A DNA stretch of 64,000 nucleotides from Lytechinus pictus (lineage: Eukaryota): contig NC_087245.1 in assembly GCF_037042905.1 (NCBI RefSeq), positions 32,118,001 to 32,182,000 of the forward strand, written 5' to 3'. The notes below the pieces were generated by a model. The model had not been told where the DNA came from. It made no database searches and worked only from the letters and a program-made list of their open reading frames with translations. Positions 1 to 64,000 of this stretch are shown in pieces. The number at the start of each line of letters is the position of its first letter. The first letter of the stretch is position 1. The translations under genes and the position numbers were made by a program.

Positions 1-45
1 ATTAATACAAATATGGTTTATCCAACCCCTGCAATTGCAAGGTTA

Positions 46-435
46 TTATTATTATTTGTTTGGCATCACCTGTGGCTGGGAGGCGAAAAGCGAAATGAAT
101 CACTGTGACCCGCAGGTCTCTCCTCCCGATATAACTAATTGGGGGGGGGGGGGGTTGCAGGTGGACCACTACACCGGGGTTTCCCCCTACTTTTATACAA
201 ATATTTCAGTGGGTTCTTAACATGCAAAGGAGGTGACTCTCTTCTACATGGGGCCTCCATTTAACGTCTAATCCGAGAAACAGATTGTTTTCCACTGTAA
301 CATAGCCTGCATCTATGGAACATGGGAGAGATGTTTACACACAATGCACTGGCGTCAGTCATCCGTCTGGGGTGGACTCGAACCCACGATCTTTGGTTCG
401 ACAGGCAGACGCTTTACCGACTGAGCCAACTTTGC
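46..435 (-). mobile_element. tRNA-derived SINE with Deu-like domain
   Basis: Minus strand has A box GCTCAGTCGGTA and B box GGTTCGAGTCC, a central CGGATTAGACGTTAAATGGAGG..GTTAAGAACCC..GTAGGGGGAAACCCCGGTG resembling the DeuSINE domain, and an (AAT)n tail. Confidence 0.75.
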
Positions 436-3400
436 TCTCATTTATAAGGTTAACTGCATTGTTGTCAAATTCTCATTTGATCGCTGACATCTTCCCCCGT
501 CCATATCATTGATATTAGGGAGTTTTTGCAACCACTACCCAGACTTCTTATAGAATGCAGATAATCTATTGTCAAAAGCCCTTCATGACAAAGCAGCCTT
601 TGTAAAAAATCAGTTAATCAAAACAGCAGTGTCGTCCTGGACTCTGGACAAATGACATGTTTGCAATTTTTCGTCCGGTCCAAATGTTAGGACGATCTGC
701 TGTCACGGTCCACCAACTTTCGACAAAAACCTATAACCTGTCCATCGTGATTTGACTTGCATTTTCAATAGATTTATCACATTGCAGAATCCTTCCCTGT
801 TGCAATTGCAAAAACTTATTATGTGCACATCCAAAACATCACATGAACAGAATACAGTCATTCTACTACATTCTAGTCAGTGTGCATAAAAACAATTGTG
901 TCAGGTTAAAATGAACGGAATTCCTTTCTTTAATGATGGAAACCAGTATAGGTACCTGGAGGATATTCATGAGGAGCCATCAGCTAACTATAGACCATGG
1001 AAAGGATCATGACAGCATTTATTGATGACTAGAGTCTTATGAATAAAATATTGCAGGGAGCTTCTCATATTCTAATTCTCAGTGAACTGCAATTCAAGTA
1101 AAATTCACTTGTAAGTAGGCTTATATAGCTTTATATCTTTCAGTAGTGAGTACTAGTACAAATTTTTTTCTCCCAAATTCGGAACCTGAACATGAAACGC
1201 AAATAGTGTGAAATAGTGTGAATATTTCTAGAAGTGTGTAATTAACATCTGACTTCATGAATAATTTCATGGACATAAAGATTATGATCAATGCTTAATG
1301 ACTTCCAGGGATATTTCACACAATGGAATATGTATTCAGGGATAATGATCTGTCATTAGTCTGTATAATTACATGTAACAAGCGTGCTGACCCAAAATAA
1401 TGATAGTAATATTCCGTTTTTATAGACCTTCATACATCAGACATTTCTAAGTGCTTTCTGCAGATGTAGTTCACTGCAAAGTATTATCATCAATAGCGTT
1501 ATGCAGAGTTACAGCAGGTGTTGGATGATACCTAGAGACTGAAATCCAAGACTAATTTATGGATCAGCGTAATGACCAGTGGTATAGATCACCCATAATG
1601 CATCTCTTCTCACCTGCAGCACTATCTGTTGTGTTATTCTTTCACTGAGAGGAAAATTTCTCTCCACTTTTGGTCTCATCTTCGAATAAACAATTTGGAC
1701 CTCTAATTCACATGACCCCTCCCCCGCCCCGCCATCCTTCTCTTTCTTCTCCTCTTCCTCCCCCCTCTCTCTCTCTCTCCCTCTTCCTCTCTTTCTATCT
1801 CCTCTGTCTGTTTAAACAACTCTTCTCTTCTACTACCCTACTATCTTCTTTCTCTTTATGTTTGTCATTCTCTCTCTCCAAATTTCCTTCCACAACCCTT
1901 CCCTCCTTTCTCCCCCTGTGACCCTGTTGATTGACCATGTAGTACATGGCTTAACAGTCAATTTTGTTTCGGTCTCATTCTTATTCGCCTGTGTTTACGT
2001 ATCTCTATCTGTGTGTTGCAGCGCTCTTCTCTGTCTCTGTCTTTTCGTCTTCCACCTGTCTTTTCTCTGTCTCACTCTAATTTGGCCTGTGCTGTCTGTC
2101 TTTTATATTCCTTTGCTATCTAGCTCCCTCTGTTGTTATTCCCTATACCTTTTAAAACTCCAATTCTTTCTTACACAGTAAAAATACTTTCAAATTCATA
2201 TACAATCATGTTTACTATGAATTTAAGAGTAGTTGTTCAACAGTTTTAACAAGAACAAGAAAGTTTTATTTCAAGCATTTCATCTTCAACAGATTAAGCA
2301 TTGTTGTCTACAATTGTCAATACTTGTTTAAATCATTAAACAACTACCCCAAATGTCATTTATTAAACTGCATTATTAAAGAATTTTGGTGGGTACTTCC
2401 TCTCTCCTTCTTCCCCTCTCTCATGTCTTCTCTTCTATTCTCTTCTCTCTCTCCTTTTTCCTCTCTCCCTCCCACTCTCTATTTATTTTCTCCCACCATT
2501 ATGACCTTTTGACTACCCGGTAGAGTATCGTCTCGATTCAACTTAATGGATAATTTGATATCTCCTTCGTTTTGTTCAATCTCCAACGCACACTAGGCTT
2601 TTCTCACTGGGGAGATGGTGTTTTGGAATGCCACGGGCAAATTGAGCTACCACTCTCACTTTCCATCCACAGTTTAACTCGGCGAATGTCGTGCTGCCGA
2701 TTCAACAGTTGCCACAACGGTATTTTTCCATTAGATCAACAGTTTGCATAACAGCAATTGGCTGGTCCAACTCAATACATAATCAGAATTTGATTTCCGT
2801 GATAGGGAAATTCTTCAATTTATCGAAAATGGACCCAAAGTGAAGCACACAAATCCAAGGTCCATAGAAGAATGTATTTAGCATGGTTACTAGTTTGAGA
2901 CCAGTCATTTGTATTCAAGATATTTTGAAAGCATAGATAGCTAATTCACGAGTTACCAATACAGAAATATCGAGCCTTTCATGTTTATGCAAGAATTTAT
3001 TACCGGTATTTCAGGATAACATGCTGTGCCTATATAGCACCGTGTATGGTTGCAAGAATATACTGGGCTTAAAACAAAAAACAGATGGGGTGAATTACTG
3101 TTTTGAAATACAAGTCTTGATCGAATTGCATGAATGCAGGAAGCAGTGTAATGAAATCAATTAAAACTAATTAGTACTACTAACGATAATGACAACCATA
3201 AAGTCTCTTACCATAAACTAGTGTCATGTGCATGCATGCATCATCATTGGTGCCAATAAGCACAGGATGATTCAAGGCTAAACAACGTTTTGATTAATAT
3301 GATGAATTATTGATTCCATTGTATTAAGCTGTCAACAACAGATTCATTATATACACTGAAGTCAAGGTCAATTTCTAAACACTGGATTTATGACTACATC

Positions 3401-3439
3401 TGTATATTGAATCATTCAAGAAAATTATTTAAGTGCTTG

Positions 3440-4130
3440 ATGAATTATCATCTATTCAAATTGGCAATGCCAATATTTAGCTGTATATAGTTTGAAAATT
3501 AGTCGATGGAAATGTATCATCTAATACATTATAATAATAATGGAATCATGATATATTTAGACATGAATGGTAAAATTTCATTATAAAACGGTTATTTATC
3601 AGTCAAAACTATGGAAATCCAGCTACCACAGCATCTAAAATGCATGTCTGTTCAAAACGTTGTCTAAATTTCATTATCTCGACAATTCAGTGTTTCATGA
3701 CTCATCATCTATTCAAATTTGCAATGTTGATGGAAACCCATCATAATAGGCTACAGTGTTAATTATTTTGGAAATCACTATATGATTTCAAATTTCATCA
3801 TAGAACAGTAACCAATCAATCACTCAAAACTATGCAAAGCAAGCAACCCGAACAATATCTTAAATAAATGCATGTCTGTTCAAAATGTTGTCGGAATATA
3901 CTATACATATACATGTATGTATGCATCATTGTCTTAACAATTCAGTGTGCTATACTTGTTTTCTAAAAGATGTTGTACAAATTCCTGTGTGAAAAATTAT
4001 GAAATTCATGGATTTCTGTAGTTATGTATGCATCATTGTCTTCACAATTCAGTGGGCTTTTCTTTGTTTTCTAAAAGACGTTTACAAGATTCCTGTATGA
4101 AAAATGATGACATTTATGGATTTCCGTAGG
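3440..4130. repeat. Degenerate local tandem duplications (~250 bp and ~105 bp)
   Basis: TCATCTATTCAAATT, TGCATGTCTGTTCAAAA and TATGTATGCATCATTGTCTT each occur twice. Confidence 0.6.
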
Positions 4131-5636
4131 TGTGGTCGATCAAATTAATCATAACTCTTTGTATTAAGAGAAAAGCTCTAATATTCATTCCCAGATGCTT
4201 GCTCTGGTATTACCCAAGTGACTGCTTCTTATCCACTGACTTAGATTTGAGAATAAAATTTGCATTGATTCTGTCTAGACATCCCCATCCTTCTCTTAAA
4301 TCCCAAAGCCATTCAACATGATGCAGGGTTTGTTCTTTAATTTCCTCTATCGACCCAAAAAGGGTGAACCTTAGAACCATACATCAGCCCGCTCCCCATG
4401 ATGTAGGAGGAAAGGCCTCATTGATTGCGTTTTGGAAGGCATGGAGGCATTACAGATGAAAATTCACAACATACTGTACATGTACACACGGTAACATTTG
4501 GAAAATTGTTATCATTATCACAGCAAGCTCGGCTGCAGAAACAAGAAGCCATCAATGTGGTTTTCGGTGGGTTGGGTTTTAATGCACAAAATTTGAGGTT
4601 TTGGATGGTTAGGAATAAATGCATCATTTATTATTTTATAATAGTTTTTATTGAGAATGCAAAAAAAAAAGGATATATCAGCTGTTTTAAGTAAATCCTA
4701 TTTCACATCACTTCAGCCATTTCATTTCATTCTGGACATTCCAAACACATCGCCTCACATCCTTCTTGCATATGAAGACAATGCTTTCATTTGATATCCA
4801 GATGCTTCCTTTGACCCTTCAACATCACATATTGAAAATATACCTGATAACCTATACTCATTCTTACAGCAGCACATAATCACGCATCAAATAGGGCATC
4901 ACTCTAGTTTGATGAAGCACTGTTGGCACACATAGGCCTTCTGTTGTTCATTCAAATTCCTTCTATACATTCAACATTCTAAATTTCTTGGAAAAGGGGA
5001 TAAAGAGGCCTAGTCGAAGAGTTAAGAGCAGCTATATGTTTCTTTTGATTGACTGCCTACAAACCTTGCCAGGTGTGAATGAATGTGCCAACGATAAGCA
5101 AGCTAAATTAATTTCCACTAAGCGATGGGCCTAACTCGCACGCTCGATCGGACCGCATCTTGGCACTTTGCCGGGTCCATGCACAACCACGTCACGTTAA
5201 GCTCAATTCCAATTTGCTAGGCAGATGCACTTGAATTTTCTGCACCAGTTCCCCGAGAGGAAGCAGGTGGAAGAACGGGAGGCTCTCCGCTCGCGTCCTT
5301 CCAGGGAAATCGTTTGTTTGTACGCAGAGCTTAGCAAGAAATAGAACACCACATGTCTGCCACATTAAATTATAATCCCCATCACAAACTTTCAGATATC
5401 TGAATGATATCAAGAACAAACCAGGATCAGGAAGCCTAGATTCTTTAAAGTTCCTCACCTTCAATTCAAGAGTACCTGCTAAAGATATATATTTAGAAAA
5501 AGGAATAGTAAAGATCTGTACTTCCTCTGGGAAAGAGAGGCCAATTTGTATATTTCCAAAAGTGTTGGTTAACTCTAAACCAACAAGAAGAATTGCGGCT
5601 CTGTGGTATTTATGTGTATTATTTTGTGTGCATCTG

Positions 5637-5791
5637 GGACCCGTTGCATAAGTTACCATTATGGTAACTTTGCCATCCAATGGTAACTTGCATGAAATCC
5701 AAGATTCTGATTGGCTGTTGATCATCGTTACCATGGTAGTTACCACTGGATGTCAGAGTTACCATAATGGCAACTTTTATGCAATGGGCTC
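5637..5791. mobile_element. CWG-flanked MITE
   Basis: Ends GGACCCGTTGCATAA and TTATGCAATGGGCTC; CTG on both sides. Confidence 0.7.
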
Positions 5792-7004
5792 CTGGGAGAA
5801 TGGCATGTTAGGAAATTTTTGATTAGATTTATTTGTGAATTTCTGTATTGTATTCGAAATTCACCAAATTGTTTTGATTTTTCATGATTTCATTCAAAAT
5901 ACTTCACGTTAAGAGTCAATCCAAACCACGCTTGTGAACATTTTTTCCTGTGATGTCTTCAACAACGAAATCCTCTCAGTGAACCAATTTAAGCAAACAT
6001 TTCACTTCGTTGCTAACCATGACGGGTCGTGGGAGTAAAACTGAAGTGTTTGGTACTCTCCTCGAACGTTATTCTCATACCGTCGAGTGCCTTCTCTTCT
6101 GCCCGAAGGATGATTCAAAGAATTTCATTTAATTCATTCCTTGTGCTACTTATCTTATCATTACTAAAGTGATTGATGTGTTTTAATACCACTATCTTTA
6201 CTTTTCTCACTATCCATTCTTCCTCAAATCAGACGAGGAAAATCATCAAACAGAAATAAGGAGAAAAAAGGCGATATCAAAAAAAAAAAATCAGAGAAAA
6301 AGGACTAGGAGGAGAGGAAAACATAGAATGAGAAAGAAGAGAAGGAAAAGGAAAGCACAAAAACAAGAAAATAAAAGTGGACAAGAAAATATCATTATTG
6401 GCTACTGGTTTCCAATGCTTACTACAACAACGGAAGAAAAACACGAGGACAACAAAAACAAAAACAGGAGATGAAATACCACGTACTTCCTCCTACAAAT
6501 CAAATACGGCAGATTCTAAATGGGGAGATAGCTTCAGCGTAATTACATCAGTGACCTCAAAATCAGTCTAAATTTGACTAATTCATCCTTCAATGGAAAA
6601 GCGACTGCTATTTGTAGAGAGCTCATCACTGGAGGAAAATGAAAAATAGAAGGTCCTAATTAGCAATATGCTTCGACAAAAGATGTCGTTTTGCGTTCTG
6701 ATGCCGATAATTGACATATCCACGGATAAATGATAAACAAGGTACTAGTCTTTGTAAACAGACATCAGATTATGATACACAAATTCCTCACATTGGAAAT
6801 CAATATGCACAGGAAACAGCAGCTCCCCTTTTCAAAATACTTATCAAACAAGAATAGGGAAAAATATTTGCTAGTGTTCCTATACTGTACTATAAACAGT
6901 TAGACACTGACTTGTACTTCAGTGTGGTTTGATTTGTATGGTCACGCATCAGAGAGAGTATGCAATTATACACTTAATACATCAGAATGAGGTATCCTTA
7001 CCAA

Positions 7005-7282
7005 GATATCATTACCCAAGTCATCGGATCCTGACTCGTTTGCATGCTATGCATGGAATCTATCCACTCCCTGGGGAGCATTCCAACAAACATTTACAAA
7101 CTCAACTACTTGGCATAATATCTAGGTTTTTGCCTCCTCCCATGTACCCACCTAACACCTGGGTGGAGGATGGCAAAGTTCAATGGACACCTTGCAAAAG
7201 GAAGCTAGACCGATGAGGGATTCGAACACATGATTCTTTGACTTCAGGGTGAGAGTCAGAACCGCTATACCACAATGCTTCC
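7005..7282 (-). mobile_element. Degenerate tRNA-derived SINE
   Basis: Inverted B box GGATTCGAAC at ~7219 and inverted core GTACCCACCTAACACCTGGGT; lies head-to-head with the SINE at 7326. Confidence 0.6.
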
Positions 7283-7325
7283 GCTTTTATATAGGGTCAC
7301 TTCTTATTCCAAAACAGCAGTATGT

Positions 7326-7612
7326 GGGTGCGTCGTTGGTCTAGTGGTTCTGACTCTCGCCTTTCAAACAGAGGGTCGTGGGTTCGAATCCTTGCCATGG
7401 CGTGTTTTCCTTCAGCAAGAAATTTATCCACACTGTGCTGCACTCGACCCAGGTGAAGTGAATGGGTACCCGGCGGGATTAATTCCTTGAATGCACAAGC
7501 GCTGAAAGGCAGCTCAAGCTAAAGCCGGGGTAATAATGATAATAACAATGTGCCTCGGAATAGATTATTTCTAGAAAGATGGTGCTATACAAATGCCTAT
7601 TATTATCATTAT
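7326..7612 (+). mobile_element. tRNA-derived SINE (family A, full length)
   Basis: A box TGGTCTAGTGG, B box GGTTCGAATCC, core GCACTCGACCCAGGTGA..AATGGGTACCCGG and (TTA)n tail. Homologous copies occur elsewhere in the window. Confidence 0.9.
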
Positions 7613-8887
7613 GTCTTTGTTTTGTTTTAAATTATGGAAATAGTCATTACTACGAACTAGTAGGGCTTTTTGATACTCCTTTCATTTACTTTATGGGTGT
7701 CCCTTCAAAGGGGAGAAAATGAACACAATTGGTGATTTCATCTGAGATTGGTTACTGCGTGTGAGCACAGCGTCATCTCCTGCAATCATACATGTAAAAT
7801 CACTGTGTATTCATCATTTTATTTACTGTACATGTGAACACGGTCTATTCCTTATCTGAAATGTTGGTGACTCGTAAGATTTAATCACATTTTCTTTACC
7901 GTGTGTGGACAGAGCTTCATCGCGTGCATTGAATGTACGGACCACCAGGTATTTCGCCCATGTAATCGATCCGTTCGCACACTCGTGATGCAAATAAAGC
8001 TCTATCTGACCGGTACTCCACACCGTCTGGACCGGTTATCTTATTTCTACGCAACCTCAGACCATGTCAAGAGTCAATTACCATCGATCAATCAAAACTT
8101 ACAGTTGTGAGTCCTGTAGATCGGTACAGTCAACAGATCGGGTCTTCGGTCAATCCGAGATGTCTACCTGCAACATTTGAAAACAATTATGAATAAAAGG
8201 GTAACTATGGAAATGGATATCAACAATGCAACTCCAATAAATTTCAGTGATATCTGTCAATATTACTCATGTTTAGAGCTGTCCTGATTTTCAACATTAC
8301 AATGACGATTGATACAAGTGGTTTTAACCCTCTCTAAGGTTTTTAAAATGCACTATCAAAGCATAAATAAGCCTTTACAGCCATGTGAGCACCAATAGAA
8401 AAAAAAGTAATAGGATCAGAATCAGTGCATATTTGAGTCAATCCTAACTGCTACTGTGTGGCCACTGTACAATGCATGGAGTTACAGAATTCCCTAGTTA
8501 ACAGGTAAAATAAACCAAAGAATGAATTTCAACTTCAAATTATAGACCAAAGGTGAAAACACTACCGTGGTATCAAATGGCCTACCATAGTTGGTAAAGA
8601 TACCACACTAGTTTTTCTCAGTGACACCAGTCAAGCCTACCAGAAGTCAAAAGAGCATTTGTTCCATATAAAGTAATCTGTTTAATGCCCTTTTTGCTCT
8701 TAACAGACTATAGTGTTATGATTGACTGATATATTAATTCTATTTTGGCCTACTCACCACGACCACATAATGTCCTTACAGCATGTCGTGTACGATCAAT
8801 GCAAAAACAAAAAATAACAGATATAACTATGATACATCTTTGCACAATCCTTTCCATAAACAGAAACATTATTAATATTAATATTCC

Positions 8888-9010
8888 ATTGTGATGATAT
8901 CTCACAGATTCCACTCAAATATAAAACTGAGGAGTAAACTTCTTAACAATTGTGATGATATCTCACAGATTCCACTCAAATATAAAACTGAGGAGTAAAC
9001 TTCTTAACAA
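8888..9010. repeat. Perfect 61-bp tandem duplication
   Basis: ATTGTGATGATATCTCACAG...CTTCTTAACA occurs twice. Confidence 0.95.
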
Positions 9011-9106
9011 ATATAACGTAAACAGGATACACTCAAGAAAATATTATTTTGTGAAGGTCTTGTCTTGGATGAAAGTTGAAAATAGTATGTGTGCAAAACA
9101 CATACC

Positions 9107-9312
9107 TAGTCTGCAAGCGCAGACCCTTGGCTTTCATTATTCGCATAGTGCATAATGCAGAGGCTGAGGGAGTGAGACTAGATTCACTATGTACTGCGTG
9201 GCTGCCTCTACCATCTTACTTGACACAGACAGAAACTTTTCACATCTAGTCTTCATTCTAAACATAGTGTGATTGGGTAAAGTGTAAAATTTGAGTCTGT
9301 GTTTGCAGACTA
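9107..9312. mobile_element. TAGTCTGCA-ended MITE
   Basis: Ends TAGTCTGCAAGCGCAGAC and GTCTGTGTTTGCAGACTA; homologous to 12461-12647 (shared GTGAGACTAGATTCACT). Confidence 0.65.
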
Positions 9313-12300
9313 CAATACACAATACACCTACAAGCTTAACCGCTCACGATGGCAGTCTCCTGCGTTTATTTGTTAATGTTCCTTTTTATTATTATTAAAA
9401 TGTGAAGTTTGTGCCTACACCATTATTTTTCTAATTATGTATCATGTTTATATTGTATACATTATGGATTATTTTGTATATTGCAAACAATGTAAATATT
9501 TTTGATAATGTATTGTGAACGCAGAAATAGAAATAAAGCAAACAAAAAACCTTCATGTAAAGTATGTTCACAACATAAATTGAAAGCTTTGATAATGAAT
9601 GGTCACATTAACAATATTCAATGTGGCATATGTTTTCGGAACAAGCCAAAATGAAAGCGATATCTAATGCTGATATGAACATGTTCAATGTACAAAAGGG
9701 TAAAAAACAAATTAGCATTTTTCTGTAACTGAAATCAAAATAATTGATTCAGCTATTAATTCAATCATTTAAGAAAAAAAATGGTGCATTTTGATAACCC
9801 GATTCCAAACCAAAATATATATTGGTGGCCTTTAATGCAATATAACTTGTTCAGTGTTTGAAGTAGATAGTTTGCCCTAAGTAGGAAATTACGGCAGACG
9901 ATTAAACATAAGATCAACTGGCTTACATACTAACAAACATACAGCAAAAGAGTTGTTTAAAAAATATACATGTATGGATTCATGTATAGCATTTGGATAT
10001 ACTTCCCCTCATGCATTCTTGTTTACAGACAGAGATAAATAAATACATGGCATCTGAAAATAATTGTCAACAAGTTTTTGTTTTTAAAAAAGGGCAAACA
10101 GGGGTAAGCTTCCACAAATTCAAACGCAAACAAAGTTCTTTCGTGCAGTTTAATTGAACGTTCTATCATTGTGTTAATTTACAATTTATTGTATTGTACT
10201 ATTGTAGTCCTTTGAAAAAATCTTTCCTTTTGGGTGACCGGATGTTTTTTTAATTATATCTTCGAGGGTGTTTCATACAGCTGTGCATGGTGTTATGCAA
10301 GAGATTACGACTTGATATTGAAAGCCAAATATGTATCTCAATAATATATGTTATTGTATGAGCTAAAGTTGAATAAGTCATATGCTGATTACATTATCAT
10401 TGTCAAAAGCACATTTTTTTTATGTACATCCAGTGGATGGACATACACCCCCTGACGATATTAGTGGATTTTTAATACCCTCTGTGTTATAAATTTTTAC
10501 ACAAAAATTACATTTTTACATTAAATAAGATTCAACATAATTGTTATATATATTCTTGATATGTTTGTAAGATCAAACATTCATCTGCAAGATGATTATT
10601 ATTATTTTCAAAGGAATTTCTATTTCTATTTCTAAGCAAATCAACATTACACAGAAATATAAAGAAGTTAATATCTAAATCCATATTTTATTGTTCAAAA
10701 TTGACATGAAATGATATACTCCGAAAATTTGCTTTGCCCAATTGATCGTGGGCCCCGCAGCCGCTGTGCAGCGCCAGATTGACGGGGCTCTATCCCTTTA
10801 ATCATTGAATGCCAATCTTTTAACATCTTTTGGTCTGACGCGGCCAGGGTTTGAAACCTGACCTCCGGTTGTGAGACGGGCCAACACACCGGTATATTCC
10901 CACTGTACTGAAACCATAAATCAGCAATGAAGATGTCACATGTGGGGCCTTTGGTAATTTTGTCCTGTAATTTATGTCAGCAGAGAAAACGCAATGAACA
11001 ATATACAGCTCCTCCTATTCATGCATAAAAGCCATATAGTCATTACCAAAATCACACTTCAAAGAGTTTCAAGTAATGTGATATTGACATTTGATGAAAG
11101 AGAGAGGAGAAATAAATCTGGCCAAATGAGAGATGGAGATAATGCGTTTGCACAAAAAACAATCAATGCTGACATTTCAATGGGGATTGAATGGTCGTCC
11201 TTCATGCCCGGCCAGACTTAACTCACGCCAGAAGCGCATGAAATGATAATATTGATTTCTGGCACCGTTTCTGCGCAGCTGCCCCGTGTTGGCAAAAAAA
11301 AAAAAAGACGAGGAAGAAAAATCAATGACTCATTTAAGAGAGCTTTGGAAGGGAAGGTGGTTGGGACTGTGACAGCTCTATCAGATGTGTATTTCTTTTA
11401 TTGGCAATGTTCATCAGCAAGGCGCTGCTGTAATGTTAGATGACGCTGGCTTTTATCGAAGTGTCGGGTTTAGCCGGAGAAAAATGTGGTTCGGGTAATC
11501 TATAATGTGCATTTTTGTTGGTGTGCTGGGGATAGGATGGGAAAGCAAAATAAGCTTTGGAAAACATGGCTCAAGGCTCAGATATCCCCCATCTTTCTGT
11601 TTTTATATTTTTCTCAATTCAATAATAATCGCTGGAAGGATTCGACACCCCAATCAACATGACCACACACTTTTCTGATGACTTCAAAGTCATCAACTTT
11701 CCGTCATTGTCAAAATTTTGGAAGGCTAAAGGGCACAGGGTATGAAATCAATAAAATGAAATCATTAAATTAGAAAAAAAAATTGCATAAAACTTTCCCC
11801 TTGAAGTAAAAGAATCGCTTGCAAACTTTATTGATTTTTCCCCCTCAATTGGATGGAATATATACTTTGAGTTAGAGATTTGCATGGTGGTTGCATCAGA
11901 GCAGAAATCATTGTTATCCTTTGTATTTGAATTACTTAAAATTACTCAAGGCAAATAGAAAATAGCCTTACAACTTCCAAAAGTAAGGGTAATTTCAATA
12001 TCATTACAGTAAAAAAATAATAGCTGTTGCGATTGGTAACAAATTAACTTCAAAACTAAGTTCTTCCAATGAGCCATCAATTAAACATTGAATAGTAACA
12101 TCCAAATGTAAGAAGAACAAATACATTCCTGACTACATCCTTGGCAAATGTTGAAAACATTAGACCGAGATTCACAGGAGCCGTGCAACCCTTATATCAT
12201 CACCAAATTCTAACTTGTCTTTTTGAGTTCACTCTCTCCTCTTGTTCATACACGCAGGCTAGATTTCGCAAGCTGAAATGAAATTTGCACGATAAAACCC

Positions 12301-12460
12301 CGGGATGGTTTTCATGAAATTGGAGACGATTTTCTGCTGATCCTCATCTTGAGCTTCTAGAAGCAGAGCACCTGGATGTTACACTGTCTGTTGTTCAACT
12401 ATAGAGGGCAGGTTTATTCTAGGAATGAAGTTCTGTGGTATGGTGGGTGGGATGTACATG

Positions 12461-12647
12461 TAGTCTGCAGGCACAGACTACTATTTTTCGCATAATGAAC
12501 AATACAGAGTCTGAAGTAGTGAGACTAGATTCACTCATGTTCTGTGGCTGTATCTAACACAGACAGGGAGTTAGGAATATAGTCTTCACTCTATAAAACT
12601 AATGTAATTTGTTCAAGTATCAAATTCGGTTCTTTGCTTGAAGACTA
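12461..12647. mobile_element. Second TAGTCTGCA-ended MITE
   Basis: Collinear similarity to 9107-9312. Confidence 0.6.
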
Positions 12648-13794
12648 TGTGGCATGCATCGTCTACTCATTGCTCGAAATGATCCGAGCTGATGCAAAAT
12701 GCAAAATAGTTGTTACCTGAAAGTGTCTAAACTATGCCAAGTATTTACTTTTCCTTCCTCAGTATAAATCAAATTGAGTGTTTGAACTGAATGACTAACC
12801 AAATTACTGCATCCACCTTTTCAAGAGTACAAATGAATCAGAAGTCTCTGTTTGAATTTTGAAGGAAGAAGTTCCTCCTCCCCTTCCTCCCCCATCTCCC
12901 TCCCTGTGGTTATGGTCATCGGACGAGCATGATTGGTATTATCTATACTATTATATTTCAATATATTTTTCTATTGATTTTTGTCTTTAGTTTCACTAAA
13001 ATAAATGATGCATTACTTCTATCTCTGTATGTACATTTCCCTATCTTTTCACAATAAGAAATGATTCATTTCTTTAGTTCCATTTTGTAAATACACTGTA
13101 CATTTCCCTATCCTCATCACTTTTTTACTGGAATTAATGGAGCATTACAGCTAATTAAATATTGCTCATTCTGGATCCTGTTCTGTGCAGCCTACAAAGT
13201 ACTAGCATTTTCCCAAAACACAAAGCCTAAATTGAAATAATGGAGAGTCCCTGCCCCTGAAAAAAAAAATATATACCGTATAAATAAAAATATAACAACT
13301 TAAGATGTTCACAAGAAGCAGATCCTATCTTAGCAAGATTGAGAAAACCAGAGAACATAGTAAATGAAGGTTGATGTGTGTTTAGGAATCTGGATTTTAA
13401 GCGGTTTCATTCAAATTTTTTAAATAAATAACATTTTCCTTAAATTTGATAATTATGCCCCCTTTACTCATAGATTGATAACGTATTGGTTTTCAAGCAC
13501 CATGACCGCAATTCTCATCATTTAGTCATGAAAAAAATCTCTTGAATATTACAGATATCAACCCGGTTAGCAGACAGAAGGCAATCGACCTGACAAGGAA
13601 AGGACCCAACTTCAAATACCAAATATCAAGTTGTTAGATGATGGTTGAATTTATCCAATTTGGTAATTATCCTAATGGCTTTATGCCCAGAGGCTTGTTG
13701 GTATATTAGATAAGGGATGAGTAGGGTGGGGTGGGAATGTTCCACAATATTACTTGCCTAGCAGGTGGGGGCGGGGTGTGGTGATGTGCCTACA

Positions 13795-14182
13795 TACACA
13801 GAAAAAAAACTGTTGCGTTACCAACTGTGCATAGTGGACCACATAATGCAAGTTGTGTAAATGCACTGGTGTTAATTTTGTGGTGTCAGCTCAACATCCA
13901 TTCATGTTATTACAACATTTTGTTACTGTAACACTGCTTCGTGTTACGTTCAAACTCTTGGGTGTAATTTTAACACCAGTCATTTCAGAGTCAACCAGTG
14001 TTAATGTTTTGGTATTAGTTCCAACAACCATGAGTGTTATTAAAACACACCACATTTGGTTGTTAAAGTAACACTCTTTGGTGTTATATGCAAACTCTTA
14101 TAGGTGTAATTACAACACCTTTGGGTGTGGTCCTCTAGGGACACCAACTGGTATCAGTGTTAATGCCCCAATTTCAGAGTGT
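13795..14182. mobile_element. CAC-ended non-autonomous DNA element
   Basis: Ends ACACAGAAAAAA and TTTCAGAGTGT; rich in TAACAC/GTGTTA motifs. Related fragments at ~44590-44760 and ~48995-49130. Confidence 0.5.
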
Positions 14183-14870
14183 TCATGTGTACATATTGCT
14201 CTAGTAGTTGATGGTTGATGTTAGGATGAGATTTATCCTATAATTGGGGCTAAGTCCTGCTTTTCTTTCCAGAACACCCACAATTCGTGTCAGAGGATTT
14301 TCATCTGCTTATAATGTGTTTATTAACCTCATACTTTGTGAAAGCAAGAAATAGTTTACACCAATTAAATCAAGGAGGATGATCATCATTATGGGAGTAA
14401 TTGTATTATTGTAGCTGTAACAGGATGGCCCTTCCACATGAAAGAATAACCTTTCAAAAATACATAGAAGAAACAACCTCTTTAAGTAACCCAACCATCC
14501 GTGGCCCATCTATTGATTGACATACAGAGACGAATATTAAACAAGTTTTATCTTTCTCTCCGAGTATTCTTGTGAGACCAACGGGTGCTCGAGGCGAATC
14601 GATCGCGAGGCATCGAGAGACGTGGCAAAGAATACGCAGACTATTTACTCTTATGGCAAATCCTTAAAGTGTAGGATACCTCGGACGACATCCATTACAG
14701 AAACTGAGCTCGTAAGTTATTTTTATTGAATACATGTCGTGTGAGGGTGCATAAATTAGCTCTAGCCGGGCACAATGTGATAAAGTCTCACATTGAGGAT
14801 ATTCAAAGCGACGGGTTTCCATCTTAATGAAGAGGATCAATTGTAATAAATCCCTCCATATTATTGGTTG

Positions 14871-15230
14871 TCAATTCAATTCAATTCAATTCAATTCAAT
14901 TTATTTACACTCTCAATAAAAACATGAAAAACATACATAAGGTACATAAGTAAAACATTGTGACAACATACAAAAACATATTTATGAGAATGAGGGGCCA
15001 ACAAAAAAGAGCAGATAGCCTTATTGAGCGTTGACCCAACAACTATAAGACAAAATCAATACAAAGTCACTTTTGTTGATCGCACTTGCACCATGGAAAA
15101 AAAATATATATACAGTCACGTCTGCATAAATCTATCCTTTCTATCAAAGTCATATATTTACCTCAAGATTTCACGTAAAATTTTTGAGAAGTTGAAAACA
15201 GATTTCTTTGGTCCAAGATAATTGATGACA
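14871..15230 (-). mobile_element. LINE 3'-end fragment
   Basis: (CAATT)n tail and a hairpin-like GGGCCAAC..GTTGACCC, with the same layout as the LINE at 17540. Confidence 0.55.
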
Positions 15231-15250
15231 CCAACTCACCTTGGAAGTAT

Positions 15251-15603
15251 ACACAGTAAAAACGCAGTTCATCATATACAATGTTGTTTACTTCACTTTA
15301 CAATAGTTCTGTTACAGTTTAAACAAAGCTTAAATCTGTTTAATATTTAATATTTAATGAATTATGCATGGGTTCTCAACATTTAAAACAAGTGTTTAAA
15401 TTTTATACAACGCTGTTTACTACATGAACTTTATAATAGTTGCTTAACAATTTAAACAACAGAGATTAATATCGCATCATCATTGATAAAGCATGGTTGT
15501 TACTCAATTTAAACCCTCATTTCAGTGTTTAGACAATTACTGCAAAGTTCATATATCAAACAGCACTTCATACAAACATAAAATAAAAGCATTTTCCAGT
15601 GTA
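15251..15603. mobile_element. CAC-ended non-autonomous DNA element (TTTAAACA-rich)
   Basis: Ends TACACAGTAAAAAC and TTTTCCAGTGTA; similar remnants at ~2172-2380 and ~48640-48837. Confidence 0.5.
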
Positions 15604-15730
15604 GTGTTTACATCAGAGTAACACATCAAGATCTATTGAAATGAATATTTTCTTTTCTTTATTCCAAAATATTTGTTTTCTGTCCAATACTGCACATTCT
15701 TTGGCACATATAATAGAAGATATTTATCAA

Positions 15731-16203
15731 AGGGGAAGTTCACCCTGAAAATAGGTTGGTTTTATTGATAGCTTAAAAAATGGAGGAAGTTTTGAAAGTT
15801 TGATGAAAATCCATCAGGGATTAAGAGAGTTTTGATTTGTTTAATTTCTTATTTGATAAGTGATATCAAATGCAAGCAGCTCTCCCATTAATCATTTAAT
15901 ATAAATTCCTAAAATTCTTCTTTTTACCTAGAACATGAATAAAAAATATTTTTCTAACAGAAGGGGTATAAAATGATGTCTGATGATATTCCCTGGCACA
16001 AATATATTCACATTCATTTTTTTAGAAAATTGCATTAAAAAAAAATTCATATCACATGACATATGGAGGAGCTGCTCGACTATGGCGTCACAAAATTAAA
16101 ACTTTAATAATTCATGAATCCATTTTTCATCAAACCACCTGAATTTCTTGCTAACTTTTCTGCTTTTATTAATACAAACCTATTGTCAGGCTACACTTCC
16201 CCT
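15731..16203. mobile_element. Older Kolobok-like non-autonomous element
   Basis: Ends AGGGGAAGT..CCTGA and TCAGG..ACTTCCCCT with degenerate TTAA flanks. Confidence 0.65.
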
Positions 16204-16574
16204 TAAAGCACAGAATAACGAGTGCAGTTCTTGTAAATTACATTACTTGACAACCTCAACATTATTCATGAAATGTATTCACCAGTCAACATGATAACAT
16301 GTTTAAGTTCTTTCAATTTCACAAGAGCTAAAAAAAAATGGGGGGGGGGGGGCATGACCAAAGCTATCTGTGAAAAACTAAAAGTACACAACCAGACAAT
16401 GTAAACATGCAATTACCATTAATTCTGAGCTATGCAAACAATTGCAATCTCATTAGCAGATTTTAATTAAGTTCAAAGAGATTACAGCACACTCTGCAAA
16501 CAGAACCAGCTTAAAAACAGCAATTACACTCAGATATTAAAGATGATAGCTACTTTAATCTGATTATACCTTAT

Positions 16575-16810
16575 ATCTGAATCCTAGCCTTGGTGTGTTT
16601 TCCTGCAGCAAGAAATTTATCCACAATGTGCTGCACTTGACCCAGGTGAGGTGAGTGGGTACCCGGTAGGAATAATTCCTTGAATGCACGAGCGCTGAAA
16701 GGCAGCTCAGGCTAAAGCCAGGGTAATAATAATAATAATAACAATGCACCTCAGATAGAATGTTTCTAGATAGATGGTGCTATACAAATGCCTATTACTA
16801 TTATCATTAC
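16575..16810 (+). mobile_element. SINE family A, 5'-truncated
   Basis: Near-identical to 7385-7612. Confidence 0.88.
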
Positions 16811-17091
16811 CTTAACTTTCACAGATCTAAAATAACTAGATTTAAACTTCATCTCAAAGATTTGAATCCAGACAATTTTAGCTCTTAAATGTAAATTTTG
16901 AAATTAAATGTTAATCCAGAGTTCTGAACAGGATCACTAAGTATCCATGTCTGGGAACTTAAACAGCACCTTTTCAATAGTATGATTGATGCACAATGCT
17001 ATATAGGATTTGACGACTTGAAACCAATATATGGAAAGTTAAACAAGAGCTATACGAGTCTGTTTGCTGCACAATACTACAAATAGACCTG

Positions 17092-17272
17092 GGGGATGTT
17101 TCACAAAGATTTAAGTATGACTTAGAGTTGCACTTAAATGCCTAGTTGCGTGCAGGATCAAAGGCATGACCGCAATGGTCAGATCATGCCAAGAGGACGC
17201 GCACTACTGCAAATTACTCGTCAGGATTTAAGTGCGACTCTAAGTCATACTTAAATCTTTGTGAAACACCCC
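17092..17272. mobile_element. Palindromic MITE with CTG TSD (Harbinger-type)
   Basis: ~50-bp inverted arms TGTTTCACAAAGATTTAAGTATGACTTAGAGT; CTG on both sides. Confidence 0.8.
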
Positions 17273-17539
17273 CTGATTACCTTAAAATCAGTGCAAGGTA
17301 CTTAAACAGTACCTTTAGGAGTTGGTTTGTTGCACAATGCTAGATCTGATCCCTTTAAAATCTACGTCTGGAAACTTAAATAGTACCTTTAGGAATCGGT
17401 TCGTCGCACAATGCTAGATAGGATCTGATCCCTTTAAAATCAGTGTCTGGAAACTTAAACAGTACCTTTAAGAGTCGGTTTGTTGCACAATGCTAGATAA
17501 GATCTGATCCCTTTAAAATCTATGTTTGGAAACTTAAAT

Positions 17540-18658
17540 GAGTTGAGTTGAGTTGAGTTGAATTTATTAACAACATTAACATATTTACATGAATGAATAT
17601 ATGTGTAATACATATTTACAAGAATGTGTTATATAACATGAATCATATAAATGCAATTCATAACATAACATAATCATAGTCTAAATAAAAACACAATATA
17701 ATACCGCATGTGATATCAGCATATAATACAAAAGAGTAACATCATGTGTTTTGTCTTGATGCAGTTTCACCTGACAAGAAGCAAATCACCATAAAAATGG
17801 ATTGTATGCATGAACATAAATTATAAATGGTATGGGTGATTTTGTACCAAATGAAATGCTGTTAAAGGGAGAACCAAAAGTTAGCACAAGTGCTAGTCGA
17901 GAATGGTTTCCCAAAAGGATCAAAGTTCAATGTATCTACTTCTAAAACAACTTTGTTTTATTTAATTTTTTTCCAAACTCATATCAATCATCAAACTTCA
18001 TTAATCAAGTAATTTTTCAGATTTTTACGAAATGAAAACCGTGTTCTTTTCTCTCGTATACTCTGGGGCAAACTATTTCAAAACTTTGCTCCAATAAAAG
18101 ATATAGAAAAAGTGCCATGTGTAGTGTTACATTTGGGGAGTCTTAGCATGGAATGTTCTCTGCCTCTGGTTTTGTAACTATGATTTAACATCTCAAAGTA
18201 TTGCTTTACAGAATGTGGTAAATGTTCCTTGTGTAAATCATAAACAAATGTTGATACTGCAAGTTTATGCAAGTCATAAATACCTAATACCCCCAGACTG
18301 ACGAATAGTGGCGTAGAGCTTGTTCTAAGTGGAGAAAATGTAATTGCTCTCATAGCCATTTTCTGCGCCAAATATATACGATTTAGGTGGCTCCTGTAGC
18401 TACTTCCCCAAACTTCAATTCCAAAAGATATGTGTGGTTGTATAAAACATTTATACAAAAGCATTAGAACATGCCGTGGTACATAGTAACGTAATTTAAA
18501 AAGCAAACCAATTTTCCGCCTAATGCATTTATCAATACATTGGATCTGGTTTTTCCACAACAAAGATTCATCGATTTGAATTCCTACAAAAGATGCCACA
18601 TGTACTTTTTCTATAACTGTTTCACATAAAGTTAATACACCTTCAATAGGCGGTTTAA
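17540..18658 (-). mobile_element. 5'-truncated CR1/L2-group (Crack/Daphne-like) LINE
   Basis: ORF 18078..18599 (LWKNQI..KIGLLFKLR..LYKCFIQPHISFGIEVWG..AQKMAMRAI) matches the C-terminal region after the RT domain. 3' UTR hairpin at ~17867-17912; (AACTC)n tail at 17540-17560. Confidence 0.85.
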
Positions 18659-21600
18659 CCTTTAAGAGGCGGTTTGTTGCACAAATGCTAGATAGGATCT
18701 AATCCCTTTGAAATCTATGTCTGAAAACTTAAACAGTACCTGTATTAAGAGTCTATTTTGTTGCACAATGCTAGATAGGATCTGATCCCTTTTAAATCTA
18801 TGTCTGGAAGCTTCAATAGTACCTTTAAGAGTCGCTTAATCAGTACCTTTAAGAGTCGGTTTGTTGCACAATGCTGGAAAAAAGCTGATCCTGCATTTCA
18901 GAGTTGCTCAACCAAAGTCGCTACAGAATGGGAACACCTATCATTCAAGCTTCTCTGCCCCGAGGCAGTTTCAGACAAATAATAAAGTTGAAATAGCACC
19001 GCAATGTAGCACAAAAAGACATTAACACCATACAGGGTGTACTAATACAAAGGAAAGCCAATTTTAATGTCTGTTTGTGAGAAAATAATGCTATTGAAAA
19101 TTGTGAAACTGATATTACTTGAAAGTATGATTTATCAGCACTCCAATGATACTTGAATTAGTTTTCTTGAACCAAGCATCACTGAACAACATTGTTCTGA
19201 AAATCTGGTGCAAATGATGTGGTTCCTTTCACTGCATATAGATAGGCAAACTGTTATTGTGCATTTGAAGAATTAAATTATGCATTTGCTTGGTAAACAT
19301 TACTTCTAAAAGAATTATTTTTATATCTTTGAATTGAATCTACTACTTCTATTTAAAATGGAATGTATATCTCTTAATAATTTTTTTTATTCTTCTCACT
19401 TCACTGCAAAATTACTTTTGATCTAAATATTAACAGCAGGATGAATTAATCTGTATTTGAATTGACAATGCAAGGCATTCCACAAGACTACTGAGCCTTA
19501 GGATAAATTGTTTTGCAAATAACAGTTTTTTTAAGCATTACCATCACTATCATTATCATCATCTTAATCATCACCAGCACCACCACCATAATCATCATCA
19601 TCATCATTATTATCATCACCATCATCATCATAGATTTGCAACAAAAAAATTAAAAAACATATCCTCTCTATCAAGTCTTATTTAAACATACAAAAACCCT
19701 TGACCCTTGACATATTTCAGCCATCAATTATTGAAAATGGATTTATTCGAATGACGAAACAGCGAAAAAGCGTCAGTCCTGGAGTAAATTAGCTTTATAA
19801 ATTGCTCGCGCCTATTACATCTCATTACACCATAGCAGAGCCCCAGTGGGTAAAGAGAACATCAGGAACGGGATCAGGAGAAACATTAATGAGATTTGGT
19901 TCCCTGTGAGAGAGGGGACTACCTCAACTCATTTCCTCTGATCCTTTATTGACTGATTGCTCCCGGCAATATTCCTCAACAGCCCGTCTCTTCTCTGTTA
20001 TTTAGATTACAGCAGTTGATCGGCAAAACAACGCTCTGAGCTCGGAGAATAATAAAGACAAGCATCCCTGTTTCTTTCATACTTGTGTACGAGGGGACCA
20101 CGAAACACTAAGCGTTGTACCTGGTTATAAAATTTATGCTTACGATCGATTGCATACAAAAATCAATGCAATCGGTTTTTAATTTCAGTCTCGCAATCAA
20201 ATTCTAAGCTCTCTGTTACAGGGGCCAGATAATCAAATACAGGGTATAGAACAGTTTCATATATTCTGCAGTGATTGATAAAGTTAGATACCACTTGCAT
20301 TTCCAGTCAATCCAACAATCTCAAAACAGTCTCGTCATGTATGTATAGATCAAACAGAGGACACCTACATTGTTATACATATTAAAGAAAAAAGACTATG
20401 GGATGAGGTGCTCAAATATGATGACACAAATTCAAAACTTTTAAATCAATTTCTCTCTTTTTAAATATTCTTTGATGGAGTTTTGTCAAACCTTCAACAT
20501 TATATTATTCTCTAATTTTATATGGTTTCACCGAAACAACTTTAATGTCAGATTCAACTTCCCCTTTAAGACGACTACATCAAAAAATTAAAAAGTACGG
20601 TTTTCCCAAAAGTGCATGGTAATTTCCATCCTCTGCTCATTAATCCAATGCCTATTACTTTCTGCTAAATATAGTCACCCATCGTTACCAAATGATGGTC
20701 TCAAAGGCGGAAAATTATCTATAAATAGGCCTCCTACATGGAAACGTATCCAATTTTCTAAAGAAACGGGGTTATTTCTTATCCAATACCTCTAACAATC
20801 AGGTCTCGAGGTAGATGGACGGAAAATATAGATTAATGAGCGCAGGCAGTGGTATCAAAGTAGATATGTTTGCTAAGGAATGATCATTATTACAATGCTA
20901 GTATGCCCTCATATAAAGCCTCTGGGTATAATGATTAGCCTACATCTTTCTCAAAATTATGACGGCGCACAAACCAAGAGACTTCTTGAGACTGTTACCC
21001 AATGGCAACGCGATGAAAATCATAAGATTTCATTGTGGGTAAACAAACAGCGGGACAAACTTAAAGGGGTTTTGTAGAGAAGGGGGAGGGAGAGGGAGAG
21101 AGAGGGGGAGAGAAAATGGGAGAATGTGGGATATGTGGAAGCATCATGATGTTCTATTTAATCCTTCTATAATTAATTCATTAATTCATCTTTTTTTACT
21201 TTTTACTAATTTTATTATCACAAATAAAATATATTTCTGTGACTGGTTTGTCTTTATTATACACGTATGAATGTGTGTGCCCTATTCATTTATGATTAGA
21301 AGGACATGAAATACAAATGTATTCTGTAGGACAAATTGTGCGATTTTGCATTACTTGGATACTGCCTGGTCAAAATAAATTATGTTGGTACTTCTTTTTC
21401 TTAAGACTTAAATAAATCTACTTCTTCAACACAGCATGTGCAGACAATTCCAGGATATACTCTCAGTCTGTTGCTACCTGATATCCTATCACAAAGCTTA
21501 CAAGACGAGTGTTCCAAGGATCATGTTTAAAGAAAAATATAACATTAAAACAAATCAGTCATTGAAAATTTCATTCAGTTGCCACTGCACAGACTCTTGA

Positions 21601-23601
21601 ACGATTACAATGTTAGATGATGCTGGAGTATAATTCACATTATTTGCCTTATACCAAAGCCTTCACATATGGCTTAAAGTATGATCCCCAACGGTTAACT
21701 TTCCATTGCTATCAGCATACAAACTGTTGGCTTTCCCCTTGAATACAAGAATAATATATCAGATAAACAAAACCCCCAAAACTACATTCAGGTTTGGTGT
21801 GTTACAAAACATCCAATGGGGGGAATCAAGTATTAAAACATAAATTACGTACGTGGTATACATATATTAGTTTCAATGAACTTTTCAATAAAATAATTCT
21901 CATTACCAAAAAGTCTTTAGTTTCTGTGTGTTTTCAACAACTTACATATTGTAATGTAAGCCTATAAGTGTATTTATCCTTTAAATCAGTTTTACATAAG
22001 GTAAGAGAAACTTTTAAAGACAGTCACTTGGTGAAATAATCTGGGAAAAAGAGGAGATTGGTGATGGAAATTTCATAGTTGTAAACGTTCTGGACATATT
22101 TTTTTTTCTTACTTCTAATCATGCTCTTGTAGTTTTCTATCACTATGATTTTATTTTTCAATGTTTAGGGGTTGTTTGCAAGAAAAATGTAAATTGAATG
22201 AATAAAATTAAATAAAAATATCTATAATAATGGGAGAAATCAGATGTAAAAGAAATGTTTATCACCACAGTTTCATTCTCCATTCCAATCCAATAATCTT
22301 GACCCAACTTCCAAGGATGCATTTTCTAACAGTCAAAATGGCTAGCTTTTAATCATCTCATTGCCATTTTCTCTCTCCTATCAATCCATCCACCCACCCA
22401 ACCACAGTCTTTAATAATTTCTGCCTCTGGGAGGTTGCGAGCGATGATGAATAGGCAAAGGCAAGCTATTCCATCAGGCTCCCAAGGATAGGAGGCTGCG
22501 TATCGCGGACAAAAGGCGGAGGAAGAGTACCTGCGCTCGCTCACAAAGGGACTCCCCGACATGATCAACACAGCACCACGACACTCTATCTCTGACCTTT
22601 CTTGGTCTACCTCAGGCCCACAATGGCCACACTTGTCGATTGTGCATAATAGGTACTCAAACCTTGGGTTTGTCATAGAGTGGTGACAAGTCTGCTCTGC
22701 AAACCCTTCAAGTTAAATGGTCTGATATACAAACTACAATGCTGTTCAAACCCTTCACTCGAGTACATTGGTCTGAATATGCAGCCTACAGTGACCTTTG
22801 TACCGAAGGCATCTGAAAGTTTTGTATGTGCTAGTCTGGTGTGTGAAGACCCACTTGTGATCAAAGATTCAATCAGGGTCTGTGCCTGCAGACTCAAGTG
22901 GTGGCAGCAGTGGGATCATGAACAACCCACATATTTTTTCACGCATGGGGATGGGGCAACTATTTTCCATCCAGTTAAACAAGAGTTACGTACTTACGGT
23001 CATGTCTGACTTATTTCCTCTTACAACTGCTGACTGAAAGAGCTTGTACATCACAGAAAACGATATTTAGAGCATGTACATAACATAAACTCTTGACTGT
23101 CCTTTTGACACAGCAAAAGTTATCTCGTCATGACCCTGTGCGACTTACTTCCTCTTGAAAATTGGATTGACATTAGTGTGGGCATGCTTCACTTCATTTA
23201 AATGAGACAAAATATTCTTCTTTAAAGTTCAATTCATGTGAAATTCATTCAGTGAGCTCTTCTCCTAAACCGCACTTTGTTGTAAGGCGTTTGGAGAAAC
23301 TCCATCTGGGCCAGGTAACATAAAACATAGCGTTTGATCAGAGTGCTGATTTCTACGATTGATTGCATTGATTATGGTGTATGATCAATCGTACATATCA
23401 GCATTGCAATCAATTGTTAAGCTTTATGTTTAAGGGTCCCGGTCTGGATCTTTCATAATAATTCAACATTGATATCGAGAGCCATGACCCATATTCAGAA
23501 GGTTGTAATTAAAATTGAACAATGGTTTCCATCGATGGACTAATTATGGGTAGCACATTTTTAATATTAGATGGCTCCTGAAGTACATGCTTGAAGTATA
23601 A

Positions 23602-23878
23602 CGGCATGTTTCTACAGAGAAACGGTAATAGCCGCGTAAGTAATCAGAAATCCAGAAAACTTCCCTGTAGAAACAGATGCGATGCGGTTTATTGATAAAC
23701 CGCATCACGCAAAATACGGTTTCTCATAACCAGGTGGTTATTGCCGTGTTAATCCGTTTGGAATGTGAGTTAATTGAATTATTCGCTCTGTAGAAACAGG
23801 TTGGTTTAAGGGCAATACAGGTTTTTCGATTCCGGAAAAGATAAACTGTTTTTAACGATTCTCTGTAGAAACACGCTG
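23602..23878. mobile_element. MITE with TIRs and internal CTGTAGAAACA repeats
   Basis: Ends CGGCATGTTTCTACAGAGAA and TTCTCTGTAGAAACACGCTG; the TIR core recurs twice internally. TSD is not clear. Confidence 0.65.
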
Positions 23879-24399
23879 ACTGACAGAGGTTCTGGATTTG
23901 GTGAAAAGGGGCATGAATCTAAGTACTACATGTATTAGCAGGTTTTAAAGCACCTACTCACTATGATTTTTCAAGTAATTAAAAAAAAGAAAAGAAAAGA
24001 AGAAAAAGATGGCAAAATAAAAAGAATTAATAACAAATATTTTTGTCTTGTAACTCTAAATTGCTACTGTTGATAAATCAAGAGAAAAAATCTTTAGGTT
24101 GCCATAGAATCAATATTCCATATAAATTCTCATAACTAACACATCCTTGCACTAGTATGATGTGAAAGTTGATTTAACCATTCAAACATTCTTCTCATTT
24201 TGACTTTAAGTGGATATAAACCAGAATACATTTTTAAAAACAAGATTTTGAAAGAAAAAAATTATCAACCAAATGCATCCCAACTTGTTTCTTTAATCAG
24301 CATTGTGTTAATTTGTGCAGTTTAAAAATGTTTGTTACTCTAGTGTAAAAAGGCTATTTACTTTCAGTTTCCCCCTTATGGACATATTTTATGGTCCAG

Positions 24400-24546
24400 A
24401 GGCCATTTCATAATGCTGTTCATAAGTTAAGAGCGACTTTAAGAACGACTAGTGATCCATTCTTGTGGTAAATGTTATTCATCATTAAATGCTCATTGGA
24501 GATTTAGGTCTCTCTTAACTTATAAACAGCTTTATGAAACACACAC
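24400..24546. mobile_element. CWG-flanked MITE
   Basis: Inverted arms TTTCATAATGCTGTTCATAAGTTAAGAG and CTCTTAACTTATAAACAGCTTTATGAAA; CAG flanks. Confidence 0.6.
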
Positions 24547-25494
24547 CAGATTTAAATTTAAAAAACCTAAAGATGTGAATGAGACCATTTTCTACAGAGA
24601 GTTGTTGAATTCTGATCGAAGGTTCACAAGTCTTTGGTGACGTATGCACAGATCACATGTAATTCAATTCAACCACCTCAAACTATCCATTCTCTTTTAT
24701 CCTCCAGAGAAAGAATGATATTTATCCTGACGTCATTTTACTTTTTTTTCCCAGTTTCCACCATTAACTCCAAACATCTGTGTCACTTTTCATCCCATTA
24801 TAAACCACTTCACACATGATCAAATTGCTGTTTGTCTATTCTTAAAGGAAACACTCTGTAATATAAAAATAACAGTGTGCGGATCGTTATTCAGACATCC
24901 CTGAATAAAGAACTTTGCAGCTGGTGGAATGTTGATCAAAGATACAAAACTTAAAATCTCAGCATCATCACATCTTATCAAAACAATTGCTATTTTTTCA
25001 AATATACTATTTCAGAGATATTTGGTAACTATGAAAGAAATGAGCTGTGACAGATTGTTGTTCGGCGTAAACATGAAGCCCTGAACATCTATAGCACAAA
25101 CATTGCCCATGAGTTAAATGATTGTTTGCGACAAGAATCACCAGATTGTTCTCTATCATAGAACATTGTACAAAGCATTTTATGTAGTGTTTGTGCATAA
25201 ATTAAAATATTAAGTTAAAAAAAACCTGAACAATTATACAAACCATTTCACACTTTTCATATTCCTAGTTATATATCTATCTAAAAACCTAATTATAAAA
25301 CTGACATCAAGAACTAACAAATTTACTTAAGACTTTAAATTGCAAAGGGAGTTTAAAAGATGTCTGAAATTACATCTCACAAACTGAAGTAAACTGAAAA
25401 TTAAAATATTTCACTGATGTTGAATTGTTCAAATGCATTTGATAAGAAATTGTAACCACTCATTGAAGAATTCACTATCTGCATCGACAGTTAA

Positions 25495-26090
25495 AGGGGA
25501 ATCCAGCCTTTGCCAGTAAATGTTGTGTTGGGAAGGAGAAAAATAAATTAAACAGAATGGTGAAAGTTTGAAAGAAATCGAGCAAGCAATAACAAAGTTA
25601 TAGCTGCTTTAAAATTGAGATCACTAATACTATGTAGATTTCAAATTGGCAACTGGGTAAGTAAATTATGACAAGGGGCAAGGACAACTTTCCCATAGGC
25701 CATGTACTTTATTATCAAGGATTTGTGTTTTTTTTCTTAAGTACCCATTCCCCTGGGGCTGTAATCTAAATATTACCCAGGTAGTATATTGTTTTATGTC
25801 CTCATGAAAGAAAAATATAATTTGAAATAAAACTTTTGGGAAAAATGACATTTTAGCCATAATATGTATTGGAGTACATGGAAGAGTAGTCCTTGCCTTA
25901 CATCACTATGACATCCCATACGCGGCCAATTTGAAGTCTCCATGGGTATAGTGATTACCAATATTTACAACTTTTAAAAATTCATAACTTTCTTGTTATT
26001 TGTCCGATATTGTTCAAACTTTCACCTATCAACTTGTCTGATTTTTCTTTTTCTTATAAAAAAAAGTTTTTATTTGGGTGGGATTCCCCT
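25495..26090. mobile_element. TTAA-target non-autonomous DNA transposon (Kolobok-like)
   Basis: Perfect TIRs AGGGGAATCC and GGATTCCCCT; TTAA on both sides; inverted subterminal segments. Confidence 0.8.
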
Positions 26091-26380
26091 TTAATAAAAT
26101 GGATTTGGCCATTTAATCGACCAGTAACTTTGAAAGTTTTTATATCATATGAAAAATGTTTTTGTTGGAGGAAGAATAGAAATGTGTAAGTGGCCCCTCT
26201 AAACATTTGAGGAGATGCTCTGTTATTGCAAGTAATTGGTGATTTTATATGTTGTTCTCTTTGAAAAAAAATATCCTGTCCTCTGTGTCAAGGAAAAAAG
26301 ATATCTAACATATTGCTTCAGATATTATTTATTGTTATACACACTACAAAGAAAATAAAGGTTATCATTTATTTATGTTT

Positions 26381-26674
26381 AATAATAATAATATAGAGTA
26401 TTTATAAAGCGCCAAATCCACATTGATTATGCGCTCAAGGCGCTGAAATATACTTGGTATATTATTATTACCCCGGCTGTAGCTGAGCGGCCATATAGGC
26501 GCAAAAGCATTCAAGGAATAAATCCTACCGGGTACCCATTCACCTCACCTGGGTCGAGTGCAGCACAATGTGGATAAATTTCTTGCCGAAGGAAATTACG
26601 CCATGGCTGGGATTCGAACCCACGACCCTCTGTTTCAAAGTCCGAAGACTAATCCACTGGGCCACAACGCTCCA
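26381..26674 (-). mobile_element. SINE family A (alternative 3' tail)
   Basis: Reverse complement of the tRNA head and core; similar to 31559-31845; (AAT)n tail on the + strand. Confidence 0.9.
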
Positions 26675-27824
26675 CGTTGAATTTATACTGAATTTAGATG
26701 ATGGGGTGTCCAAACTTCGCGAACATTTAAAAATTATTCATTATCCTAAAATTTGTTTAAAAAATATTCATATTTTAATCAAAATCCAATTCAAATAATA
26801 GCTATCAAATTGACGGCAAGATTGTAAACTATAAAAGTAGGTCAAGGGGTTACACTGGTATCGCGACCTCAAAATTCTATTCTTTTCGACGAATGCGTGC
26901 TGTGCTGGAAATCTGTTCTGAAAAAGTGTGACCTAACTTCGCGGACCACAGTTTTTGTGGAGATTTAAACAAAAACTCGAGCTCGAAAGGTGAGATGTTT
27001 ATATCAGATTGACAGCAAAATGCTATAGAATTAGTCAGTACCACATTTAACTTACATTTTTTATGATATCTGCTTGCAAAATGATGATACCGTGATGCTT
27101 GTTGAGAATTTCAGATTTCTTCGGAACGGGCGCTAACGGTGACAAATTTGCCGATCTTTTTTCAATATTTTCATGAATACTGAACTCATCCTAAAGAAAC
27201 TTACGCCAAAGGGTAATTTTAGGTCGTTTTTCACGATGATGTCAGATTTTAATGATATTGGCTACTTTTGAGATAATGACCATCGGCGAAGTATGGACAC
27301 ACACAAAGCTTGGACTCACTGCCATAAATTGTATTGTGTTGGACCTATCTGCTGCAAGCTATGGAATCAATGGAATACAGATGTAAATATCTGAAGTAGA
27401 TGTGAACATCTAATTCATTGGGGGGGGGGGGGGTTGATTTAAAGTCATGCTTAAATGCATGGCCCTGGGAATATAGCTAGGGGTGCTTTTCTGGGGGGGT
27501 GCTATGTGTGTTATATAACATAGACAGCACCCATGGAATTCTGGTAGATATGGCAAAATTGAAAAATGTAACAAAAATGACCAACATTATGAAATTTTGT
27601 AGTGTAGTTTTTTTTTTTTTTTTTTTTTTTTGGGGGGGGGGGGAGGGGCTTAAAGTGCAACTGGTAACCCTGTCTTGGGTGATACATAAAGTTTTCAAAT
27701 TTTTAAGTTCCCATCAGGTAAAGTTGAAGTCTCATCTATGAAGATAAAGGTCCATATGGATATTTAAAAAATTTTCCAAATATGAGACACTTACAAATTG
27801 GAAAATTTGGAAAAAGGTCACCAG

Positions 27825-27979
27825 GGCTCCGTAACACAAAGATTTAGCAATCAATCGCAAAATTAACTGACCAATCAGGATCAATGTTACATGCGCATTT
27901 AGTTCAAAATAAAGACCAGAAACCAATCAGAAGTGTTCTTTCATAGTTGTTATTCATCGCCAAGCTTTGTGTTACGGGG
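27825..27979. mobile_element. CWG-flanked MITE
   Basis: Ends GGCTCCGTAACACAAAG and CTTTGTGTTACGGGG; CAG on both sides. A related degenerate copy lies at ~23309-23438. Confidence 0.65.
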
Positions 27980-28139
27980 CAGGGGGCATGTTTGAGATAG
28001 TGCAGGATTTCTAAAACAGGTTTATTATCAGCAAATCAAATCAAGTAATTTCAGTAGCTTTAAAGTAATATTGCAACTTTGTTATTGTAACAATTTTTAC
28101 CAAATGGGGGGCCTCAGTCATGTATGAAGGCATGTGCAA

Positions 28140-28240
28140 GAGCTAAAGCCGAGGTAATATTAATAATAACAATGCACCTCGGGTAGATATTTCTAGATAG
28201 ATGGCGCCATATAAATGCCTATTATTATTATTATTATTAA
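28140..28240 (+). mobile_element. SINE family A, 3' fragment
   Basis: GCTAAAGCCG..AATGCACCTCGG..TTCTAGATAGATGGCGCCATATAAATGCCTATTATT matches the tail of the 7326 copy. Confidence 0.75.
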
Positions 28241-28270
28241 TTCACAAACAGCTAATGAAACGGTTCCCAG

Positions 28271-28385
28271 GGACCCATTTTATAAAACTTTTTGCCATAA
28301 AAAAACTCTGGCAAACAAAATTATGCCATTGAAAATTACACATAAAAAAACTCTTTTTATGGCGAAATTTTTATGCAACGGGTCC
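28271..28385. mobile_element. CWG-flanked MITE
   Basis: Ends GGACCCATTTTATAAAA and TTTTATGCAACGGGTCC; CAG on both sides. Confidence 0.7.
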
Positions 28386-28599
28386 CAGATGTTTCTAACT
28401 CCCTCTCAGCGACGTAGCCGAATATAGAATCGAGGTAATTATATTCATCTCTGTGGTATCATTAATAATTCGTCCCAAATCGGAACTGAAAATAGATGTC
28501 CCCAATAGCAATTTAGATCTATGTCTACCTCCTCCCAGTAACACCCAGGACATACATACAGAATACATAATAGCCTGGAAACACAGAGTTTCCTTCATG

Positions 28600-29080
28600 A
28601 AGTACGGTGATAAGAATAGACATTTACATCATGTATAATAAATTGAAACTGCTATTGGACTTTACATACATTGTTTCAATATTACTATACTATACAACAA
28701 AAAAAGATGCCTTCTTCACAAAGCACCAGAGTATTATTAATAAATTGAAACTTATATTGAATATTGAATTGAATGTATTGAACTGTTCTATGCAGTTTAT
28801 ATACAGCTCTCCAACACTGCAGTAAGAGTAAATGTTTTATGTTTCTCTAAAGGGCTCAATATAAATTCATGTGCTGGCAAACTGTTCCACAATTTCGGAC
28901 CACAAATGTCAAAGCTGGTGCCCGCTTTTTTTAACAACTCTTAGAAAAAGTAAAATTGGAGTGTCTTCACTCAAGTAAAGTCTATAATATGGATGGTGTG
29001 GGCAAGCTGAGTAAATTATAAAGACATTTAGGTGTCATAGGCAAGATTCAGACAGCCAGAAATAATTCATAAATTTTCTA
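28600..29080 (-). mobile_element. Highly degraded LINE remnant
   Basis: Minus strand near 28875-28907 reads ICGPKLWNSLP, a typical CR1/L2 ORF2 C-terminal motif. Confidence 0.55.
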
Positions 29081-31558
29081 GTGATAATGTACCTCTTGTG
29101 TGTCACTGAAGTACTGACTAAATCTAGACAACTTGTACTGACCCAGAAACGTTAGCGTAACCGAGGGCTAACAGTAAGCTCAGTCACATCTTTCGGATTG
29201 TTAAGTCAAAACATTTATTTCAATGTTAAGCAATGCAGTGTTGTAACATTAGGCATTGCTGCCACATTACAGGTTGTAACAGGGCCTCTGTTAGTGCACT
29301 GTTAGCGCGAACAACGTTTCTGTGCGGTCAATATTGGTTGTTAAGCCTTATTTTTCTTTCCATTCACTATTTAGATTCTATTGATCTTTTATTTTCCTGG
29401 GGCCTGTATCATTGCCTTACTCCAATCTAAATACTATGGGCCCAGCAAGAAGGCAGAAAATTCCATTTTAATAAGTCTTTGATAAAAATCTCTACCAGGG
29501 ATAGAACCAATGACCTTCCCATTCATGGGATAGAGACTCCACTAAGCCACTATGCCTGGTACTTTTTCAGATGTCCAATTTGCAGTGTTACTTTTTGTCA
29601 TTATTATCCTGGCTTTCAGAAATGGTTTGAAATTATTATTTTTTAATTTAACTGATTTCGAAATTACTTTTTTTAAAGCCTGGCTCACACCTTTGCATTC
29701 TCATTCTATGGTCACAAATACCTTTATGAACACTGTATAAATGATATCATATTATTTACTGCTATGAATGAAAATTGTTTGTACGGTGTTCGAAAAGGTA
29801 TAAGTGACCATACCATAAGCAGTGCCCAAAAAAAAACAGCAACAGGCAGCCTAAAAAATACACAATGGCAGAAATTGCTAATTATTTGACCGATTTCAAA
29901 ATTTCTTTCTTTAATTACAACTATAACAACCTGCCAGAGGAAATGACAACAAAAGCATACAGATTCCTTTTTATAAAGGCCTACCTCTTCTATCTATTCA
30001 AATATCAAATATCTTCACATATAGAGTGTTACCATCATATCTGTATCTGACCAAATACACAATGGCAGAAATCAATTACTCTAGCCTCAAGAATGGTGAC
30101 GATGTGACAATCAGAAGCCACCTCAAAACCTCCTTGGCAATATGTATATAATTTATGAAAGCCATCATGGCCATGCAGACAATGTGAGTTATTTTCAGAG
30201 TGGGGACATAAAATTCCATCTCAGTAGAATAGAATATTTATGGCACTTCTTGCCAGCAAAGTGCCAATAACCAATTTGAGAAAACTCAGGGCAAATCCTT
30301 CTTGCTGTTGGAAAGAGAAAAGAAAAAGAGTGAGTGATTTAGAGAGGGAGAGAGAGGAGGGGGATGGGAAGAGAGAAATTCTTTGCATGCGTACGTGACA
30401 CTCCGAAGTCTCTATTCCTCCAATTTAATTTCATTATTTCTTTTTTCAGGCTTTTTAATGTTTGCATTAGTTACATCACAGTTACACCATTGGTTGACAA
30501 GGAGTTTTATAATATCATTGCATGAAACATTTAAGGGAACAGAATATTACTTCTTGACCAGCCATAGCATCTTTGATAAGGAGTGAAGGAAAAATTAAAC
30601 AATATGATAATACTCCGATGTAAAACTGAATGATATAGTTCTAGACATCCCCTGCTACATAACGTGTAGTTGGAAGAAAAGGCTTCCAGGATATGGGGAT
30701 TTCGTTCCAGGCAAGTTCGGGAAATGCAGCGGGGGAAGCTTCTTGAGAAAATTTTTATATGTTGAAATGTCATTGCTCTGTTTGCTTTTTGAAATGCCGA
30801 ATAAATTGTAATTAACATGATAATTCAGGCCACATTCAGCAAAAAAAAATGCTAATATTTTACATCAAGTAACCATAGCAGTACACGTACCCCATGCATC
30901 TGACACCAAAACGGTACGCAGGTCTCTCTCTTTTTCTTTGAAAAAACACTCACTTCTCAGCACAAGTAAAGCGATACCAAACAACTTCCATTTGGTTTGG
31001 AAAATTGAATTTGCCACAAGCAACATATGAAACATGATAGCATGCTGATCAAGGAAGCAAAGCAATGCCACCCTAATTTATTTATTCACAAAATGTAGAC
31101 AAACAAAGCAGTGTTTGAAGAAGGCACACAGTATACAGTGTTAAAGGAATGCTGTGAAGCACGCCTACAGCACACTGAACAGAATAAACTCCAGACTGTG
31201 ATGAGGAAATTGTCCAAACTTGAATGTTTCAAAGGAAAGGTTCAAAGGTGTTACATTGGAGATGCTACAAGTTAAGTCAAATTTCCTATAAACCTGGCTT
31301 GGGGAGTGTTGCATTTAAGAGATTAATTGATATCTATGATGATTGCAACTTTCTTAACATGGTATGATATTTAGACTTACAGAATTGAGTGCAACTGATT
31401 GTATATTGCGTGTTAAAGGGGCCCAGGTTCATAAGATCTTTATCTATGACATTTTACAAACTCCGTTTCAAAACTGTGATATCATGAAATTGGATTGGCT
31501 AATTAATAGACGGTCTGTCACAGCTTTGGAGCATGTATAGTTTTGAGAACACTACAAA

Positions 31559-31845
31559 AGCGTTGTGGCCCAGTGGATTAGTCTCCGGACTATGAAACAG
31601 AGGGTCGTGGGTTCGAATCCCAGCCATGGCGTAATTTCCTTCGGCAAGAAATCTATCCACATGCACTTGAGTCAGGTGAGGTAAATGGGTACCCGGTAGG
31701 ATTTATTCCTTGAATGCTTTAGCACCTATTAATATGGCGGCTCAGCTACGGCCAGGTAATAATATGATACCATGTATCAAAGCGCAGTTGAGTATATGCA
31801 CGTAGTAACTGCGTTATGTAAATGGACATATCATTATTATTACTA
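31559..31845 (+). mobile_element. SINE family A, full length, just left of the Harbinger
   Basis: A box TGGCCCAGTGG, B box GGTTCGAATCC, core AATGGGTACCCGG and TTA tail. Confidence 0.9.
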
Positions 31846-31879
31846 CTTAATACAATACACCTAATGTCAGCAAAACTAA

Positions 31880-32030
31880 GACCCCTGTTACACATGCGTC
31901 GGCTTTCAAAGCCGGCCCCGGAGGCGGCCTCACGCCTGCAATTTGAAGCCGCCTCAAAATCATCAAACCCCTGTTACACATAGTCTCGGGCCCGCAATTT
32001 TGCGTCTACACATAGGCCGGCCTCACGTCG
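31880..32030. repeat. Left TIR and subterminal motif array
   Basis: TIR, an internal direct copy ACCCCTGTTACACAT (31967-31981), GCCGGCCCCGGAGGCGGC (31911-31928) and repeated GCCTCA motifs. Confidence 0.85.
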
Positions 32031-32187
32031 CCTTTTCACGAGCTGACGTTGGGGCGCACTTCATGTAAACAAACGCTTAATATTTTCGCGCGGTTTGCAG
32101 GTCTTTTTAATTGCATTGGATCTCATCGACATCGCGACCGATCCGTACACATATCTTACCTCCATATTTTGTTTATATAATTGCATT

Positions 32188-32973
32188 ATGAAGGTTAAGA
32201 ATATCGTAACTATTATTTCTGATCGAAGGAGGGAATTTCGACGTGCTCAAAAAAGGCGATTCCGGGAGTTTGAAGCACGTCGTCGGCGAGTACGGTACTA
32301 TTTTTTGTTATGTGCTATAACGTTTGCCTGCACCGTGGAAAGGAGTGTGTGGATGAAGGAGCGATCTGGACATTTCTGGGAGAGGATAGTGGAAGGGAGA
32401 TTCACGGCAAGAGATTTTCGTGAAAATTTCCGTGTGAACAAGTCGACATTTGATTTTCTGTGTGGTGAGCTAGCACCGGCTATTCGTCGCCAAAACACAC
32501 GATGGCGTAAAGCAGTTTGTGTCAGAAAGAGAGTTGCCATAACTCTGTGGCGTTTATCCACAAACTGCGAGTATCGAACAATCGGGCATCTTTTTGGGGT
32601 AGCGAGATGTACCGCCAATGTCATCGTCAACGACACCTGCCTTGTAATTGTACAAGAACTAATGAGAAGATATATTACCTTTCCTTCTGGAGATAGATTA
32701 CGGGCAACTGTTCAGGGGTTCGAGGACATGGGGTTTCCCCAAGTTGCAGGTGCCATTGATGGAACCCATATCCCTATAATTGGACCTGTTAATTACCATG
32801 CTGATTATCATAATCGAAAGGGATGGTACTCTGTCATTCTCCAGGCAGTTTGTGACCATAAGTACATGTTCACAGATATCATGGTAGGATGGCCAGGACG
32901 CTGCCACGATGCCCGGGTGCTGGCAAACTCTTCTTTTCACCGAAGAGCGGAAAATGGAGAACTGCTTCCAAAT
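32188..32973 (+). CDS. Harbinger transposase (HARBI1-like, DDE_Tnp_4 family), exon 1
   Basis: Motifs FRENFRVNKSTFDFLC, RKRVAITLWRLST..YRTIGHLFGVARCTA (HTH), GAIDGTHIPI (catalytic D), YHNRKGWYSVILQAVCD and WPGRCHDARV. First ATG at 32188. Phase-0 donor AAT|GTACGT at 32974. Confidence 0.93.
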
Positions 32974-33298
32974 GTACGTTTACTTTTAAATCTAATTTAT
33001 AAAACTTGAATTAAATTTCATTTTATTATTAAAGATTTAAGCCACAAAAGATTATGATAGACTACAATCATTTAAAATCTCATAGATCTACAAGTCAATA
33101 GTAACATGCACATTTCATTTTTTTAAAGGGATAATATAAACAAAGGATTTAAAACAATAAATAAACCTAGAGAAATCAAGCCTAGAATAAGGGTAGATCT
33201 TCTTTTAAAATTTCATAAGTAATAATAGGCTACCATTAGTTTGCTCCACCTATTCATCTAAAAACACTGAGGTTTGTGTGATTTTGATATTTCATCAG

Positions 33299-33439
33299 CA
33301 GGGCCATAGCCAGTGTTTGATGTTTGGGGGGCACATACATGTAATTGATCAACGTCCTGGGGAGGGGTCTATAAGGATGGGTGTGTGATCTTGGGGGGGG
33401 GGGGGGGCACGTGCCCCCCCCCCCCTGGCTACGGGCCTG
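33299..33439. mobile_element. Small MITE-like insertion in the transposase intron
   Basis: Ends CAGGGCCATAGCCAG and CTGGCTACGGGCCTG are inverted at 13/15. Internal polyG-CACGTG-polyC hairpin. CAG start resembles hAT-type elements; no clean TSD. Confidence 0.6.
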
Positions 33440-33608
33440 CATGTTCATCAGCATGATCAATGTGTATTTTAATGAATTAATTTTAATATATATTTTTCTA
33501 AACATCTTCATGATATTAAAATAGACCTCTACTTAGTATTGATGTTATTAATATTATTAAATGATTATATTTCATTATTATCATTTTCAATACATTGTTT
33601 TTGACCAG

Positions 33609-34034
33609 ATGACAAGAAACATCAATGGCCAAGATGTTCCGCTGATGATACTTGGGGACCCTGCCTACCCACTGCTGCCATGGCTAATGAAAGGTTTTGC
33701 CGATAATGGTCGTCTGACTGAAGATCAGACTAACTTTAACTACAGGCTCAGCAGGGCGAGAATGGTCATCGAAGGTAGTTTTGGTAGACTGAAGGGGCGA
33801 TGGAGATGCTTATTGAAGCGCAATGACAGCGCTCTTGAGAACGTAACTAATATTGTTGGAGCGTGTTGTACCTTGCATAACCTTTGTCAGATGCAGTCCG
33901 ATGAGCCAGATGACGAGTGGCTTGATGTTGCTCATGAATTACGAGAGTTTCAGCCACCTTGTCCTTTGCCAAATCAAAGGCCTGCACCATCAGCATCTGT
34001 AGTGCGTGATGCTCTTGTTCAGTATGTTAGGTAA
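33609..34034 (+). CDS. Harbinger transposase, exon 2 (spliced product 403 aa)
   Basis: Acceptor TTTTTGACCAG|ATG in phase 0 joins exon 1 in frame. Motifs [40 protein letters not shown] and ACCTLHNLC; stop TAA ends at 34034. Confidence 0.93.
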
Positions 34035-35525
34035 CTTTTTTTATGCATTTCTTCAACCACTGTTAATGATATTCCACAGGTGTAAACAGAGCCTCAAATG
34101 AACTCATTCATTCGGTTAGTCAATGACCCCCCCCCCCCCCCAACCCCCGCCCTCATGATTGAAAATGTTATGTAGCCTCTGTTTTGTAATGTAAAACAGT
34201 TATCAAGAATAGAGTTTTCTCTCTTGGACATTTCTCTTTGTTTTTCCTTTTTAATTATTAATTTATGTTAATCATTCATAATAGACTATTGAGAAAATGC
34301 AAATCTGTTATTTTTTTATAATCCATTTTAAAGTAGATGGTTGGCCTTTTTGTAATGAATAATCTTTTTTTTTTTTAATAATATGCTTTTATTTCACCAA
34401 GTCATTTGTTTCATATTTTACTATACAGAGTGATGAAAAAGTAGTAAATTTAAGGTAGGCCTATGGCAGATAAGATTATCAGGGCCAGAAGATTGTCAAT
34501 TAATTAGAATGATTTTTTTTTCTTCTTTGTATCAGTCTCTTTCCCAATCCATGGATACAGTAAGACTGGGTTTATGTTATTGTCAACCATAGCTGGGGGC
34601 TTTAGGTATGCATAGCAGAGGTTAATGTATGCACTGACATAGCAATGCATCTGACCAGTAGCATAGCACACTGCAATCTTCTTTTCATCTTGTGTTTCTT
34701 CCCTGTTATGACTGACATAAGTTTAAGTGTTTTAAAACCGAATATTCAAATTCAAATTCATTTGCCTATATGATCTACAAGTGATGAACACATTTTAACC
34801 ATCTTATCCTGTGCCCATTCAAAAGCCAGTTTTGTGTTATGTTATTTCATTTGAGGTAAAATGCAGTTGTATTGTTATTTTTTCAAGCAAATATAGTGCC
34901 AGAAGCATTATTTTTTTTCTTGTTGTCCATGTGACTTTCTTGCTATTTCATCAATGCGATAATTTATATCAATCATTAATCTTAAAAGATGCACTTTAAA
35001 CTTGACACCAGCATGCCTCATCATGGGAAGATGAATTAATTTTGTTTAGGGTTATGTAGGTCAAAGGACACAGAGGTTAATACACATGAAACATTACCTA
35101 TTTGTAGTTCTTTTATCATAATATCTTGTACTATTTGCTTCTTGTATTCAATGTGCTAACAAGTATTCATTTGGAGAGGAATTTCAAACAAAGGTTACAG
35201 AGGTAAATGTATAATGTATATAAAACAATACCAGATAAACATGATTTATCTTCAAACCCATGTGGATAAGTAGTAATTGCTTGGGGGCAGGCGCAAGTGG
35301 TCATTATCTCTTTAGCTATGTGATTATATTGGATTGTATTCAACCACTATGAAATAGCTGTTTTGTACATATATGTCGTTTTTTCTTCTCTAACCACTTT
35401 TAGTTCAAAATTGTTAGGTATTTTCTGTGTATATGTTAAATACAACATGCCTCCGATAATGAATAAAAAGAAGAAAAAACATCAAGAATTCAGCTAAGGG
35501 TCTATCCTATTATTTCTGTATTATA

Positions 35526-35705
35526 ACACTCTAAAAGCAAACCAATCTAAATTGGAATCAAATGGGGACATATTTGTTTCTATTCTTATTTAGAATAGAT
35601 TCTATTCATCTTTTTCCTTCAGATTCTCTTCAATTCTGAGAATTTGAATAGAAACTAATATGTCCCCATTTGATTCCTATTCATATTTGATTAGTTTGTT
35701 TAGAA
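35526..35705. mobile_element. Palindromic MITE-like element in the Harbinger spacer
   Basis: Long inverted arms GGAATCAAATGGGGACATATT..TTTCTATTC and GAATAGAAA..AATATGTCCCCATTTGATTCC; starts ACACTCTAAAA. Confidence 0.6.
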
Positions 35706-36737
35706 AACACATTAAGTACATGTCAGTGGCAGACACAGAAATCTTGGGGGGGGGGTACCCCAGGTGTTATAGTTTGTCTTGTTGATGTCCATTTTTTTCT
35801 GGGGGGGGGGGGGCTGGAACATGTATCATTGTCCATTTAACATTGTAGAATCAAAAGGTAATATTTTTTATTTAAAAAAAATTTAAACAAATTATGAAGT
35901 ATAAAGATACAGAATTTAAACAAAAAGTTTCATAGTACATGTACCAAAAAGGCAATTTAGGTCACTATATTACAACATTATTTTGACTGACATGGGGTGT
36001 AATATAGAATTTTGTTGGGCCTGTAAATGCTTAAATATTCCAAGAGGGACTATTTTTCTGCAAAGCATGTAGTGTTTGGAAAATGTGATGTTTTCCAAAG
36101 AGGAGAAATTAATACCCGAGATGCCAAGATATGTTATCTTTCAACTCTTGCAAGATGACATATGGCACCTCTATTATTATATTCTCTTAGGATTAAATCA
36201 CACTTTCCTTGACTCTATAAGCTTTGCAAATACATGTATATATAAGATAGTCTTTTTTGTTAAAGAGCCGATTTGCTTTGAACGATCAAAATAACATCCA
36301 TATTTTGTTTGCATTGTTTCGCAAATCCCCATGAAAAGCATGCTCAGCCAATCATTTGACTGGATCTAGGTAGACAATGTATTAACAGAGGTAAAGGTAT
36401 AGGGTTAGGTCACACATGCAATCAGGCAAGAAGACTGGAAATATACCAAACAAATTATTTATTATTCAGAGAATAATGAACACGTACATAAAAAGTAAAA
36501 CATAAAAGTGCAATATTTGCATAATGCATTCACAAAGTGCAATTTTCTTTACATAGTAACTGAAAAGTTATAAAATATACCACAATTATGTCCTGAGTTT
36601 AAATTAGTTGGCACTATCGAAAGGCAGACTTTGGTAACGTTTTATTGCCAATATACAGTTTCTTTCTTAATAAATACAAAGAAAAGGGGGGAAAAGTTTT
36701 TGAAAAGTACTGCAAATGCAATGATGACAAACAAAAA

Positions 36738-37704
36738 TGTAGACATGTGTGATAAAATAGCAAATAGACTTTGAAACTTTGTGTGAATGCATATGTATAT
36801 AACCCATCTTATACATGTAATTGCAAGATAACAAGTACTGACAAAAACAAACAGTTAAAAAATATAATACTTTACACTTTCAAGTTGTGACTCAACTTTC
36901 TTTGGCAATATCACATTGGTACAAAATGAGGGTTGGCAGCGTTTGATATAGATCTTATTTAAGAACAATAAAACATAGTCATTTGAAAGGTATGTATATA
37001 ATAGAAGATCAAAATAAAAATGGAATGTTTATATATATATACTGTATATGTACAAAAGTTCACATGTAGAAATGTGTGCTTAAATAGCAAACAGACTTTG
37101 TAACTTTGTGTGAATGCATATACCTGTTTTATACATGTACAGAAATTGCAAGATAACAAGTACTAACAAAAAGAGCAGTTAAAAAATATAATACTTTACA
37201 CTTTCAAGTTGTGACTCAACTTTCTTTGGCAATATCAAATTGGTACAAAATGAGGGCTGGCAGCATTTGATATAGATCTTATTTAAGAACAATAAAACAG
37301 TCATTCGAAAAGGTATGTATATAATAGAAGACAAAATAAAAATGGAATGTTTATATATACTGTAGATGTACAAAAGTTCACATGTAGAAATGTGTGCTTA
37401 AATAGCAAATAGACTTTGTAACTTTGTGTGAATGCATATGTATATAACCTGTTTTATACATGTACAGTAATTGCAAGATAACAGGTACTGACAAAAATGA
37501 GCAGTAAAAAGATATAATACTTTACACTTTCAAGTTGTGACTCAACTTTCTTTGGCAATATCAAATTGGTACAAAATGAGGGTTGGCAGCGGTTGATATA
37601 GATCTTATTTAAGAACAACAATAAAACATAGTCCATTCAAAAGTTATGCATAGAATAGAAGAAAAAATAAAAATGAATGTTTATATACAGATGTACAAAA
37701 GTTC
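36738..37704. repeat. Tandem repeat, 3 x ~320 bp, in the Harbinger spacer
   Basis: Near-identical blocks (e.g. CAAGTTGTGACTCAACTTTCTTTGGCAATATC) recur near 36881, 37205 and 37531. Confidence 0.9.
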
Positions 37705-38064
37705 CAATAGCAAGTAAATGGTTACTTGATGTAAAAAAGAACTACATAAAAACAAAGTTATATGTTTATAAAAATCTATAAGTGCTAAGAACAAAAAGTA
37801 CTAACATCTACAATTTACATGTAAATTCCCTTGCCCTTGGCAATGATTCTGGCAGCACTGAGATGGATGGCTAAGTAAAAACAAGGGTTTCAGCATGGCA
37901 AGAGTACAGGTGAATGATATGCAGCAACAAGTACTGAGGAAAGAAATTGTGATGAACAAAAATCCTGAAAAGTGTCATCTCATATGACAAATACATGTTT
38001 ACCACCGTGGGAATTCCAAACACACACACTCCTCCACTTGAAGAATGCATTATGTTTGTAACAA

Positions 38065-38462
38065 TTACAGTGGAGTGTAATCGTGATTGTAGGGCCAGGA
38101 ATTTGGAGACCGCTCTGGACCGGACTGGGAGTTGTTTCCCTGTTGCTGCCACATTGAAGTTGACGACTGCCGCATACCAGCCATTAAGGCCTGAAGCATT
38201 TGGAGTTGATGCTGTCTATCACGTTCTTTTTCTTGCTCTCTATGCTCCCTCTCTTCTCTTCTCCTCCTCTCCTTCTCCTCTAGTTTTTTTTCTTCAGTAC
38301 GCTGTGCCTTCATTAGGAGCTCACGCTCCCACTCCATTTGGCGCTGCATGAACCGATCCTCCCTAGCATTGAAGGCATTTGTACTGTCCTCCTCCAGTGT
38401 CTTTATCTCCTTGGCTATCAGTCCGAAGGACTCCTGCAGCTTTGATTTCTTCCGCTTTTCCC
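38065..38462 (-). CDS. Myb/SANT protein, last exon (basic NLS-like motif, charged coiled coil); spliced product 317 aa
   Basis: Acceptor CATAACAG|GG in phase 1 reads EKRKKSKLQESFGLIAKEIK.. and is in frame with ORF 38065..38349 (E/R/K-rich helix, Q-rich tail). Confidence 0.85.
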
Positions 38463-38797
38463 CTGTTATGAAGTAGGTAGTATAAAATACATCGTAAATA
38501 AAAAAAAATCAATCAAATGTGATAGCGGTAAGAAAGGTATACAATCATTTTATTTCTTTCAACTTGTTACACACATACTTTTCTGTATTTGACATAAGGC
38601 ATGCAATATCACACTTCTAATAGCTAATACAACAAATCAAGTGAGAAAACCTTGAGTTGCAAAAAAAAATCATACTGCATGAAAGCAACATCAACGGGAT
38701 GTAAAAGGCCCCTTTTCTTGAAAATTTGCTGAATCGAATTCAAATATCATATGAACTATAAATAAGCAAATGTATGGAAACAATCTGTTTATATTAC

Positions 38798-38866
38798 CAG
38801 TTGCCTTACGTCCATTAGCAGATGATGTTGAAGGTCCCTCTAGATCCTCCGGTGGAAAATTGCCAA
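38798..38866 (-). CDS. Myb/SANT protein, coding exon 2 (69 nt; not in the ORF track)
   Basis: Acceptor TTTTCTTTAG and donor CTG|GTAAT. The 69 nt keep phase 1 and read (V)GNFPPEDLEGPSTSSANGRKAT with no stop. Confidence 0.75.
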
Positions 38867-39233
38867 CTAAAGAAAATGAGGGATAGAAAAGCGATTACAA
38901 TAAGTGACTACAATAATAAACATTTCATTTTTATGCATAAAATGAAGGGGAACTAATTTTTATGTTGTTATGTGTCACTGAAGTAAAAACATTTTAAAAC
39001 AAAGGCTAACTTTCAATACATTTTTATTTTATTAAATTCAAATCAGTTCCTTTCATATTACTCAGTATAAAATGATACATCAAGACAATATAATGATACC
39101 AATAATGTTTATTTTAAATGCTCACACTGAGAGGGTAAGAGCCAAAAAGGATTAGTCTTTATAATTACACATGTATATACAAATAAACATGTATATGTGA
39201 TTACAAATGAAAAAAGGAAGAGGAATCCTTTAC

Positions 39234-39720
39234 CCAATTCTGTTGGTGCTTCCACATCATTTTCCTCCAGTTCATCATCCGTTATACTTCTATCTTCTTC
39301 GGCTCCATCCTCCTCCTCCTCTCTCGGCAGTGAATCAGAGTCCACCGAGTCTAGCGACTCAGATTGATCCTCCTCCTCTGGTTGCGACGCCAGAATGGCA
39401 ACTGGTGCAGTCTCTGGTCTGCCCCCAAAGATCTCCTGCAGTTCGCTATAGAATTTACATGTAATTCTCCCCCTGCCTGATCGATTGTTATTGTCCTCCG
39501 TCTTTCGGAAGGACGCTCTTAGTTGTTTAATTTTCCGCTTGATTTGGTCCTCTGCCCTTTCGAACCCCCTTTCTTTCATCAATTGGCATATCTTACGAAA
39601 TACCGTTTTGTTCCTTACTGTGCCATCCATCTGTTCTTGAATGTTTTTCTCCCGCCAAATATTCAGGAGGCACAGCGTCTCCACATCTTCCCACAGACTC
39701 CCTCTCCCTGTTGGTGCCAT
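39234..39720 (-). CDS. Harbinger Myb/SANT-like (trihelix-type) DNA-binding protein, coding exon 1
   Basis: WEDVETLCLLNIW..RNKTVFRKICQLMKERGFERAEDQIKRKIKQLRASF..CKFYSELQEIFG is a Myb_DNA-bind_4/MSANTD-type domain, followed by an acidic linker. Donor G|GTAAAG at 39233 (phase 1). Confidence 0.9.
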
Positions 39721-41489
39721 TTTGATCTAAAATGAGAGAACAAATACAAATACAAATTAATAATGGTAACCACAAAGATTACGATGTGGTAAAATTATTA
39801 TATAAAATTATGTGTAACATCTATTAATCACCTTTTAGGATTTTTGATCTTGTCAACAACTTCTCTTGTCAGGGGACAGTTGACATGAATATCATCAAAA
39901 ATTCAAATTTAATGATTCAGATTGATCGACCACCTAGATATATGAAGGCCCTTCTCCCCCTGCTATGTAACATTTGATGATCGATGGACAAATTATTCCG
40001 CTAAAGTTCCATATGTACCCATCACTAAAATTGAATAAAACAATTGAAAAATATGGGTATGACTTAGAATGACATAACTAATATAAATAAAGTATACAAA
40101 ATATGGGAAATCACTTTCTAAAATAACTATCTAGAAATCCATATAGTATACAAAATATGGGAAATAATATTCTAAAAATCTATCAAGTCCATCAAGATAA
40201 ACTCCTACAGCTCGGCAACTAACACGTGGCCAGCCGCTGATCTCTGAATACCGGTGGAAGAAGAACTTATTCATACTTTATTTACAAGTTTCTTTTGTTA
40301 TCATATCACGTGTTAATCTGTTAATGTATACAATTTTTAATACAATTTGCTTCTAGTGATAATTTTAGAGACGGTTTAATGATCATTTAGAGATGGTAGG
40401 CCTAGAGTGTTAATTATAGAGACAGTTAATACTATAATAGTAAGGTACGCAGAGTCTGTTACAGCTAGGGTTAGGGTTCGCAGACCCCGGCGTCCATCCT
40501 AGAGTACGCGGCCTCCTGATGACTTTGGTTGGTTAGGGATAGGACTTCGAAGTTAGAGTTGTGTATATTATTGTACTGTAATCTGTATTAACATTGTTTT
40601 ATGCACTCACCGCTAGAATCTACTTATTTTAGTCTACTTCTTTTTTGTGGGGATTTTACAGGCAGACACTATTTTATATGTAGATCTAGACCCTACTCAT
40701 TTGTTTCAATGTCTAGCGACATATTTCATGTCCAATTTCTGACTATGTGCGACTCCGACTGAGTGGATTATTGGCATTTGAAATAATTAATGGCAATTGT
40801 CTAGTTTCATGTCTCATGGCCTGGCCTGCCCCTGGCCATGCCTTCAAAATCAAAGTTAAATACTTCATCAAGTTCATGCCTCATGATCATGATGACTTTG
40901 TTTGAGGCATAAGATGATGTATTAACTCTGACAGTCTGACTCCGAGTCTGATGATGATGAGTCATAATTTCATAATCATATGAGAAAAATTATGACGGCT
41001 CATGATGTATGGCACTCCTGTCCAGGCTATTGTTTTTAGTCTGTCTATTAGTATTGATAAATTATCATCGCCAACAAAAAAATAATGATCATTCTTCAGA
41101 TGGTGCAATCACAGTAGCGATGTATTTAAAAACATCGAAATAAACAGGAAATGATCAGACGATCGAAAATCATAATTCCCAAACCCACAGAAATATAGGG
41201 ATGGGACTGAATTACAAGTCACCATCACTCATCAGTTCTGTTCGGAGAAAATACCAGGAATAAACGGTTTAAACTTTTAGCCCACCAGTACAGAATATGT
41301 CGTGTCTTAGTGCAGGCTGCTGGATATGAGGAAATTAAAATTTAAAGCAATAAATGATGAAAAACAATGTAATTTTACGCTCGGGGCGAGGCTTACCTAT
41401 AATATATACTGCATGCCTGGTCCAAATGGCAAAAGCGCGCCCGGCCGATGCATTGTTGATGATGACAGGTCGCGTCACTTCCGCTTATA

Positions 41490-41705
41490 AGCCGGCGCCG
41501 AGTCCACTTTGGTGTTACACCTACCGATTGCGGGACTGAGTCCGGACTCGGGCCGGCCTCAAACCACATCCAGAGGTGGACTGAGTCCACCTGGCCTCAG
41601 TCCGGCCTCAGTCCGGCTTTTCAAAAAAAGTTGATGTTACACATACGTCGAGCCGCCTCCGGGGCCGGCCTCAGTCCACTTGCAAACGTATGTGTAACAG
41701 GGGTC
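41490..41705. repeat. Right subterminal motif array and TIR
   Basis: Five GGMCTSAGTCC motifs, GCCGCCTCCGGGGCCGGC (41652-41669; exact inverse of the left 18-mer), an internal TIR-core copy at 41635-41648 and the terminal TIR. Confidence 0.85.
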
Positions 41706-41909
41706 TAAGCCGTGGTCATGTAAGCCAAAACTTTGATGCAGTACAAAACCTATCTATAATGACTACCCAACAGGGACAATCCGATCTGGGTTTATATGAC
41801 TGCCCAAATCCAATACTGAGCTTTTTTTTTATCATGTATTTTGTATTGTTTTGTATCGTAAAAAATTGTAACCACATATTATACATTGTGCATTGCTGAA
41901 TTTAACTAA

Positions 41910-42390
41910 GGGCCTTTTCACACAAGAATCTTGAATAATCTTTGTAATGATGATTGCAATTTGTCTTTAGAATCATTGTACCATTTACACGTTCACTCAA
42001 AACCTGTGATTTGAATTCGAATTCCTGAGCGAAGGTGGTATCGTGTCCTTGGTGACTTGTCAATCAAACCCAATAAAAGCACTGCATCGCAAAAAAGAAA
42101 CTACGATGAGTGCATGACAATTGCATTTTCTACGGAAGTGCTTGAAAAGGTCACGTAAGCTCCACCCCTCAAAAAAAAAATTTGGAGGTCAACCCTTTCA
42201 GACGTAAAATTCGTACCGTAATTTGAGTGAAACTTGACTGGAATTCACCTCCGGAGTTGAATTTGAATTTGTGATTGTGATTAGCGTTCGTGATTCTAGT
42301 TTGATTTCACACGTGTTAAAAATTTGTCATAAGAATTATTTTTCACTGGAATCATTCAAATTACGATTTTGGTACCGTGTGAAAGGGTGG
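41910..42390. mobile_element. Non-autonomous Harbinger/Tourist-like element
   Basis: TAA on both sides (41907-41909, 42391-42393). Degenerate TIRs GGGCCTTTTCACAC and GTGTGAAAGGGTGG (10/14). Confidence 0.6.
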
Positions 42391-43676
42391 TAAAGCTCTG
42401 ACACAACTGAATGATATTTGTATATTTTATTAGAAATGAATTGATCCACTAAACAGCAAGCTATGTATTCCTCTACTGATATATACACTACCATGCATAA
42501 GCTCTTTGACAATGTCTAAATTGAGCCAGTCTTCGTTGGAATATTGATTTCAACTTGACAAGTAGTCTCTGGGTGTCAAAGGTCATTCCTCGGAGACAGC
42601 ACATATCTGCCATATTCCTTTTAACCTCTCAGCCTCTGCCTGCGTCATGGGGATGTAGGTGGCCACTTGGTCATTGCGGCTTTTGCAATGTGTCTGATGG
42701 GGAACGTGTTGCCATGGCAAAAAGTGTGACTTCATAATTTAGTCTGGTTTGAAGTCTTGCTAATGTATACATTCTTGAGAGGAGAGTCTGGTAATTTGGA
42801 AGGAGAAGAATGTGTGGTCGTTTGTCATCTTTGTATCATAATTAATAAAACAACAACTTTGTTATCAATTTAGAAAATGCACTACATTTTCAACTTTTTC
42901 TACTTCTCAATGAGTTGAATTAGCAACCAATTAAATACTTTCTTGACAAATATTTTGGAAAAAAAGGGGAAGTCTAAGAATAAAAACTTATTAAAATAAA
43001 TTTGCCCAGTCTATTAATTGAGACTAAAATTAATTCAAATTTGAAATGAATACATTTCTTTTTAATTCAAAGACTACGCTTTGTATGGTCTATAAGTACT
43101 AAATGATTAATGTGTTATCAATTTGCAACCAATCATAGTTCAATTTTGTTTACCTGACAAATTCTGGCATATCAATTCTAAAATAAAAGGAAGTGAAATC
43201 CAGATTGGCTACGGTTAGAGACCAGTTGAAATTTATTTTTCAAATATCAAAGGATTTTTATTTAAATCAATAAGACTCTACATTAAAATCTTTGAAGTTT
43301 ACATATAAATCCAATTTTCCATTTGTCTCTTATCACAGCTAATCCAAATTTATCTTAAGCTCATGAAATAAGAGTTCATCTTTTATTTTGTATTCTATTT
43401 ATTCTTTTTTAGGTGATGCTATTCATGTTGTATTTCAATTTCCCTCGGCAGAAAAGCTTGTCCTATCAGACAGACACATTTACTCATAATTTCTTCCATC
43501 TCTATTCATGCACATATGCGTACGTGAAGGGGCAAATTATACCACTTTATCAACAGAGATCTATTATATTGATTGCAGGTAATTAACACCTTAATCAGTC
43601 ACACAGAGGATAAGAGGGAAAACTCCAGCATATTGAGAGAGGAATGGGCACTGTCTTATCACTGCTATCAAAACAC

Positions 43677-43936
43677 GGGTCGTGTGGTCCAGTGGTTAGA
43701 GCATTGGACGTATAATCGCAAGGTTGTGAGTTCGAATCCCAACTCTGCCATTGTCTCCACTTTGATAAAAAGGCCAAAGAGTGATATCTGTTGTCTATTA
43801 CGTCAGCCACTATGACTGATTAATCTAGACGTACAATGTTTCCAAGGTAATTGGTTATATACCAGCTTGGTGTTTACCAGCAAAATGCTGTCCTGCCGAG
43901 TTCCTACGGGAGTTACCACAAACAGAAAAAAAAAAA
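43677..43936 (+). mobile_element. tRNA-derived SINE (distinct family) with A-rich tail
   Basis: tRNA-like head 43677-43750 (TGGTCCAGTGGTTAGAGC, GTTCGAATCC), unrelated body and a poly-A end. The acceptor stem does not pair, so this is not a functional tRNA gene. Confidence 0.7.
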
Positions 43937-46900
43937 CCGAGCCAATAAATCTCTGCTTTGTGTTTGTAAATTCAATGTGCAATAATAAAAGAAAAAATAA
44001 ATTACATGTATGTTTGAAGGTGTGGTATGATTTATTATTATCTATAGTGTGTTTTAGCGATGCATTACAAATGTGTATTTTGGTCTGCATCAATTTCCTG
44101 TTCAATACGAGAACGTATTCCTAAAATATCCCATAAACTTGCTGTTGAATACAAGACCGTATTTTCAACAGTCTAGCGCATGCGCGAAATATACAACAAT
44201 CACGGCAATGTGATAGATAGCATAGAGCAAAATGATACTTAGTGATGTCAAAATGAACTACATTTGAGTAGAAATTTAAGGGGGGGTGGGATAGATAATA
44301 ATCATATTGGATGGCTTTATTTTCATGGAATATCAGAAATATTCCACTCATTAGGGCCAATATTCCACTCATCCGCAATTCGTGGAACATATGCCCTAAC
44401 TCTTGGAAAATTTCTGGTATTCAATTCTGAGCTATTTGAGATAACATAGTTATCATATATCTGAGAATTGTTTGTAAAGAAGTGCATGATAATATTCACC
44501 TTGTTATAATCAAAGTAATAAATTTCTTTGGATAATCATGGATGGAATTTGGGCTTTGAGAAAACATGCATGATTAAAACAATTATATACAATGTAAAGA
44601 ATCGGCTGTTAAAACCAATGCCAGGAGGTGTCCCACGAGAACCACAGCCCGATGTGTTAAGATTACACCCTAGAGATCTAACATAACACTGAATTACCAA
44701 CCAAAGGTGTTGTAATAACACCCATGGGTTGTTGAACTAACACTGTAGATTTAACACTGAAGTAAAAGTGTAACTAGTGTTGTTCTTTATGTACATCTGT
44801 TACCACATTAACTTTTCCTGTGCACAATTACCACTTGTATTAACCAAAGATTCAACAATTTATCAAAGATTTAAAAGATCTTATTTTTTTAAATATAAGC
44901 TGACTGATAGTTTCACATCTTCAGTAGATATTGATGTTCACGATGCTAGTATTGGTGTTAATATTAATGCTTCAATTGAGGTTGGTTCTGGTGTTGGTGC
45001 TTGGGTTAATGTTGGTTTGGTGTCAGGCTTGCGGTTGACTTTGAGCCTGATGGGGTTGGTGTTGGAGTCTGGGCCAATGGTGGTTAGGTGTTGAGTCTGG
45101 GATTGGTGTTTGGGGTGGGTGTTGGTTTCAGCAGGTTAGGATTCAGGTTGGTGTTAATACTGAAGTTGTGTTTAAGAGTGGGTGCTGGTGTTGGAGCTAC
45201 ACTCAGCTATAGCCTTACACCTATCTAGTAATAATCACCTTAACGGTTCTGGAGTAATTATAAGAGTTAAACTTAAGTAAATAAGAAGAATGGTACAAGG
45301 CTAGGCTAGCAGAATAAACTATGTAAGAAATAAATATTTGAAAGTGTTACAGTGAACCCATGACTAATTTTTTCGCAAAATGAAGAAACCTGGTGAGATA
45401 ACAAGGGACACAAATAATCTGGTATCACATTTTTTAAAAGGTTTATAAAAGTAACCCCCCCCCAAAAAAAATATATATATATATATATATTCAAAGGCAT
45501 TTTATTGTTATTGCTCATTTATGAGAGAGTTAGCATCATGCATATTTAACTACTTTCTGAGTTCGAAATTAAAATGACTACATAATATATTTAGATTAGA
45601 TCCTTTACTTGAGGCAGAATCATATTTGAGAAAAAAGGTTTAGAAATGGCAAAAATGTAAAGATTGAGTCTTGTGGGTAGGTATCAAACAATTAACCACT
45701 CCTGTGCAGAACCAATATGATATCCAAATAAATGTATGACACATGTGCACACTCAATGCGGGAAGCTGCCAGAAGAAATGATCAGAAAATTTGGCAATCT
45801 ATGGAGGTTCATTCATGATTAAATGAATCATAATTCTGTCATCCCCTCCTCACCCCCCTATTGTTGATACTCATCTGAAGGATACATGTTCATAGTTTTA
45901 TTTTACTTTTAGTTAACATATCTTGCACTTACATTTCAATAATTCATAACAAATAATATAATCATATTGTATTGCATGAATAAACATATTTTTAAGGACC
46001 TTATTTCAATTTCCTTTTTTTCAATTTTCAAGTAGATAATTTAGTATGCACGACTACCCATTATTTTTTCTTTTCCATTACAAAGCAATGCACATTTTGT
46101 GTAATCTCTTTAAATGATATGTTTTTCTTGCATGAATCTGTATAAAATTGCATGCATTTATCTTATATTGTAATGACATGTTTTATATAAATATGGAAAT
46201 AAATGATGAACCAAACAATGGAATTTTAAATGATGTCTCACAGGAAATTCAGAAAATACAAGACCACTTTTAATCAATTTCATGCCATTTATCCTTTAGC
46301 AACCACAGCTCGTCATAACCTTTAAAGCACCAAACTGGAACTGTTGAGCTATATATAAAAAAGTAATCCTTTCCAAGAATATCATTATTTTGTCAAATTA
46401 AACGATTATTGCACCTGTTTTTTATATTTTTTTTATAGTAATATCAAGCATCATTTAACACAGCATGGAAAGTCACACCATTGAAACCACACCTGAAATG
46501 ACCGATGGTATGGTATATCACTGATAACAACATAATCGCTTCGGTTGGACCGGAGTCGACTTTATTGGTGTAACTGTAGCCTTATAAGGGGATCATCTAA
46601 TCCAGCAGGATAACCACATTGTATGAAGCACATAAGCCTCAAGTTCATTACATTTCATCGCGCTCCTTTCTTGCACCGCCATACCGCGCCGCTACAAATG
46701 TGTGGGACTAACCACAAAATCTGTTCCCTGCATTCATTACTCATCAATATTTTCTCAGGGGCGCTAGGATGGTTTAATAAGAGAAGGCCTAAGTAATTAC
46801 TCAACCCTATCACTCACCTCGTACCAATCAATCTTTATGAGCAAGATGACTTAAACAGCCACGTCCAAATAAGCTCCACAAAAGTCAGCTTGTTTATCGG

Positions 46901-49146
46901 TCCGGTAAGGTGTCTTTGAACTTGACTTCTTTAATTTCCTGCATCAACAAAAGAAAAAAGAAATGGACAATGCATTTTGATAAATAAAATATGCATAGAC
47001 ATATGCATTAGATTCTTATTTATGTTATTGTTAAAATAGATGAATAATTTTCTTGTTTTTTGTTGATTCATATTTTGTTTAGTCATCGTTGTAAAGCACA
47101 TAGAGACAATTACTATGTGCTTAATGAACAACCTCTATTATTATTATCAATCTAGCTTTCTTTTGATAACAGATGATTCCTTCATTTCTGTTTTTATAAC
47201 ATTGGTATCCATGATGTCTAATAGATTGTTAATTATTACTCACACTTAACATGTACATCAGTTTGTATATCTTCAAAGGCATTTTGAATATATACACTGA
47301 CTTACACAATGTGGTAACAGTTTTTCCTCCTCCTCTTCCTGCTTCTCCCTCTCCTACTCCATCTCCTCCTCTTCCTTTCTCCTCTCTTATTACTTCTCTC
47401 CTCTCCTTCTCACTCCAATTTATCATCACCTTCAGCAATCAGCACAATCATCATTTTGAGCATATGACCAATATGGCATCAATTTTACAATTTTTTCCCT
47501 CCTCCTTCTCATCCCAATGTACCATCAACTTCACTATAAACATCATCTTGAGCATATGAACAATATGGCATCCCTTTTATCCTATGTTCCCCTCCTCCTC
47601 TTCCTAATCCTCCTCCCCCTCCTCCTCATTCTTCTCCCATTCCCCTCACCTCCTCTCATTCTCACTGACCATCATCATCACCTTGAGCGCATGACCAACA
47701 TTCATTTTTTATCTTGAATGACCTTTATCAGTCTACATGGAGATATATATGATATATGATCAGTGATGTCATATGTGGGCAGAAGCACCTGCTGTCCCGT
47801 AGCCATGTAAATCATTCAAAAAGAAGCAGCAATGCAATAAATAAAAATAAATTTCCTAGATACAAGTTTAATCATAAAATAACCCTATGAGAACCAATAA
47901 AATCACATTCACACTCACATATCACTTCAACTTTGAGCATTATTTTGTTCTCTCTAAGCTTAAATGAAATAAGAGTATCTAAATCAAAATTAACTTGAAC
48001 TTGAAATCAACATGAAAATAAAGATTTAAAAAATGAAATAAAAATATAAATCCTACATCTGAAATTGAAATCAACATGAAATTCATTGCATGTAATCAGT
48101 GTCCCTTTGAGAAAACTCCTTCACTGTTAAGAAATAATAATTTTAAAATGCTGTTTACTATGTGAATAATAATAAATACTAATACATAACGTTTATAAGG
48201 CGCTTACTACTGGTGTTTCTAAGCGCGATGTATTCTGTTTATAGGTTGTATACCCAGTTGTTGTGTGTCCGGACGATCAATTTTAGAAAGTCATTTGGAA
48301 AAATTTACAAGCGAAGTTTGATCAATTTTTAGTACAAAGTGTTAGGAAATATTATAGAGAACAAAATAGAAGATGATTACAACTATTGAATTCATATTTT
48401 TAGTGTAATCCAAAGACAAAAAAGAAGGCTTCAAAAATGTATAGTGTCCGGACACCCGACCCCCCATCCTACTTGGGATTTTTTTTTAAATGTGGCAGGG
48501 GAGAATGACACAGCTAATGCAGCTATGCTAAATATCAAAAATCAAAACTGGTGTGCACCTTCAATTGACCGACCCACAACTAAGAATCATCTATGAACTG
48601 ATTCACAGACTTGGCATTATGAATGTAAGATGGCAGAATGATAAATCGCACAGTAGTTGTTTAAACATTTTAAACAAGTGTTTAAATCTTAAACAACAAA
48701 GTTTAAATTCAAATATTGAATTATCAATAACTTAAGCGTTTTTTTTTTGGATTTCAAACACTTGTTCAAACTATTTAAACAACTACTGTGCGATTCACAT
48801 AGTAAACAGTGTTGTTTAAATTACTTTTAACAGTGTTTCATTTCAATTTTGCTTTAAATCATTTGAATGAAATTACATTTATCAAAAAATAGAATATAAA
48901 AGCTAACTTTACACAAGTACTCAAGATATAACACTTTCACATCTTCTAAAGATGAATAAATGGTACAGTAAACTCTAAACTTGTCATGTACACTACACTG
49001 AAAAAAACATGGTGTTAAAACTGACTTCAGTTGGTGTCCATAGAGGACCACAGCCTGAGGTTTTAAATTACACCGTAGAGATTGAACATAACACACAAAA
49101 AGCACCACAAATTTAACCCAGGAGTAAAATGATGATTTGTATAATG

Positions 49147-49357
49147 AGGGGTGATTCACAACGATTTAAGTATGACTTAGAGTCACACTTAAATGTCAAT
49201 TTGCGTGCGGTATAAAAGGCATGACAGCATTGGTCAGATCGTGCGAAGAGGATGCGCACTACTGCGCATTGAGCAATAAGATTGCGCGTTGCATATCTTG
49301 TACACGTCAGCATTCGAGTGCGAATTAAGTCATACTTAAATCTTTGTGAAACACCCC
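49147..49357. mobile_element. Second copy of the 17092 MITE family
   Basis: Same arms and the same internal GGTCAGATC..GCGCACTACTGC. Confidence 0.8.
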
Positions 49358-50195
49358 CTGGTGACCACCATGGTCTTTGCTATGTAATATACAGAGATGT
49401 ATCATAATCACATATCCTTGTAATTACCATCTAATACTGGCTCTTTTTTTTATGCTTAAAGGCTTTTCAGTCTATTTTCAGACTATTTAAGCCTGACTAT
49501 TTAAGCATCTGCTTCTTTCTTGGCAATTAGTTAGTCTAGGCCTGAGTGTGTTTACTAGTTATAAATATAAAATAAGATTCATCAATCTTCTACAATTTCT
49601 GAAGTAGAAATCTCATTATAAGAAGTGACATCTGTTTTACAGATAAATCTTGCACTGGCTGGTACAAACCTAAGGCATCAATGTTCAAATTTACCAGAAC
49701 AATATGTTGATTTGAATTGAAGAGGAAAAATAAACAAACACATTGCTAAAATTCCCATCAATACAGGATGTAAAAGAAGTATTTTGAGATTCTGTGATTT
49801 CACATTATTATTTTTTCAGTTATTTGCAAATCACTGGTGATATTTAAAATAAGAGAGCAGATGATGTCACAGAGACACCTTTTCTTTTGAAATTTTCATT
49901 CAAGATATCAAATATATTGAATTTTGTGGATTTGATAATAAAGAAGCCTTGATTAAATCATACTAAGTTACAATTATGGTTCAATTTTTGTTAAGGGGCA
50001 TTACAGGAAGAAAAAAAAATAACGTAAAGTAGTAGTCGCAATAATACTAATAATAAAAATAATAATGATGATAATATCAAATAATAACAACAATAATACT
50101 TATAATAATAACAGACATTTATACAACAAAAAGTTATCTATGATAGCGGTAATTCCCACTCAACATAATTTTAGAATACCCAACTTCCCTACATA

Positions 50196-50231
<36 letters not shown>

Positions 50232-52272
50232 ACAAAATTTGTTTAGTACATAGAAGCCTGCTTCGTGAATATCAACTAATTTGAGAGAAAAAATAGCTAA
50301 GATCGTGAAAGGAACCCTCATACCAAGCCATCACTGTATATTTGATGAATCATTAAATGAATAATAACAGACTTTAATGAAAAGCATAATAAAATTAAAT
50401 CTAATTGTCCATGTGCAAAAGAGAAATACAAAAAAGAACGAATACACTACCTGTTTGCCTTCAATGAAAATTTCCTCTAATTACATTCACGTTTATGTCT
50501 TCCTATAAGTATAAATGACGATAAATGCTCATACATTTCCACACAATAGCCGCTGTCGACCGCATGCACTGAAAAGACATGTCAATTATTCATCATCTCC
50601 GTCTGGACAAATCATATCTTGTAGAAAATGATCACAATTAGAGCTGCAGAACAATGTGTATTTATTTCCTCTTGTTTATTACAGGAAATTTTTCTTTTTT
50701 CAAATTCCCAAGACAGCAATCGCTGGAATATCGTCAGCTCAAAGTATCTCCCAAAAGAGGGGAAGGTCAATGAAAGCGATGAATAATTCTGGTGAATATG
50801 AATATATCTGCAGTTTAAGGATTCAGCGTTGATATTATCCAATGAAATATATATCATCCTTCACAGTCGAAAATCATAGAGTTTAGGAATCTCTATCCTG
50901 TCAGATCCTTAAAGAGAGATTTGAAAATGCTGATGAGTTTGTGGCGAAAGATCATGGTCACTTTGTCTAAAAAGAATGATTTCCAATATGGATGTCAAAA
51001 TGGTAGCCATGATTATTGGGTTGCTCCACGAGTTATAAATCAAAGGTTAATGGTCGTTTTGGCTAATCATCGTAGCGATGACACGGATAGGGTACGCAAT
51101 CTTTAGCAATGCTGTATTCCGATGGTGCGACCGAATAAGAGACTGGCAACCTGTTATCACCTATTCACAGTTTCCATCACTCCATAATGAGGGCCACACA
51201 AGGCTGTATCAACACTCTTGAAATAAGCACGTATCAACAGCTTACTCGCCTAAACGCCAAACAACCCGGCTCTCACGCCTGCCACTAAACAGCCAGCGCA
51301 CTCTCCACGCGATGAGAGAGGGAGTGATTTTCCCCATTAGTGAGCCGTGCCCTCGTCTTGATCACCGCATCCAACGAGATGCTCGTTTATTCCTCCACAC
51401 ACCGAACAACCGATGATAATATCGAGATAACTGTGTAGCGATGCAACAGTGTGTGCGAAGATATAATGTGATGATCCCACCTCGGCGCCTACATCCAACA
51501 CAGATGCACCCAAGCTCACAGTTCATATACAGGGATATGTGTTAGCACGCTCCAGATGCTTTCATATTCTGTGTTATCTCACTCTCCCCTCGTTTAATAA
51601 GACAAGTACTGTTGAGGAGGGAGGGTCGTGATGCTCTAATCGTCATAACAATATTGCATCAATTGGAGGGCTGGCCTTGCTGCTTTTTGGACGTCATCAA
51701 GCTCTCTATCATGGAAAAATCAATAGTATATCATAGCTGCATGACCCATCAAGTAGAAGGACAAATGAAAAAGAGAGCTAATATTTGGTCGGAAGATTTA
51801 TCCTCCATATTGGCCGACAGACGCAGGCAGACAACTTGCTAGAACTCATTAAGAGACAGTCTATTATGATCAATGTGATGCAGGGGCAACTTTTATTTTC
51901 TTTCGATGTCAAAGATTTTGGTTATATATTTTTAGTAAAACTATATCTTACTCTTAGATAAAAGGGGGTATTTCAGGTGCCAAAATATCTGATGGGTTTG
52001 TTTAGAGGAGTTAGTGAATGTTAGCCTAATTTATGTACAAAATTGATTTTTTTTTTACCACAGAATTCCTTGTATTGAGTGAATATATGTTAAAAATGTG
52101 ATTCTTTTGATTCAAATAATTTTCCCCCTCCTTTTTTCTTTCTTCCTTCTATTTCTTACTTCCCATTTCCCTTTCCCTTCTCTCTTCCTATTCCTCCTCC
52201 ATCTTTTCCCTATTCCTTCATTCATTGTATTCTTCTTATTATTCTCTTTCTCCTTCTCTTCCTCCTCCTCCT

Positions 52273-52505
52273 CTTCTTCTTCTTCTTCTTCTTCTTCTTC
52301 TTCTTCTTCTTCTTCTTCTTCTTCTTCTTCTTCTTCTTCTTCTTCTTCTTCTTCTTCTTCTTCTTCTTCTTCTTCTTCTTCTTCTTCTTCTTCTTCTTCT
52401 TCTTCTTCTTCTTCTTCTTCTTCTTCTTCTTCTTCTTCTTCTTCTTCTTCTTCTTCTTCTTCTTCTTCTTCTTCTTCTTCTTCTTCTTCTTCTTCTTCTT
52501 CTTCT
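52273..52505. repeat. (CTT)n microsatellite
   Basis: Pure trinucleotide run of about 230 bp. Confidence 0.98.
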
Positions 52506-53469
52506 GCTCCTTCTCTTCCTCCTTCTTGTTATTTCTCCTCCTCTTTCTCATTATTTGGATTTGACAAGCATATCATTACAACCCATTTGAAATCAATCAA
52601 ATTATTTCTATGATGATGATCAATGTATGAACATCATCTCTTCAAACAGAATGATAGTATTAACATTGTCAATTAACCTTGCAGCCTGGCTGTAAAAAAG
52701 ACAAACTCCCAGTCTCTTTCTTGGCAAGAAATCCTGAATCCTCATACTCTTGCTTAGCATTTGAGACACACGCGGCAGCGTTTTGATGACGTTCACCGTC
52801 ACTAATCAACTAGAAACTTATCTGGCACCCACGTATTGACCTCAATCACAATCCCAGAAGAATGGCGATTCCTTAGGATATCTCCAAAGAAATGTTCAAC
52901 CACTCTTTTGTGGGAGATAAGTTGATGATTGCCTTGGTTATTTGAGAATAAAGGGTAATTAGTTTGCCAAAGAGGCATTATTGATTTGGATAAGGATCTT
53001 TACCTTTCTACAACTCTGTGTGGTTTTTCCTTTCAGTGTTCTCCTTTCCTCTCTTTACCTAGTGCTCCCTCACTCACTCATTTTATCTCTTTCAGTATCT
53101 ACCTGTATCTACCCTCTCTTAATTAATAATTTTTTCATTTTCCCTCATAGTCTTCCTTCTCTTCTCTCCAAATGTTTCCAAATATATGTCATCGTGAGCA
53201 TGAATTAGATTTCGTGTCTGTATAGTCCAGAGGCATTTGACCAAACAACCTTATTTACATTATTTCATTTACATATACTAGTAGTATACAGTTTCTCTGT
53301 CTTCTTTTCTCCCTCTCTCTCTATTCATTTATCTTTCTGTCTCTTGAACCTTATACTGCACATGTATGCATATATCTATTTCCCCTCTCTCACTTGTATT
53401 TTTGTTTTTGTTAGTCTTTCTTTCTCCCTCTCCTCATACATGTAAATCTGTCTGACCCCTCCCACTCTG

Positions 53470-53521
53470 TATCTATTTATATATCTATCTATCTATATAT
53501 TTATCTATCTATCTATTTATC

Positions 53522-53552
<31 letters not shown>

Positions 53553-53573
53553 CTTTCTATCTATCTATCTTTA

Positions 53574-53650
<77 letters not shown>

Positions 53651-53657
53651 ATCTATC

Positions 53658-53688
<31 letters not shown>

Positions 53689-53701
53689 CTTTATATCTAT
53701 C

Positions 53702-53745
<44 letters not shown>

Positions 53746-53785
53746 AATCTATCTATTTATCTATCTATCTATCTATCCATCTATT
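53470..53785. repeat. (ATCT)n microsatellite
   Basis: Imperfect tetranucleotide run. Confidence 0.97.
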
Positions 53786-54489
53786 TCTTTCACTCTTTCA
53801 CTTTTTCTACCTCTTTCTCTCTCTCCCTGCTCAATACCAATCCACAAGTTTCCCAGGAGACTACACTACAATGACATGGAGTCTGCCCATAATTAAGAAT
53901 CAGCGTAATGCAATTAAAAACAGTGTCAACGTACCGTGTTGGCCAATGTGCCGACAACACGTGCTAGGATCTAATTTGCAACAAAATCGTTGAAGTGTAG
54001 CTGATGTAATATCACGGTCCATTGGATAGACACCTTGGAAAGGGAAGGAATTAAAAACAAATACAAGATCTCACCAATTACTTTTCGAGCAAAAATTAGC
54101 AAATGTTATGATTACAAACACTGTTAAGGCCGGTAATTTCAGAACCCCGGTGTCGCTAAATGTCAAACAATATCTAGAAATCTAACAGTCAATTGGGGCT
54201 TAAATCAATCAATTTCCCTATTATTAAAATCCACGTTACATACACACCTTTACATTAACAAAACTGATCATTCGTGAATACCATGCGATGTAAATACTCG
54301 TAATATTGGAAGTGGCAAATCTCCATAACAGTTTTATTCACATTCAAACAAATTGCTGGAAAAAAAACCTAATTTTTCTCTAAACGTACCGAAATAAAGA
54401 ACATCCTTGAGTATTCAATAACATTTACAAATCAGACCCGCTCAAGCCGAAACGCGTCTAACAAAAAAAGCCTGATGCTATAGCGTTGT

Positions 54490-54765
54490 GTGTTAGCGTG
54501 CCTCACCACTGTATTCAGTGCAGGTGTGAATACAGTTGGAAAACACTCCGTCCATCGGAAAGGACGCAAATGTTGGTCCCGTGTATAGGAGAGGTACAAC
54601 CTATGCACGTTAAAACCAATACACTATTCGTCAAAGAGTAGGGTGTTCACCCGGTGTATTGCACCTGCCGGTCCCGGCAAAATCCAGGTCAAGTACCCGA
54701 TGCGTTTATGCCCAGGAGGGCCCTGCATCGTATACATCCAGATCCAGATCCAGACTAAATAAAAA
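54490..54765 (+). mobile_element. DeuSINE-like fragment
   Basis: CGGAAAGGACGCAAATGTTGGTCCC..GCACGTTAAAACC..CACTATTCGTCAAAGAGTAGGGTGTTCACCCGGTG resembles the Deu domain; short (ATCCAG)n tail. Confidence 0.65.
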
Positions 54766-55242
54766 TTTGGTTATCTTAACTCTTAACTACTCTTTTGAAA
54801 TGAAAATAGTAAAGCCAGAAATTCATGAAAGATAGAGCAAACAAATGGAATTCCCAGACCAGGCTGGTTGATGTCCAATATACATGCCATTGATATCAAC
54901 CTGTCTGCTATATTACTTAATTGATAGTGCCGCTTTAATTAGAGCATTGTTCCAATTCCTGAGCTGTTACAGCAATCAGTATTTTATCAGACTGTGTCAA
55001 CTCCTGGTCATCTTTGTGCAGTTTTACAAGGAATTAGGAGACATGCTCTAATAGTTTGGGTGTATTTAACGAGCTATCCAACTGCAACGAATGCTACAAG
55101 GCTAATGGGTCAATTACTTTTCAATTAATTGTTGAATAATTCCACTGATTTTCAATTAGGATGTGTGTTTTTTTTTAGAATTGAATTTCATTACATACAA
55201 TATGAATGTGAATTTTGTTCCCATTATCACTTGTGAATACAA

Positions 55243-57142
55243 GGTGATGGTGGTGATGATGTCAATGATGATGATAATGATGATGATGATGATGGTGATG
55301 ATGATAGTGGTGATGTTGATGGTGATAATGATAGTGGTGATGGTGGTAGTGATGATGATGATAACTAATGATTGTGGTGATAATGATGATAATGGTGATG
55401 GTGATAATGATTATGGTGGTGGTGATGATGATGATGGTGATGGTGATAATGATTATGGTGGTGGTGATGATGATGATGGTGATGGGATAATGATTATGGT
55501 GGTGATAATGATGATGATGGTGATGGTGATAATGATTATGGTGGTGGTGATGATGATGATGGTGATGGTGATAATGATTATGGTGGTGGTGATGATGATG
55601 ATGGTGATGGTGATAATGATTATGGTGGTGGTGATGATGATGATGGTGATGGTGATATTGATTATGGTGGTGGTGATGATGATGATGGTGATGGTGATAA
55701 TGATTATGGTGGTGATAATGATGATGATGGTGATGGTGATAATGATTATGGTGGTGATAATGATGATGATGGTGATGGTGATAATGATTATGGTGGTAGT
55801 GATGATGATGATGGTGATGGTGATAATGATTATGGTGGTGGTGATGATGATGATGGTGATGGTGATAATGATTATGGTGGTGGTGATGATGATGATGGTG
55901 ATGGTGATAATGATTATGGTGGTGGTGATGATGGTGATGGTGATAATGATTATGGTGGTGGTGGTGATGATGATGGTGATGGTGATAATGATTATGGTGG
56001 TGGTGATGATGATGATGGTGATGGTGATAATGATTATGGTGGTGATGATGATGGTGATGGTGATAATGATTATGGTGGTGGTGATGATGATGATGGTGAT
56101 GGTGATAATGATTATGGTGGTGGTGATGATGATGATGGTGATGGTGATAATGATTATGGTGGTGGTGATGATGATGATGGTGATAATGATTATGGTGGTG
56201 GTGGTGATGATGATGGTGATGGTGATAATGATTATGGTGGTGGTGATGATGATGATGATGTTGGTGATGGTGATAATGATTATGGTGGTGGTGATGATGA
56301 TGATGGTGATGGTGATAATGATTATGGTGGTGGTGATGATGATGATGGTGATGGTGATATTGATTATGGTGGTGGTGATGATGATGATGATGATGGTGAT
56401 AATGATTATGGTGGTGGTGATGATGATGATGGTGATGGTGATATTGATTATGGTGGTGGTGATGATGATGATGGTGATGGTGATAATGATTATGGTGGTG
56501 ATAATGATGATGATGGTGATGGTGATAATGATTATGGTGGTGGTGATGATGATGATGGTGATGGTGATAATGATTATGGTGGTAGTGATGATGATGATGG
56601 TGATGGTGATAATGATTATGGTGGTGGTGATGATGATGATGGTGATGGTGATAATGATTATGGTGGTGGTGATGATGATGATGGTGATGGTGATAATGAT
56701 TATGGTGGTGGTGATGATGATGATGGTGATGGTGATGGTGATAATGATTATGGTGGTGGTGGTGATGATGATGGTGATGGTGATAATGATTATGGTGGTG
56801 GTGATGATGATGATGGTGATGGTGATAATGATTATGGTGGTGATAATGATGATAATGGTGATGGTGATAATGATTATGGTGGTGGTGATGATGATGATGG
56901 TGATGGTGATAATGATTATGGTGGTGGTGATGATGATGATGGTGATAATGATTATGGTGGTGGTGATGATGATGATGATGATGGTGATAATGATTATGGT
57001 GGTGATGATGATGATGGTGATAATGATTATGGTGGTGGTGATGATGATGATGATGGTGATGGTGATAATGATTATGGTGGTGGTGATGATGATGATGGTG
57101 ATGGTGATAATGATTATGGTGGTGGTGATGATGATGATGGTG
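55243..57142. repeat. 42-bp minisatellite built from GAT/GGT triplets
   Basis: Unit GGTGATGGTGATAATGATTATGGTGGTGGTGATGATGATGAT, about 40 copies. Confidence 0.97.
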
Positions 57143-58951
57143 AAGGTGAGAATGAAACTCAAGACAATGGCATATTTATGTTTGGGTATGTTAAAATCGG
57201 GTATCTACAAAAATGTGTGAGACTTTCAGCAATACATTCAATGTGTTTAATTTCCTCTACTGTCGAGCTATATAGGTTCATAACCACATAGGTTTAATAA
57301 CCACATCCAAAGTAATATCTTTATCAATATCATCAATTCCAATTCAAAATCAACCCAAATAACAAATCTTTTGTACATGGAAATCACACACCAAATGCAC
57401 CTGTTCACTCACTTTCAAAAGTCACCTAATTTATGAGATATTCATTCAAGCAATCCGGGAGGAATTCCCATTATGTGGGTGTCAGTGATACAGTACATTC
57501 CAATCAGATAGTTCGGAGGATGATCATCATTTTCAAAAGACCTTCAACTCAACTTTGTCCTAGTTCATCCACCCACAGAAAGACAAAGCTATCATTATCA
57601 TTTCATAAATGAAGGTTTTTAAAGGACTTGCCTCTTTATTCCTTAAAAAAAAACTTTGACATTTAGAGAAGCTATTACTATACTATCGGGGCTTAAGTCT
57701 ATGTGTCTAAATCACACCATTTGATGGAGAAAATAGGTTGTAGAGACGATAGGGAATCTCAAACCTATTTCTACAAAATTAGAGTGCTGCTATCACATGC
57801 ATTTTGCGTGGAAGACTTCAGAGGACACATTTCTGAGATACATTTAAGATTTTATCTTACTTCCAAATGGGTTGTAAGAGAGGAGATTCCTGCTTCGTTT
57901 CAACAAATTATTTTATTGCATATAAGTCCTAGAGGGGAATAACATTATTGATCACAAAGAAACAAAATTATTTGATTGTATGAACTGAAAAATGGTATTC
58001 TGTCAAACTACAGAACGGGAATTTTCAAATGGAATACATGAAATTTGCAGACATGACATATATCAGTCACAAACGTAAAAAAAAAATGACAAGCAGATCT
58101 ATGATGTATATTTCAGTTTTGTTTCGTGTTCAAAATTTGTACCAGATCAAATAATTGACAAATTTTGAGATTTCCTTTTAATTCCTGAATATAAAACACA
58201 AATTACATCTACGATGCTTCAGAATTTCCCATAAAGGGGAGCATTATTTTGTGTATGATGAATAAATCAGATGATAGGTCAGACAACTTGTCAGAAGTCT
58301 TTGAGGAAAGGGTATGGCGTTAATTCCGAAGTTGAAGGTGGTCATTTCATTGTGTGGAATTCACAGTGAAGCAAATCTCATCGGAGCAAATGTCATGGAA
58401 CCGTCCCGTCTTCTATCAGGAATCCCACGATGAAGGTGCTATGCATCTTCCTGCATTCCCCATTATGTACAGTCTATAGTGACTGTGATGATTTGTAATG
58501 AAAAGCTGCTTGCAGGGTTTGTGCAGGGAAGACACAGCTCTGCGTTTGACATGGTACCTATAACCTATTTCTTTCTACTAGGACAAATTTGTATTGATCA
58601 ATTAAATATGCACACAAGTATGGTGAAGGATAGAAATGACTGATTTTATTCAAGTTTTTCATTTCAAATTTGTATAACAGTTTATGTTTGTATTTGTCAG
58701 TTGTAAACACATAAATAAAAGGATTATCATTTTTTTATATGACTAGGAAAAATGGATTAAACCCAAGTATTTAAGGAATAAAATTCCCCTAAACTGCAGA
58801 CGTCATCACATAAGGTCCCCTGACCACTGCCCCATACAATGCAAAAACATACAATGGGAATTTGAATAGGTCAGGGTTTAAGAACAACCTTTTAACGAAC
58901 AAAAAATGAACGCTGTACCTATACAATGCAAAACATGCAATGGTAACCTAG

Positions 58952-59097
58952 GGCCCCATTTCACAAAACTTCTTGTAATAATAAACTTGCGATAAGAGTT
59001 TAAAGGAACTGAAATCCATCAATATGATTGGCTGACAGTAAACCTGTTACAGAAATTGTGCATTTGTTATTATACCAAGTCTTTATGAAACGGGACG
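58952..59097. mobile_element. Degenerate MITE of the CWG group
   Basis: Ends GGCCCCATTTCACAAAACTT and AAGTCTTTATGAAACGGGAC. Confidence 0.55.
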
Positions 59098-62000
59098 CTG
59101 AATAGGTCACAATCGTATTTGACATGAGCTAAGGGCATGAATTCCCACTGCATGCTAAGCTATAAAGCTAACACTGTCTTGTCCACCTGTTTGAAAATCT
59201 GGGTCATGTATAGATTAGGGCTCCCTCTGGGGTTCATCTACATTCAATCTCATTAGCAGCGACACTCGATGCATGGAGGGTGATAAGATGACGTGAAGAT
59301 GGACAGGGGGACGAGGATGCTAACGGACGATTCATTAGCGCAGAGGTGTACATAGGTAATGACAGGTTGTTAGCATTGTCATTCATGCAAACACACAGTT
59401 CATGATAACAGGCTAATACAATGCATCTTGGCCTATTAAGAAATTAATAGATTGTTGTGACGTCATCTGCGGTATTAGGTGAACTGGGTCAAGCATGTTC
59501 CCACCCTTATCTCAAAGACAATGATAAATTCACTACAAATACCTTAATTAAACTGCAGCTCATAGAGGAAAACATCATACAGACCTGTTTTATGCTAGAT
59601 TTGGAAGTCTCTATGTATCAAATCTGTACAGGTAAACGTTATCCAGTGAATAATAATGAATATAAAGCTCATATATTTTTGTAATAAAATCAATATTGAT
59701 GTAAAAATTACAATTTTTTTCCCCACTTTTACCGTATTCATATGCATAGAGAGGCATTCCACTCAGGTTTTCTTGAGAAACCATAGTATTCCTAAAATGA
59801 GCGCCATACGCAGATCTGTAACATTTAACCCACCATAGGGCAGATTGACCACAGCCTTTCCAGCATGCAATTCCACAGGAATTCATAAAAGTGATGGGAG
59901 TTCTTTGTGTTCTTTGTTTATATTTGTGCATGTGAGAATTCTCAACAAGGGTTTAGTAAAAAAAAGGATTGGTTTTATAGATGCTATCCTATAGCTCTCA
60001 AGTTTATTTTTACCTTGATAGAAAACAAAGTCCACTGCATCTTACTTTAACATTTTACTTGTTACTGACGAAATAGAACTTAAAAGCAAAACATAGTAAT
60101 ATTATTCAATGTGATATCCTACAAAAGTTTAAATCAGATTCAAGTAGACTCATGTATAGAGTGTACAATATGCAAATTCCAGAAACTGTTCAACAATGCA
60201 GAATAATACAATTTGTACAATTTATCAAATGCAACAAACAATTTACACAAACTTTAAAAAAATCAAGGATATTATGCAGTTCTCTCTCCTCTTTCTCCAA
60301 CTTTCTATCATATGTTCTTCACAAAGCTGATTCTCTGCAGATCTTCCTTACTTAATCTTGAGTGTCTGATTTTTATAACTCTCTCTCTCTCCCCCTCCCT
60401 CTCCTTCTCTTCTTCTCTCTCTCTCTCATCTCCAATGACCCTTTCTCTATCCATCTTTTTGCCGTTCTTTTGTAGACTCATCCCTTCCTCACTCCTAAAT
60501 CTCTTGCATCCCGCCTCTTGCTCTCTCTTCCCCCTACCATACTCTCCCTAAAATAAGTTAATACATCCATAAATGCAACATATTTACAGTCCACCAACTC
60601 CACACCACTTATTCCATCTCATTAAATCGGCATCTACGCAGATACGCAACGCATCTCTGATTATCACTCCTCAGCCTCACTCACACATACACACACACAA
60701 AATGGTTGAGTTGCCAAAAGATCACACCACGCATCCTCGTATTCACACATGCTAATATCGCTGCATGGAATAACAGGTCGGCCGAGGCCACGGACGGAAA
60801 ATCCGCAGCTCCTCATGACCAGACTAGCACCTAGAGGAATCGATAGCAACGGGAAAGTATCTCTTTTCGTTAAGTGTCGCCAAAAAGTGCGCATAAAACG
60901 TCTGGCGTGGTCTGCAGCTTGGCAGGTGGGGTGTAGCTGTAAATTAAGGTCTTATTAGCACATCTTCCACGGGTTTGGTGTACCTTTACGCTCGCACCAT
61001 GCATGGGGTCTACATGCAGGTGGTGTAGAAGAACACAGGGTTAAAAACACCTTAGAACTATTCTTATCGAGTCTTTAAAGCTTCGAAGGTCCTAAACATA
61101 AACATATGAACAATCTGGAAAAACAAAGTTTCTCCCACCACTGAATAAATCTCTTTTCCCTCCTGAAAAGACAGAATGCATAAAAGTTACAATTTCTTGT
61201 ACGCATTCACTCTAAGCAGAGGCCAGCTACTCCAGTAAAAACCCAAGTAAATGTTCAAATGAAGTATTTGATTTGCTTTGCCTCTTCCGTGCTGTGAGCT
61301 AGTATTTTCATAAACCTGTTTTTAAAGTTACACACAACTTTACGCAAGACTGAAATATGTTCTGTGGATGTGCTAAAGTCAGCTTTAACATTTGCCACAA
61401 GAAAGGATCACCAGTCGTGCATTGAGTCATTCTTATGAACAGCTTTATGAAACCCCTATAAAACACCTATATTGCCTACACAAACTTTCGCTTTAATACT
61501 TGGCTGCTTTTCATAACAACCGATTCAAGCAAAAAAAAAGGAAAACTATTCTGCGTCATCCCCATGTCCATATCCTTAAGAAAATTGACATATTTTACAT
61601 CTGCCTCCAAAAACATGCTTAGTCCATCTTCATGAAAAAATTATGCCATTTAAAAAAAATATATCTTCTATAACCTCTACATGTACAAATGGACCTACAT
61701 AGAATTGAAATGATCATCATTTTGATCCAAATCTTCATCTTACATTCGTCCACACCAGACCCTATTCATCTTGAAATTGTTACTGTATTGGTCTTTTCCC
61801 TCAATGAAACACTTCTTTTAACAAATCAAATACAATCAAATTATTTTGTTTCTTTGTCTTTATGAACCCTAGGAACCTTAGGGAATTTGAGCTGTTAATT
61901 TTCATTTCAGGTTTGACAAACACGAACTAATTCCAATTTCTGAAGTTAGAATCCAACGGTTGATCCCGATGTACAAACAATTTAATTAATGAATTCCATC

Positions 62001-63489
62001 ACACTACATCTTGGCTGTATAACAACCTTTTCATTCATTTTCTGGACCACGAATCCTTTCATATTTTGATATACAAACATTCAAGATTAACGTTCCGTAA
62101 TCATAAACCTTCGAACTCAAAAGAAGCCTTGAAATATCGTCAGTAATACTTATCTTCAGAAGAAGAAAAAATAACAAGTGGCAAAAAAATTATAGTGGTG
62201 CTTAGGTAGGAGAGCTTTTTATGCTACCTTGTACAACCCTGAGGCAATGTTTCTCATATCCTTTCGAACACAAACAAAAGAATTGCCTTATTCTTAAAGG
62301 TCAGTTGCAGTAATACGGCCACTGGAAAGGTCTTTTCATACTTTAAGCTTATCGCAAAGCCAGAAGAGAGCAAGAAGGGAAATAATGTTATGTAAATTAA
62401 TTGATGGACTTTATTCCAATGGAAAAAATTCCTTGAATGGAATTTTCTAGTAGGGTAAATGATTTAAATCCTTCCGACATTAACAGAGTTCTTGTATTTA
62501 TTGTATTATAGGTTAATATACCTATCAAAACTGTTTATCGTCTGGTTAAGCCGATTATTTTCATTTACAGTACGATAAATCATTATTATTTTTTTTGTAT
62601 AATGCACATGATATACTTCCTGGAATCAAAGATTCCCAAGTCATCGATTGGCAGTTCCTGAAGTCCACAAAGTTTGGTTTCATCTAGAGAATTAACCCAT
62701 TCCCTACTGAACGTGGCGGTTCCTGTACAAAGCCTATGGGGATAAAGAGAGTTCAGGTATGTTAATGGATTATGAGCTTTGAAGGTTTGCGCTTTGAAGG
62801 TTTGCATGGTGGTAAGACTAAATGGAGAGTTTTGTGGTAACACCAGGTAGGTTAGTCCTGAAAAGGTCTGTTAGTTTATCTTTCTGATAGTAGTAGCCCT
62901 GAAATGAACCGTTATTCTCGACGTTTTGGGCAGATATGCTTTGCTCTGTCAGGAGTGAAGACTTAAGCCAAAATGATGAGTACTTATACTATCTGAGGTC
63001 AATGAATTAAACAGCAAGTACAAATCTTGGCTTCAATCACCTTTACATATTCTATCGTGAACTTTGTGATCCATTCTGTCTGTGTTTTGGATTTTTTTTT
63101 TTTATCAGAGCAATATTTTTCATTTACCTTCATCTATCATTTAGCTCAAACCTACACCAGAGGAATTAACTTAATACTAGAAGGTTAGGGTTATATAGGG
63201 TTCTAAGCCAATTCTAATAAAGTAGAGTCTACAGAACAATTCCGTCTAGTATCGAATCAGTATATTGTCATTTCATGTGCACCACTCCAAATTTGGTAAA
63301 ATAATCACTTGGTCTATTCATTATTTTGAATAATGATACATAGTTTTTGGTGTATTTTCTCATTGTAATCCAATACCTGAATAAGATATGAAAACAGTGA
63401 ACCGCCCATTATCTATTTCTTGCCATTAGCTTTACTACCAGTTAGTCTAGTTCTCATATTATCTCAGACCACTTTGGAAAAATACATCA

Positions 63490-64000
63490 TGTCTACTATT
63501 AATTTGGTCCAACTCTGATTTGGTCTAATACCAACTTGGTCTGATTTTAGGCCATCTAATGAGAAAATGAATTGATCACAAATTTTCATTGTAGTTGATA
63601 TCTTGGTAAGATGTGAAAACAGCAATGAGGTGAATTCCTGGATCAACTTATAAACAATGGTAAAGTGCATCAGATTCACTCTCAATTTGATCTAATACCA
63701 ACTTGGTCTAATTTCTATTGTCCCAATGCTATTTTGGTAAGATGTGGAAGAAGCAATGAAGTGAATTCCTGGATCAACTTACAAACAATGATTAAAAACA
63801 TTAGAGCCATTGTCAATTCAGTATAATACCAACTTGGTCTAATTTGCTATGGTTTATTATGATAGAAAAGTTGAATACAAGTTTTCATTGCAGTTGCTTT
63901 CTTAGTAAGATATGAAAACAGCAAGGCAGTGAATTCCTGGACCAATTTACAATCATTAAATGAATCAGATCAAAATGTTGATTCAGTCTAATACCAACTT
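63490..64000. repeat. Degenerate ~130-170 bp tandem repeat running off the window
   Basis: TAATACCAACTT recurs near 63526, 63693, 63825 and 63989; GTGAATTCCTGGA occurs three times. Confidence 0.85.

Follow-up and report, generated by a model that had tools for sequence, protein, structure and literature searches.

Harbinger transposition is described as requiring two proteins, with TIR binding and a TWA target (PMC2836001, PMC9179366, PMC13668399). In the zebrafish element Harbinger3_DR (Sinzelle et al. 2008, as described in PMC2836001), the transposase is needed together with a Myb-like protein, and the latter binds the element ends as well as the transposase. So far, this two-protein mechanism is presented as having been examined in vertebrate cells, using an element that had been reconstructed (PMC2836001). 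The literature already includes animal Harbingers that are intact, expressed, active and horizontally transferred; 269 intact Harbingers have been reported from a sea-snake genome, and 2026 saw the publication of an active one from a nematode. The mechanism class to which the present element belongs is known already.

Here, we describe a 9,826-bp PIF/Harbinger element of the sea urchin Lytechinus pictus, located at 31880..41705 of the window, i.e., the whole 64,000-nucleotide stretch of DNA that was analysed. Our main reading, to which we assign a probability of roughly 80%, is that this is an intact two-gene PIF/Harbinger, with both genes spliced and near-identical copies elsewhere, that probably spread very recently and is probably still mobile by cut-and-paste. 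No published description of this family was found by title or abstract start, in a search outside which lay most subscription papers, Repbase and Dfam.

Results

The left TIR (31880..31899, plus strand) matches the right TIR (41686..41705, minus strand) at 19 of 20 positions, and copies of TAA flank the element at 31877..31879 (plus strand; site context C-TAA-G) and 41706..41708 (plus strand), confirming the TIRs and exact TAA duplication of the original prediction. The 3-bp TWA target duplication typical of PIF/Harbinger is thus present as TAA on both sides, as judged from one insertion site and an X9 contig (record 23) that matches through the right TAA-G to 41709 before diverging into 60 letters unmatched to the window. 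The usual PIF/Harbinger TIRs are given as 25–50 bp (PMC9179366), so the 20-bp TIRs here are shorter, and Harbinger TIR length is described as highly variable (PMC13668399). An inverted match of 19/20 is, taken alone, no rarity in this repeat-rich window (55 diagonals). The ends are, however, independently supported because several motifs are confined to them (GCCGGCC in 7 of 7 window occurrences, CGGCCTCA in 5 of 5 and CTCAGTCC in 5 of 5), a perfect 18-nt inverted block is present in addition to the TIRs (31911-28 and 41652-69), and contigs begin at 31880 (X1 record 2) and 31879 (X9 record 16).

The left subterminal region (31900..32064) contains, besides the 18-nt block, a second TIR core near 31968 and GGCCTCA motifs, which are probably Myb binding sites. 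Its right counterpart (41397..41685), with CTCAGTCC/GGCCTCA repeats, TIR-core copies and the 18-nt block, probably holds the promoter and first exon of the Myb-like gene. Between the genes, a spacer with the 3' ends of both (34035..38064; covered by X1 records 3, 4 and 5) includes a 324-bp tandem repeat of 2.9 copies, ~88–89% alike (36737..37704). A nested non-autonomous insertion of ~140 bp (33299..33439) has imperfect 15-bp inverted ends and an 8-bp direct repeat nearby. No further copies of the element were found within the 64-kb window, and neither an Rfam search nor a TIR pattern scan of metagenome contigs returned any match.

Two plus-strand exons, exon 1 (32188..32973; 262 aa, with a basic N-terminus, an HTH-like part and the HDA motif) and exon 2 (33609..34034; 141 aa and a stop), join into a 403-aa DDE protein. 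PF13359 scores above cut-off in both (E 7.6e-14 and 4.9e-19), while PF13613 matches exon 1 weakly, under cut-off. The protein is a DDE_Tnp_4-type transposase whose acidic motifs are as intact as had been claimed, IDGTH starting at residue 190, HDA at 240, GDPAY at 278 and IEGSFG at 316. The residues that we take to be the catalytic triad, D191 in exon 1 and D279 and E317 in exon 2, are kept, together with D241, in 98–100% of 105 full-length homologues, and the protein agrees with 84 of the 90 columns of at least 90% conservation; four of the six departures are common to the two closest fragments. The intervening 635-nt intron (32974..33608, plus strand; GT-AG, phase 0) is absent from X1 (record 2), a 1,628-nt contig without the intron showing 0 differences (the library type of X1 is not on record); among the raw-read joints listed, this junction is absent. 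An alternative donor at 32978 was dropped in favour of the read-supported junction.

Identity to homologues reaches at most 53% over the full length, and none of the 120 matches listed in each protein search is a full-length 403-aa protein. Fragments P0001 and P0002 and a Diadema fragment group with the window transposase (tree support 100/96); fragments that are 84–88% identical carry E in place of D191 and have diverging C-terminal tails. A PDB sequence search with the homologue P0089 gave 0 matches and thus no solved structure for a full-length homologue.

The convergent second gene has three coding exons on the minus strand. The first (39234..39726; ATG at 39720; X1 record 6) encodes a Myb/SANT domain (aa 9-97) and an acidic linker, the 69-nt middle exon (38798..38866) is present in the RefSeq protein P0121 and has both junctions in X22 and X1, and the last (38065..38462; joint 38461/38797 in X22 and X1) encodes a basic patch and a charged helical region. 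The coding parts 39720-39234, 38866-38798 and 38462-38065 yield 317 aa that equal P0121 letter for letter; its RefSeq name, 'trichohyalin-like', is a misnomer. Since the frame stays open over many GT-AG paths, an open frame is insufficient for this model, which is fixed by the reads and the RefSeq protein; alternative splice paths were dropped in favour of the read-supported junctions. X1 and the raw RNA run X22 each show joints across both introns (4 reads from 2 starts; 2 reads from one start), with the strandedness that the Myb-like gene predicts. Together with PF13837 (E 2.5e-18; 66.7 bits against a cut-off of 27), the spliced reads identify a separate Myb/SANT-like second gene. The predicted pair of convergent, GT-AG-spliced genes for 403 and 317 aa is thereby borne out by reads and a RefSeq protein, all three coding introns being seen spliced as predicted in public runs.

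Upstream, a 5' UTR intron (39727..41396, minus strand) is likely from its strong donor at 41396, its acceptor at 39727 and X1 record 7, which covers 39700-41426 and so matches the putative intron flanked by the ~30-nt overlaps that a splice branch would leave; the 41396/39727 joint itself is not among the joints listed. ISL2EU and Spy, which are PHIS relatives, are not known to have a Myb-like second gene. Spy is also described as inserting without target duplication (PMC11304231). Membership in either group was rejected, as both a Myb-like gene and a TAA duplication are present here.

Do the two proteins form a complex? The transposase/Myb-like prediction passes weakly, with 0.42 compared with 0.05 for the best control. 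Of 78 solved pairs 51 attained the mark, and of 108 mismatched pairs 2 did; scores of 0.60 or below, however, account for only 5 of the 78 solved pairs but for all 4 passing mismatches out of 180. The runs share at least 44% of their contacts, and the partner pLDDT is at least 73.

The Myb-like protein occurs as an identical L. pictus RefSeq protein on 13 contigs (a count that could mix assemblies), with a 2-residue variant on one more, which argues for a family that is young and multi-copy rather than for a domesticated gene pair. Run X1 shows 2 differences in 7,240 element bases compared with 7 in about 480 flank bases, and X9 shows 2 in 3,351 element bases; the only unique-flank contig ends at 31588. 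The locus thus appears recent and mobile rather than domesticated, as first proposed, and with its junctions as predicted the description as intact stands too.

One copy has probably trapped a gene elsewhere in the genome. The RefSeq models of PEX10, a peroxisome gene, are computed and end in transposase exon 2 (141/141 identical), entered through the exon-2 acceptor. Because the catalytic domain is represented in them by just its C-terminal half, and no RING match is seen, the chimera resembles a young loss-of-function trap rather than a fusion under selection. Host-transposase fusion genes are described as splicing host exons to a transposase exon (bioRxiv 10.1101/2020.05.07.082677), and the PEX10 chimera does likewise. 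We rejected the window as the PEX10 locus itself, since no PEX10 exon was found in it (best tblastn E 0.41; no shared 7-mer), although an intron of more than 33 kb would still permit this.

Could the element have crossed between species? In run X10 of a second organism, C (a coded label), the element interior shows 3 substitutions in 4,250 bases, a comparison resting on 1 of the 10 listed runs of organism C, with a guessed library type and patchy cover (nothing in 6 of the 30 bins, including 3 within the element). The right end of the nested ~140-bp insertion is also in this copy (X10 record 9; loose ends at 33299). Organism C further contains an amplified ~460-bp deletion derivative (MITE; joint 32064->41459 in X10) that retains the left subterminal region.

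The near-identity probably stems from very recent horizontal transfer or introgression. On the other hand, the sample might have been mislabelled, near-conspecific or contaminated, and the coded label, the single patchy run and the closely allied name L. anamesus, which is in near-synonymy within Lytechinus, all leave room for this. Against such an artefact, the SINE variant of L. pictus (31592) is not covered at all in X10 (depth 0), where most long element pieces have 74–196, but reaches 1,814 in X9, where element pieces have 2–7 (depths being contrasts within a run, not copy numbers). Furthermore, the MITE variants 31907/31956/31958/32003 reach 10^5 in X10 but are at 0 in both X1 and X9, and X10 carries indels of its own (33730, 40641, 40979 and 41076). 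Four further organism C runs from another study, with 0.20–0.24 of the element words, a share above what the ~430 bases of the ends could supply, point the same way as a lead only. We regard the artefact as rather doubtful, yet a serious contender.

Our fuller account of a species crossing is itself tentative, at somewhat less than even odds. It holds that an intact, still-jumping Harbinger (99.9% identical even in non-coding parts) recently crossed between two sea urchin species, likely from the organism C lineage, and that L. pictus is in an early burst with gene trapping and no MITE. Under this account, organism C would already harbour damaged copies as well as an amplified MITE that has diverged, while the lab-bred L. 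pictus animal would show an invasion caught at its start, with host genes such as PEX10 trapped. A viral vector was rejected; the one match in viral contigs (27 residues, E 1e-3) is no evidence.

Is the family still moving? It might instead be young and intact in sequence but immobile, through silencing or a disabling private substitution, with the RNA being host read-through. RNA is low (6% of run X22 covers exon 1 about 3x) and cannot be assigned to this locus because the copies are identical; plus-strand RNA also lies over the Myb-like gene and its upstream region, so that part of the signal may be read-through. The transposase has two rare residues (C239 in 1 and Q356 in 2 of 105 homologues), and the reads and joints listed hold no direct sign of excision or new insertion, nor do the 15 of 58 joints listed include an empty-site joint. 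Nevertheless, the minus-strand spliced Myb-like reads suggest transcription from a promoter within the element itself, the copies have diverged by next to nothing, and CpG observed/expected at the ends and exon 1 (1.36, 0.94 and 0.97 vs. ~0.5 in the flanks) shows no depletion, so we consider immobility unlikely and favour a family that still moves. A word-share search of public runs listed no RNA run among the holders; runs X15-X19, with small shares of element words, as well as runs X2-X8 and X11-X14, are leads only.

A domesticated pair of HARBI1/NAIF1 type is a single copy without TIRs or target duplication. That this locus is such a pair, or that segmental duplication has multiplied a single locus, is extremely improbable and already largely refuted: despite the open frames, the introns and the RefSeq annotation of the Myb-like protein as a host gene, the TIRs and target duplication are intact, the protein lies on 13 contigs, the X9 right flank differs, another copy is tied to PEX10, and the organism C derivative retains exactly both ends.

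Discussion

By analogy with the family, the Myb-like protein would bind the repeated subterminal motifs, and its C-terminal helical part would recruit the transposase and take the enzyme into the nucleus. The triad D191/D279/E317 would then cut the element out and insert it at TWA sites, with 3 bp duplicated. Sense-oriented intronic copies likely act as gene traps via the acceptor of exon 2, as in the PEX10 annotation, and the family has probably been exchanged recently with organism C, there also yielding the MITE.

Beyond the first reading of this locus, the analysis adds the PEX10 chimera, the organism C near-identity and the likely Myb-like 5' UTR intron. Stable germline transgenesis is described as established in L. 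pictus (PMC11361634). A native, intact two-component Harbinger would be a source of spontaneous mutations in bred lines and would make the two-protein mechanism readily accessible in an animal. If the cross-species identity is true, the invasion could be dated, and gene trapping and MITE birth traced in two hosts.

Among the relatives, unnamed Harbinger-type transposases of ambulacrarians, amphioxus and sponges (e.g., P0089 of Apostichopus, P0004 of Antedon and P0039 of Diadema) have PF13359 too. A distant relative, L002, has the same convergent two-gene layout; a strict scan of L001-L003 found no TIR pair. Harbinger3_DR, compared by description only, was rebuilt from a consensus, whereas the L. 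pictus element is intact as found. Harbinger-Snek of Laticauda is likewise described as a two-gene marine Harbinger with intact expressed copies, short derivatives, transcript-altering insertions and horizontal transfer (bioRxiv 10.1101/2021.06.13.448261). The same preprint gives at most 10 relatives for S. purpuratus and H. pulcherrimus, none of those it describes encoding both proteins; by description only, the identity there is about 90%, compared with 99.9% here to organism C. Rice Ping/Pong with mPing, as described in PMC2836001, shares the TWA duplication, the two proteins and an amplified internal-deletion MITE from an autonomous element, but these are plant elements of proven activity, whereas the L. 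pictus element is presumed active. Finally, Harbinger-1M_cIno of C. inopinata (PMC13668399) is an animal PIF/Harbinger with recent amplification, as here; a new insertion was caught in that case, and its DDE and MADF genes are described on separate elements, whereas in L. pictus both genes sit on one.

Structure of the Element and Its Two Genes

The element spans 9,826 bp (31880–41705), and both the 19/20 identity of its terminal 20-mers (TIRs) and the TAA duplication flanking it on each side were recovered as originally predicted. By itself the TIR match is not rare, since 55 diagonals of the window reach 19/20 (chiefly in satellites and dispersed repeats), and the case for the element rests on a combination of features. 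A second inverted block, 18 nt long and perfect, lies 31 and 36 bases inward of the two ends. All window occurrences of GCCGGCC (7/7) and of the GC-rich motifs CGGCCTCA (5/5) and CTCAGTCC (5/5) fall within the element ends, and every PIF/Harbinger feature testable from the sequence is present.

The two predicted genes were likewise confirmed: a plus-strand gene encoding 403 aa (exons 32188–32973 and 33609–34034, a single 635-nt intron), with a Pfam DDE_Tnp_4 match in each exon, and a minus-strand gene encoding 317 aa, with two introns (367 and 335 nt) and a Myb_DNA-bind_4 match. When aligned to 105 homologues of 380–490 aa, drawn from the best 120 of 386 and the best 120 of 557 matches, the transposase agrees at 84 of the 90 columns that show at least 90% conservation, D191, D241, D279 and E317 among them; the acidic catalytic motifs claimed for it are indeed kept. 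Of its six departures, four (F77, N144, V186, C222) also occur in the two nearest fragments; the other two, C239 and Q356, are rare among the homologues. Among the matches listed, no full-length transposase exceeds 53% identity; a 33-row tree built from selected matches places the transposase with two 84–88% fragments and a Diadema fragment (support 100/96), its own terminal branch measuring 0.016. The Myb search returned 2,738 representatives at E ≤ 0.001, the nearest listed without an L. pictus name being partial and 54–85% identical.

Directly downstream of the Myb stop, a 324-bp unit is repeated 2.9 times (36737–37704); its copies are 88–89% alike, and the repeat is thus older than the present burst. 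A decayed Tourist-like MITE candidate lies 200 bp right of the element (41910–42390); its ends agree at 10 of 14 bases and TAA flanks it at each end. It is multi-copy in sequencing runs X1 and X22 and absent from X9 and X10. Elsewhere in the window are a 42-bp satellite present in some 45 copies (55245–57155) and a 206-aa frame (18078–18698) resembling a LINE C-terminus by eye, with no Pfam match.

Transcription and Splicing

Reads from 4 of the 24 listed public runs were compared with the window at 90% likeness. In X1, which comes from organism A (the host, presumably L. pictus) and whose type is not on record, a 1,628-nt contig joins 31880–32973 to 33609–34141 with zero differences, and both Myb introns are skipped. 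The raw RNA run X22 also skips both (4 reads with 2 starts; 2 reads with 1 start), though depth is low, roughly 3x over 6% of the run. The predicted junctions are thereby borne out by RNA reads in X22 for the Myb introns and by X1 for these and the transposase intron, the joint of which was absent among the 15 of 58 raw-read joints shown. Intron-skipping Myb reads have their first mate on the plus strand and the first two bins of transposase exon 1 only on the minus strand, as expected of convergent genes.

A donor at 41396 and an acceptor at 39727 bound a candidate 5′ UTR intron of the Myb gene, and we infer that X1 record 7 (39700–41426) is a spliced/unspliced branch there. X22 also carries plus-strand RNA, opposite in strand to the Myb gene and the 5′ intron, at 1–7x over 37292–41548 (2–7x over 40001–41548). 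It may be read-through or an antisense transcript, and host read-through is a plausible source.

Copies in L. pictus and a Predicted PEX10 Chimera

At every residue the 317-aa product matches RefSeq "trichohyalin-like [Lytechinus pictus]". Thirteen contigs, under four or more accessions, carry this sequence, and one further contig carries a version that differs at two residues, suggesting that the family numbers some 14 near-identical members or more, a protein-based count that may mix assemblies. Older RefSeq models of the Myb gene (P0123, P0124, P0229, P0235; four LOC numbers) have shifted or cut frames and reflect either assembly errors or damaged copies. In the eight longest records of each run, 2 of 7,240 bases differ from the element in X1 and 2 of 3,351 in X9, and an X1 flank contig has 7 differences in ~480 bases with 17 gap letters. 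One X9 contig matches past the right TAA-G and then continues with 60 letters absent from the window; A-type SINE variants are present, the left unique flank is uncovered and element pieces stand at depth 2–7. X9 is thus consistent with sparse host DNA from which repeats alone assemble, plus a second insertion site. No empty site was seen in the four runs or the 15 of 58 joints examined.

Exon 2 (33609–34034) also matched two RefSeq isoforms of "peroxisome assembly protein 10-like" (XP_063965752.1, XP_063965751.1) on a 28.8-Mb contig. These computed models carry 174–175 aa of PEX10, with a Pex2_Pex12 match (profile 1–162 of 214), joined in frame to the complete 141-residue product of exon 2. 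PEX10 carries a RING finger; a profile search found no RING match in the chimeric models, and no PEX10 exon was found within the 64-kb window. The models likely represent a gene-trapping copy at another locus, where an element inserted in sense within an intron of PEX10 would capture splicing at its exon 2 acceptor and so remove the PEX10 C-terminus.

A Near-Identical Element in a Second Organism

Run X10, from organism C, contains eight long element pieces in which 3 of 4,250 bases are substituted (1 of 1,193 in non-coding parts), alongside a few indels, all from this one run, whose library type is a guess and whose coverage gaps follow AT-rich stretches. The difference is ~20-fold below the allelic difference in A's own flank. 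One of these indels removes 1 bp of exon 2 at 33730 (157 of 266 depth), and the Myb exon shows an apparent rearrangement.

Contamination of X10 by A is unlikely, since the SINE variant that A carries at 31592 reaches depth 1,814 in X9 but 0 in X10; A's right-flank repeat is missing as well, a weak control, as thin X9 also lacks it. The SINE-like repeat serving as this species control (31559–31830, ending ~50 bp left of the insertion; relatives at 26450–26671, 7337–7494 and 16579–16731) appears tRNA-derived by eye, has no Rfam match and yields abundant plus-strand RNA. We favor very recent horizontal transfer or introgression, at a probability of roughly 60%; the reliance on a single run, its guessed type and its coverage gaps speak against it.

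X10 alone reaches depths near 10^5 at both element ends. It has fixed variants at 31907, 31956, 31958, 32003 and 41525 (0 in X1 and X9; 1–2 reads in X22) and a joint of 32064 to 41459, indicating a ~462-bp deletion derivative in C. Bearing those fixed variants at its ends, this ~460-bp form (seen over 31880–32064 and 41427–41705) has been strongly amplified in C and is almost missing from A. The family being older there, transfer from C's lineage is the more likely direction. Within the transposase intron, a small nested non-autonomous element (33299–33439) is flanked differently in X10, which shows loose ends at 33299; it is possibly a passenger marker of the donor genome, its depth inflated by poly-G.

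Proposed Mechanism and Comparison with Known Harbinger Systems

According to three papers (PMC2836001, PMC9179366, PMC13668399), Harbinger transposition requires both proteins. The Myb-like partner attaches to the element ends and to the transposase, which it carries into the nucleus, and insertion takes place at TWA with an extended preference. Anatomy, splicing and multiple near-identical copies are established for the L. pictus element; it probably still moves, and its subterminal repeats would serve as Myb sites. The predicted complex of Myb residues 180–290 with transposase residues 1–190 scored 0.42 vs. 0.05 for the best control, a weak pass, with contacts agreeing at 44% or more and a partner pLDDT of 73 or more. 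Most passes near this score are wrong except where the interaction is likely beforehand, as is the case here.

The convergent layout recurs in a distant Harbinger-like pair on a metagenome contig (L002, 8535–9806; broken plus-strand transposase, minus-strand Myb, ~120 bp gap). A literature search by title and abstract found no published description of the L. pictus family (Repbase and Dfam were outside its scope). Harbinger transfer between salmonids and carp and a naturally active nematode family (PMC13668399) are already published, and Harbinger-Snek of sea snakes is an intact, expressed animal Harbinger with marine horizontal transfer (bioRxiv 10.1101/2021.06.13.448261). The sea-urchin relatives described in that preprint include no two-gene copy, whereas the L. 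pictus element carries both genes; what sets it apart is its youth, the likely PEX10 trap, its cross-species identity and a tractable host.
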